This document shows, one piece after another, positions 1 to 64,000 of a stretch of DNA of 64,000 nt. Within the stretch, counting starts at the first letter, position 1; each line of letters begins with the position of its first letter. A program made the translations under genes and the position numbers. This DNA is from Mobula birostris (lineage: Eukaryota). The stretch is from NCBI RefSeq assembly GCF_030028105.1, contig NC_092380.1, positions 29,289,144 through 29,353,143 of the forward strand. Direction: 5' to 3'. Under the pieces are notes generated by a model. The model was not told the origin of the DNA and did no database searches. It saw only the letters and a list, made by a program, of their open reading frames with translations.

Positions 1-334
1 AGAGACTGGGAGACACCAGTCAGTGTACAAATCTCCTCCTGAGAGAGAGAGACTGAGAGACACCGGTCAGTGTACAGATCTCCCCCTGAGAGAGACTGAG
101 AGACACCAGTCAGTGTACAGATCTCCCCCTGTGAGAGAGGGACTGAGAGACACCGGTCAGTGTGCAGATCTTCCCCTGAGAGAGACTGAGAGACACTGGT
201 CAGTGTACAGATCTCCCCCTGAGAAAGAGGGACAAGAGACACTGGTCAGTGTTGCAGATTTACCCCTGAGAGAGAGAGAGAGGGAAAAACTTACTGGTCA
301 GTGTGCAGATCTTCCCCTGAGGGAGAGGAACTGA
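1..334. repeat. GA-rich minisatellite array (about 40-47-bp units, core GAGACACTGGTCAGTGTACAGATCTCCCCCTGA)
   Basis: Directly visible tandem units; the same unit recurs at 1147-1435 and 6355-7262. Confidence 0.95.
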
Positions 335-1146
335 GAATATAGAACATAGAACAGTACAGCACAGGAAAAGGCCCTTCACTCACAGTGTTGTGCCAAACCA
401 ACTAAAAATCAAATCAAAAACACCCATTAACTAATCCTTCCTACCTACACAATGTCCATATCCCTCAATCTTACTCACATCCATGTGCCCCATCTAAACA
501 TCTATTAAAAGCCTCTTCCACCATCCCAGGCAATACATTCCAGGCATCCACCACTCTCTGAGTAAAAAACTTACCCCTCACATCCCCTTTGAACCTAACC
601 TGGCTCACCCTCATTGCTTGCCCTCTGGTATTAGACATATCTACCCTAGGAAACAGATACTCCCTGTCTACTGTATCTGTGCCTCTCATAATCTTATACA
701 CTCTATCTGATCTCCCCTCAGCCTCTGACACTCCAGAGAAAACAACCCAAGTTTGTCCAGCCTGTCATGACAGCACATGCCCTCTAAACCAGGGAGCATT
801 CTGGTAAAACTCTTCAGCACCCTCCAAAGCCTAAACTTCCTTCCTCTAGTGGGATGACCACATTTGTATAGAATAATCCAGACGTGGCCTAACCAGAGTT
901 TTATGAAGTTGCAACATAACCCCTTGACTTTTGAACTCAGTGCCTCAACTAATAAAAGCAAGCATTCAATAAGCCTTCCTAACCAACCGTTTGATCTCTC
1001 TAGCCATTTTCAAGGAGCAACGAACTTGGACCCCAAGGTCTCTCAGCTCAGAAAAAACTGTTAAGGGTCTTCTTATTAACAGTGTATTATCTTCTTACAT
1101 TTGCCCTACCAAGGAGCAACACCTCACATTTATCTGGGTTAAACTG
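335..1146 (-). mobile_element. CR1 LINE 3' fragment inserted into the minisatellite
   Basis: Minus-strand ORFs 471-731 and 686-961 give CR1 ORF2 C-terminal motifs (YKIMRG.D.V, FTRMLPGL, FFTQRVV.AWN.LP); reverse of a (TTCTATG)n-type tail at 335-352. Confidence 0.9.
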
Positions 1147-1435
1147 TTCAGTGTACAAATATTTCCGAGACAGAGGGACTGAGAGACATGGGTCAGTGTA
1201 CAGATTTCCCCTGAGAGAGAGAGAGGGAATGAGAGACACTGGTCACTGTACCAATATTCCCCTGAGTGCGAGGGACTGAGAGACACCATTCAGTGCACAG
1301 ATCTCTGCCTAAGTGAGAGAGACTGAGAGGCATTGGTCAATGTACAGATTTCCCCTGAAAGAGAGAGGGACTGAGAAACTCCAGTCAGGGTACAGATCTC
1401 TCCCTGAGAGAGAGGGACTCAGAGACACTGGTATC
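1147..1435. repeat. Continuation of the GA-rich minisatellite
   Basis: Degenerate units of GAGACACTGGTCAGTGTACAGAT. Confidence 0.9.
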
Positions 1436-1589
1436 CTGAACAGAGATGATCACCTGTCAGTGTATAAGTATGCCTCCATAGACGGGGAGTAGAGACTGCG
1501 GTCTTTGTCTGGATATCACACTGAGACAGAGGGACTGAGTGATACACTTCCTGCACAGCAACTGTGGGACGTTAGTCTTTGAACAGATA

Positions 1590-1830
1590 TCCCTTGGGAG
1601 GAAGATCCCAGACAGTTATTTGGAATGAGCTGCCAGAAACAGTGGTTGAGGCAGTCACATTTGCAAATTTAAAAGCCATGTACATAAGTCGATGGATAGG
1701 AGAGATTCAGAGGGCTGTGGTTCAAACAAAGGCAGATGGAATCCCTGAGCGCTCACTGGGCAACATATTTGCCATGGATCAGATGGGCTGAAGGGCCTTT
1801 TTCCATGCTGTATGACTCTATAACTCCATA
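1590..1830 (+). mobile_element. CR1 LINE 3' end fragment
   Basis: WNELPETVVEA motif, then GGGCTGAAGGGCCT...TGCTGTATGACTCTAT 3' UTR and tail. Confidence 0.85.
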
Positions 1831-2199
1831 ACCCCGTGTCAGTGCACTGGGTGACCCCTCCTCCCTCCAAATCCCCCGATCTCACTCCCATCCAGTTTGT
1901 GCTCCCACATTGTTCCGGTGAAACCCACCGTAACCTCAGGGAGCAGCACCTTTGCCCGCTTCACGTGCTGAACAATAACACCAGGTCAGGTCAGGCCACA
2001 CCCCTGGGCTGAGGAACAGAGGTCACGGCTCAGGTCACAGACCCTTTGCTATCCTTGGCTTTAAACTCGGGTTTCCAGCATCTGCAGTTACTTTATCTTC
2101 ATGTCCATGAGCACTAACCTTGTTGTCGTGCTCCTGTGTGGGCCCTGATTGAAAACCTTCTGAGAATCCAGATCTATCACATTGACTGGTCTACTTCTA

Positions 2200-2790
2200 G
2201 ATACAGATTCACAAAGCTTAGAAACAACCTTTCCAGCCCATCGTGTCCAAACTAGCCTCTTTGCCCACCCACACTAACCCCACTTGTCCACATTAGGTTC
2301 CCCTCTCCCGTAAGCTGCCTGTTTCAGAGTGTGTCCAAATGGCTCTGAAACACCGTGATTGTATCTGATCCCAGCACCTCCTCTGGCAAGATCTTCCAGA
2401 TATCAACCACTGTCTTGGTAAGAGCTTAACCTTCAAATCACCATTAAAACTCCTTTCTCTCAACTTCAACTTACCTACTGTTATGTTGCCTTACCACGGG
2501 AAGAGAATTCTCTCTCCCCGATCTAATTATGAACTTATACAGTTATATCCTTCTACCTGTCAGGCACCCCTCAGCTTTTCTTCACTCCAGGGAAAATGAG
2601 CCCAGCCTATCCCATCTCTCCCCATAACTAAAGTCTCCAGTCCAGGCCACACCGCACTCTCTCCATTGTAATCACATCCTTCCTATAATGTGCTCCGTGA
2701 AGATTTGTTTAAGTCCTTGACAATTTCTTCAATCCTCATTGCAAATCTGTCTGGTATCTTCCTTTAATGTACCAATGGGACCTTCCAGGA
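2200..2790 (-). mobile_element. Degenerate CR1 3' fragment
   Basis: Same layout as 335-1146 (CCTCTGGCA..TTCCAGAT..ACCAC, TCACTCCAGGGAAAA..CCCAGCCTATCC). Confidence 0.7.
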
Positions 2791-3149
2791 TTAGACCTAT
2801 GGGATATTGTAGAGGCGAGGTGGGGGTGGAGGGAAGAGATGTGAGAGGGGGTGGTTAGAAAGGATGGAGAGATATTTGAGGAAGGATCAGATGGGGATGC
2901 AAGGGAGGAATGGGGGATGATTTGAAGGAGATGAGGGGTTATTGGAGGGTGGAGAATGAATGGAAGTCAGTGGGGACTGGAGGGGAAGGAAGATGGAGGG
3001 GAAGTGGGGGTGATTGGAGGGGGAAGATACAGTTTTGGGGGTGACAGAACTTTCTGTGGCCTGAGGTGAGATGATGGATCTGTGGATCCTGTGTCACTGG
3101 GAGATTAGGATGGGATTAATCACGGAATCTTTTCTCCTCCCTGGTGCAG

Positions 3150-3282
3150 CGCCTGATTCAACACTGGCGGCCACGTCTCAGAGATCGTTCCTGATTATCA
3201 GACTCATAGTGTTGGTGATTTTCCTGATCTCTGCTGTCCTCACGATTTGCTGGGTCACATGGGGGAACGGAGCTGAAAGAAG
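3150..3282 (+). CDS. Probable transmembrane exon of a type I membrane receptor (stalk plus TM helix with Arg)
   Basis: Polypyrimidine tract and AG acceptor (TTTTCTCCTCCCTGGTGCAG, ends 3149; phase 1); AG|GTAAAT donor at 3283; encodes (A)PDSTLAATSQRSFLIIRLIVLVIFLISAVLTICWVTWGNGAER. Confidence 0.7.
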
Positions 3283-3470
3283 GTAAATGTTTTCAGGCAC
3301 TGAAGCAAAGTGGGTCTGACACTCAGTCCGTGAGACTGGTGACTGGGGGACGGAGGGAGGGGGCAGGAGTGGGGTGATATTGAAATTGGGGTTGGACAGA
3401 GGGGCTACATAGGGTGCAGAAGGACAAAGTTTCAGTACGGACCCCATCACCTCTGCTTTCTGTCCCACAG

Positions 3471-3618
3471 TTCCAAAAGAGATGAACACCGTTTACAGAG
3501 ACTTCAGTGCATGAAGAAAGATTGCGGTGACCGGCAGCCTCCTGAGTGGAACGAAAGGGCAATGGCACATTTCTCCAGGGAAAGGAGAAACTGGGGCACT
3601 GAACCCATCGATCTGTAG
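3471..3618 (+). CDS. Probable terminal cytoplasmic exon of the same receptor
   Basis: Strong acceptor TCTGCTTTCTGTCCCACAG ending 3470. Phase-2 joining to the previous exon stays open (SSKRDEHRLQRLQCMKKDCGDRQPPEWNERAMAHFSRERRNWGTEPIDL) to TAG at 3616-3618. Confidence 0.55.
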
Positions 3619-3739
3619 GACCCCCTCACCTCAACAGAAAAACACACAGCTCTGCACACAGTGATCCTGGGGAAATTAACCTGTCAGTCCACTGGGATCA
3701 GCCTCAGCTCAACACAGAAACGTAAAATGCGACATACAG

Positions 3740-4112
3740 ATACACTGGGTACACTGTCCCACCCCAGTCACTGGGGAACACTGCCCCTACTCACCCAGGC
3801 ACTGGGGTACACTGTCCCCACACTCCCAGTCACTGGGATACACTGTCCCACACACCTAGTCACTGGGATACACTGTCCCCACACTTCCAGTCACTGGGGA
3901 ATACTGTCCCCTACTCACCCGGTCACTGGGGTACACTGTCCCCACACTCCCGGTCACTGGGGAACACTGTCCCTCAACCTCCCAGTCACTGGGGAACATT
4001 GTGCATCACACTCCCAGTCACTGGGTTACACTGTCCCCTCACACACCCAGTCACTGGGGAACACTGTCCCTCAACCTCCCAGTCACTGGGGAACATTATT
4101 GCCCCACTCTCC
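3740..4112. repeat. About 31-32-bp minisatellite (CAGTCACTGGGGTACACTGTCCCCACACTCC)
   Basis: About 11 visible tandem units. Confidence 0.95.
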
Positions 4113-4427
4113 CAAAAACTGGGTTCAATAGGTACATTCAATGTCAGAGAAATGGATACAATATACATCCTGAAATTCTTTTTCTTCTCAAACATCCATG
4201 AAAACAGAAGGGTACCCCAAAGAATGACTGTCAGTTAAAATGTCAGAATCCCTAAGTCCCCCCAGCTACCCCTCCTACACACAAGCAGCAGTAAGGCAAT
4301 GATAACCCCCCACAACCCCACCGGCAAAAAGCATCAGTGTCCTCCACTGAGCACTCAAATGTGCAGCAAAGACACAGACTTGTAGAACTCCAAAAACTAC
4401 TCGTTCACCTGGTATTTCAACATATCT

Positions 4428-4704
4428 GTGGCACGTGGCCAACTGGTTAAGGCGTTGGTCTAGTGATCTGAAGGTCGCTAGTTCGAGCCTCAGCTGAGGC
4501 AGTGTGTTGTGTCCTTGAGCAATGCACTTAACCACACATTACTCTGTGACCGGTGCCAAGCTGTATGGGTCCTAGTGCCCTTCCCTTGGTCAACATTGGT
4601 GGCGTGGAGAGAGGAGACTTGCAGCATGGGCAACTGCCGGTCTTCCATACAACCTTGCCCAGGCCTCAGTCATCATCGAAAATCGATGGACAGCCGCAGA
4701 GAAA
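4428..4704 (+). mobile_element. tRNA-derived SINE with CORE-like central domain
   Basis: A-box TGGCCAACTGG, B-box AGTTCGAGCC, CORE-like GTGTCCTTGAGCAATGCACTTAACC; flanked by TTCAACATA(T/C)CT duplication at 4416-4427 and 4705-4716. Confidence 0.85.
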
Positions 4705-5203
4705 TTCAACATACCTAATCAGGGAAAAAAGGGTGTACCAGTTTCACAGCAAGAGGGAGACATAACAAAGAACTTGCTGATTTATGATGTTAAAAGTCTG
4801 TTGTGTCACTTTTTCCGAGCTCTCCAGAAACACAAAAGGGTGCAGCTATCCAGAAACAACCCCCGGCAGCTAACCCGTTGCTCCCGATGTTTCATATTCT
4901 CCCACGATGCTTCAGTCATGGTCACTGGCCTAGAATCAACATGTCCCCAGAGCCACGAAAATCTGGAACCCTGAAGGTGCGCTTGCCTTCCAGGCCGCGT
5001 TGTTGGGATATCAAAGAGCGCTCGGTCGTAATGTCCTGAGAGCAGGTTCAACTCCCGCAAAGAACTGAAGTCAGGAGGTAACACCAGGTCAGGGTCTTCA
5101 AAAGGATCTTGAAAAAGAGAGAAAGGAGATATCCAAAATAGAAATAGAGCTGGTTGTAAAGGAGTCACCATTTAGCATCATTTTAACTTCACCCCTCTTC
5201 CAT

Positions 5204-6190
5204 GACCCCACACAGTTACAGGGGTAAAGTGTCCTCCACACACCCAGTTACAGGGGTACAGTGTCCACCGCACACACAGTTACAGAGGTACAGTGTCCTC
5301 CACACACACAGTTACAGAGGTACAGTGTCCTCCACACACCCAGTTACAGAGGTACAGTGTCCTCCACACACACAGTTACAGAGGTACAGTGTCCTCCACA
5401 CACACAGTTACAGAGGTACAGTGTCCTCCACACACCCAGTTAGAGGCACAGTGTCCTCCACACACACAGTTACAGAGGTACAGTGTCCTCCACACACACG
5501 GTTACAGAGGTACAGTGTCCTCCACACACCCAGTTACAGAGGTACAGTGTCCTCCACACACACAGTTACAGAGGTACAGTGTCCTCCACACACACAGTTA
5601 CAGAGGTACAGTGTCCTCCACACACCCAGTTAGAGGCACAGTGTCCTCCACACACACAGTTACAGAGGTACAATGTCCTCCACACACCCAGTTACAGAGG
5701 TACAGTGTCCTCCACACACACAGTTACAGAGGTACAATGTCCTCCACACACCCAGTTACAGGGGTACAGTGTCCTCCACACACCCAGTTACAGGGGTACA
5801 GTGTCCTCCACACACACAGCTACAGGGGTAAAGTGTCCTCCACACACACAGTTACAGGGGTACAGTGTCCACCACACACCCAGTTACAGAGGTACAGTGT
5901 CCTCCACACACCCAGTTACAGAGGTACAGTGTCCTCCACACACACAGTTACAGAGGTACAGTATCCTCCACACACCCAGTTACAGGGGTACAGTGTCCTC
6001 CACACACAGAGGTACAGTGTCCTCCACACACCCAGTTACAGGGGTACAGTGTCCTCCACACACAGAGGTACAGTGTCCTCCACACACCCAGTTACAGGGG
6101 TACAGTGTCCTCCACACACAGAGGTACAGTGTCCTCCACACACCCAGTTACAGAGGTACACTGTCCCTACATACCCAGTCACTGGGGTAC
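5204..6190. repeat. 32-bp minisatellite (CAGTTACAGAGGTACAGTGTCCTCCACACACA)
   Basis: About 30 near-identical units; explains the 32-aa periodic ORFs at 5202-6305. Confidence 0.97.
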
Positions 6191-6194
6191 ATTC

Positions 6195-6350
6195 ACTGCA
6201 TTGCCACATCTTGAAGTCACCCTGAGGGTGAAGGAGCAACACCTCATATTCTGTCTGGTTAGCTGCAAATCCAATGGCATGAATGTTGATTTCTCCTTCC
6301 AGTAAAAAATAAATTCCCTCCCCTACTCTTTTCTTCACTCTGCTCCCCCA
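6195..6350 (+). mobile_element. Penelope-like element, GIY-YIG C-terminal fragment
   Basis: Encodes LRVKEQHLIFCL...GMNVDFSF, matching the other Penelope copies in the window. Confidence 0.8.
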
Positions 6351-6354
6351 CCCC

Positions 6355-7262
6355 CAGAGAGAGGAACCCAGAGACACTGGTCAGTGAACTTAGATCCCCG
6401 AGGGACATTGGTCAGTGTAGATATCTCCCCAGCAGAGAGGGACTGAGAGACACTGGTCAGGTATCTTCCTGAGGCAGAGGGACTGAGAGACACTGGTCAG
6501 TGTACAGATCTCCCCCTGAGAGAGGGGGAAACTGAGAGACACCGGTCAGCATACAGATCTCCCCATCAGAGAGGGGCTGAGAGACACTGGTCAGTGTACA
6601 GATCTCCCCCTGAGAGAGAGGGACAGAGAGACACTGGTCAGTGTACAGATCTCCCCCTGAGAGAGAGGGACTGAGAGACACTGGTCAGTGTACGGATCTC
6701 CCCCTGAGAGACACCGGTCAGTGTACAGATCACCCTCTGAGAGAGATAGAGGGACACCAGTCAGTGTACAGATATCCCTCAGAGAGAGAGGGACTGGAAG
6801 AAACTGGTCAATGTACAGACATCTCCCTGAGAGAGAGGGAGTGAGAGACACTGCTCAGTGCACAGATCTCCCTCTTAAGAGAGGATTGAGAGATACCAGT
6901 TAGTGTACAGATCTCCCCCAGAGTGAGAGGTACAAAGGGACACTGGTCAGTGTCTAGATCTCCCCTTGAGAGAGAGGGACAGAGAGAAACCAGTCAGTGT
7001 ATAGATCTCCCCCTGAGAGATACTGGTCAGTGTACAGATCTCCCCCTGTGAGAGAGGGACTGCGAGACACTGGTCAGTGTACAGATTTCTCCCTGAGAGA
7101 GAGGGACAGAGAGACACCAGTCAGTGTACAGATCTCCCCCTGAGAGACACTGGTCAGTGTACAGATCTCCCCCTGAAAGAGAGGGACAGAGGGACACTGG
7201 TCAGTGTATAGATCTGCCCCTGAGAGACACCGGTCAGTGTACAGATCTCCCCCTGAGACACA
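6355..7262. repeat. GA-rich minisatellite with mixed 47-bp and 33-bp units
   Basis: GAGACAC(T/C)GG recurs at 6581, 6628 and 6675 (47-bp spacing) and at 6708 (33 bp). Confidence 0.95.
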
Positions 7263-7429
7263 CCGCTCCAAGTACATTACTGCTACGCCCTCCCAGCAAT
7301 ATCCAATGTATATATACAAGTTCTATAAATATATATACTATATAAAAGAGTTTGAGAGAGAGAAATGGGTTCTTGAATTCTCCTAATAACATGGACATTA
7401 AATATTTTAAAAATTTCTTCATTCTACAG

Positions 7430-7700
7430 GAGCCTCCGCTCCCGCACCAGCAGGCACAGGAAGAGCTTCTTCCCTGAGGCTGTGACCCTGCTGAACCTCA
7501 CATCACAGCACTAAGCAGTGTTGCACCCATATTGTACTGTCTCAGTATTTTTATATTTGTGTGCTGTAGCATTTACTTTTTATTTACAGTTATTTTGTAA
7601 ATAACACTATTCTTTGCATTCCTGGTTGGATGCTAACTGCATTTCATTGGCTTTGTATCTGTACTCGGCACAATGACAATAAAGTTGAATCTAATCTAGT
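7430..7700 (+). mobile_element. Rex1/Babar-type LINE 3' end
   Basis: RTSRHRKSFFPEAVTLLN coding tail, then UTR ending CAATAAAGTTGAATCTAATCTA. Confidence 0.7.
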
Positions 7701-8249
7701 CTATTTATTTGTTTATTAGTTCCCAATGTATATCGACCTGTATCGAAGAGATGGCTTCAAAGTTTAAATTTCAAAGTAAATTTTAATTTCACTGTACGAA
7801 TATGTCTCTGCAAACTACACTGAGAATCATTTTCCTGTCGGGATATTCAGCAAATCTGTAAAATAATAACTGTAACAGGATCAATGAAAGATCAGGTAGA
7901 ATGTAGATCACAACAAACTGTACACAGTATATAAAAGGGAGTGAGAGAGTGGGGTCTCAGCATTTTCTCCCAACAATGTGGACATCAAATATTAGTGTAA
8001 TTTCTCCATTATTTTATTAGTTCCCAATGCACCTGAACTGGAGTGGATCTAATACCCTCATGATGAGGTTTGCTGGTGCTGCATGGGGGTGTTTAAACTA
8101 AAGTTGCAGGGGAATGGGAAGCAGAGTGTTGGAACACATAGTGGAGAGGTTGTGGAGATTGATGTTGTTAGGACCTCAGACAGGAATCAAAAGCTGTATA
8201 ATGGTGCAACTATGATCTGACCTGCATATATTTCAATGCAAGAAGACCG

Positions 8250-8775
8250 TAAGATCATCGAATATAGGAGCAGAGTTAGGCCATTTGGCCCATATCTGCG
8301 CCATTTTATCATGGCTGATCCATTTCCCTCTCAGCCCTAATTTCCTGCCTTCTCTTCATATCCCTTTCATGCCCATGCCAATCAAGAATCTATCAACCTC
8401 TGCCTTAAATATACTGTACCTAAAGACTTGGCCTCCACAGCCGCCTGTGGCAATGAATTCCACAGATTCATCACTCTCTGTCAGAGGAAGTCCCTCCTCA
8501 TCTCCGTTCTGAAAGGACAGTCCTCTATTCTCTGGCTGTGTTCTCCTGTCTTAGACCCTCCCACCATCGGAAACATCTTCTCCACATCCGCTCTCTCGAG
8601 GCCTTTCAAGATTTGACAGGTTTCAATTAGGTCACCTCTCATCCTTCTGAATTCCAGTGAATACAGGCTCAAACCATTCTTCATATGAACAGACCTTTCG
8701 ATCCCGGGATCATTTTCATAAACCTCCTTTGAACCCTCTCCAATGCCCACACTTCCTTCCATAGATCAGGGGCCC
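8250..8775 (-). mobile_element. CR1 3' fragment nested in the CR1 ORF2 copy
   Basis: ORF 8481-8762(-): LYSLEFRRMRGDLIET..ILKGL. Confidence 0.85.
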
Positions 8776-9903
8776 AAAGTATTGTAGGAATGGCAGATAA
8801 GCTCAGGGCATGGATCAACACCTGGAATTATGATATTGTAGTCATTAGTGAGACTTGGTCGCAGGAGGAGCAGGACTGCATCTCAATATACCAGGGTTCC
8901 ATCGTTTTAGATGTGACAGAGCATGAGGGGTTAAAGGAGGAGGGGTGGCAATACTAGTCAAGGAAAATGTCACGGCAGTAGTTAAACGGGACAGATTGGA
9001 GAACTCGTCTAGTGAGGTGCTATGGGTAGATCTGAGAAATCAGAAATGTATTACAGACCACCTAACAGTCCGAGGGATTCAGTAGAACAAATTTGTGGGG
9101 ATATCGCAGACTGTTGCACAAAACGTAAGTTTGTTTTAGTAGGTGATTTTAACTTTCCATATATTGACTGGAACTCCCATATTGTAAAAGGACTAGATGA
9201 GACAGGTTGTCAAATGTGTTCGGGAAAGCTTCCTTACTCAGTATGTGGAAGTCCCAACAAGAGAGTGTGCAATACTTCATCTGCTCTTAGGGAATGAGAC
9301 AGGGCAGGTGACAGAAATTTGCGTGGGTGAACACTTGGTAACTAGTGCTCACAATGCCATTCATTTCAAAGTAAATATGGAAAAAGATAGGCCTGATCTG
9401 CGGGTTAAGATTCTACATTGGAGAAAGGCCAAGTTTGATGGTATCAGTAAGGATATGGCAAGTGCAGATTGGGACAGACTGTTTTCCAGGAAAGGTATAC
9501 TTGGTAAGTGGGAGGCCTTCAAAAGTGAAATTTTGAGAATACAAACTTGTATGTGCTGCCAGAATAAAAGGTAAAAGATAACAGATGTAAGGAATCTTGG
9601 TTTTCGTGAGATATTAAGGTCCCAGTTCAGAAAAAAAAATGTGTGTAGCAGGTAGGAACAAATGAGGTGTTTGTGGAGTATAAGAAATGCAAGGGAACAC
9701 GAAAGAAATCAGGACAGCTAAAAGAAAGCATGAAGTTGCCTTAGCAAATAAGGTGAAGTTCTACAGATATGTTAAGAGCAAAAGGATTGCATTAGGGTTA
9801 GGCGTACTGGTCCTCTGGAGGATCAAAATAGTAATCCATGTATGGAGATAAAAGTGATGGAGGGAGAATTTAAATGGATTTTTTGTGTCAGTATTTACTC
9901 AGG

Positions 9904-9970
9904 CGAAACAGGAGTGTGTGGCAATGGCAGTCAAAGCTCAAACTGGGCATGGCACCTGATGATGATGATG
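9904..9970 (+). mobile_element. 67-bp 5'-truncated non-LTR insertion with (GAT)n tail (RTE-like)
   Basis: Perfect 11-bp TSD ATTTACTCAGG at 9893-9903 and 9971-9981; tail TGATGATGATGATG. Confidence 0.8.
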
Positions 9971-10607
9971 ATTTACTCAGGAGACAGACATAGAGTCGAA
10001 AAAGCAAGGTAAAGTAGCATCAACTTCATGAACTGTATACAGATTACAGAGGAGGAGGTGTTTGCTGTCTTGAGGCAAATTAGGGTGGATAAATCCCCAG
10101 GGCCTGACAAGGTGTTCCCTTGGTCTCTGTGGGAGGTAGGTGCAGAGATTGCTGTGGCCCTAGCAGAGATTTAAATCATCCTTAGTGACAGATGAGATGC
10201 CGGAGGATTGGAGGACAGCCAGTGCTATTCCACTGTTTAAGAACTAGATAATGAGATAGATAGACATAGATTGATTAAGGATAGTCAGCATGCCTTTATG
10301 CTTGGTATGTCATGTTCAACCAAACTTAAAGATTTCTGACGGAGTAACCAGGGCAGCTGATGGAGGGAAGGCTGTGGACGTTGTCGACATGGATATAAGG
10401 GATTTAACAAGTTCTTGCATGGCTGGTTGGTCAAGAAGGTTCAGTCACTTGGCATTCAAGATGAGGTAGTAAATTGGATTAGACATTGGCTTTGTGAGAG
10501 AAGCCAGAGAGTGGATTAGCAAATTTGTGGATGACACCAAGATTGGGGATGTAGTGGACAGCGAGGAAGACTATCATGACTTGTAGCAGGATCTGGACCA
10601 GCTGGAA

Positions 10608-10838
10608 AGGGAGGGAACGTCGACTCAGACCATGAGAGGCCTGTGTCGGGCATTTTCATGCCTTACAAGGCGCAGATTTGGAAGTCTGTGTGGGGTGCCA
10701 CTCCTCGCACAGACACTAGAGCAATATGTGATTAAGTGCCTTGCTCAAGGACACAAACACGCTGCCACAGCTGAGGCTCGAACTAGTGACCTTCAGATCA
10801 CTAGACGAACGCCTTAACCACTTGGCCACATGCCCAGC
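10608..10838 (-). mobile_element. tRNA-derived CORE-like SINE, second subfamily
   Basis: Reverse complement shares head and core with 4428-4704 (TGGCCAAGTGGTTAAGGCGTT...AGTTCGAGCCTCAGCTG...GTGTCCTTGAGCAAGGCACTTAA); it interrupts the CR1 RT region. Confidence 0.85.
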
Positions 10839-10920
10839 ATGTAAAAATGGTCTGAAAAATGGTACATGGAATTTAATGCAGACAACTGAGAGGTGTTACA
10901 CTTTGGTAGGACAGTCCACT

Positions 10921-13900
10921 GTTGAATCTTTTGTTTTCTGATCCTTAGGGTTCGTCCGCTGTTCAAAAATGGCAAGCAGTCTTAATTTCAAGATTTCAGT
11001 TTATTTTAGAGTACAAACAAACGTACAAATACTAAGTAAACTAAATAAAGAGCTGAAAAACTATGCTAAGGGGTGTAAGACAGAGGAATAAATATGGTGC
11101 TTCTGAAAAACCTGTCACTTTTATTATAAGAAAAGAAAAATTCCTTAGATAGGAATGAGTTAGTTAATAGGCTACATAATTAAAACTATTACATCATGTG
11201 GGTAATATGCTAATGCTTAGTCAACAAAAAATGATAAAAGTGATAAGCTGTTAGTTTAGCTGCTATACCATTTTCTGCCAATGAGGGTGAAAAATGCACG
11301 CGTATATTAAAGTACAAATCTTATAAGTATTTTTTTAAAAAGTGGTTTCCTACAGTCACCTCCCCCAACACACTTTTGATTTTATAAGGGACCCTCCCAT
11401 AATTACATCTGAACATTCAGAGTAATTTCTTTTAAACAAACAAGAAAATGGGGAATATGATAATAATGTCCAATAATTATATTTGTACTTGAAGTATTCC
11501 CGCAGTACTTGTCTTAACCTGGAGTCACTTCAGCTGGCTTGCAGTTGCTGGCATGTATCCACTTATTTTTATCTTCAACCGTAACTGCTGAATTGGTAAT
11601 TAACAGCGCTTGAAAGGACCTTCCCACCGATCTCCCAGAGGTTCCTTTTGTGGTTTCTTGACCAGGACACACCTGCCAGGAATCAAAGTGTGTCCTCCTT
11701 CCGATGGACCACTCCAAGCAGCAAAAACCTGTTGAGAAGCAGACTGAATAGCTTGTGTTAGTTTTGCACAATAATCAGCTAAATTAACTGACATAACATG
11801 TATATCAGCATCTCTGAGATCGAGAGCACCCGTAGTGTCATATGTCATCCCATCACCACTTCAAATGGACTCAATTTTGTTTCCTTGTCTGGGGTTGCCC
11901 TGTTGTTGCATAAAAGCAAAGGAACAGCTGTAGGTCATGGAAGCCTTCCTCATGCTACTTAGTCCGCCATTGCTTGATGAGTCCATTAATTCTCTCAACA
12001 TGTCATGATGACTCTGGATGATGTGGACAATGAAAAGACCATTCAGTGTTCCTTGCTCGGAGTCAATGTGGAATGGCATTCTCCATCTAGGGATATTGTC
12101 CTTAATCAGAGAAATGGCTGTGTGGTTTGTTTTCTCACGAGTCATGCCTCTCTCAACTGCTTGTCAAGCTTGCATCCTGAACTTTGGATTCCACCACCCC
12201 TGGGAGAATTTGTCGACCATCTTTTGCACTCCAATCTGTCTTAAGGAGTGTATCTGCTGTGCCAGGTAAGGAAGCAGCTCAGCTGGAGCTACCAGTCTAT
12301 GACTAGAACCATATCTCCATACTCCATCGTTATCTAATAACCCACCATTTTCCATCCAGCAACACTTTTCTTCATTTGAGCACTGATCTTGCATTTCTTG
12401 AATATCTTACATGTTCATCTGTGACAGTGTTTAACTTGGTTTCAGTTATCAGATTTTCTTCCATTTCTTCGATTTTCATTATTCCTTCTTTCACTACCCT
12501 TTTTGCAGTTTTTGTTTGCAAATGCATTTCCATGGCCTTCCATTGTGGTCATTGTGGAATTATGTTTACATTTTAATACTGCAACTTCTGATGGTAGTTG
12601 CATGAATTCCATGAGTTATTGTCCTAGTTCACCATTCTTGATTGCAGTTCCATGGCTGTAAGAAATCCTCTGTCTTCATAAATTTCCAGAGCCATGGACA
12701 ACTCCAAAAGCCTATTGAGAATCCGTGTAGGTATCAGCTGCTCTTTCTTCTGCTAGCTTACAGGCTTCAATTAAAGCTTTCATTTCTGCCTGTTGTGCCA
12801 TATTTCCTGAGGCTCTCATTTTATTTTCTGTGGCAGCAGCCCAATCATCCATTCAAATTCCTCCCTCAATAATTGAGGAGCCACCAGTGTACAGAACCAG
12901 ATCTGAGTTCAACAAAGGCTTTACTTTATGATGATTTGCATTTTCTTTGCATGTTATTGTTCTTGCACCGTCATGATCATCATGGTCTTCCATGTCCACT
13001 GACAACAGTGTCTATAAGCCATCCGATTTTTGCTGTTTTGACTTTTTTTGACTGCAAATGACGGCTGCAGGGCCATGGCTGCCAGACCAATTACCACATT
13101 AAGGCTGATTTATACTTCTGCGTCAAATCGACACCGTAGGTATGGTGTCGCCGCGAACCCTACGCCATAGCCTGACGCGCACCTCTCCCAAAATGTAACT
13201 ACATGTTGCGGCAACGCAGACCTCAACAACTGTGATTGGTCCGCTTGGTAGCATCGCATCTCCTCCTACGCTGAAGTAGCTTCCCATTGGGTGACTGAAG
13301 GGCAGGGAAGGAACTCTGGCTGCAATGCTTTCCATAAAGCTTTACAGGCCTCCGAAATTATGGAGGACACATTTCGCTTTTACGATAAAAGACGCTCGCT
13401 TTAAAGTTGTTTACACGAGAAAGACTAGCATGACCATGAAGTCTTGCACAGGCAGGTGTGTGTGCATGTGTGACGTGCCCAAATTGCAAAGCGACGCAGA
13501 TACACCAACGCACAAGTATAAATGCTCACAATGCGCGTATACTACTTGCGTAGGTTACGGCATCCATTTGACGCAGAAGTATAAATCACTTTATTGTCAT
13601 CATCTTCCGGCCACTAGGGGTCTCTATCGAGTCAGTATCACTTTGCAGTTCTTTAGGGCTCCTGAGGTGTCGCTGTTTCTGGTGACCGGTCGGAGTTGGC
13701 GGCCTTTCGAAGTTAACGGTGATTGAGGATCACCGCACCTCCCAGACTCGCCTCATTTCACTTTGCAACTGAATAGAGCTTTTACTACTGATACACTTCG
13801 CCGTTAATGTAGAGATTTTATTTTGCTCATTTATTATCTTTTTCATACTGCTCTTTTGGCTTGTTTTGCGTTTTATTTTAAATCAGCGTGTTCGTGTTTT

Positions 13901-14010
13901 AAAGTATTTATCTGAATTTGTAACTCAATACGCTTGTGCCTTCCAACTCCGCTAAAGTCGCTGGCGTACATGCTGTTTTTTTCCACAGATTTTTACAAAA
14001 TTTTCAAATC
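10921..14010 (-). mobile_element. Endogenous retrovirus-like remnant (class I, epsilon-like pol) with 3' LTR
   Basis: Integrase pieces LAQQIHSL..IG, IPRW.MP..IDSEQGT, RWEGPF..L.TNSAV.V....WIHASNCK; PPT GGGGGAGG (minus, about 11359-11366); LTR about 11354-10921 with AATAAA and terminal CA. Confidence 0.8.
13103..13591. mobile_element. Non-autonomous DNA transposon (MITE), PIF/Harbinger-like
   Basis: Perfect 23-bp TIRs TGATTTATACTTCTGCGTCAAAT (13106-13128) and reverse complement (13566-13588); preceded by TAA. Confidence 0.85.
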
Positions 14011-14870
14011 TGGAGGACCTGAGTTATATGAAAAGATCGAATAGGTTAGGACTTTACAATTCCTCCCTTGGAGGGTCAGACACCCTGAGCTGATAGGCTG
14101 GTCCTGGACTGATTTCCTGGCATAATTTACATATTACTATTTAATTATTTATGATGCAACTGTAACGAAAACCAATTTCCCTCGGGATCAATAAAGTATG
14201 ACTAAAGTATAAAGTATGACTATGACTATCCCTTGGAACGTCGGATATTGCTGGGAGATTTGATAAAGGTGTACAACATTATGAGAGGTATCGATAGGGT
14301 AAATGCAAGCAGGCTTTTTCCACTGAGGTTGGGTGGGACTACAACTAGAGGTCATGGATTAAAGGTGAAAGGTGAAAAGTTTAGGAGGAACTTGAGGGGA
14401 AACTCCTTCACTCAGAGGGTCATGGAATGAGCTGCCAGCACAAGTGGTGCATGTGAGCTCGATTTCAATATTTAAGAGAAGTTTTAGTTCTTGGTTCTTG
14501 ATCTTCCAAAATATTCTGCATGGAATTTAAACTGGAAGTGGCGGAGGGTGAGCTTAGGAAGGAGACTTCTGAAGAAGAAAAGCTGCCTCAAATTTAATTG
14601 GGTTTGGTTGTGTGACTGTGTTAGGATTAAGATTATTCTATGCTTTAATTGTGCGGGGGACAAATGAATTGCTGTACACATCTGACTTGGTAGTTAGTAT
14701 TTCAAATTGAGTTGAGTGTCCTTGTCTGCTCTTTTTGGGACAGATACACAGATGGTGTGGGTACAGAGGGCGATGGTCCCATGCAGGTCGATGGGGGTAG
14801 GTAGTTTAAATGACGACATGGACTAGATGGGCTGAAGGGCCTGTTTCTGTGTTCTACCTCTATGACTATA
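14011..14870 (+). mobile_element. CR1 3' portion with nested LINE tail (14073-14228)
   Basis: GDLIKVYNIMRGIDRV..FTQRV motif. The nested piece ends CAATAAAGTATGACT repeats and has a TCCCTTGGA duplication at 14064-14072 and 14229-14237. Confidence 0.8.
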
Positions 14871-16475
14871 ATTTTTGCTGCCTTAGCTCAGTTAAGTTTC
14901 TGTAGCTTTTTGATGCAGGAAGAATCTTACAGATGGGGTGGGAAGGTGGAGGGTGTGGGGTTGTGGTGAAGGGCTGGTGAGGGGACAGACTGGAGGAGGG
15001 GTATCGCTGCCAACACACCTGACCCCGACAAACTGAAGAAGCGTCACCTCCTGCCCTAGGGCGCCGCCTCGTGGTCACCATCACTCCGGCAACCACCAGC
15101 GACCAATCCAACGTTACTTACCTGTCCAGTCAGCAACACCTGGCACTCCCACCAGTCCATCCAATCAGAGAGCACGGACGATCGGAAACACAAGAGATTC
15201 TGTAGCTGTTGGTACTCCAAAGCAATGCACACGAATGTTGGAGGAACTCAGCAGGTGAGGCAGCATTTCGGGCTGAGACCATTCATCAGGACTGGAAAGG
15301 AAGGGGGAAGGTGCCAGAATAAAAAGGTAGGGGGAGGGGGAGGGATAGGAGGCTGAGCTAGGAGGTGATAGGTGAACCCAGGTGAGAAGGAAAAGTAAAG
15401 GGCTGAAGAGGAAGGAATCTGATAGGAGGGGAGAGTGGACCATGGAAGAAAGGGAAGGAGGAGGTGACCCATGGGGAGGGGTGAGGCAGGTGAGGAGGGG
15501 TAAGAGGCCAAAGTGTGAAATAGAAGAAGAGGGAAGGGGAGAAATAAATTACTGGAAGGAGAAATTGATGTTCATGCCATCAGGCTGGAGGTTACCTTGA
15601 CAGAATATGAGGTGTTGCTCCTCCACCCTGAGGATGGCCTGATAATGGCAATGGACTGACATGTTAGAATGGGAATGAAGATAGGAATTTAAATGGCTGG
15701 CAACCAGAAAATTCTGCTTTTGGCAGGTGGAGCTGAGGTGTTCAACGAAATGGTCCCCCAATTTATGTTGGGTCTCACCAGTACTGTACAGAGGAAGCCA
15801 CTTTGGGAGCTCTGGACACAATAGATGACCCTCTAAGAGATTCACCAGTGAAGTATTGCGTCACCTGGAAGGGCTGTTTCGGGCCCTGAATAGAGGTAAG
15901 TGGGCAGGTGTAGCATTTCTGTCACTTGCAGGGATATGTGCTAGGAGTGAGATTAGTGGAGATGGACGAAATGACAAGTGGATCATGAAGGAAGTGATCC
16001 CTGCTGAAGACAGGGAGATGGGGGAAGGTAAAGATATGTTTGGTGATAGGATTCTGTTGAAGATGGTGGAAGTTCCAGAGAATCTTGTTCGATGAGCAGG
16101 CTCATGGGATGGTAGGTGAGGACAAGAAGAACTCTATCCCAGTTAAAGTGGCAGGGAGAGAGATGTCCAGGAAATGGAGGAGATGTTGCTGAGGGCCAAA
16201 TGAATGGTAGAGGACGAGAAACCTCATTCTTTGAGGAAAAAAGAGCATATTTGTGATGTTCTAGATAGGAAAGGCACATTCTAAGAACAGATGTAGAGAA
16301 GATCAAGGAATTGAGAAAAGGGAATTGCATTTTTTACAGAAGACCAGATTGGAAGGGATAAAGTCAAGATGGCTGTAGGAATTGGTAGGTTTATAAAAGA
16401 TGTCCGTGAACAGTTTGTCTCCAGAGACAGAGATGGAGAGATCAGGAAAGGGCATAGAGGTGTCAGAATTGGACC

Positions 16476-17533
16476 TCCCACTTTGGTACAATGGTTCTCT
16501 CAGGTGATGTTATGTCTTAGTTCGGAGAAAATTAGAAGTCAAACTTTTGATCCTCGATTTGACTTTGAGAAAAGGTGGGGTTCTTTTGCCCGCTGCTATC
16601 ATTTGATTTGAGTTAATTAAGATGGTCCCCTTCTGATTCTTGTGTAATTGGATTTGGTTGGCAGATTGATGTTTTTTCTTTTATGGCGTATAGCTCTGGG
16701 GTTGTGCTCCCAATGGGTCTTTTTTCTTGTTTTTTTTCGGTTAGTAAGTTTTTTTTTGTTTTAGTTAGTAGGGGTTCTTTTTTCCTTCTTTCTTTTTCCA
16801 AAAAAAATAGTTTTAACGTTTTGTTTTTTCTTATTATTACCGGTATACTGTTTAGGCTGGTTAATCAGTTATTTGATAGTTTAACTCTTATTGTACATAC
16901 TCATATGTTGATTTGACTACTTTAATGTATTTTTTGTTGATTTTCAATAATATGTAACGCTCAGCTATATTGCCTCGTATTTATCTCGGGGAAATCCCGT
17001 CCGCCACCCACCTGGTCTCTGGGTTACGTCAGCTGCTGTACAACTGCACACAATGTACGTTTTACCAATTACACTTTATAGATATTACTAAGTCTATGAG
17101 ATTAATAGAAGTTCAATACAAAAAAGGAACGGAAAAGGTGCCAGACTTATCAAAGTTCTTTGTGCACACGTTGGAGCTCGGGGACCTCTTCGGGACCTCT
17201 CTGACCCCGTCGACTCGCAGCTCGGGACCACCCGGAGTGATCAGCCTGAGCTTTCCCCGCACGTCCGTCGTCCTCACGGTCTCTCCTCCAACTCCCCGCC
17301 AAAACCCCCTGGTTCCCAGTCATATGAGACAGCATATCACCCCAAAACAGAATAACATGGACACCCATTGGTTCATAGTACATCTGTTATCTGTTATAAC
17401 CCAAGCAAAGTGCTAGCTGGAGACTTTCTCAGCATTTAACATAACAAAGAAGCTATTTTAATTACTATACACAGTACATAAAAGAAGAAACCCCTTACAA
17501 ATAATTAATAAAAGGATTTAAAAATAAATAAGT
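16476..17533 (+). mobile_element. L1-clade LINE 3' end inserted in the Penelope element
   Basis: PPTLVQW...L..EK......FEKRW.SF..Y ORF2 C-terminus, T-rich UTR, AATAAA and A-rich tail; 11-bp TSD AGAATTGGACC at 16465-16475 and 17534-17544. Confidence 0.85.
16953..17499. mobile_element. Solo LTR (547 bp), probably Gypsy
   Basis: TGTAA...TTACA termini; 4-bp TSD AATA at 16949-16952 and 17500-17503. Confidence 0.85.
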
Positions 17534-18699
17534 AGAATTGGACCAAGTGAATTTAAGGGCAGGAAGGCAAAGTTGGTGAAATTGACGAGCTCAGCATGGG
17601 TACATGAAGCAACACCAATGCAGCCCTGAATAAAGTGGAGGAAGAGTTGGAGAGTATTACCCAGGGGAGCCTTGGGACATGGACTGGTCTACATAACGAA
17701 TGAGAAAGGCAGGTATAACTGGGGCTGAAGTCAGGAGGAAGTGCAAGGAGCTGAAGGAGAAACTGTTGAGGATGAGGACCAATTCTGCCAGACAGAAGAG
17801 GGTGGTGGTGGAGGGAAACTGCTTGGTTCTTTTTTTGAGAAAGAAGTGGAGGACTTTAAGACCTTGTTGATGGGGGAGAGAAGTGTATAGGGTCTGGACA
17901 TCCATGGTGAAAATGAAGTGATTAGGGCCAGAGAATTGAAAATTGTTGAGATTGAGAGCATGTGAAGCATCACGGCTGTAGGTGGGAAGGGACTGAGGCA
18001 AGTGGGGTAGAATAGAGGACACACATTCAGTGAGGCAGGAGGAGGTAGAAATGTGTAGTGCTGGGAAAGGGATCTAGGAGTTTGGTTGCTGTAGATGTAG
18101 GTTCTCAGTGGATGAACAGGCAATCAGAATGTGAGACTATAACGGTGTCTGTTTGGGGCTCCACACCTAACGCAGCCAATTCTAGACTGCAACCTCATCG
18201 GGTGACCAATCAGGCATGAGCTAACGTTCGCTGCCATGTGTCTCCCACTGGGAGAGTCAGATCCAGGGGCAGGTGGGGAATGAGGGGTAGGGGCTGAGAC
18301 AGGTGGAGGAGGGAAGGTGGATGCAAGGGAAGAGGGTGAGGGAAGGAAGGGAAGGGATGTGGGGGAGAAGGAGCTGGCGGGAATAGAGGATGGATAGGCT
18401 GAGGTTATGGGCAGAGGGTTACCATCAAGGTCGCTATGCAAAGGTGTGCTGCTGTGGGTCAGTTTCTGCCTTCAGTCTTTCCTTCTCACCCCGCCCACCA
18501 TAAACCAGGTTCTCAGGGGAGGAGGGGTGGGGAGGAAAGTTATAGTGATGCAGATTACAGGACAGTGGAAGGGAGAGACATAGGGACCTGAGCACGGAGC
18601 CTCACAGACCCTGCCCTGTCCAACGTTTGTCCTCTGTCACTGGACCTCACTCTACACCATAGTCAACTTCCCCGACAACCTGCATCCTATCCCTGGGCT

Positions 18700-19215
18700 G
18701 GGCATTCCATCCCTCCTAACCCCCACTACCCCCCCCCCCACATCTCCCTCCCTGCCTCTCCCATAAACTCCCTTCCTGCCTTATCACCCCTACCCAAACA
18801 ATTCCTCCCTCATTTCCGCCAACCTCCCTCCCACTCCTCACCCAGACCCTACCCTTTGCCACTGCTCACCCATCAGCTCTGTCTTTTTCCTTCTCCCCTA
18901 ACCCCAATACCCTCAACTGCTAACCCCCCCACCACTTCAACCATTCAGCCTACTTCTTCCCCCTTCCCTACTTTACCCACTCACCCATCCTGTTCCTTGC
19001 CTCCAGCCTCTCACTCCCCACACTCCACCCTTCCCCACTATCCTTAAGCCCTCACTCACTCCCTCATACTCTTCCTACTCTCATATCCCTTTCTGCCTCA
19101 CCCTACCCTACCCTTCCCCCTCCCCTTTACTCTCCGCCTTCCTTCCCCCTTCTCTCTTCCCTCCCCCACCTGCAGCCCTTCCTCCCATCCTCCCCGGTCC
19201 CCCACCCTCTCCCCA
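18700..19215. repeat. Low-complexity pyrimidine (C/T)-rich tract
   Basis: About 500 bp with very few G on the plus strand. Confidence 0.85.
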
Positions 19216-20039
19216 GACTTGGCCAAGATTGGAACTGTCGACAGACACAGAGGAAGATCAGACCAATCCGCCCAGACACGGTGTCATTCGAGGCAGAGAT
19301 CCAGTGATCAAAGTGTCACCGGGACTGATGTGTCTGCTCAGTGCTAGTGAGGAGAGGACGCATCCAGGCCAGGCTGCTACCCAAGCGAGCTGGGTCAGCC
19401 TCCGCAACATCCATGTGCAAACAGGAGGCTGTCCCCCACTCTGCAGCAATATAATCCCATTCTCCTTACGTAACTATGGGAAAGGTCAGTTCACCACCAA
19501 CGCACGCATCTTTGGGATGTGGGAGGAAACAAGTGCCCGGGGAAACCAGCTGGCAACGTGAGAAGAGCGTTGTGTGAAATCAGTTTGGTAAGTGGGACAG
19601 AGAAGACTCACAACTATGTGGCTAAGTACAGATCCAACACCATATACTGCACAAGTTTGCTGATGACACCACTACTGTGGACTGTATCAGAGGGGGTGGT
19701 GAATCTGCATACAGGGGAGAGGCACAGAGGCTGGCACCAACACCTGTTTGCCCTCAGTTGGGCAATGGTTCATGGTGTTCAGCATGGAGACAGTTGTGGC
19801 ATCATCCAGTACATTCCTTAAATCCCTTTCAGTTGGTTTCATTGCAGTAGATGTGTTAACAATTGGTGAATGGATCTCCAATCAAGTTGTAGTTGTCTCA
19901 GCCAATCATGTCTCCACAATGCTGGTCCTCCTGTTTTTACCACATGCAAGATCAAGTGGTTGTTGTATTTCACTGTCACGAATGTCATTCCCACGGGAGT
20001 CATCTTTCTTCCAATATAAGCTCTTAGCTGGATATCCGT

Positions 20040-20650
20040 AAGCTTTGGTTTAGTATCTTTGAAATGGCATTCAAACTCATTTTGTGGAATGACTGAAACA
20101 GGTGGAACAGGTAATTAATTTGCTGTTCATTTCTGGCATAAGCCATATTTCTTGTCTATTATTAATTCACACAATGTAAATTTCAAGGCTACATAGTTCC
20201 ATGTGACGCTCGTCATCAGATTTATCAACAGCGTGCAGATTAGTGCTCTCTTCGAAACTGCAACTTGACTTTTTATCCTTTTCTCTTCTCTGTCCTTATT
20301 TTTGTCTACCCGATATGCTCTTTGTGTGTGTCCTTGTTTGTTGCATTTTCTGCAAGTTCCTTTAAATCTACATTAATTTGGTGTATGCGAGCCCCTACCA
20401 CAATGGTAACACAATTTGTTCATCCAGGCAGGTTTAAGTTTAGATGATAATTTTGTTCATGGTCACTTTCATTCCTGACTGCAACTCACTTGCGTGTTTG
20501 TCTGTGGTTTCAATTGAAACAACGATTTCCGCTGCTCACTTAAATGTAAGCTGTGCTTCAGTTAGGAGCTGTTTTTGAATGCTTTCTTGTAAAATTCCAC
20601 AAACTAAATGAACTCTTAGTGTATCATTAAGACCATTACCAAACTTACAT
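20040..20650 (-). mobile_element. Ty3/Gypsy gag remnant
   Basis: Minus strand reads FGNGLNDTLRVHLVCGILQESIQKQLLTEAQLTF, typical of K02A2.6-like Gypsy gag. Confidence 0.7.
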
Positions 20651-21249
20651 ATAACCCATAATTAATAATTTAAGTAAACAAAAATGCTTAATCAAACAAC
20701 ATAGATTAAAAAATTACACAAATATAATTAAAATATTAAAACACAATCTCTCTCTCATTCTCTCGCAGGAATCCCATAGACCGGAAATTCAAATGAAACA
20801 AATAATTTATTACTGAAATTACCAGCTAAGCTAACAAGAATTTATGCAAACTTGATGAATTGAAATCAGGATACACAGAAGAACTTGATTGGAGTTTCAC
20901 CAGACAAGGATTCATAATGACAAAGCAAAGAGAAGTTGGCATACCCACCCTGAAGTACACCTTGGAGCACGTAGAAATTCAGGACCAATCAGACAGCCCC
21001 AGTGTCAAGACGCAGCAATAACCCACAAAAACAATTACAATGCAAGACATTGAAAACCCCTTTCTAACTCAATAACCCCAAATTGAATGAAAGTGATGAA
21101 TACAAAGAGAGTTTAACAATCCACGTAATCCCAAATGAGGCACCTGCAACACAAAATGAAATCCCAGAGCTGGTGATGATTTCAATCACATAGCATCTAC
21201 AGTGCCAGGAAGTGAGTGTATGTCTGATGGCCACTTTGCAGTAAGGATT

Positions 21250-22455
21250 TGGAGCCTTTGGATAGGGTGCAGATGAAGTTGTCCAGGATGCCGACTGGTT
21301 TGTAATGTATTAGCCATCCATCGTGCTTGGACAAATAAGATATGTTTCCTCTGGAGCATCAGAGGCTGACAGGTGAACTACTAGAAATATAGAAGATTAT
21401 GGGAGGTTTTGGTAGGGGAGTAGCTTTGTACCCAGTGTAGTAATGTTCAAATTAAAGTGTATATATTTACTGCCAGAGTTGGTAAAGTTTAAAGGCGATG
21501 TGTAGTGTCAAATTTTATTTACACAGAGTCTGATAGTTACCTGCAGTGGGCTTCTAAGTGAATTGGTGGAAATAGGATCAGCAGTGTTTCAGAGGCACTT
21601 AGACAGCGGGTATTGGATGAATATAGCCCATTGCTGGCCAGAAAGAACTACAGCCTACAAATCAGTGTATTCAAATGAATCAAGGACAGTGGAAGTAGCC
21701 AATCCAATTGTCTTTGTTTCCCCCAAATTTGTGAACTCTGAATTGATTCTTGCTTTAGGATAATCCAATCAGAGCAATGGAATGTGGACACAAGGAGCTT
21801 CAGCTAATGACTGGCTAAACCGGAGAGCATTCTCAGATGAGTAGCCATTTATTATGTAAAGTGACAGTCTTACAGGAGAAGCAACCTGTAATCTCGTTAG
21901 ATTGAATGTCTGGGTCACCTAATTTAACTAGTTTGACCCACTCAGAGTTGAAAGGCACAAAGGCACGAGGCTGGGGGGCAAAAAACATAGAACAATGTGG
22001 ATTGTAGCCCTGGACCAGAGCCAGTAAGCAGGTGACCTTGAGCCAATGGGATGGAGATCCAACAGCTCAACTGTAGGAGGCAGGAGCTCCACATAAGTAA
22101 CAGCACCCAGAGGGCAACCATCACACAGACACGTGGAGACTGGGACCATGTGGAATGCCTGGCCAGCATGGACTCCTTTCCTGCGAAATACCTTTTCTCT
22201 TCATTGACTGTGCATGGTGGGTCAGGGAATTTTATTGGGTGTGTACATGGTTAGTTTGTGAACCCACTTACATTTTAGTTGAGACAATAAAGCTTACTTG
22301 TCATTAAATGCAGATTCTCGGTCTCTCTCAGATCATTATTACTAAGGGGTAGATCCTTATAACACCATGCACAGGCAGATGGAATTGGCTTAGATTGACA
22401 ATATGCTCAGCACAACATGGTGGACCCAATGTTCCTGCTGCTGTATTGTTCCTTG
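21250..22455 (+). mobile_element. Degenerate CR1 3' end split by a solo LTR
   Basis: CR1-like coding tail at 21250-21630 resumes at 22365 and ends TGCTGTATTGTTC. Confidence 0.7.
21632..22364 (+). mobile_element. Solo LTR (733 bp), ERV-like
   Basis: TG...TAACA termini, 4-bp TSD CCAT at 21628-21631 and 22365-22368, AATAAA at 22286-22291. Confidence 0.75.
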
Positions 22456-22589
22456 TCCTTTCAGAGAGTTGGAATCATTTTATTTGATCTGTTTATCCCG
22501 TCAATCCTTCCACTGACAGCTCCGGTAACTCTGATGTGGACACAGGAAGATGCAAGCAGTTTAAACCAACAAGGAGGATTGCAGTCACA

Positions 22590-25150
22590 GTCCTGCTCCT
22601 TCCCTACTGATGGAGAGAGGCAAACTGAGCCATCACAGATTGATGAAGAGCAGAAATGATCCATTCTGATACAGAGAATTTGATGTTGTGTCCTGATGCC
22701 TGAACTATGTCCAGTTAGAAGATGAAGTGTTCTTCCTCCAAATTGTGTTGGACCTCGCTGTAAAAGTGTGATATCAGAGGTCGCCATAAAAACAAAAATT
22801 ATCTTGATGAGATGTTGTCTTTCATGCATCGATGTCCTTTGCACACTTTCTATAGGACAGATAAAGCAAAGGATTTTGTGTATAGGTATCTGAAACACAA
22901 CGGCATGTCATTTCTGCTATGTCAGTTCACCAGCACTTGAATGCCACTGATCCATGAATGTGGAGGAGGAGATCCTTGAGAAGACGTCACACCAGTCGCA
23001 GCAAAGAGAACCAGAATACGTGTGCACTTCAGTGATCTGACCTGATAAATTGCTGTAGAGTTGGTAACAGTGAGATGTCATTCACTAGCTCTCATTTTGT
23101 ATGGGATTCACTAGGCTACTGCACCTGTAGAAACACCAGAGAGTTCACACTGGGGAGAGGCCATTCATCTATTCCAAGTGTGGGAAGGGATTCATTCAGT
23201 TACTCGAGTGAAAGAAACACCAGCCAGATCATGCAGGGGAGTAGCTATACACCCGTTCCGAATCTGGGAAGGGATTCATTCAGTAATACCACCTTGTGAT
23301 GCTTCAGGGACTTTGAAATAATTGAGGCCACATTTCTGTTCTGAGTCAGCAAAAAGATTTACACAATGATCTCACCAGCAACTTCAAATCGGGGAGGAAG
23401 TTCAAATAAGGTGTATGTTAACATTTGTGACCGTCACAGTGACTGAATCCAGTAGCAAGTTCCTGACCGGTTGTCGATGGCAGATTCTGCAGTTCTTGAG
23501 GCTGCTCATCACACCCAGTACTGAACCCTGGTCACTGACCATTGGAGGGGTTTTTTCCGTTGCTGTCAGCCTTAAATTAACCTGGTGTTTAATATTGTGG
23601 ACCAGTTCTGTTTCAAATCCTGTCTCTTAGGTGCTTCCTGTCTGTCATACACCCGATGTACAGTAGAGAGGCCAGTCAGTCCAGCTTGTCACTGTTTCTG
23701 TTTCTGTTCCATATTCCCTTTAAAAATCTATTCCTGCTGTTCATGTCATGGTCCGGTCCGTGAAGTCCGTATTCCGGTTCAGGGTACGGTCCATCGACCC
23801 TTCCACCAGGTTTTCCTGTCTACCCTGTTTCTGTTCTTGTTGAGCTCTAATTGAGGCAGCTGATGCTCATTGGGGCTGGCTGCATAAATACCTCCAGAGA
23901 CCAGGGCGTGGCTGCTGGATTGTTCTCGTCCTTACTCCTTGTATCCCTTCCTCTGCCTTCTGTTTCCTCACCTGAAGCCTTGCCTGGTCTTGCTGGTAAC
24001 TCTCGCCTTGCCTTCAGCCTGGTCCTGGACCCACACCGTACCTAGCTCCATTCCTGTCCCTTGCTTCCGCCGGGTAAGTCAGGCTGTCTTGCCATTACCC
24101 TGCAGCTGGTTCTGTCCCTTCCTGTCCCTCGCTTCAGTTGGGTAAGCCAGGCCATCTTGCCGTTACCTGCGGTTGGTTCTGACCCTTCCTGTCCCTTGCC
24201 TCCATCGCGTGGTGATCCGCGCCCTGCCCAGGAGTATCACGCCCTGCCCAGGAGTACTGGGCCCTGCCCAGGAGGAGCCTCCTGCCTCCTGCCAAGCCTC
24301 GCCTCAAGTCTATAGCCTCTAGCCTCCTGCCAAACCTCGCCTCAAGTCTCTGGCCTCTAGCCTCAAGCCTGAAGACTCCAGCCTCCTGCCTCCTGCCAAG
24401 CCTCACCTTGAGTCTTTAGCCTCTAGCCTCAAGCCTTTAGACTCCAGCCTCATCCTGCCTGCCAGCCAAGCCTCGTCCTTGCCTAGTTTTGGGGTCCGAG
24501 CCAGAGGCAAGACCTAGGTATTGGGTCCTTCTCCAGTCTTTGGCTCAGTGTCCAAGCCTGGGCTCCTAGCTCTCTTGTCCAGTCCTGTTCCGAGTTCCCG
24601 GTTTTGGTGTCCATGACCTTGCTGTCACCCTGTATCCTAGTCCTGTCCCTAGTACTTCAGTGTCTGTGTCTTGCACCCTTGTTCCCAATGACCCCCCCCA
24701 TTATGACAGTTCACCTCTCACCTCTGTGATGACGGGTCACTACTGGTCATTAACTCTGTGGGTGAAGAGGTTTCCCTTGAATTTCCTGCATGTTTTTCAC
24801 CAGAATGAATCAGATGATGAGCTCACTGGGGTTTTGACCCATACATTCAGGGCTCTCAGCCAAAGAAGAATATCATGGGTGGTTAAGCTCCTTTTCCCCT
24901 GCTTTTTTCAACATTGTGGGTCATTTTTACTGATTTCAAAGGGCTGTGCTTCACATGGCTGGGTTGTTTAAATATAGTACTCTCCACTAAATTATGAGAC
25001 CAGAATGGTAGGTAAATCTTCGATGCAGCAGGGTCAGAAACCAAAGAAGAGCCAGCATAAGTCAGGGCTTAGGAGCTCCAGAACAGGGTGGGGGCTAGAG
25101 TTTACAGGAAGGAGGAGGAGGGAATCAGACCAGGAGGATGTGGCTACAAA
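22590..25150 (+). pseudogene. Decayed paralogue of the downstream C2H2 zinc-finger gene
   Basis: 22605-22860 aligns by eye with 26680-26935; finger relics (CACACTGGGGAGAGGCCATTC..TGTGGGAAGGGATTC) at 23100-23400 with stops; 3' flank 24710-25130 resembles 28920-29340. Confidence 0.85.
23744..24708 (+). mobile_element. Solo LTR (965 bp), Gypsy type
   Basis: TGTCA...TGACA termini; 5-bp TSD GTTCA at 23739-23743 and 24709-24713; second copy at 57278-58377. Confidence 0.92.
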
Positions 25151-25599
25151 TAAAAGATCAACAACATTTGAAAACTGATTGACTGAAAAAAAATGTTTAT
25201 TCTTCAAATGCTGGAGGAATTCAGCTGGTCGGGCAGCATCTATAGAGAGGAATAAACTGTCGACATTTTGGGCCAAATCCTTTTTCTATTTATTCCTCAG
25301 CTTAGGTTGCTGCCTGACCTGCTGAGTTCCTCCAGCACTTCGTGTGTGTTGCTCTGTATTTGCAATATCTGTAGAGTCTGTTGTGTTTTATATCTGTATT
25401 TGTAAGTCTGAGGGATTTTGACAGTTGATACCCGAAATGCCTGTTGATGTTGAGTTTATTGTATGTAGGAGCTTGTTGAGTTAAAGTAGCTGCTCAATTT
25501 TCTTCATAAACACATTAACTGTTTTTGAGGCATAGTATGGGAACCGGTATTTGCCGACACTGTTAATGGCATCCTGTTTACCCAGAAACCTCTGACCCT

Positions 25600-26080
25600 T
25601 AGAACTCGCCGTCAGTGACCCAGCGATCAAATGCGCAGGCGTCAAGGTCGGGGCTGTTCCGGAATATCGCGCATGCGCTCCGTGGACAAAAGGCTCTGGG
25701 GCATCGGCTGCAGGTAGGAGTGAGGTTCCCGTGGAGATGCGTCGGTACCGGTGTTCGCACCGCGACTGAGGGATAATTGTTGCCAGCCTCGGACATACCG
25801 TGCACCGCAAACCCATGATATTCCCGGTCCTTTCCCCCTCTCAGCCCCACGTCCCGTACCCGGACGCCGGGGAGATTTCTGCTGATGAGCGAAGCTGCTG
25901 GCGCCATTTTGCAGCGCATCGCTGGGACTGTGACGGATAGATGGGTCTCTGCTTCGTGGGTGTTTCTGGGTAAAGAGGCAGCCATAGATGACACTGCCAC
26001 TGCTTTCCCGCCAGTCCGTAGTTTAGAAGCACAAGAGGATGGAACTCTCAGCCACTGCCGAGCTCCACCTCTCTAAATCG
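25600..26080 (+). promoter_or_regulatory. CpG-rich promoter candidate for the zinc-finger gene
   Basis: High CpG density in a CpG-depleted background; NRF1-type CGCGCATGCGC at 25668-25678; YY1-type CGCCATTTTG at 25902-25911; possible donor CAG|GTAGGA near 25713. Confidence 0.65.
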
Positions 26081-26239
26081 AAGTATTAGGAACTCAGAAC
26101 AACAATATAGTCCCGAGTTATTCTCGGATGAAGAGTCTACCTTTCAGTCAATGAAAATGTCAATGCGAAAAATAACCCCTTCATGAAAATGCATACGAAA
26201 AAAGAACAAATAATTGAGTTCTTGAAAACCTCACCTTTG

Positions 26240-26356
26240 TTCTACCTGTGAGAACTTTCTACCTGTGAGAACTTTCTACCTGTGAGAACTTTCTACCTGT
26301 GAGAACTTTCTACCTGTGAGAACTTTCTACCTGTGAGACTTTTCTACCTGTGAGAA
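26240..26356. repeat. 17-bp tandem repeat (TCTACCTGTGAGAACTT) x about 7
   Basis: Units start at 26241, 26258, 26275, 26292, 26309, 26326 and 26343. Confidence 0.97.
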
Positions 26357-27626
26357 TATGTCTTCTGCCGTTCTCTCTGGGTAGATAAAGTTATCAAATT
26401 TCACGACACATGCTGGTGATAATAAACCTGATTCTGATGCTGATGAAAAATCCTTTGTCCTGGGTAACAAGTGGCCTGTGGCTTTCACATCACAAAAATG
26501 CCACAATCCAATGAGGAAGGCTACTGCCCTCCCCTTCATATTAATTGGCATTGCCATTGATGACTTTACCACCATCAATCACCTGGGGTGTGTCAGAATC
26601 ATTGAAAGGTCTCCGGGATCAGCCATGTAAGATCATGAGCTCTTTGGAGCGCTGTAGGGCATGACCAGAACTTGAAATAATACTGATGGAGAGAGACAAT
26701 CTGAGCTAATCACAGATTGATTGTGGGCAGAAATGGTCCATTATGATCCACACAGAAAAATAGAGAATTTGATGATCAGTCCAGATGCCTGATCCGGGCC
26801 GAGTTAGGGAAGGAGTCATTCTCCTGACTTGGGTTGAACCTCGCTGTAACAGTGTGATGGCAGAGCTCATCATCGAGACAACAATGATCTCATCTGAAAT
26901 GCTGTCCTTCACCCATCGATGTCTTTTGTAAATCTTTTTACAGGTTAGAACCGGCAAAGAATTTGTGCACGGGAATCTCACGCACAACAACAGATATTTC
27001 CCTTGTAACACCGATATATCTGTTGTTGATCCTTGGAGATGAGGATGTAAACGTGCTTTGACTCTGAAATGAAGTTTTCTGTTGTAATTCAGTGAAATCT
27101 ACAAGAACCAGGTGCTGAGAGCACACCAGCAGAGATCAGGTCTTCAACTGCATCAGTTGTGTGAGGGATTCACTACGTGTGACATCTGACTTTATGAATT
27201 GATCGCAGGGAGATATCATTCTCCTTTTCTCAGTGTGGGGAGCAATTCTCACTCAGCCGACCCACAGATACACCAGTGAATTCACAATGGGGAGAGGCCA
27301 TTCACCTGCGCTGTGCTTGGGAGGGATCTAATCAGTCATCCAGCCTGAAGATACATCAGCACATTCATACCGTAGTGAGATGGTTCACCTCTTCTGTCTG
27401 TGGTAAACAATTCATTCTGTCATATAAGCTGAAGATCCTTCAGGATATTCACAGCTTTGACCTGCAGGCCGTTCACCTGCTCCATCTGTGGGAGAGGTTT
27501 GCTCGGTCATCTGAACTGCTGACACACAAGTGAGTCCAAACTCAAAAGAAGCTGTATATATGCTCTGAATATGTGAAGGGATTCCCTCAGTCATTCCATC
27601 TACAGAAACACCAGTCAGTTCGTATT

Positions 27627-28733
27627 ATGGAGATGCAGTTTTCCTGCTCCGAGTGTGGGAAGGGATTCACTCAGTTGTCTCAACTGAGAGTACACCAGCA
27701 AGTTCACACTGGGGAGAGACCATTCAACTGCTCAGACTGTGGAAAGGGATTCTCTCGGTCATCTCACCTCCTGGCACACCAGTCAATTCACACTGGGGAG
27801 AGGCCGTTCACCTGCTCTCAATGTGGGAAGGGATTCAGTCGATCATCTCACCTACTGGCACACCAGTCAGTTCACACTGGAGAGAGGCCGTTCATCTGCT
27901 GTGAATGTGGGAAAGGATTCACTCAGTTATCCCACCTGAAGACACACCAGCGAGTTCACACTGGGGAAACGCCTTTCACTTGTTCTGAATGTGGGAAGGG
28001 ATTTACTCGGTCATACCACCTACAGACACACCAGCGAGTCCATACGGGAGAGAAGCCATTCATCTGTTCCGTGTGTGGGAAGGGATTCAGTCACTCATCT
28101 CACCTACAGACACACCAGTCAGTTCACACTGGGGAGAGGCCGTTCATCTGCTCAGACTGTGGGAAGGGATTTCCTCGGTCATTTCAACTGAAGGTACACC
28201 AGCGAGTTCACACTGGGGAGAGGCCGTTCACCTGCTCAGACTGTGGGAAGGGATTCTCTCGGTCATCTCATCTACTGGCACACCAGTCAATTCACACTGG
28301 GGAGAAACTGTTCACGTGTTTAGACTGTGGGAAGGGATTCAGTCAGACATCTCAACTGAAGCTACATCAGCGAGTTCACACTGGGGAGAGGCCATTCACC
28401 TGCTCTGAATGTGGGAAGGGATTCACTCAGTCATCCCACCTTGTGGCTCACTACCGAGTGCACACTGGGGAGAGACCTTTCACCTGCTCTGAATGTGGGA
28501 AGGGATTCACTCAGTCATCCACCCTCGAGGTGCACTACCGAGTTCACACTGGTGAAAGGCCGTTCACCTGCTCTGAATGTGGGAAGGGATTCTCTCAGTC
28601 ATCTACCCTTGTGGCACACTACCGACTTCACACTGGGGAGAGACCGTTCACCTGCTCTGAATGTGGGAAGAGATTCACTCAGTCATGCAACCTTGTGGCG
28701 CACTACCGAGTTCACACTGGGGAAAAAGTTTAA
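27627..28733 (+). CDS. C2H2 zinc-finger protein with 13 tandem fingers and no KRAB/SCAN domain seen
   Basis: 13 intact F-x-C-x2-C-GK-x-F-x5-L-x2-H-x3-H units with TGERP-type linkers. The ORF track start at 27573 is GTG; the first in-frame ATG is 27627. Broken fingers lie upstream. Confidence 0.9.
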
Positions 28734-30929
28734 CTAAGCTGCATGCTGGATATGTTCACCTTGAATGGGACTACAGTTTAATCTGGATCTGAGACAAGTA
28801 CAGCAGTTCTATTTCAAACTCTTGTCTCAGGTACCTAGTGATCACCCTCTGTAGAGTAAGGAGTCAACTCTGCCAGTGTTTCTATTCCATGACAGTCATT
28901 TTAAATCCATCCCTGCTGTACACCTCTTGTTCTCCCTGTGATGATGGGTTCCAAACAGTCACCACTCTGTGGGTGAAGGAGTTTCCCTTGAAATTCCTGC
29001 AAAATTTCCTGCTGACCGAAGAAGACAAGCTGACTGCAGTTGTGTCTGATGTGTTCTTCGTCTTTCAAATCTCTGGGCTGCGGGAGAATGACATTGGTAG
29101 TTAACCTCCTCATTCCCTGCTTATTTCAATGTTATGGGTTATTTTCACTGCTCTAGAGCTGTGTCTCACACAGCTGGGTTGTTAGAATACAGTACTGTCC
29201 TCTAAATTCTGAAAGCAGAATGCAGAACCATATGTTGGATGTTCAGCGGAGCAGCATCAGAAACCAGAGGCAGGTCAGCACGGGGCAGGGATTGGGGCTC
29301 TGGACAGTGGTAGAGGTAGGAGCATGTGATGAGGAGCTGTGGTGGGGGGGGGGGGAATGTGACAGTGATTGAGTAGCAACATTTGGAAGCTGATTGGCAG
29401 AAAAAATTATGTTGACTTTGACTGCTGAGCCACATACAATTCCTGCTGACATCGAGTATATTGCCTGAGATCTTGCTGTGTTAAACTGGCTACTAAGTGC
29501 TCTCTTCATATTGATTGAGTTGGTGCCATTTGGTAGAGAGAAAGTAATGCTTGTAAACACTTTCAATGGCACCATTCTTACCCAGAAACCTCTGAGCTTC
29601 AGAATATGCTATCACTGTGAATTGAGCACACAGGTGCTGAGAGTCTGTTGGATCCAACTATCTAATTTTAATTGTCATTTTCTTTGCAGTTTAACAATTA
29701 ATTATCTGCTTATATTTTAAGCTGCCTTTATATGCACAACAGTTTAATATGCCTCTCCTGGCTACACAAAGTATAGTTCTGAAGCTTCTTTATACTTTAT
29801 TGAGTAAGTGTTTCCTTGTTGGTTAATTTTTACTGCGGTATTAACTAAGTGATTTCTAACTGGTTTATTATTATCTATAGATTTAAATGGAGTTTTCCTT
29901 ACCTCTGGGTGTAAAAGTAGCTGTTTTATGCTAGACACCATCTTTAGTTTCTCTCTGTTCTTCAAGCAGTGGACCACTGTCACTGTTCTGTTCCTGTTTT
30001 ATCAATTTTGAATAAAACAATTGTGAAGCAATTGATTTTATGATTCATGCCTGACTTTTAAAAGAACCTTGGATGTAAACACCACTATCTGTCAGGTGTC
30101 AGAGACTATGAACTCAGTATTCCAGGATACTCGATGCTCAGCAGAAGAGAGGAGGAGGAGGAGGAGAAAAGGGATTGAACAACACGAGGAAAAACTAAAG
30201 CAAACATCACATGATCTCAATGATCTGCAGCCGAAGGTTTGGAGACAAAGTGGAGACATTAGTTGAAGTTTGTCAAAAATCATTCTGTTCCAGGAAGATC
30301 TCAGTGGAGTGGAAAACCTCAAATATGACTGTATTGTTGAAGAAGGGTGGAGGAAAAAAAGAAGGTAGCTGTAGTACTGTTAACTTCCTTCTGTTGTTGG
30401 CAAAATGCTGGAATCTAATATATGAAATCATTTAGAAAACTAACATCATCAAATGGGGTCTACGTGTTTTAAAGTCGAATTCACACAGCAGGAAAACAAG
30501 CTCTTCAGCTCAAATGGTCTACAGTGACTAAGGCTCCCGTCAGCTTGTCCTATTTCCCAGCATATGGCCTATATCCTTCAAAACCTTTCCTTTCCATCTA
30601 TCTGTCCAAGTACATTCTTAATGTTAATATATCTGTCTCAGCCAATTCTACTGGCAGATCATTCCATACACTGACCACCCTCTGGGTGGAAAAGTTGCCC
30701 TTCAGGTTCCTATTAAATCTCTCCCCTCTCATCAGAAACTGATGCCCTCCAGTTCTTCATTTCCCAACCCTGGCATAAAGGCTGTGCTCTTGGACCCCAT
30801 CTCAGCCCCTCATAATTTTGTACATCTCTATAATATCACCATGCATTCTCTGACATTCCCAGGAAAATTGTCGAACCTGCTGAGCCTGTCTCCATAAATT
30901 ACTCCTTCAGGACACGTCAACATCCTCAA

Positions 30930-31870
30930 AAGCAACACACACAAAATGCTGGGAAATTCATCAGCTCACACAACGTCTATAGAAATGAATAAGCAGTTGA
31001 CATTTTGGGCCAAAACCCTTCAGATCTGAAAAGGAAGCAGGAAGATGCCAGAATAAAAAGGTGGAAGGAGGGGAAGAAGGTTGGCTGGAAGGTGATGGGT
31101 AAAACCTGGTGGGTGGGAAAGGTAAAGGGATGGAGAAGAAGGCTCCTGATAGGAGAGGAGAGAGGACTATAGAGGAAAGAGAAGGAGGAGGGGATCCAGA
31201 GGGAAGTGATAGGAGAGAGGAGGTAAAAGGCCAGAGTGGGGATTAGAGGAAGAGGGGAGGGGTAGGGATAAATATTTTTAGTGGAAGGAGAAATTGATGT
31301 TCATGCCATCAGGTTGGAGGCTACCCAGATGGAATATGAGATGTTGCTCCTCCACCCCAAGGGAGGCCTCAACTGAGCAAAAGAGGAGGCTGTGGACCAA
31401 CATGATAGAATGGGAATCAGAATTAAACTGTTTTTGGCTACCGGGAAGTTGCACTTGTGGCTTGATGAAGTGGTCTCCCAATTTACAATAGGTCTCACTA
31501 ATGTAGAGGAGGCTGCATTGGGAGCACCGGACGCAATATCAACGACTCCCGCAGATTCACAGGTGAAATGTTGCCTCACCTGGAAGAACTGCTAGGGGCC
31601 CTCAGTGGAGGTGAGGGAGGAGATGAATGGGCAGGTTTAACACTAAGGCTGCTTGCAGGGGTAAGTGCCTGGAGGGAGATTAGTGAGGAGGAATGAATGG
31701 ACAAGGGAATGGCAGAGGGGACGATCCTTGCAGAATGCATAGGAGTTGGGGAGGAAAGTAAAGATATATTCAGTGGTTGGATCCTTTTGGAGGTGGCGGA
31801 AGTTGCAGCAGATGATACAGGTTGGATGCAAAGGCTAATGAGTGGTAGGTAAGGATAAGAGGATCCACAT
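30930..31870 (-). mobile_element. Penelope-like element 3' part (GIY-YIG and terminal repeat)
   Basis: RQHFTCESAGVV, EEQHLIFHLGSLQPDGMNINFS; sits inside a minus-strand CR1 fragment (about 30470-31990). Confidence 0.85.
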
Positions 31871-32384
31871 GGATCTCAGAAAATTTTCAATGTCCTCACA
31901 ATCTCTTCTAATCTCATTGCCGCTTAATGGTGCCTGTCCTACAGCAGGGTGGCCAAAACTAACACCATACTCCAAACACTATATTCCATCTAAGAAACGA
32001 TGATACTAATGTCAGATGCTGTTTCTTCAATAGGTACATTTAGTGTCAGAGAAATGTATACAATATATATCCTGAAATTGTTGTTCTTTGCAAACATCCA
32101 TGAAAACAGAGGGGTGCCCCAAAGAATGAATGACAGTGGAGTGTAGGAGCAAAGGTTAAAGTTCAGAAAAGGATACCCATTTAGAACAGAGATGAAGAGG
32201 AATTTCTGTAACCAGAGGGTGGTGAATCTGAAATTCATTGCAACAGACAGCTATCAAGACCAGGTCATTAGGTATATTTCAGCAGAGAATGGTAGAGCCC
32301 TAGCAATTTCTACTGTTGTTAACTACCATTTCCAAGGGAAGTGCTCACTAACCTCCAGGTAAAGAACAAATGCAACTCTACCCA

Positions 32385-33400
32385 TAAGAACATAAGCCAT
32401 AGGAGCACAAGTGGGCCATTTGGCCCAGCAAATTTGTTCTGCCATGCATCATGACTGATTTATTATCCTTCTCACCCCCATCTCCCACCTTCTACCCTGA
32501 ACTTTTCACACCTTTTGACAAGAAGCCATCAAGCTCTGCTTTAAGTAGGCCCAATGACTTGAAGTCATACTAATTGGCCTATAATATCCTTTCTCCTGCC
32601 TCTCTCCTTTCTTAAAGTGTGGAGTAACATTTGCAGTTCTCCCAAATTATTCCAGAACCTAGTGAGACTTGAAAGATCTCTACTAATGCTTCCACAATTT
32701 CTTCAGCTCCTTCTTTCAGATTCTGTGCTGTAGTTCATCTGGTCCAGGTGTCTTTCCTTCAGACCATTCAGCTTCTCAAACATCATTTCCTTAGTATTCG
32801 GAACTACACTCACTTCTCCCCCTGACAGACTAAAAATTCTGGCATTCTGCATGTATCTTTGACAGTGATGCAAAATACTCATTAAATTTGTCTACCATTT
32901 CTTTTTTCTCCATCTTGCCTCTCCAATGTAATTTTCTAGGTGCTTGATATCCATTCTCACCTCTCTTTCAATCTTTATGCATCTAAAAATACTTTTGATA
33001 TCCTCTTTGATATTACTTGCATATTTCATCTCTTCTTTCCTTAGGACTTTTTTTTAAGTTCCCTTCTGTTGGTTATTAAAAACTTCCCAATCCTTTAACT
33101 TCCCACAAACTTTTGCGAGATTATATGCCCTTTGTTTTGCTTTTATATTGTCTTTGACCACACGTGTCAGACATGGTTGCCCCATCCTCCTATTAGAATC
33201 CCTCTATCTATGGGATACCTCTATCTTTTCTGTGCCTTCTGAAGATTCCAGCCATTGCTATCCCTGCTAGTGTCACCTTTCAATCAACTTTGGCCAGCTC
33301 CTCTCTCTCTCATGCCTCAGTAGTTCCCTTTACTCCACTATATATCTCACATGAAATTCTCCTCTCAAGCTATCCACATCAGTATACATCGTTAACTCTT
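32385..33400 (-). mobile_element. Degenerate CR1 ORF2 and 3' fragments
   Basis: CATAAGAACATAAG tail and CR1-like antisense ORF2 sequence similar to 52960-53760. Confidence 0.7.
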
Positions 33401-33459
33401 CAAATTGTTTCAATCAAATAGATGCGATGGGATTTTAAGGAACAAAGTCCTGTAAACTG

Positions 33460-34560
33460 TTCTTCCTCCTCTTGTGACGTTTATTGGTGGTTGGCAGACC
33501 AACATAAGGTGCATTACTGCCACCTACTGAGGTGGAGTGTGGAGCAAAGAGGAAGTATACCCACCAAGTTCCACCCCTCCCAAAAAAACCTCAATTAATA
33601 TCAAAAACTCAAATGGTTTTTTGATACATGATGTACATTATGATGGCAGTGATATCCTATCAAACTTTCCATGTTAAACTGTCTGCCCCAAAGATCTCAA
33701 TTTAGCAATTATATGTTTCCTTTACACCTATAGGAACTGCATTTAAACAATTTATGTTGCATCGTTTCTTGACAAGTCTGCTCCCAACAAACGCACGTAT
33801 CCTGCGTATTAATTCTGAACAAAGAATTATTCAAACTAGTATGTTCAATAGATAAATGTGTAAGTATAAATTCTTCCCTCCTTTTATACCCATCTCCCAA
33901 GTAAGTTCTTACCATCCTCTGAGTTTCACATAAAGACTGTCCTTTCTTTTCATCAGGGTTTCCACAGTGATCATATTGACTTTTTTTAATCATGGCTTTC
34001 ATCTCCCCTTTATGCAAAGGCACCGTTACATTTATAGCCTTAAATGTAAGTGGTTGCTTGGTTCCTTCAACTCCAACATGAGCAGGGACCCATAAGAAAT
34101 ATATACACAGGCCTAGACACTGCAGCCTGAACAAATGTTGTCCAATCTCAATAATAATATCTGGCCTACAATTCAAAATACTTGTTTATGTAGATGTCAA
34201 AACCGAGAACGAATTAAAGCACAAAATCGGGACGTACTTCGCCCCATTGCGAGGGTAAAATGATAGCAAACTTCTCAGACGTGATTCTCTACGTGGAACT
34301 TGCTGTGCCGCCGATATACTATCATTATTCATCTTGATCTTTTCTTGACGGGTGAAATTAACCACAGGCAAAGGGAAAAACCATACAGGTGTGACAAAGG
34401 GGACCATATTCCACATTAAACAACCCGAGATTTTGCGCCCATTCAGTTTCCATCCACCCAAAACTGAAGATCTTACCAATGAAGTGTCCTAACACTCCAC
34501 TAATGTCGCCAATATTGGATAACCAGCTTTTTGTCATCTCACGTTAACCTAATAAACCAT
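33460..34560 (-). mobile_element. RNase H-bearing LINE of the I/Nimb clade, 3' part
   Basis: FLWVPAHVGVEG RNase H motif; C-terminal L...HT.LN..LF.I...C..C.ET..H.L..C knuckle; 3' end GTAGGTGGCAGTAATGCACC...AATAAA. Confidence 0.8.
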
Positions 34561-34619
34561 TGCAGAGTCCTGGTAACTGTAAGTTTTCACACAGCCAGGG
34601 CTGTGTTATGTCCTTTACG

Positions 34620-34730
34620 TTGTCCAATCAAAGCGTTAGGTGGGAATCTTAATTTTCATTCGTCCAATGAGAACCTAATTATCCCGATTCCTCCTTTGCA
34701 TAGGGCGGGGGCACACGGCTTATTTAATTG
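34620..34730 (+). promoter_or_regulatory. H2B promoter
   Basis: CCAAT at 34624 and 34664; octamer variant CTTTGCAT at 34694-34701; GC box at 34703-34710; TATA-like TTATTTAA at 34720-34727. Confidence 0.75.
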
Positions 34731-34779
34731 GAAGTCCAATGGCTTTTGGTTATTTTTGGGTCGGTAACTGACTGAAAAA

Positions 34780-35145
34780 ATGCCTGATCAGCCCAAAGCT
34801 CCCAAGAAAGGCGCCAAGAAAGCCGTGTCCAAAGCCAAGGGCACCAAGAAGCGCAGGAGGTCGAGGAGGGAGACCTACTCCATCTATGTCTACAAGGTGA
34901 TGAAGCAGGTTCACCCCGACACCGGCATCTCCTCCAAGGCCATGAGCATCATGAACTCGTTCGTGAACGATATTTTCGAGCGCATCGCGGGCGAGGCTTC
35001 CCGCCTGGCCCATTACAACAAGCGGTCGANNNNNNNNNNNNNNNNNNNNNNNNNNNNNNNNNNNNNNNNNNNNNNNNNNNNNNNNNNNNNNNNNNNNNNN
35101 NNNNNNNNNNNNNNNNNNNNNNNNNNNNNNNNNNNNNNNNNNNNN
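34780..35145 (+). CDS. H2B: Histone H2B (C-terminal part hidden in the N gap; end coordinate inferred)
   Basis: [18 protein letters not shown]...[48 protein letters not shown]; the 38 missing canonical residues plus stop would end at 35145, inside the gap. Confidence 0.93.
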
Positions 35146-35160
35146 NNNNNNNNNNNNNNN
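35030..35160. other. Sequence gap or masked run (131 N)
   Basis: Run of n characters. Confidence 1.
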
Positions 35161-35182
35161 TGTCTAAACAAACGAAAACAAC

Positions 35183-35198
35183 GGTTCTTTTAAGAGCC
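35183..35198 (+). terminator. Histone 3' stem-loop (H2B)
   Basis: GGTTCTTTTAAGAGCC followed by ACCCA and purine-rich GGAAGAG downstream element. Confidence 0.9.
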
Positions 35199-36133
35199 AC
35201 CCACAGTTTCCACGGAAGAGTTATATTAATGCTTCGTCATTCGACGGCAACGAACTTGTCTTAGGAGGTTTTTACTGTCAGAGATGATTTTATTTCTGTG
35301 TATGAAAAGTAAATTTTCCACTGCTCCGTAGAATCCCGGTGTCATAATCCCAGCTCACGGCCATTTTGCCCTCTCACTTCCGTCTTTTTTATTCGCCATT
35401 TTGTGTCTCACTTACACAAAGTTTTACAGCCAGTTAAGGTAAAGATCTTTGCTGTCGTTGATATTTAATTGTTTTGAATGCGATATATTAACTGTAGTAC
35501 TCCTCTTTACAAAAGCCCTGAATCGGATTTCAACTCGAGATGACAATAGTTTCACTCATGGTCCTTTCACAGAACAACTAACACTACGGTGTCTGCTTCG
35601 ACTGCAGTTGTGGCTCATCTATAATCGGATGCGTTATACATAGAACACTGACCCTACCGCGTTCTGTGAATCGGCGTTTATTCCCATCGGAAATCAGTGA
35701 AAATTAAATCAAATAATCGCCCGTGTGAGGAATTCACACACGGTCTTTATTATAAATGAAGGGGGAACCTTAGGACTGTGAAATCCTGTTTACAAGTCTG
35801 CAGTTGTTAGAACTAATGGATAAAATTATAATCTTGGCGGGTTTTTCATATTCTGGGGACTGAGGTTAGTCTGGAGTATGTCACCTGTTCATTAGACAGT
35901 CGGTCCGCTCGTTAGATTTACCGCTCTGGGAAGCACAGGGGCGAACGCGAGAGAATATCCTCAGTTCTGGTAAAATACGGGAGGATAAAGGAACTCAGAA
36001 CTGGGAGGGAGTCCGGGCACAGAGAGAAGTTGGTTTATTTCAGGTAAGAGTCAAGATGTGGCTGGAGAGACTTGTCTGCTCCATCTACTCTGAACGAACT
36101 CCCCAGCTCAGCCCTTCCACAGACACTGTGAGT

Positions 36134-36149
36134 GGCTCTGAAAAGAGCC
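36134..36149 (-). terminator. Histone 3' stem-loop (H2A)
   Basis: Minus-strand GGCTCTTTTCAGAGCC; downstream GGAAGGGCTG at 36118-36109. Confidence 0.95.
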
Positions 36150-36179
36150 TTTGTGTTGCCAGACAAATGTTTCGCAGAT

Positions 36180-36584
<405 letters not shown>

Positions 36585-36619
36585 CTACACAAAAAGTGAA
36601 CCAATTCTTCCGCATTCAC

Positions 36620-36802
36620 TGTTTTTATAGCTTCTGGGATGATTGCGGAATGACACTTACGATTGGTGGTACAGCGCTTTCTCCGACTGGTGATGTGGAA
36701 TAACCCAATCAGCGAGCTGTCCAATTCTCCAATCATCAGACGGCAGCAAGAATAGCGCGGAAAGTAACTGTCACTTCCCAGCAATTTGAAAAGCCCGCCA
36801 AG
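36620..36802 (-). promoter_or_regulatory. H2A promoter
   Basis: TATAAAAA at 36629-36622; several CCAAT/ATTGG boxes (36662, 36705, 36721, 36729); TTGGCGGG plus TTCAAA module at 36801-36785. Confidence 0.8.
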
Positions 36803-37099
36803 CGAAAATAAAATTAATCAATAGTCCTCAACGTAAATCAATAACAAATTTCTGTGTGAATACCGATTCCCTGCACGACCAGCTATTTCATCTCATTGCG
36901 GTTTTGTCTATACAGAACGTGAATTAATTGTACCAGGACAGTCCCTGGGAATTTGTTTTTTTGTGTGTGAAAATGCATTCGAATATGGACCTATCACTCT
37001 TCTCAGACTGTGGCCGGAGCCGCAGAAACAGTAGCGTGCACGAATCTCAGCCTCACCTAGATGTGCTCATTTAGCCCCTGACAGGTGGAGAGGGAAGAG

Positions 37100-38881
37100 G
37101 TGTAGCGCTGTCAGTGAGTGCAGGGAAAGTGCCCGGGGTCAGGGAGAGGTGGTTATGGAGGATGAGTCACAGAGGGATTCAGCCCTCTCTAATCAATGCA
37201 CGGCCACAGGTTCCCGTCCTTTTTCTGTACAAAGTCTGCGCCCCCTGGTGAGGTGCAGGACCGAATGATTCCCATGGCAAGAGCCTCCCGTATGTACTCT
37301 TCCGCCTCCTTTATGTACTCCTCCATAGCGCTTGTCTCCGGGCCTGAGAGCACGTATAATCAACCCCGTGGAGGACAAGTACAGTCATAGGGTCGGTGTA
37401 GTGCACGAGTCAAGGCTTCTCCCTTATCGAAGACCTCTTGCAAATCCTTGTAGATGGAATGGATTTCCACCAGTTTGGATGTTGCAACTACCCCAGAACC
37501 TCCTTCCAAAGACATCTCCTTAGGTAGCAGGGAAGATAAGGCAGACCTCAGTCTCCTCCATAGGTTCACCGGAGTCTTTGTTGAAATAGAGAGTCCAATT
37601 CACTATCTGTATCCTCAGATAATGGCACTGAGGTGCTACAGATGGTCTTTGTGCTCCTGGGACTCAGCTCCAAGTGTCTACATTTTGGAGCTTTTTCCTC
37701 ACAGAGTACCTGGTAACTGGATCCCTTAGGTTTGGCTGCTAGAGCTCCAGACTGCTTGCTCACCTCCTTAGCTTGCTCCTAAACTAGAGACACTCTCACT
37801 CTAGTTCCAGTACATCCCAACTAGACAGGGTTGGACTCGCACTGTCCTGTTGGCTGGAGTCAGACTGACTGCCCTTGGAGGCAGGACTGGGTTCAGGTTA
37901 CAAAAGCCTACCTGCACATCGGCTGCTGGTCTCGAGAGAGTCTGGGAGTCAGAACACCAAACTGAAAACGTACCATCTTGCATTGACTGGACCATGCGAT
38001 GATCCTCCCTTACTTCCAGTTCACAGCTGGGTTATGCTGCGACAGCCACTGGTGCCCAAGGATCAGGGGAGTGTGAGGAGAATCGATGATATAGAAAGAA
38101 ATGTTGGCTGCACGTTCCTCTATCCTCGTCCGCAAAGCTGATGTCTGCTGCAGGATCTGCCCGGAATCAGGAGGTTGACTGACCAGAGCTATTGCGGGCA
38201 TGCGCTGGCTCAACTCCTGCAGAAGTACGTTGAGCTGATGGATGGTCCTCAAGTCCAGGAAATTACTGGCCGCCCCAGAGTCCGCAAAGGCATTCACCCC
38301 TCATCAGTTCTTACCCTAAGGAAATCTCCGCCTTCAGCATGAAACCAGAATCAGTAGGGTTGGGAGTAGTGGTGACTTCTGTTACGGTCTTTGCAACACT
38401 GAATGGTCTTAGCTGTGATGACTGCATCTTTGAACCTTCGACCTGCAGGTGACCTGCTTCCCTGCAGTAACGGCAGCAACCTCAGCTCCAATGCCGGGAC
38501 CGCTCGTCGGCGCTCTCATACGACTGCTCTACATGGACTCAACAGGACTCTGAGCAGGAGACAGGCTGGTCATTATCTGAGGTCGGGAAGTGGAAATGAA
38601 ATGCAGTAAGGCCGGGCTGTACAGCAGTATACGATACTAGAATTGAGACATAATACGAGACTGAAACAAAGACAGGGTTCTAAACCAGATGCTAGACGAG
38701 AATTCAAAGTTGCATTGATGATTGAGCACTGAAACGCAATTCAGGTTCTCTTTAAATATTAAAATCTTGGCACCAAAGCAGGGCCGGGCCCTGAATATTT
38801 AAAGGGCCAATGCCAGCTATGGATATTCGGGAGGGTTAGAGCATGTAAACCCCTGAGGCTGGCATGGTTGGGTGCATGTCA
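37100..38881 (-). mobile_element. Sushi-type (chromovirus-like) Gypsy remnant: protease, RT N-terminus, probable 5' LTR
   Basis: AFADSGAASNFLD...PLILGHQWLSQHNPAVNW protease; Y.DL..VF.K....HRPYDC; LS.PE..AM.EYI.E...IIR...SP.GA.FV.KKDG; TG..CA-bounded segment at about 38380-38881. Confidence 0.85.
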
Positions 38882-39751
38882 TAATGTAGTCAGCATGGCT
38901 TTGTGCGTGGTAGGTCATGTCAAACCAATCCTAGAGTGTTTTTTGAGGAAGTTATCGGGAAAGTTGATGAAGACAAGACATTGGATGTTGTCTACATGGA
39001 TTTTAGCAAGTATTTGACAAGGTCCTGCATGGAAGGTTGGTCAGGAAGGTTTAGTCAATCGGCATTCAAAGAGGTAGTAAATTGGATTAGATATCAGCTT
39101 TGTGGGAGAAGCTAGACAGTCGTAGTAGATGGTTTCCTGTCTGACTGAAGGCCTGTGGTGAGTGTAATCTATACCCTTTGGCTTTTTGATTCTCTATTAC
39201 TGGGTAGAAGACTGCATGCACTCATCTCCTCATGATTATATATGTCATTGTAATGTCAATTCCCAGTTTACTACTCACCAAGGATAGAAGGTCTAGCCTG
39301 CCCAACCTCTCTCTGTAACGTAGCCCTCGATTGCCACCATTATTGTTCTACATCTTCTTTACACTCTTTGTAACTTAATTACATCTCTCCTACAATGGGG
39401 TGACCAAAGCAGCACACAATATTTGGGGTGTGGACTCACCAATGTCTTGTCTAAAAAGAACATCACATTCCAGCTCTTATACTAATTGTCTTCACTGCTT
39501 GAAGGCCAGTATACCAAATACTTTCTTCACCATCTGGACCATCTGTAAAGTCACTTTTGTGGAAGTTTCAGCAGGGCAAGGTTAAGATTCATGTTCAAGT
39601 TTAATTGTAAATCAACCATACACATGAAAACAGCCAAACAAAACAGAGTTACTTTGGGGGCCAAGGTGCAAAACATAGTATTAACAATCACACACAGCAC
39701 AGGCCACATAGCATATATAAGATTTCAGTAAAATATAATCCATGAATTTTA

Positions 39752-40505
39752 GAACATAGAACATCGAAAACCTACAGCACAATACTGTGCTGAACATGTA
39801 CTTACTTAGAAATTACCCAGGGTTACCCACAGCCCTCAATTTTTCTAAGCTCCATGTACCTATCCAGGAGTCTCCTAAAAGACCCTATTGATTCTGCCTC
39901 CACCACTGTTGCCAACAGCCCAATCCACGCACTCACCACTCTCTGCGTAAAAATCTTACCCCTGACATCTCCTCTGTACCTACTTCCAAGCACCTTAAAA
40001 CTGTGCCCTCTCATGTTAGCCTTTTCAGCCCTGAGAAAAGGCCTCTGACTAGCCACACAATCAATGCCTCTTATCATCCTATACACCTCTATCAGGTCAC
40101 CTCTCACCCTCCAACATTCCAAGGAGAAAAGGGCCAAGTTCACTCAACCTATTCCCATAAGGCATGCTCCCCAATCCAGGCAACATCCTCCTCTGCACCC
40201 TTCCTACAGTTTCCACATCCTTCCTGTAGCTAGGTGACCAGAACTGAGCACCATACTCCAATTGGGGTCTGACCAGGGCCCTATAAAGCTGTAACATTAC
40301 CTCCCGGTTCTTGAGCTCAATCCCACGGGTTGATGAAGGCCAATGCACCGTATGCCTTCTTAACCACAGAGTCAACCTGCGCAGCAGCTTTGAGTGTCCT
40401 ATGGACTCGGACCCCAAGATCCCTCTGATCCTCCACACTGCCAAGCGTTAATACTATATTCTGCCATCATATTTGACCTACAAAAATGAACCACCTCACA
40501 CTTGT
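39752..40505 (-). mobile_element. CR1 LINE 3' fragment
   Basis: LYRALVRPQLEY..QFWSP, GDLIEVYRMIRGID, FTQRVVSAW; AGAACATAGAACAT tail. Confidence 0.9.
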
Positions 40506-40883
40506 CTTCTGCTGAGCGAACAATGGTGGGTTGGAGCCACTCTGACTCCAGCATGGACACTGTGCCACATTGCCTCCGGCATTCTGGTGGAGTACCCAAC
40601 TCTGACACCTCCCCCGGAGTCACTATGAACAGGCAACACTGCGGCTTGAGGCCCGGTCCTCAGTATGACCGAGCCCTCACTGTTCCCCCGTTACTCACCA
40701 GTAAACCAAAGAACAAATTTGTCTTGCAGCATTCCACATTAACAATGTCTAAAGGGGTCTTGCGATCGCAAGAAAAGTGACTAAGAGATTCATTTATTGC
40801 AAGACAGCACCACACCTTGGTGCACCAAATCTCTCCATCACCTCTCTGATACGGTCAGCAGCACAACTCACACTAAGTCCCAC

Positions 40884-40976
40884 ACATAAAAGTTGCTGGT
40901 GAATGCAGGGGGCCAGGCAGCATCTCTAGGAAGAGGTACAATCGATGTTTCGGGCCGAGACCCTTCGTCAGGATCC
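40884..40976 (-). mobile_element. 93-bp Penelope terminal-repeat insertion carrying a minimal hammerhead core
   Basis: Minus strand GATC-CTGACGA-AGGGTCTCGGCCC-GAAA-C-ATC-GATTG; 9-bp TSD AAGTCCCAC at 40875-40883 and 40977-40985. Confidence 0.75.
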
Positions 40977-41884
40977 AAGTCCCACCAAGTCCAGCTCCTT
41001 CACTTTTCCTGCCGACAAGCAACTCACTGATGGGGTAGACCTACAGTACTTTAAGTTCTTAATGTCCAGCACCATCTTGTGATCATAAAAAATTTTTTTT
41101 AAAGACAGAATACAGAATATATCGGTTGACCCTGTAGCACTGCGTCCGAGCACACCTCCATTTCACTGGAGTTGGTGTGCTGTCAGAACGAAGTGCAGAC
41201 ACTGTACAGTCAGAGGCTGAACCAAATCTTTGAGAGCTGGTCGTCACTTTGTGCAGCCTTCCCATTCAAGCATCAGAACCAAGGTCACCAAGAATGTCAA
41301 GATAAAGATGCAAACAAAAGATTGTTGGAAAAACTGCAGTTCGTGGAAAGTTATTTTATTGATCCTCTAGTATTATTGGCAAATAACATGCAGATTTAAT
41401 TGCTTATTAACTCTTGAAATATGCGTTATGATTGATACTTAAACAGGAAAATGATGGAATTCAGAAGTGTACAGTCTCTATTTGATCAATATCTGTATCC
41501 AAAGAGACAATTTCTGCATAAAAATGGCATTTCTCTGTTCAGACTTAAAAAAAGTGTGGTGACAGGGGGATAGCTGTTCTCTTCCTGCACAAATACACAC
41601 AGTGAAACTGAAGAATGATGCAAGTTTTCAGAGTTCCGTTAATCGGTGATGACACTCTTAGGCAATTATGTACACATACTCCTAGGTCTACAACATCTGT
41701 CCTGCAACACTCCCCCATCCCCCAGTCCACAACTGTTCACTGCCATTGTCATGTGTACTGAGATACAGAAAAAAGCTTTCTTTGCATACCATCCAGACAG
41801 AGTACTTCAAAACTTAAGTACGTTGAGGTAGTACAAAAGGGAAAAGAAAAACAGAATGCAGAATATATTATTACATCCACAGAA

Positions 41885-44800
41885 TGTCACAACCATGGAT
41901 TCGGCAGCGCAGTAGATACGGCAATTGTGCTTTTGAAAATGCACATGTCAGCTAATTATTATTTAACTGTGATAGTATTTAACTCCATACTTGTTGTAGT
42001 GCTTGTCGAGACTTGGCCAGGACACAGCAACGCTTCGTTGCCTGCTTTCATTCCACTTTGCCTGAGAAATTGGACTGTCGAGTCAACTGACTCTGAAGAC
42101 TAGCGGTATTCATTTTATTCTTAGTTGCCAACAACCTGTCTCTGAATGTGAACAAAACAAAAGAGATGGTTGTTGACTTCAGGAGGACATGGAGCGACCA
42201 CTCTCCGCTGAACATCGGCGACTCCTCTGTAGAGATCGTTAAGAGCACCAAATTTCTTGGTGCTCACTTGGCGGAGAATCTCACCTGGTCCCTCAACACC
42301 AGCTCCATAGCAAAGAAAGCCCAGCAGCATCTCTACTTTCTGCGAAGGCTGAGAAAAGTCCATCTCCCACCCCCCATCCTCACCACATTCAACAGAGGTT
42401 GTACTGAGAGCATCCTGAGCAGCTGCATCACTGCCTGGTTCGGAAATTGCACCATCTCGGATCGCAAGACCCTGCAGCGGAGAGTGAGGTCAGCTGAGAA
42501 GATCATCGGGGTCTCCCTTCCCGCCATTACAGACATTTACAGCACACGCTGCATCCATAAGCAATCAGCATTATGAAGGACCCCACACACCCCTCATACA
42601 AACTCTTCTCCCTCCTGCCATCTGGCAAAAGGCACCGAAGCATTCGGGCTCTCACAACCAGACTATGTAACAGTTTCTTCCCCCAAGCCATCAGACTCCT
42701 CAATAGCCAGAGCCTGGACTGACACCAACCTAATGCCCTCTACTGTGCCTATTGTCCTGTTTATTATTTATTCTAATGCCTGCATTGTTTTGTGCACTTT
42801 ATGCAGTCCTGGGTAGGTCTGTAGGCTAGTGTAGTTTTTGTGTTGTCTTGCATATTTCAGTATAGTTTTTGTATTGTTTCATGTAGCACTATGGTCCTGA
42901 AAAAAGTTGTCTCGTTTTTACTGTGTACTGTACCAGTAGTTATGGTCGAAATGACAACAAAAAGTGACTTGACTTGACTTGTTCTTTTCAGCCACAGCGT
43001 AGCCTTCATTTTCCATTTGAGAGTTTTAGGTTACGGCCCGGTTTGGCTGAGCATTTATTGCTTTCTTTTCCCTTTAACACCGTTGGCATTAAAGTCTGTG
43101 ACCTATCGACCCACTTCAGTGTCTCTCACTCTGCACTTCGCCCATATTCGCATCGGGTGACAGCAAGTCTCGACCAAGTGACACCGTGAGACAAATCATT
43201 CTCAATGAGAACTCTCGGATTGGAGCTAATCTGGCATCTGCTTCAGAAATAAAACTAACACAGAATCTGAATTTATCAAAATAAACTTAAACTTAAACAG
43301 AAAGCACCAAGAAACCGCATTACAAAGAGCGAGTGGCTTATGAAAAACACAAGAAACTCTATATCCATTAATAACTGTTAAGCAACAATTAACCATTTCA
43401 GGTGTTTTAAAAATCTCAGAGCCCAAATGCTCTCTGATGCCCTGCACAGGCCTGAAGTCACTAAAGGACCACCCCCACCCCCCCATACCTGGCACCTGAT
43501 GGCCCAGGAAGACCTGAAAACTCGAGATCTAAGGATGACTCGAGATACTTGGGGAACTCGAGAGGGAGGGAGACTTGGGGATCCAGAAAGACTGAGAGAC
43601 CTGGGAACCCCAACAGACTGAGAGACTAGGGAACGTCTAGTGAGATCAAGAAACCTCAGGTGGGCCGAGAGGGAGGCTTGGGAATCCTCGAGTTGGGAAG
43701 GACATTGAAAAATCCTAAACACACTGAATGAGCCTTGGAAACAATCGGAAAAATAAAAACCTTGGGAACATCGAGAAAAGTCCTTGGGAAACCTTGAAAA
43801 CATGAAACTTGAAATTTAGAGAAGGAACCTTTTTAAATCTTGTTCCCAGTGTTTTATCTTTCACAATTTTTCCAGGCAATTAGGATATACTCCCAGTTTT
43901 ACTGATCAATGCAGTATAGACAGGTTTCTTCCATCGCAAAGCTAGCTGGGTCTCTGTAGATCTATTTAATTTGCTACATTAAAGTCCAATTTTCCCAGTT
44001 TGTACCATGACTTTCATCAAGAGGTTAAAAATACTCTTTTATAGGGTTACTTTACTTGTGTATTTGCACACTCCAGTCAAGGATCAGCTTTGGGAGTAGG
44101 GCTCTTCCACAATTTAGACTATTGACTTCAATAATGATTTGTTGTATCAATTGATAAGCTTGCTTGAAGTGCTCATTTGTTATGCAGATGTGAGTCACGG
44201 GACCACAAAGCTGGGAGCCTGGGTACTTGGGACTTGAAAAGCTTGGAATGGATACCAGAGAAACTCAATGTTGACTAGAGAAGCTCGGTACGTAGACTTG
44301 GAACTCTCGGAATGTAGAGTCAGGACAGGCATTGAGAATAGAAGGCACCCTCTCCTCAAGCCATCAATGTCAATATGTCACTGTTCAAACTTTGCTGGGT
44401 CCATTACTTGGCAAGATCCGTCTATCACGCTGCAGACAGAAACAAGAGTTCATACATAGGAATTCCAACGGAACATTGTTGCCTCGATGAATCACTCTGA
44501 TCAATGAATCTCATGGCCAATGTCTCTCCGCTGGGTCCATCTTTGTGTGGTCGAGACTTGCTGTCACCTGGTGCAAATATGGGCGAAGTGCAGAGTGAGA
44601 GACACTGAAGTGGGTCCATAGTTCGCAGACTTTAATGCTAACAGTGTTAAAGGGAAAAGAAAACAATAAGTGCTGGGCCAAACAGGGTTGTTAACTAAAA
44701 CTCTCAAAAGGAAAACGAAGCCTATACTGCAGCTGAAAAGAACAACTAAGAATAAAATGAATATCACTAGTCTTCAGAGTCAGTTGACTCAACAGTCCAA

Positions 44801-44988
44801 TTTCTCAGGCGAGGTGGAATGAAAGCAGGCAGCAAAGAGTTGCTATGTCCTGCGCAAGTCTCGACAAGCACTATGACGACAAGTATGGAGTTAAATACTA
44901 TCACAATTAAATAATAATTAGCTGATGCGTGCATATTCACAAGCACAATTGCCGTATCTACTGTGCTGCCAAATCCATAGTTGTGACA
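41885..44988. mobile_element. Element bounded by two inverted about 425-bp LTR-like repeats (Tf1/sushi-like)
   Basis: 41885-43162 (minus the Rex insert) is the reverse complement of 44562-44988; each is TGTCA...TGACA and followed internally by GCAAGTCTCGACCA; flanks CAGAA and CAGAC. Confidence 0.88.
42128..42981 (+). mobile_element. Rex1/Babar LINE 3' fragment inside the left LTR
   Basis: NLSLNVNKTKEMVVDFRR...[26 protein letters not shown]; (GACTT)n tail; the empty site is seen in the right LTR copy. Confidence 0.92.
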
Positions 44989-44999
44989 CAGACAAAGTG

Positions 45000-47620
45000 C
45001 AGTGCAATGAAGGTACACTGTCTGTGGCAGAACCCTTAACAATGTTGATGTACAGAGGGATATTGGGAGTCCAAATCCATAGCTCACTGGTAGTGGCTAC
45101 AGAGTGACAGGGTGGTGAAGAAGGCGTACTACATGCTTGATTTACTAGTTGAGGTGACTACAAGAGTCCAGAAGTTATGTTGTAGCTTTAGGTAGCAGTC
45201 TAATTAGGCCTCCTCTGGTTTACTGTGTTGATCAACTCTGGAATAGAGTCTAAAAGTAGAGTTTAAGAGTCTAGTTGGTTTCCTCTGTTGTAAAATCTAG
45301 GCCTCTTCTGGAATAGAGTCTAACAGTCTAGTTTTCATTCAACTCTGGTGGCTGGATTATAACAAAGAATTGAAGTCTTTGGAGAGGGTTCAGGGTACAT
45401 TTACCAGGATGTTGTCTGGATTAGAGGCATGTGATATAAGGGGAATTTAGACAGACCTGGGTGTTTTTTTTCTGGAGAGGTGGAGCTTCAGAGAGATCTG
45501 CCAGAGTTTATTAGATTATGAGAAGCATGGACTGAGTAAACAGCCAATTTTCCCACAGATGAAATATCTAATGTGAGTGGATACACATTTAAGATGAGTA
45601 TGGAAAGTTCAAATGTGTGGTGTAGGGCAAATATTTTACATGGAAAGTGGTAGATACCTGGAATACACTGCTAGGTTTTGTGGTGGTGATGAGTACAATA
45701 CAGATATCTGAGAGGCTCTTAGATAGGCATATGGATGTGCAGAGAATGGAGGGATTACACCACTGTGTAGGGAGAAAAGATTCATTTAGTTCAACCTTCA
45801 AGTATGAGTTTAATTAGTACAGCATAACATTGTGGGTAGAAGGCATACTGAGACAGGTTGAGAGATCAAGAGTTTGTCTTTAACGTACAAGAGATCCATT
45901 CCAGAATCTTACAACAGGATAGAAGTTGTTCCTGAGCCTGGTTGTGTGTGTTCTCAATTCTTTTTTAGCTTTTACCTGATGGAAGTGGGATGAAGAGAGA
46001 ATAACAGGGGTGGGAGGGATCTTTGATTGTGTTAACTGCTTTCCCACAGCAACGGGACATGCAGATTGGGTCAATAGAGGGGAGGCCTGTTTTTCAGACT
46101 GATTAGACTGTGGCTCTCCTCTCATGACTTCACAAACAACCAAACCTCACTCATCTGTATTAAACACCATTTACCAGTCATCAGCTGACTTACACAGTTG
46201 ACCAAGACTCCTTTGTAATTTCTGATACCTTCTTCAGTCTCTCTGTTAGCTAGAGTTAGTGATGGGAAAGGATAGGTCAGCTTCACAGGTTAGGGCTGTA
46301 AATTGAAGCAGGATCATGGAATTTGGATCCAGCTGAAGTCGATTTGACAGACTGTATGAAGAAAAGGAATGAATGGCAAGTGGGAAGTGTTTATAAGTAG
46401 AACGGCAAGTGTTCAAGAACAGAATGTTCCTGTTTGGGTGAAGGGTAACATGGTGAGTTTTGGGAACCTTGGCTAATGAGAGATATTGAAATTCGGGTCA
46501 AGGAAAAAAGGAAAGGTACTTTTCATCCAGGAGTTCAGTATTGAGAGAATGATTTGAAAACTATTAAAAGATTAAGAATACTCTTAGAAGGGAAACCAGA
46601 GGGCGAAGAGAAGGTTTGAGATGGATCTGGCAGGTAAGGTTAAGGAATTTACCAGAAGGTTCCCCAGCTGTATTAAAAGTAAAGGGGTGGTTAGGGAGAG
46701 GTTAGGTCTCCTTAGAGATCAGCCTGGCTGCTGAGATCATGTGCTGCAGGAGGTGGATGGGATTTGTAATGAATATTTCTCCTCCATGTTTACAAAGCAG
46801 AAAATCATGGCTCAAGAGATAAAAGAAACAAGTGGAGATCTTTTGTAGGACATTCATGTCACCAAGGAAGAGATATTTGCAGCCTTAAGCACATTAAGAG
46901 CAGGGCCTGTCAGGGTGCTTCCCTGGACTTTGTGGGAGGATAGAGAGGAAATTATGGAGCCCTTGTGGAGACACTGGCTTCATCATTAGCCACTGCTGAA
47001 GTTGCTGAAGCTAGAATGTGCTGTTGTCATTCGCTTGTTTAAAAAGTGCAGCAAGGATAAGCCAGGGAACTACAGGCCACTCAGTCTGATATGAGGAGTG
47101 GGGAATTTACTGGAGGGGATTGTGAAGGACAGAATCTCCAGATAGACAGAATATGATTAGAAGGAGTTGGCATGGCTTTGTGTGTGGGAGGAATCGAGGC
47201 TGGTGACTCGTGATGTTTCGGTGCTGGCATCCTGGTTATGCTTTATATTTATATATATATACAAATCCTTAAATTACAAACGCACAAGGTTTGACTAGTA
47301 AGTTTGTGGAGGACACAAAACAAGGAGGATTTTTGATAGTGAAGATGATTACAGGGAGATCTTGCTCAGTTACTGAAGTGTAACTGAGAATTGACAAATG
47401 GATTACAATTCAGATTATGTATTTTGAAAAGTCAAACCAAGGTAGGGTTTATAAATGGAATGGTGGGGAACTCGGGAGTGTCACGGGAAAGAGGGATTGA
47501 GGAGTACAAGAGCATTGTTTATTGAAAGTGGCGTCACTGCCAGACCGGGCAGTCAAAGACGTGTTTAGCATCAGTCAGTCAGGGAATTTAATCTGGGAGT
47601 TGGGACGTTATGTCGACATC
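45000..47620 (+). mobile_element. Degenerate CR1 ORF2 fragments, with a minus-strand Rex tail at about 45870-46140
   Basis: PGNYRPLSL, FTRMLSGLE and KFVEDTK motifs; RTHTTRLRNNFYP on the minus strand. Confidence 0.75.
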
Positions 47621-48734
47621 GTATCTCCGCTGTGTTGCTCTGTGACTCTACCGCCTAGTTTAGTGCCATCTTAAAACTTACTATCCATATCTTGTACACT
47701 CTCATCCAAATCCTTTATATGAATGATGAAAAGCAATGGGACCGGCGCCCATCCCTGTGACTCGTCACTCCTCACTGATCTCCAGTCCCGTAAACAACCT
47801 TCGACCATCACCCCCGTCTCCTAACATCAAGCCGAGTATCTATCCACTTCTACCTCTCCCTGGATTCCCGTGTCATCTAACCTTCCAGACTGCAGTTCCA
47901 TGGGGACTTTGTCTAATTTATGTTTCATTGATGCTTTTCTTGTGATGATATAATACGATGTGGCTATGATACCCTCATCAAATCTCTGGGTTACCTCTTC
48001 AAGGAACTAGAACAGATTTGGGAGATTAACTGAGGATTTGAACAGAAAAGTAGGGAGGTCAATTATATCCAAGATTGCTGATCAAACAGCTGGAGACCAC
48101 AACGGCCTTGGTCTCCTGTTTGAGCCGAAAATGTAGCCCACGTAAAGAGGAGATGAATCCAACCCTAACCCAAGGTTTAGGGGCAGTGAGGAGCGCCGGC
48201 CTCGGGGTGTTACTGATCTGGGAATCTACAAATAACACGCGATAATCCGGAGAGCAGGTCGAGCGGAGAGGAAAACCTGCGCTGGGAACGGTGCACCGGG
48301 TCAACAGTTGGTGCTGTGAAGGTACAGATCTGAACGGTGTGTCAGGGAGAGTGTGCTAAGAGGCCTGACGGCTTAGACTGGTATCACTGTGTTTGTGAGT
48401 CCGGTCACATCGCTGGATTTTTCATCCCCACCTAGAGAAAATAAAACAATTTGCCTGCTCCGGGATGGCACAGCTCCCCAGCTCAGTCCTGAAGTGGGAA
48501 TTAACCGCGATTTTTTAGTTGATTTCAATATTTCAGTTGGGAAACAGAGAAAATGTCCCGATTCCGGGGAAGAATGAGGTCAGTGCAGCAGTGAAACGGG
48601 TTGATATAAAAACTGCTGCATTTAATTCGGACCAAACTTTCTTTACAGCAGAGAATCCGGCCTCGGGCACAGACAGAGAGCGGTCTGGGTCTTGGGGATG
48701 TCCTATTTTAATCGGAATCGGAGAGTTTTTCGGG

Positions 48735-48815
48735 AGAGAGAAACACAGAGAGACGGAGCGGCCGGGAGCTGACTGCAGGATGTCTCCGCCCCGTCCGCTC
48801 GCTGCCTTTAAATTG
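48735..48815 (+). promoter_or_regulatory. H1 promoter
   Basis: H1 box AAACACA at 48741-48747; GC box CCGCCCC at about 48786; TATA-like TTTAAA at 48807-48812. Confidence 0.75.
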
Positions 48816-48889
48816 CTCAGCACCGCCGCCTCTCGCTTCATTTCTCACTCACTTCACAGTTCGAGAGAGTTTGTGCAGAGTTTCCGACC

Positions 48890-49513
48890 ATGACCGAGAC
48901 CGCAGAAGTGGCCCCACCAGCGGCACCCGCCTCTGCAACCAAGGCTGCCAAGAAGAAGAAGGCGGCCGTCCGGACCAAGTCAACCGGTCCCAAACTGGGC
49001 GATCAGATCGACAAGATTGTGGCCGATTGCCGCAGTCAGCGAGGGGTGTCCGTAGCCGCGATAAAGAAGAGTTTGGCCAGCAGCGGCGTCGATGTACAAA
49101 AGCTGAAAGGTCAGATCAGGATGGCCATTAAAAGGAAATTGGATAAAGGCACCCTGGTTCACACTAAGGGCGCAGGTGCCTCCGGCTCCTTGAGAGCCGC
49201 TAAAAAAGAACATACCGGGAAAGTCGTGAAAAAAGCGAAGAAACCAGCGGCCAAGGCATCTAAGACCAAGAAGGCAGTGACCAAGAAATCTGTGGCCAGG
49301 AAAACAGGTGCCAAGAAATCTCCCGCCAAAACCAAAGGGGTTAAGAAAACTGCGGTTAAAAAAGCGGCAGCTAAGAAAACAGCGACCAAGAAGACCGCGC
49401 AGAAGCCCAAGAGTCCGAAGAAGGTCGCAGCCCCCAAGGTGGCCAAGAAGTCGGCAAAACCCAAGCCGAAGGCAAAATCTGTGAAAGCCAAGGCAGCGGC
49501 CAAAAAAAAGTAA
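48890..49513 (+). CDS. H1: Linker histone H1 with divergent globular domain
   Basis: MTETAEVAP N-terminus, globular domain ending KGTLVHTKGAGASGS, long Lys/Ala-rich tail with SPAK and SPKK; stem-loop downstream. Confidence 0.95.
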   Translation: MTETAEVAPPAAPASATKAAKKKKAAVRTKSTGPKLGDQIDKIVADCRSQRGVSVAAIKKSLASSGVDVQKLKGQIRMAIKRKLDKGTLVHTKGAGASGSLRAAKKEHTGKVVKKAKKPAAKASKTKKAVTKKSVARKTGAKKSPAKTKGVKKTAVKKAAAKKTATKKTAQKPKSPKKVAAPKVAKKSAKPKPKAKSVKAKAAAKKK

Positions 49514-49546
49514 ATAAGAAATCGCTCTTATAAACCTGAAACCAAC

Positions 49547-49562
49547 GGCTCTTCTAAGAGCC
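49547..49562 (+). terminator. Histone 3' stem-loop (H1)
   Basis: GGCTCTTCTAAGAGCC plus ACCCA; GGAAAGAGCT at 49577-49586. Confidence 0.92.
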
Positions 49563-49842
49563 ACCCACATCTTCCAGGAAAGAGCTGTGCAGATTTCGTG
49601 TGGTACTTTGGTGGCTATGTTTTTCCTCAAACTATTACAAATTAAAATCTCTTTAAATTTTCTGCCCCAGCTCCTGTTTCTGGCAGGACTGAATTCACTC
49701 ACCTCGAGAAGCTATTCAGTACATGTGCAAACATTCAGATTCAGATATCTGAGGGAAATAAAATGATTGTTTAAATTGAATTGAAATTGGATGATTCGTG
49801 ATTCTATTAATTGTAAGAAACTAGCCCCGGTTGCTCTAGAAA

Positions 49843-50092
49843 TTGGCGGGCGATTTGAAATTGAACGAGCATCAAATCTCTGCAGTTAGATTGGTTGAAT
49901 TATGATCGTCCGTCACCATTTTCCATATTTGGGCACAAATAACGCCTGTATTTCTCACCCCTTCCCCACGCCGGATAGCTGCAAACTGATTAAGCAAAGG
50001 CATCCAATCGCACCGTTGAAACCCTATGATGGACATCTCCATTCCAACCAATCAGAGGGAGCTGGGCGGCCCTTCATCAACTCTTTAAAAGC
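49843..50092 (+). promoter_or_regulatory. H3 promoter
   Basis: GGCGG-N4-TTTGAA at 49845-49859; CCAAT at 50004 and 50048; TTTAAAA at 50084-50090. Confidence 0.75.
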
Positions 50093-50154
50093 CAGACCCA
50101 GCGTCTGCTCTGACACTTCAATCCTGATATTTCAGGCTGTGATCGCACTGCTGA

Positions 50155-50571
<417 letters not shown>

Positions 50572-50600
50572 ACCTGACCTCGGCACCAAGCACAACAAAA

Positions 50601-50616
50601 GGCTCTTTTCAGAGCC
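50601..50616 (+). terminator. Histone 3' stem-loop (H3)
   Basis: GGCTCTTTTCAGAGCC; GAAAAGGGCT at 50631-50640. Confidence 0.95.
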
Positions 50617-51252
50617 ACTAATCCGGCAGAGAAAAGGGCTCTGAGTTCCAGTTTGTTATCCTTTCGTGTTGAGGACGCATCATTCCCCTCTGACCTTTCC
50701 TTGTGGGTGTTTTGTTCGAATGTCCCTTTTGGTCTCGAACTCCAACATGGAAAAATTGCAGTTTTGTGCCTTTGGGTCATCGGCAGCAAACGCCAGATAC
50801 AACCTCTTACCCCACAATCCAAGTGTCGTTGTCCCACACCACTGCCGTGTACAGGTGGTTATTGTGGGCATGGTTTCCAGTTTTCGGTTGTTACTGTTTT
50901 GGAGATTGGGTTTTAATACATGCAGTTTCCCTTTTATTAACCAGTCCTATTTCTAGTCGCGTATAAGTTCACGGGGTCAAAAGAGTTTTCAGATGCTAGG
51001 ATTCCGGTTCTTTCACAACAAAACCTTTTTTTCACGTTACCAAGTCACCTTAGACCGCATTTTAAACTGATGATATTTATACACAGACCGACCTCGACCG
51101 CGAATATAAACTGCATCCACTTTTGGAAGCTAAATGATCAGAAACATTCAAACTGGTGAGTTAAAAAACACTCCGCCTGTTACTGTAATATATATCTTCA
51201 CTGAATTAATGAGTCAAACACATACTTTTGTAGGCTACCGATCATAAACAAC

Positions 51253-51375
51253 TTTCGGCGGGATTTTCAACTTTTCGATCATCCGGGGAACTAGCTGGCA
51301 GTAACTTTCGGCGCTTTTCTTTCTGCTCTCTGTTCATTGGTTAATAAGGCAGCTCTCTGATGGGCTTACCGGGTT
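51253..51375 (+). promoter_or_regulatory. Orphan copy of the H2A-type promoter with no gene downstream
   Basis: 51299-51368 matches the reverse complement of 36701-36770 at 54/70 positions without gaps (hand alignment). Confidence 0.75.
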
Positions 51376-51809
51376 CATCAGGAATGAATGGGAATTTTAT
51401 CTCCAGACGCTTCATGTAACAACAGGGTTACGCGTGACCCGATGTCGTCCATTCTGGCCTGTTCTATCATAGGCCTCCAACTAACCCGAAACCGCATCCT
51501 TAACGGTCGACTCCAACATCTTCCCAATAGCACTAGGGTAAAAATAACCGGCCTATAATTTCTTGAAGAGTGGAGTGATATTTGTGATTTTACGGTCCTC
51601 TGACATCATGTCAGAATCTATTGATTCATGATAGGTCATTCCTGATACGTCCACAATCTCTTCAGCCACCTCTTTCAGCACCCTGAAGTGTAGCCCAGGT
51701 GACCTATCTCACCTTCAACTTCCCAAGTATTTTCTCCCTAGTTATGGCTACTTCTGGCCCCTGACAATTTCAAACTTATGAGCAGTGCTAGAGTCTTCCA
51801 CATCAAAGG

Positions 51810-52285
51810 AAACCACTCCACCCACTGTGTGGTGACTATTTGGATCCCAACACCACTGGAAGAATTAGAGGTGAACAGTTGGGATGGATTTAAATGGACT
51901 GTCGTGGAACAGAAACACTGGCAGGGACCAACTGGACTGAGTTATCTCCTGACTGAACACAAGGTGTGCTGTAAATTCACTGGCAGTCACTTTTGAATTT
52001 ACCTCTTCTTTCCAAAACTGTGGTGGTTAAGTATACAGCATGCAGCCTTTTTAAACCTTTTCCCCAGTAGTGTGCCACCGGGCTGGATGACTGAATGGGT
52101 TCCCACAGTCTGGGCAGGTGAATGACCTCTCCTCAGTGTGACCTGACTGGAGTCAAGAATGGGCACCTTCCCACAATCTGAGCGTGTGATCGGTCTCTCC
52201 TCAGTGTAAGTTCACTGGAGTGTCGGTAGGTGGGATCAGTATCCCTTGCCCCACAGTCTGAGCTGCTAAATAAGGGCCCTCTCAT
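51810..52285 (-). pseudogene. Third, heavily decayed zinc-finger paralogue (last fingers and 3' UTR)
   Basis: Minus-strand CACACTGAGGAGAGGTCATTCACCTGCCCAGACTGTGGGAA and CTGGGGAAAAGGTTTAAAAAGGCTGCATGCTG match the end of the ZNF ORF; the UTR resembles 28860-28930. Confidence 0.8.
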
Positions 52286-52419
52286 TTCAAATGGAAATGT
52301 GTGGAAATTTCTGGAATTCCATGTCTAAGTGTACAGTCTTTGGAATTCTCTGCCCCTTACATTGGGGAGGCCATGTGACTGGGTATACTTGAGGTGTAGA
52401 TAGATACCTCAAATATACC

Positions 52420-54700
52420 CACCATTGCATCATGGCTGATTTATTCTCCCTCTCAACCCCATTCCCCTGCCTACCTCCCATAACTTTTGACACTCATGAT
52501 GAACCAAGAACCCATCAAACTCCCCTTTAAATATAAACATTGACCTGGCCTCCACAGCTGACTGTGGCAGAGAATTTCACAGATGTACAATACAGTGGCT
52601 GAAGAAATTCCTGCTTGTTTGTGTTCTAAACAGATGTCCCTCTATCCTGAGGCTGTGCTAGACCTCCCACCTCCCTCAATAGGAAACATCCCCTCCATAT
52701 CCACTCTATCGCAGCCTTTCAATATTCTTGATCCTCATTCTAAACTCCACCAGCTGCAGGACCACAGCCATCAAACACTCTTTGTACATTAACCCTTTTG
52801 GTCCCGGAATCCTTCTTGTGAACTTCCACTGGACCCTCAACCCATCCACCACCACCGCAACTCTGGAATAATCCATTACTGCCACCCTCATGTCTGGTAT
52901 GCCTCCATTCCCCCAGCCTCCCCTTCCAAGTACCCTGAAACTTCTTCCTTAATAATGGATTCTAACATCTTCATCAGGCTAACTGCACTATAATTTCCTT
53001 TCTTTTGCCTCCCTCCATTTTTAGAATAAAATTAGAGCAGAGTATTTTTAAAAAAATATTTCCAGTCCTCCAGAATCTAGTAATTCTTGAAAGATCATTA
53101 CTAATATCTCCATAATCTCTTCAGTTTCCTTTTTCAGAAACCTGGGTTGTAGACCAGGTCCAAGTGACTTATCTACCTTCAGACCTTTCAATTTCCCAAT
53201 CATCTGCTCGTGATATTAATGACCTTCACTTCTTTCTCCTGGCACTTGAATTTCCAGCATAGTGTCTTCCACAGTGAAGACTGACACAAAATATTTATTC
53301 AGTTCATCCAACATTTCTTTATCCTCTCCTGTGTCATTTTCCACTATCAGCTCTTTATTCTTTATATTTCTGGAAAAAAAAAACAACTTTTGGTGTGATT
53401 TCTTTATATTATTGGCTAGCTTAACTTCATATTTTTTTCTCTCATTAAAGCATTTTGGCTGCCTTCTCTTGGTTTCTAGAAGCTTCACAATCCTCTCTCT
53501 CTATGCCCTCTCCTTTGCTTTAATTCTGTCTTTGTCTTCTGTTGTAAACCATGGTTGCCTCATCCTCCCATCAGAGTACTTTTTTGGAATTAATTTATTC
53601 TGCACCTTCTGAGTCATTCAGAGAAACTCGAGCCATTGCTGTTCTGACATCACCCCTGCTAGTCTTCCCTTCCAATTAACGTTGAGCAGTTCCTCTCTCA
53701 TGTCTCTGTAATTCCATTTACACCACTGTGGTACTGATACATCTGATTTTAGTGTCTCCCTCTGAAACTGCAAGGAAAATTCAATCATATTAAGATCATT
53801 ACCTCTTAAGAGTTCCTACCTTAAGCTCCCTAGTCAGAAATCTGGCTTATTTATCAACATCCAATCCAGAATTGCCTTCTGCCTTGGAGGTTTCAACTTC
53901 CAGCTGCTCTAAAAAGCCATCTTGTTGGCATTCTATACATTTCCTCTCTTGGGAAATCAGCACCAACTTGATTTTCCCAATCTATGTCTATGTTGAAATC
54001 CCCCATGACTATCGTACATGCCCCTTCCACATACCTTTTCTATATCGTATTTGAAATTTGATCCCACATCCTGCCTACTGTTTGGAGGCCTTCCATCAAG
54101 ATATTTTTTAACCTTGTAGTTTCTTCACTTTGTGCATAGCTATTCTACATCTTCCAAAACCTTTATCACCTCTTTCTAAGGATTTGATTTAATTTTAGCA
54201 GAGCTACCCCACCCCTTTTGCCTACCTACCATCCTTTCGATATAATGTGTATCCCTGGATGTGAAGCTCATAGTTATGATCTTCTTACAGCCACCACTCA
54301 GTAATACCCATGATGTCATACCTGCCAATCTCTAACTGCACTACAAGATCATCTACCTTATTCTACATACTGCGGGCATTCAAATATAACGGCTTCAGTG
54401 CTGTATTCATCACCCTTTTAGATTTTGCCCCTTTGTTACACCTGCTCATTCCACTGACTGCCAATTTACCCTATCATCTGCCTGTCCTTCCTCAGTCTCA
54501 ATACACACTGCACCTAGTTGTACACCAACCTCCCCTTCCTCTGCCTCATCACTCTGGTTCCCAGACCCTGCCATATTAGTTTCAACCCTGCCCTACAGCT
54601 TTAGCAATTTGCCTGCAAAGATATTGGTCTCATTCTGGTTCAAGTGTAACCTGGCCATTTTTTGGCACAGATCATACCTTACCCAGAAAATATCCCAATG
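52420..54700 (-). mobile_element. Degenerate CR1 ORF2 fragments
   Basis: KFTRRIPG, KKYEVKLANNIK and LNKYFVSVFTVED motifs on the minus strand. Confidence 0.8.
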
Positions 54701-55615
54701 ATGGGTTATGAAATATTGAAGTATATATATTCTACAAAGTAATCATAGGATTATGTCATAATTAAGTAGTTTAGTAGGCACACTTATGTGAGTTTGAACT
54801 ATTCTGTTAATGATCATCTTTAAGCAAGTAATAAGGATGTAAATTATGAAAAGGTATATTACTGTGAATAATAAGATTCATAATATTGAGTGACCCCAGT
54901 TTCTGAGACTTAAATGAATCCAGTCAAAGAAATTCCATTCATCATTTCAAAGTTCAAAGTAAATTTATTTATCAAAGTACATATATGTTACCATATACAA
55001 TGGTTCATTTTCTTGCAGGCATACTGACTAAATCCAATAACCATAATAGAATCAATGAAGGACGACATCAACCTGGCAGACAACCCATATGCAAAACTGT
55101 GCAAATAGATTGATGATTTCAGCTGATTCTTAATGAATATGATCAGCCAAATTATTTACAGTATGTCTTCATATTTGTCAGGGATAGGACTGTGCAAAAG
55201 TCTTAATCACATACATATAGACTAAGACTATTGCACAGTACTGTCTTTCTCAATGTGGAGTGGGAGCAAGGGGTATCAGGAATGGGATGGGTGGAGTGCT
55301 GTGGGAGGAGTGTAGGACAGATGGCAGAGGAGGAGTACCAGGGTTTGATGCGGAATCAGACACACTCGGCCCTCAGACATCAGGTACGGTAACTTGATTC
55401 CAAACAATTTGGTTTTTTTTAGTCATTGCAGAAAGTCTCTGATGCTTCCTGCTCCTTCACCCTTTCACAATCATGATTCCACTTTCCACTCTCAGCATAC
55501 ATTAGAGACTCATATCAGAATCAGTTTTATCACTTATATGTAATGAAATCTTCTTTTTGTGGCAGCAGTACATAAACTTACTGCAGTAGTGTGCAAAAAA
55601 TCTTAGGCACCCTAG

Positions 55616-55618
<3 letters not shown>

Positions 55619-55676
<58 letters not shown>

Positions 55677-55681
55677 TGTGT
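55619..55681. repeat. (TG)n microsatellite
   Basis: Direct. Confidence 0.98.
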
Positions 55682-55755
55682 ATTTATATATACTGTGTAT
55701 GTGTATTTTTTTTATGTGATTAAAATTTTTTCACAGTACTGTATGCAAGTACAAC

Positions 55756-58420
55756 TGTCATTGCGGAAAAAGAACTAACACTCAGACACGGAGAGAGATC
55801 GCTTCAGAACATCTTTATTGTAGCATGATATCATGGAGAGCCCATCCTCCTAAACGCGGAGATCGTGAGACTGTCTGGCAACGGGTCACGCTCTTATTTA
55901 TATCCCAAGCATACGAGAGGAAAACACATAATCAGAAGGAGGAACTTCAATGGCAGTTCTGCTGAGTACCAAAGTTGCAGGATATGTCCCTGAGCAGTTA
56001 CACATTTACTTCAGTGTTAATTTCTCAAAAGGGTATATCAGACCAGCTAAAGGAGTATATCAGACATGTGATGATTCTTAGAACAACAAATACAAACATT
56101 GTTATTTTAATCAGCCTGACTGAAAGGCACATTGTCAGCAGCACAGAGTACATTAGTCACAGTAGACTTTGATTTTACATTTGAAGATCATTAACCCTTC
56201 CTTGCTCAATACAGTGTCAACTCTGGATATTTTCTTCCACAACAACACTTCCTGCCTATACAGTAACTGCACCTGTTCCCCCTTAACTGCTAAGAGAAGG
56301 GCTAATGCAAAATGGTTTTGAAGAACCACCTTACACATGGTAAACATTTCTGTTGTTACATTTCCCAAGGCTTCAGCAGTGTCATTACTTTTTCTAGGGC
56401 TGCATCAACATTTTTAATCTCCCTTTTACTTGCGACACCATAAAATGGGAATAACATTGATGCAAAAACAATCTCCTTCTGAAATGCCTCGTTTACTTCT
56501 GAACTCAGGAAATAAAGCTAAGGTGAGTGTATATCTCAAGGTAGGAAAAATATACCCTAAATAACAAAATCCTAACCAATTATTGGAAGAGAGGTGAGGG
56601 CTCTGTTCCCACACAGGAAGCAGGTATTGTCCACAAACTTACACCATTTCATATTACTTGACAGGAGCTTTATTGAATTGTAATATTTTACTGATTATCA
56701 ATAATAATTCCTGAATCATTACCCCATTTTGGACATTGTGGAGTGTAATTGCATAAACTATTCCCTCCTAGAACGATACCTTCTGAAATCAAGCAAAAAG
56801 CCACTTATTTTGTAAACATATGAAAAGATTTAACAGCTTTGTCATGGACATCAAATATATTACAGGATAAGACATGAACAGGGTCAGATATGATATTCCC
56901 TCAATCATGTTGATTATATTTAAATAAATGATCCTGTTTAATGTGATTAGAGGTGGTGTGATCATTGTATAATTATAAATAAAAGAAATTCTGCAGGCGC
57001 TGGAAATCCAAAGCAACACACTGAAGGTCAGACAGAATTATTGGAAATTAATAAATGGTGAATCATAGGTATAATGTTTACATCGCTGTTGCTGGAATAT
57101 TTAATAAAAGGGGGTGCATGTTTGTTCTGGATCTGCAGGAAGGTGGAGTATTGGAGAATATTTGGAAGTGTGCTATATATTATTACATCACTGTCATCCT
57201 GTCTTGAGACATTAGAGACCCCTGCAGAGTCCATATCATGTCCATCATTTAATTCTCTGGAGTTCAGATGGTCTCGTTGTCATGGTCCAGTTCATGAAGT
57301 CCGTATTCCGGTTCACGGTCCGGTCCATCGACCCTTGCTCCAGGTTTTCCTGTCTACCCCGTTTCTGTTCTTGTTGAGCTCTAATTGAGGCAGCTGATGC
57401 TCGTTGGGGCTGGCTGCATAAATACCTCCAGAGACCAGGGCGTGGCTGCTGGATTGTCCTTGTCTTTACTCCTTGTATCCCTTCCTCTGCCTTCTGTCTC
57501 CTCGCCTGAAGCCCTGCCTTGTCTTGCCGGTAACTCTCGCCTCACCTGAAGTTCTTGTCTCGCCTTGCTTTGCCAGAAGCCTTGCCTTGTCTTGCCGGTA
57601 ACTCTCGCCTCACCTGAAGTTCTCGTCTTGCTTTGCATTGCCTGAAGCCTTGCCTTGTCTTGCTGGTAACTCTCGCCTGCAGTCTTGTCCTGGAGCCACC
57701 CTGTACCTAGCTCCCTTCCTGTCCCTTGCCTCCGCCCAGGTAAGCCAGGCCGTCTTGCCGTTACCTGCGATTGGTTCTGTCCCTTCCTGTCCCTTGCCTC
57801 CGTCGGGTAAGCCAGGCCATAAACTATGGTTGGTTCTGTCCCTTCCTAACCCTTGCCTCTGTCGGGTAAGCCAGGCCATCTTGCCGTTACCTGCAGTTGG
57901 TTCTGTCCTTTGCCTCTGTCAGGTGGTGATCCGTGCCCTGCCCAGGAGGAGCCTCTAGCCTCTGGCCTCCAGCCAAGCCTCCAGCCTCAAGCCTGAAGAC
58001 TCCTGCCTCCTGCCAAGTCTTGCCTCAGGTCTCCAGCCTCAAGCCTGAAGACTCCAGCCTCCTGTCTCCTGCCAAGCCTTGCCTCTAGTCTCTAGCCTCA
58101 AGCCTGAAGACTCCAGCCTCGTCCTGCCTGCCAGCCAAGCCTCATCCTTGCCTAGTTCTGGGGTCCGAGCCAGAGGCAAGACCCAGGTACTGGGTCCTTA
58201 TCCAGTCTCTGGCTCGGAGTCCAAGCCTGGGCTCCTAGCTCTCTTGTCCAACCCTTTTCCAGGTTCCCGGTTTTCCTGTCCATGTCCTTGCCCTCGCCCT
58301 GTATCCTAGTCCTGTCCCTAGTACTTCAGTGGCTGTGTCTTGCACTTCGGTCCATTCCAAGCCACCACCCTATGACACTCGCTGTCTTGGACAGTCCAAT
58401 GTAAGCTGCAGTTCCCTGGA
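55756..58420 (-). mobile_element. ERV env remnant with 3' LTR end
   Basis: W.GFCYLGY SU motif; furin site RSKR (56500-56489); VVLQNHFALALLLA immunosuppressive-domain-like motif (about 56323-56303); GATATAAAT, AATAAA and terminal TGACA at 55756. Confidence 0.8.
57278..58377 (+). mobile_element. Solo LTR (1100 bp), same family as 23744-24708
   Basis: TGTCA...TGACA; TSD CTCGT/CTCGC; inserted into the env remnant. Confidence 0.92.
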
Positions 58421-59175
58421 GCAACACAGAGAAAATGCTGGGGGAACTCAGCAGGCCAGGCAGCATCTAAAGAAAAGAATAACCAGTTGACTTTTTGGGC
58501 CAGGACTCTTCTTCAGGAAGGGGAGAAATCAGTGCAAGAAGATGGGGGAGGGAAGGAAGAAGTACAAGGGTGAGGTAAAGAGCTGGGAAGTTGATTAGTG
58601 AAAGAGATAAAGGAGATAAAGGAGTGGAGAGAAGGAATCTGATAGGAGAGGATAGGAACCATGGAAGAAAGGGTAGGGAAAAAGACACCGGAGGATGGTG
58701 ATAAGAAGGTAAGGAGCAGAGGGAAACAAGAATGTGGAATAGTAGGCGGTGGGGGCAGTTACCAGAAGTTTGAGAAATTGATGTTCATGCTGTAAGGTTG
58801 GAGGCTACCCAGAAAGAATATAAGGTTCTGCTCCTCCAACCTAGTGTGTCCTCATTGCAGCAGTAGAGGGAATCGGAAGTAGAATTGAAATGGGTGGCTA
58901 CAGGGAAATCCCACTTTTCTGGTGGATGAATGTAGGTGCTCAACAAAGTGGTCTCCCAATCTATGTTGGGTCTCACTGATATACAGGAGGTCACACTGGG
59001 AGTACCAGATACAGTAGATGACCCCAATAGACTTGCAGGTGAAGAGCCACCTCACTTGGAAGGACTGTTTGGGACCCTGAATGGTAGTGAGGGAGGAGGT
59101 GTAGGGGCAGGTGTAGCACTTGTTCTGTTTGCAAGGATTATTACCAGGAGGGACATCAGTGGGGAGGGATGAGCA
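58420..59175 (-). mobile_element. Penelope-like element 3' part
   Basis: FTCKSIGVIYCI..SQCDLLYISETQHRLGDHFVEHL GIY-YIG motif. Confidence 0.88.
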
Positions 59176-59179
59176 GATT

Positions 59180-60290
59180 TCAACTCCAATTGCAGTTGTG
59201 TGGAACCAGAGTGCCAGGGCAGCAAATGGAAGTAGACATTAACCCTACAAGCAATGAGAGAAACCGAAGGTTGATCATTGTGGGATTAATGTTCTGACCA
59301 ATTTTCTATTTCCACGCAAGGACAATTGTAAGGTAGATGAACTTAGAGCACGGATAAGCATGTTGAATTACAATGTTGTATTCATTATTGAGACTTGATT
59401 GTGTGAGGGACAGGTCAGCAGTTTAATGTTCCAGGGTTCTGTTATTTTAGACATGATAGAGAGGGAGGCATTAAAGGAGGAGGGGTAACATTACTCATGA
59501 GGAAAAATGTCACGGTAGTGCTCAGAAAGGACATACTGGAGGGCCTGTCTACTGAGGAATAAAAAGTCCTGCCAAATAGTCTCGGCCCGAAGCGTCAACT
59601 GTACTCTTTTCCATAGATACTGCCATATTGTTTGTTAATAAACAAGAGATGAGCACATTAATGTAACTATGGGCCTCCCAATAGTCGGCAGTATTTTGAA
59701 TTGCAGACAATTGCAAGAAATAAAACAGGTGATTTTTTAACTTTTCACAGATTGACTGGAACTCCTATATTGTAAAGGGATTGGATGTGATAGAGTTAGC
59801 AAAGTATATTCAAAAAAATTTCCTTAACCAATATGCAAAGTTCTCAGCTGGAGAGATTATGATACTGGTCTCCTCTTGTGGAATGAGACAGGGCGGGTGA
59901 CAGAAGTGTGTTTAATGGAACACTTTGCATGTAGTGATCATAACTCCATTAGTTTCAAGATAGTTATTCGGCAGGTTCTGATTGGACCATGAGTTGAGTG
60001 TTGACAGAATAGCAAGGAACAGAATTAGTCCTCTTGAGGATCAGTTTGCTTATCAATGCATTGAGCCAAAAGAGACTGGGATCTTAAGTGATTTTTTTAA
60101 AATCTGGATTTACTCGGGAGTCTATATCAAGTCTATATAAAGTAAATGGGGCAAAACAGCAGTGAGGTCCTGGACTGTACGTGGATTATATATGAGAAAG
60201 TGTTTGCTGCCTTGAGGAAAATTAAGCTGGATTAATCCCTAGGGGGCCTGAAAAGGTCTCTTGGCCGAGATATTTAAAATAGCCTTAATA
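59180..60290 (+). mobile_element. Degenerate CR1 ORF2 (endonuclease region)
   Basis: Parallels 8780-10180 (GATGAACTTAGAGCA.GGAT, GGAGGAGGGGT, ATTGACTGGAACTCC). Confidence 0.8.
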
Positions 60291-60299
60291 CTAATAACT

Positions 60300-62790
60300 T
60301 TTGAGGAACTACACAATATCATACTGCACAGCACTGACAGCAGTGCAGTGTAAATGGCTCCAAAGTAGAGGCACTCAGTAATGGAAACTGAAAGCTGAGT
60401 AATGAAGTGAGAACACCAAAATTGGCAGAAGAGATGAAGAAACAAAATTGAAACCTTAAGAGCAGAAATAGCCCACCTGATCAATGATAACCCAAGCAAG
60501 AGAGATAAAAGAAAAGCTATGGAAATACAAGATGCACACAAGACACTATCAAGCTAACAAAAGCACTGTAGAATTTACAAACAAGAGAAAATCTGCAGAT
60601 GCTGGAAATCTGAGCAATACCCACAAAATACTGGAGGAACTCAGCAGGCCAGGCAGCATCTATGGAAAAAAAAGTACAGTTGACATTTTGGGCCAAAACC
60701 CTTCGGCAGGTAGAATTTACAGATACACTAAAACAAAAGCTTGGTACATACAAAGCCAGACTAAATAGATACTGTACATGAAAAACACCGATGAAGAAAA
60801 CAGAATTATCAGTTTTCAGGAACAATGAAAAATGTTTATACAGACCATTAAACTAAATTCAGCACAACGCTAGCACAGAATTACCAACAAACACGGTGAT
60901 AATGAACTCTTGGACTAATATCTGGTCAAACGGGGTGACACGCAAACACGACACAAGCTGGATTAGGGAGGAAAAAGAACGCACAGGCACAATTGAAGAC
61001 ATGCAAATATGTGAAGTTACAATGGATAGACTAAAAGTGGTTATAAAAAAATACCCACAACTGGAAAAGTACCAGAAGTGATAATATTCATAATTATTGC
61101 CATAAAAAATGTTCCTTGCCTTCATCCATATCTGTTAATACATATCAACAATTTTCTTATAAGGTGCCCGGGTTCTTGACAGAAGATAAAACATATCTCT
61201 TACCTAAAGGAGAAATCACAAATGATCCATCACAATATCATCTTATTACTTGTTTACAAATTATATGTAAAATTGCAACATCATGCATCTCACAACCAAT
61301 CAGCACTCACTTAGGTAACCACAATATTCATGATTCAAGTACAATTACTATCAAAGAATGTATAAATTATGCAACATTTCATAAGTGCTGTCTGATCGCC
61401 AATGTGTTGCTTTGGATTTATAAGTATACAATGATCACGACCCATCATATCGTATTTGCTTGCTCACACAGGTAGCCACAAAGCAAGAAACCTAAAAGAA
61501 CCGACTTCAAGAAAAGAAATAAAAGACCTTCACCCAATGCACAAGAGGAGAAGAAAAAAATTATAAATCATGCAAACAACAACATTCCGAACTAAAACTG
61601 AGTCCTCAGAACTGAAGCCCGGAGTAGGCCCAAAGCCTTGCTTAGGCACAGAGCACAGCAGCCGGGACAGTCTTCATAGCCTCAGCGCCATGGAGAGAGG
61701 AAAGAACAATGCAGAGTGAAATCGGCTGTTACCCCATACACCAGCACCCTGTCATTTCAGCCTAACTGGGCCTATGTTTAAATTAACAAAACAGCTAAAG
61801 GGTCTGGCACCCTGGAGAGAGGGAAAAAGATCATGGAGAGTGAGCAAAATTGGCTGTCACCTCTGACCTGGGCTGGCATTTAAATTGACTAAATAGTGGA
61901 TCATACCTTGCACCAGGACCCGGCTGCAGCAAGATGCTCCAGGCCTACACCACACCACCCAGCAACTCAATATGGCCAGATTTCATCGCCCAGCCTGAAG
62001 CCGCTCTGAAGCTCTTCAAATCAGCTTGGTGCCCAGAGAAATCTGCCCTCGCACCTGGGCCAATTGTGCGGTCATCAAATCTCCTCTACCTGGGCCCTGA
62101 CTTCTCCCCTTAGCACCCAAAGTGATCTATTCTCACACCTGCGCCAGTTGGACAGACATTGGAGCTCCACCTGTAACCAATATTCCTACAGAAGAGCAGA
62201 AAGAATGCTGTAAGGGTATGAAAGGATGTAATAAACAACTGATAATAGATTCTCTATTTCTAAATCAAGCTCAGCAGGAAAGCAGAAATCTTTCATGTTG
62301 TTATACTGACTACCAAAAAGCGTTTGATTCTGTCCCACACTCATGCTTAACAGGTTCTTAATATATATAAACTACGCCCAATACTTGTAAAATTCTGACA
62401 TCTGATGAAGCATTGGCATACTAAAATCACACTATCTATTAACAACCAAAACAGCCACCATCATCAAAAATAAACTGAGCCATTTTGCAGGGTGACTCCC
62501 TAAGCCAACCATGGTTTTGTCTAGCTTTAAACCTGCTCTCTATTTAATCAATATGATGAAAATAGGCTATCAAATGAGAGACAACCAAATTAGACCATGG
62601 CACACCTTCTGGGCATGGATGATTTGAAATTATTTGCTTTTTCATCATAGAGCTCAAACAATTCATTCAAATTTTCGAAAGATATATACATGAATTTGGA
62701 CTATATAAGTGCAGAAGATTAAACATAAAGAAAGGTGCAATAGAGCTAGTAGAATATAAACTATACCAGCTGGATATAATACAACCAATG
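60300..62790 (+). mobile_element. R4/Dong-clade non-LTR retrotransposon RT remnant
   Basis: WTNIWS, YLLPK...PSQY..ITCL, EEQKECCKG.KGC.KQLIID, DYQKAFDSVPHS, QGDSLS, MDDLKL, FGL.KC; interrupted at 60580-60709 and about 61330-62177. Confidence 0.8.
60580..60709 (-). mobile_element. 130-bp Penelope terminal-repeat insertion
   Basis: 12-bp TSD GTAGAATTTACA at 60568-60579 and 60710-60721; begins at a degenerate hammerhead core. Confidence 0.82.
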
Positions 62791-63329
62791 GATGAATATG
62801 AGGTACCTTTGTTTAAAATTTGTGGTATTGTCTGCGCAACAGATGATGAAGTCAATCATCCCGTGTATTCTCTTCACTCCCCAAATTCAGTGTGCTGTCA
62901 CTTTTGGGGATGCAGCCCTCTGAAGATCGATCCGGTCAGTCCTACTCCCCTGCCTCTCCCCACGTCCCTGCAAACCATTCCAGCTCTCTCAACTGGGAGA
63001 TGGGTATGAAGAGAATGAAGAATGCTTCTCCTCACAGCACCGTCCATCCTTTCCCAGTGACCTTTCTTCAGTAACCACTACATCATAACCTTACCATGTT
63101 CAGGGACAGCTTCAGTCCAGTGTCTTCCACTCCTACAAATTAGATTGCTATACAATGTCCTCTGTTCCAAGAAGAAAAGCTCCAGCTTCTGGAGTCCACA
63201 ACAGAATAGAAGTTTCTCATTGCTGGCACCATTTCAGTCAGACCTTTCTAAAGCTGTTCCGTCTTTCCCAGACACCAGTATAGTGCTCCAATGGTGAAGA
63301 GAGATCCGCCCTCCCTTGCTTGCTCTTCC

Positions 63330-63770
63330 ACTCTTTCTTTGCATCCTTTACAAGGAGGGGAGGTGTAAACTTGGAATTTATTTCCTGGAACATAGCTATA
63401 GGGGTGAACTAATTGAAGGATTCAAGATCATGACGGACATACACAGGGTAAAAATACATAGTCATTTCCCCTGGGATAATAACAAGAGAGCATTACTTTC
63501 AGATCAGAGGAGAAAGGTTTAAAAGGGACATCAAGAGGCAGATTATTCAAGCAAAAGCTGGTGTGTATTTGGAATAAGCTACCAGAAATAGTGGTTGAGA
63601 CAGGCACACAAGCGACATTTAAAAGTCATCTGGCTATGTACATGGAAAGGAGAGTTTTAGAGGCTATAGGCCAAACATGGACAGGTGGGACTAGCTGGCT
63701 AGCAACACAGAATGGACAAGTTCGTTGAAGGACCTATTTCAATGCTCTCTGGCTCTTATGTATGTTATAG
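63330..63770 (+). mobile_element. CR1 3' fragment
   Basis: RGELIEGFKIM and WNKLPE.VVE motifs. Confidence 0.8.
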
Positions 63771-64000
63771 AAAGCCATCTGAAAGGCTAAATACACTGGG
63801 CCTTGCTTATTGCATTTACTAGTAACAACCTGAGAAAGGAAACCGATGCCGGAATCTGGAGCAATGAACAATCTGTTTGAGGAACACAGTGGGTTGAGCA
63901 GTATCTGTGGGTTTGAGGAATTATCCACGTTACCGGTACGCTGAGATCCCACCACCAGCCTAAATCTTCTGATCCCCATCCCTTTCTGCCTTGGGCTGAG

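Follow-up and report, generated by a model that had tools for sequence, protein, structure and literature searches.

An inverted-LTR copy of a non-autonomous, self-priming Gypsy chromovirus in Mobula birostris and further loci of like build

Architecture of the window element

The window analysed here is a 64,000-nucleotide stretch of Mobula birostris DNA (contig NC_092380.1), and all positions given without a locus name refer to it. At positions 41885..44988, a non-autonomous, self-priming Gypsy chromovirus is present as a dead copy in which two LTRs face each other. The parts of the locus are as follows.

41880..41884 (+): left TSD copy, CAGAA
41885..42124 (+): inverted short-arm LTR, U3 and start of R, with a TATA-like box at LTR position 92 and the self-primer motif at about 121
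42125..42978 (+): later, 5'-truncated LINE insertion in the left LTR, boundaries uncertain by 3 nt
42979..43162 (+): remainder of the inverted LTR (R-U5), ending in TGACA
43163..43176 (+): PBS copy that ends the short arm, with 8 nt of microhomology to the interior at its end (43169-43176)
43177..44547 (-): non-coding interior, first 1371 of about 1570 nt, opening with a gag-like MDPAE remnant at 44540
44548..44561 (-): predicted self-priming PBS, with an 11-nt complement to the LTR's R start
44562..44988 (-): original 5' LTR, 427 bp
44989..44993 (+): right TSD copy, CAGAC

An earlier, sequence-only reading of this DNA had described inverted repeats of about 90% identity here, and the facing arms were indeed found in the pairs 41885-41997/44876-44988, 41997-42127/44743-44873 and 42979-43176/44548-44745. 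In a global alignment the two arms are identical at 393 of 438 columns (89.7%, K2P 0.11), and an 854-nt insertion is present in the left arm alone. This insertion gives a match to Pfam PF09004, carries a (GACTT)n tail and shows a 3-nt TTG overlap at its ends; we take it to be a piece of a 'Rex/Babar' LINE. Each arm runs from TGTCA to TGACA and continues into an identical 14-mer, as the same reading had reported, and its gag-like start is correctly placed at the ATG at 44540 on the minus strand. None of the seven ORFs in the interior gave a Pfam match that reached the cut-off.

Read along the minus strand, the copy consists of an ordinary 5' LTR, the PBS, 1371 nt of interior and then an inverted PBS and LTR, and it lacks the last ~190 nt of the interior, the PPT and the 3' LTR. 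It is an aberrant product of a direct-LTR family rather than an intact member, and it is an old singleton, dead and without known function. The element lies ~4 kb from two ORFs (48896-49516 and 50161-50571, both on the plus strand) that read by eye as histone H1 and histone H3.

Target site and flanking host repeat

The flanks CAGAA and CAGAC agree at four of five positions, a level that was reached by 5 of 272 flank pairs mismatched across loci. The host repeat runs ...TTACAGAG|AAAGTGCAGTG with a single CAGAG, and the window has two near-copies there. A strict pattern search found the arrangement of one CAGAG followed by AAAGTGCAGTG in 6 of 29 host repeat copies. Past its first ~13 nt, the right flank matched none of these 29 copies by BLAST (E<0.01), and read-through of the host repeat therefore holds for a short stretch alone. 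The proposed 5-bp TSD with one mismatch thus stands, and the proposed continuity of the host repeat across the insertion is shown over ~13 nt.

In public runs, available as short contigs, the fold junction at 43176/43177 was bridged by none of the contigs listed. The X1/X2 contig (396 nt, 0 differences) and the X5 contig from organism B (400 nt, 7 differences) each cover the left flank and 28-29 nt of the LTR, which is below our 31-letter rule for bridging. With overlaps this short, the contigs only hint that the insertion is common to a relative.

Structure of the parent family

A first look at the 4.0-Gb genome returned 3995 candidates for the LTR and 1862 for the interior, figures that are not copy numbers. 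Full-length interior matches have the order LTR-PBS-interior (~1570 nt)-PPT-LTR with the LTRs as direct repeats, with the exception of L033. Autonomous copies of ~5.3 kb have in common with the non-autonomous ones the LTR and, within the interior, ~60 nt at the start and ~90 nt at the end; apart from these two ends, the non-autonomous interior (43177-44547 in the window) is essentially unrelated to the autonomous one. Broken natural ORFs of three autonomous copies (L124, L125 and L244) yielded Pfam matches above the cut-off for RT_RNaseH, Integrase_H2C2, SH3_Tf2-1 and Chromo, and matches under the curated cut-off for Retrotrans_gag, RVT_1 and rve. The matches to gag, RT, RNase H, integrase and chromodomain in the autonomous copies follow the Gypsy order.

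The 14-mer that follows each LTR holds an 11-nt perfect complement of an LTR motif 32 nt downstream of the start of the TATA-like box. The PBS and this R-start motif are paired in both the MFE and the centroid fold, with a whole-fold z of only -1.8. From its complementarity we read the 14-mer as a self-priming PBS that would pair with the predicted R start inside the LTR, a role that the sequence-only reading had overlooked. We rejected a tRNA-type PBS: the reverse complement of the 14-mer begins with TGG, but where the PPT and gag lie dictates the opposite orientation, and the complement of the 14-mer is present within the LTR. Among direct elements, which were paired automatically, flanks agree at four or five of five positions in 16 of 26. 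Minisatellite expansions with units of ~39 nt and ~44 nt occur inside autonomous and non-autonomous interiors (L150, L157, L201; L090, L264). Three loci (L200, L220 and L245) have a tandem LTR-interior-LTR-PBS-interior arrangement with the middle LTR in common.

The window junction and the kinship of its two LTRs

Where the window junction lies, the listed direct copies have TGGTCGAG or a closely related variant, followed by ~185 nt, the PPT and the 3' LTR. The 8-nt microhomology at the window junction is the reverse complement of the PBS end. A 160-nt query spanning the junction matched end to end at the window alone among the 40 scored of 1109 candidates, and the other 39 scored matches cover the interior and the microhomology, bar one, which is the window's own right LTR. 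Since its junction was found once, the window copy is not a family, and the earlier suggestion of a non-autonomous inverted-LTR family fails for this element, whose parent family has direct LTRs.

The two window LTRs lie at a non-CpG distance of 0.065 from each other, compared with 0.074 and 0.068 to the nearest of 206 other LTRs, and an allele common to both was seen in 0 of 203 others. These private resemblances argue that both LTRs derive from one template. Direct 5'/3' LTR pairs have a median non-CpG distance of 0.10 (26 pairs) against 0.065 in the window, which puts the window copy close in age to the younger direct copies. The other alternative raised by the sequence-only reading, a single cDNA with two U3 ends integrated as a unit, is supported by the TSD and by the private alleles common to the arms, and is further backed by the microhomology junction and by independent loci of like build.

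Other loci with two U3 outer ends

An inverted build with U3 outward at both ends was found at 18 loci and in eight junction types, the window included. The 17 further loci are spread over many contigs, and they add at least 16 U3-out copies to that of the window in the same genome. A genome count of inverted-LTR loci with locus-specific TSDs had been proposed as a check on the window structure; flanks agreeing at four or five of five positions mark an own TSD at 15 of the 17 testable loci, the exceptions being L033 (3/5) and L245 (0/5), and L282 is without one end. The junctions other than that of the window are listed here.

L018, L381: interior 623 joined to LTR 333, 7-nt homology
L143: interior ~668 joined to PBS+3, 5 nt
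L296/L308: autonomous interior ~1350 joined to PBS+4, ~4 nt
L033: 35 nt into the 3' LTR joined to LTR 411
L215: leader ~70 joined to LTR ~397, 4 nt
L278-L287 (ten ~670-bp mini copies): leader 75 joined to LTR ~170
L245 (right part of a complex locus): interior 606 joined to LTR 104

All short arms start at LTR base 1, and they end at about 104, 170, 335, 397, 411, 430, 432 and 441. The short arm passes the PBS in none of the eight junction types (at most 441 nt) and ends at 397-441 in five of them, a ceiling with a probability of ~1e-5 under a crude uniform random-breakpoint model. Where junctions were compared with the parent sequence, microhomologies of 4-8 nt were found, along with a 12-of-13-nt one at 10 loci; a 7-nt one occurs at two. 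Searches for recurrence covered the junctions of the window, L143, L033 and L215, none of which recurred among 40 scored candidates each. The L018 junction recurs at a locus ~15% diverged.

Long-arm breakpoints cluster at interior 606-668 (L018, L381, L143 and L245) and at leader +70 to +75 (L215 and the mini copies). One of these clusters lies just past the palindromic AGCTAGCT; both may mark RT pause sites or accessible RNA. Several candidates were rejected as fold-backs: an inverted LTR pair on C6 (L005/L006) belongs to a 99% identical inverted segmental duplication over 5.6 kb, L232 is a solo LTR flanked by a TSD of its own, and at the left of L245 an element is nested in opposite orientation. 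At L121/L122 (C6:2158000-2177999), an LTR of the window family sits within an inverted segmental duplication whose copies are 99% identical over at least 5.6 kb.

For an unbiased sample, we searched with an exact LTR-end+PBS pattern, which gave 78 matches in 77 elements. Classes were assigned by eye from BLAST tables, and the 76 PBS-bearing elements besides the window comprise 58 direct, 4 inverted and 14 unclassified copies. The inverted four include a conversion-linked pair (L242/L243). Inverted copies cannot collapse to solo LTRs, so 4/76 would overstate the rate per insertion. From the other element end, 62 exact PPT+LTR matches comprise 39 direct, 20 unclassified, one U3-out (L033) and two other mixed loci, and an intact U5 on both outer sides occurs at none of these 62 PPT-anchored loci. 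Direct copies with internal deletions are common. At L324 (C4:10568000-10574999), two 3' halves of an autonomous copy stand back to back, the mirror of the window polarity, with arms of more than 1 kb and one outer LTR mostly missing. This junction of opposite polarity implies that other routes to inverted structures exist, and the locus shows that long inverted arms can persist.

Ten mini copies with one junction

The ten ~670-bp inverted-LTR mini elements (G000; C38 x2, C30, C1 x3, C11, C4, C20 and C22) have one junction and separate TSDs. At the junction, leader AAGCTACAGGCA stands against LTR complement AAGCAAACAGGCA, and the LTR register is kept across the bulged homology in all ten. If the minis arose separately, the kept register points to the U3-anchored strand as primer and fits an RNA template that was later degraded; under a common origin it tells us little. 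A single LTR subfamily, which also has ordinary autonomous copies, gave rise to all ten, and the 12-of-13-nt homology lies in its R region. Their divergence is star-like, with two U5-end haplotypes that both also occur in ordinary copies, and across the ten copies no non-CpG column splits long from short arms.

The arms of one mini locus have more minor alleles in common than arms across loci (P=0.001 for all sites, P=0.12 for non-CpG sites only), and later gene conversion between arms could be the source of this sharing. L278 and L279, 3.3 Mb apart on C38, are ~10% divergent over their first 350 nt and show five differences in 240 nt across the junction. Their near-identity is confined to a tract of ~250 nt, which suggests non-allelic gene conversion. 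A mutation disabling the decoy PBS does not unite the minis; it is found in two of ten, inside the conversion-like tract.

A hot spot is the simpler reading of the recurring mini junction, ahead of a self-propagating mini-element. The notion of an inverted-LTR family falls for the window junction; one sister junction does occur at 10 loci, which a hot spot explains at least as well. We regard as unlikely a stronger version, in which reverse transcription routinely makes TIR-bounded, TSD-flanked units and the ~670-bp, ten-copy sister kept propagating in inverted form, with a helper plus strand priming on the inverted 3' arm. If true, this would amount to a genuine LTR-to-TIR transition and would open a path to Ginger1-like ends in one step, a path that takes no more than a like slip in an integrase-bearing copy.

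A proposed plus-strand switch and its alternatives

We think it likely that a nascent plus strand primed ectopically on the element's own sense strand and gave a cDNA with two U3 ends, which integrase inserted normally. The strong-stop plus strand, U3-R-U5-PBS, ordinarily transfers by PBS pairing (available text of PMC6088434). At the window junction, plus-strand strong-stop DNA (U3-R-U5-PBS) would have annealed via the 8-nt stretch to the sense strand, probably RNA, in place of its normal pairing with the minus-strand PBS. Backward extension of the annealed strand would then give an ectopic minus strand, another strong-stop molecule would complete the other end by normal PBS transfer, and the integrase of the autonomous partner would insert the linear DNA with its two U3 ends. 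A like slip would recur wherever the plus strand meets an inverted microhomology. Fold-back of the long plus strand onto its own 5' end would yield an identical product and is a possible alternative.

At its longest (LTR plus PBS, at most 441 nt), the short arm is as long as plus-strand strong-stop DNA. The precise TG/CA termini, together with a 5-bp TSD, lead us to infer integration by the family integrase. With neither PPT nor 3' R, the window copy is expected to be a dead end. What we observe are products alone, from which the strand-switch steps are reconstructed with no intermediate seen. It counts against the proposed switch that the window junction, which has the strongest perfect homology (8 nt) and lies where strong-stop DNA naturally ends, was seen once. 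The opposite polarity of L324 and the flank agreement of 3/5 at L033 and 0/5 at L245 also weigh against it.

Host repair might have used microhomology to link two broken cDNA pieces, both left ends, ahead of integration, or might have rearranged the locus afterwards. Short microhomologies are also typical of host end joining, and both the L324 junction, with its other polarity and long arms, and the abundance of internally deleted direct copies fit such repair. Repair leaves the short-arm limit of 441 nt in eight of eight junction types, and the five ends at 397-441, unexplained, and a post-integration inversion would need a breakpoint precisely at the terminal TG, within the TSD, at 15 loci; we consider this origin improbable. 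Two copies inserted tail to tail at one target, with later loss of the centre of an unstable palindrome, would likewise leave U3 ends and one TSD, and inverted tandems of LTR elements are reported from Drosophila (available text of PMC5932611). Under such a history, arms should be of any length and U5-out dimers roughly as frequent, but 0 of 62 PPT-anchored loci have two intact U5 ends and no intact inverted dimer was seen. It would hardly yield one junction at 10 dispersed loci and another at two, and we rate double insertion as very improbable.

That the window element belongs to an inverted-LTR family transposing as a unit, in the manner of a MITE or Ginger, gains some appeal from ends that fit TGTNR (available text of PMC2836005) and from the sister junction at 10 loci with separate TSDs. 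However, the junctions of the window, L143, L033 and L215 are each unique among 40 scored candidates. The minis are also unlike cut-and-paste products of one master, with no fixed arm difference and with allele sharing within loci, and L278 and L279 are close only in a ~250-nt tract that looks like gene conversion. For the window copy this reading is already close to refuted, and we hold it to be highly improbable. Misassembly of the window locus could be argued from the want of a listed contig across the fold junction, but the arms are 10% apart, the LINE lies in one arm only, a TSD is present, and 17 other loci of the build occur on many contigs, which makes an assembly error scarcely credible.

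Relation to known elements

The window family resembles the Tf1/Sushi (V-clade) Gypsy chromoviruses in its TG...CA LTRs, 5-bp TSD and PPT, in having no tRNA PBS, in its 11-nt PBS complementary to the R start, and in a partner with SH3_Tf2-1 and Chromo domains. The self-priming arrangement is described for Tf1 and Tj1 (available text of PMC4600332) and for the Tf1/Sushi group (likewise in part, PMC6317226). The difference is that the window copy and at least 16 others have a second LTR that is inverted and U3-anchored, with no U5 outer end. By these features the parent family is a probable non-autonomous derivative of the Tf1/Sushi group, and we read the window element as the product of a recurrent replication error in a known element class. 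Internal inversions are known among defective retroviral proviruses.

The TGTCA termini of the window element fit the TGTNR of Ginger1 and Ginger2, and the available text of the Ginger paper proposes that Ginger1 TIRs might stem from two opposed LTRs through separate insertions, with the chain of events unclear (PMC2836005). Here, by contrast, a single insertion event yields both inverted ends, and the TSD is 5 bp, compared with 4 bp in Ginger1 and Ginger2 and 5 bp in TDD-4/5 (PMC2836005, same text). The window element also differs in having no transposase, arms that are recognisable LTR pieces and no sign of excision. The sequence-only reading had entertained an intermediate between LTR retrotransposons and Ginger-like transposons. 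We found no transposase and no sign of cut-and-paste, so the element is not a Ginger transposon. Between the arms of the 17 fold-back units that have U3 on either side, no integrase region was found, and the intermediate is unsupported.

Like DIRS1-like elements, the window element is a retroelement bounded by inverted terminal repeats. DIRS elements have a tyrosine recombinase, internal complementary regions and no TSD (available text of PMC3266345), whereas the window element is flanked by a TSD and has a partner with a DDE integrase, so it is not DIRS. The inverted tandems of Drosophila also place two LTR-element ends in inverted orientation at one site, but they consist of two whole elements with target sequence at the junction (PMC5932611, available text). 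The window element has a microhomology junction, and its short arm stops at or before the PBS. Supplemental Table S2 of that paper lists inverted tandems and may bear on two-U3 insertions. We found no description of two-U3-ended LTR insertions in the literature searched, a body that excludes most subscription papers and all supplements.

Implications

The genomic evidence indicates that, in the germ line, DNA ending in U3 on both sides is probably an acceptable substrate for a Gypsy integrase. The inverted plus-strand switch is no freak event, with 4 of 76 other PBS-bearing copies in the unbiased sample. One slip of reverse transcription may give an LTR element TIRs and a TSD, compared with the two insertions suggested by Bao et al. 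(available text of PMC2836005). Programs that look for direct LTRs would miss U3-out copies, which software for TIRs or MITEs would wrongly annotate as DNA transposons.
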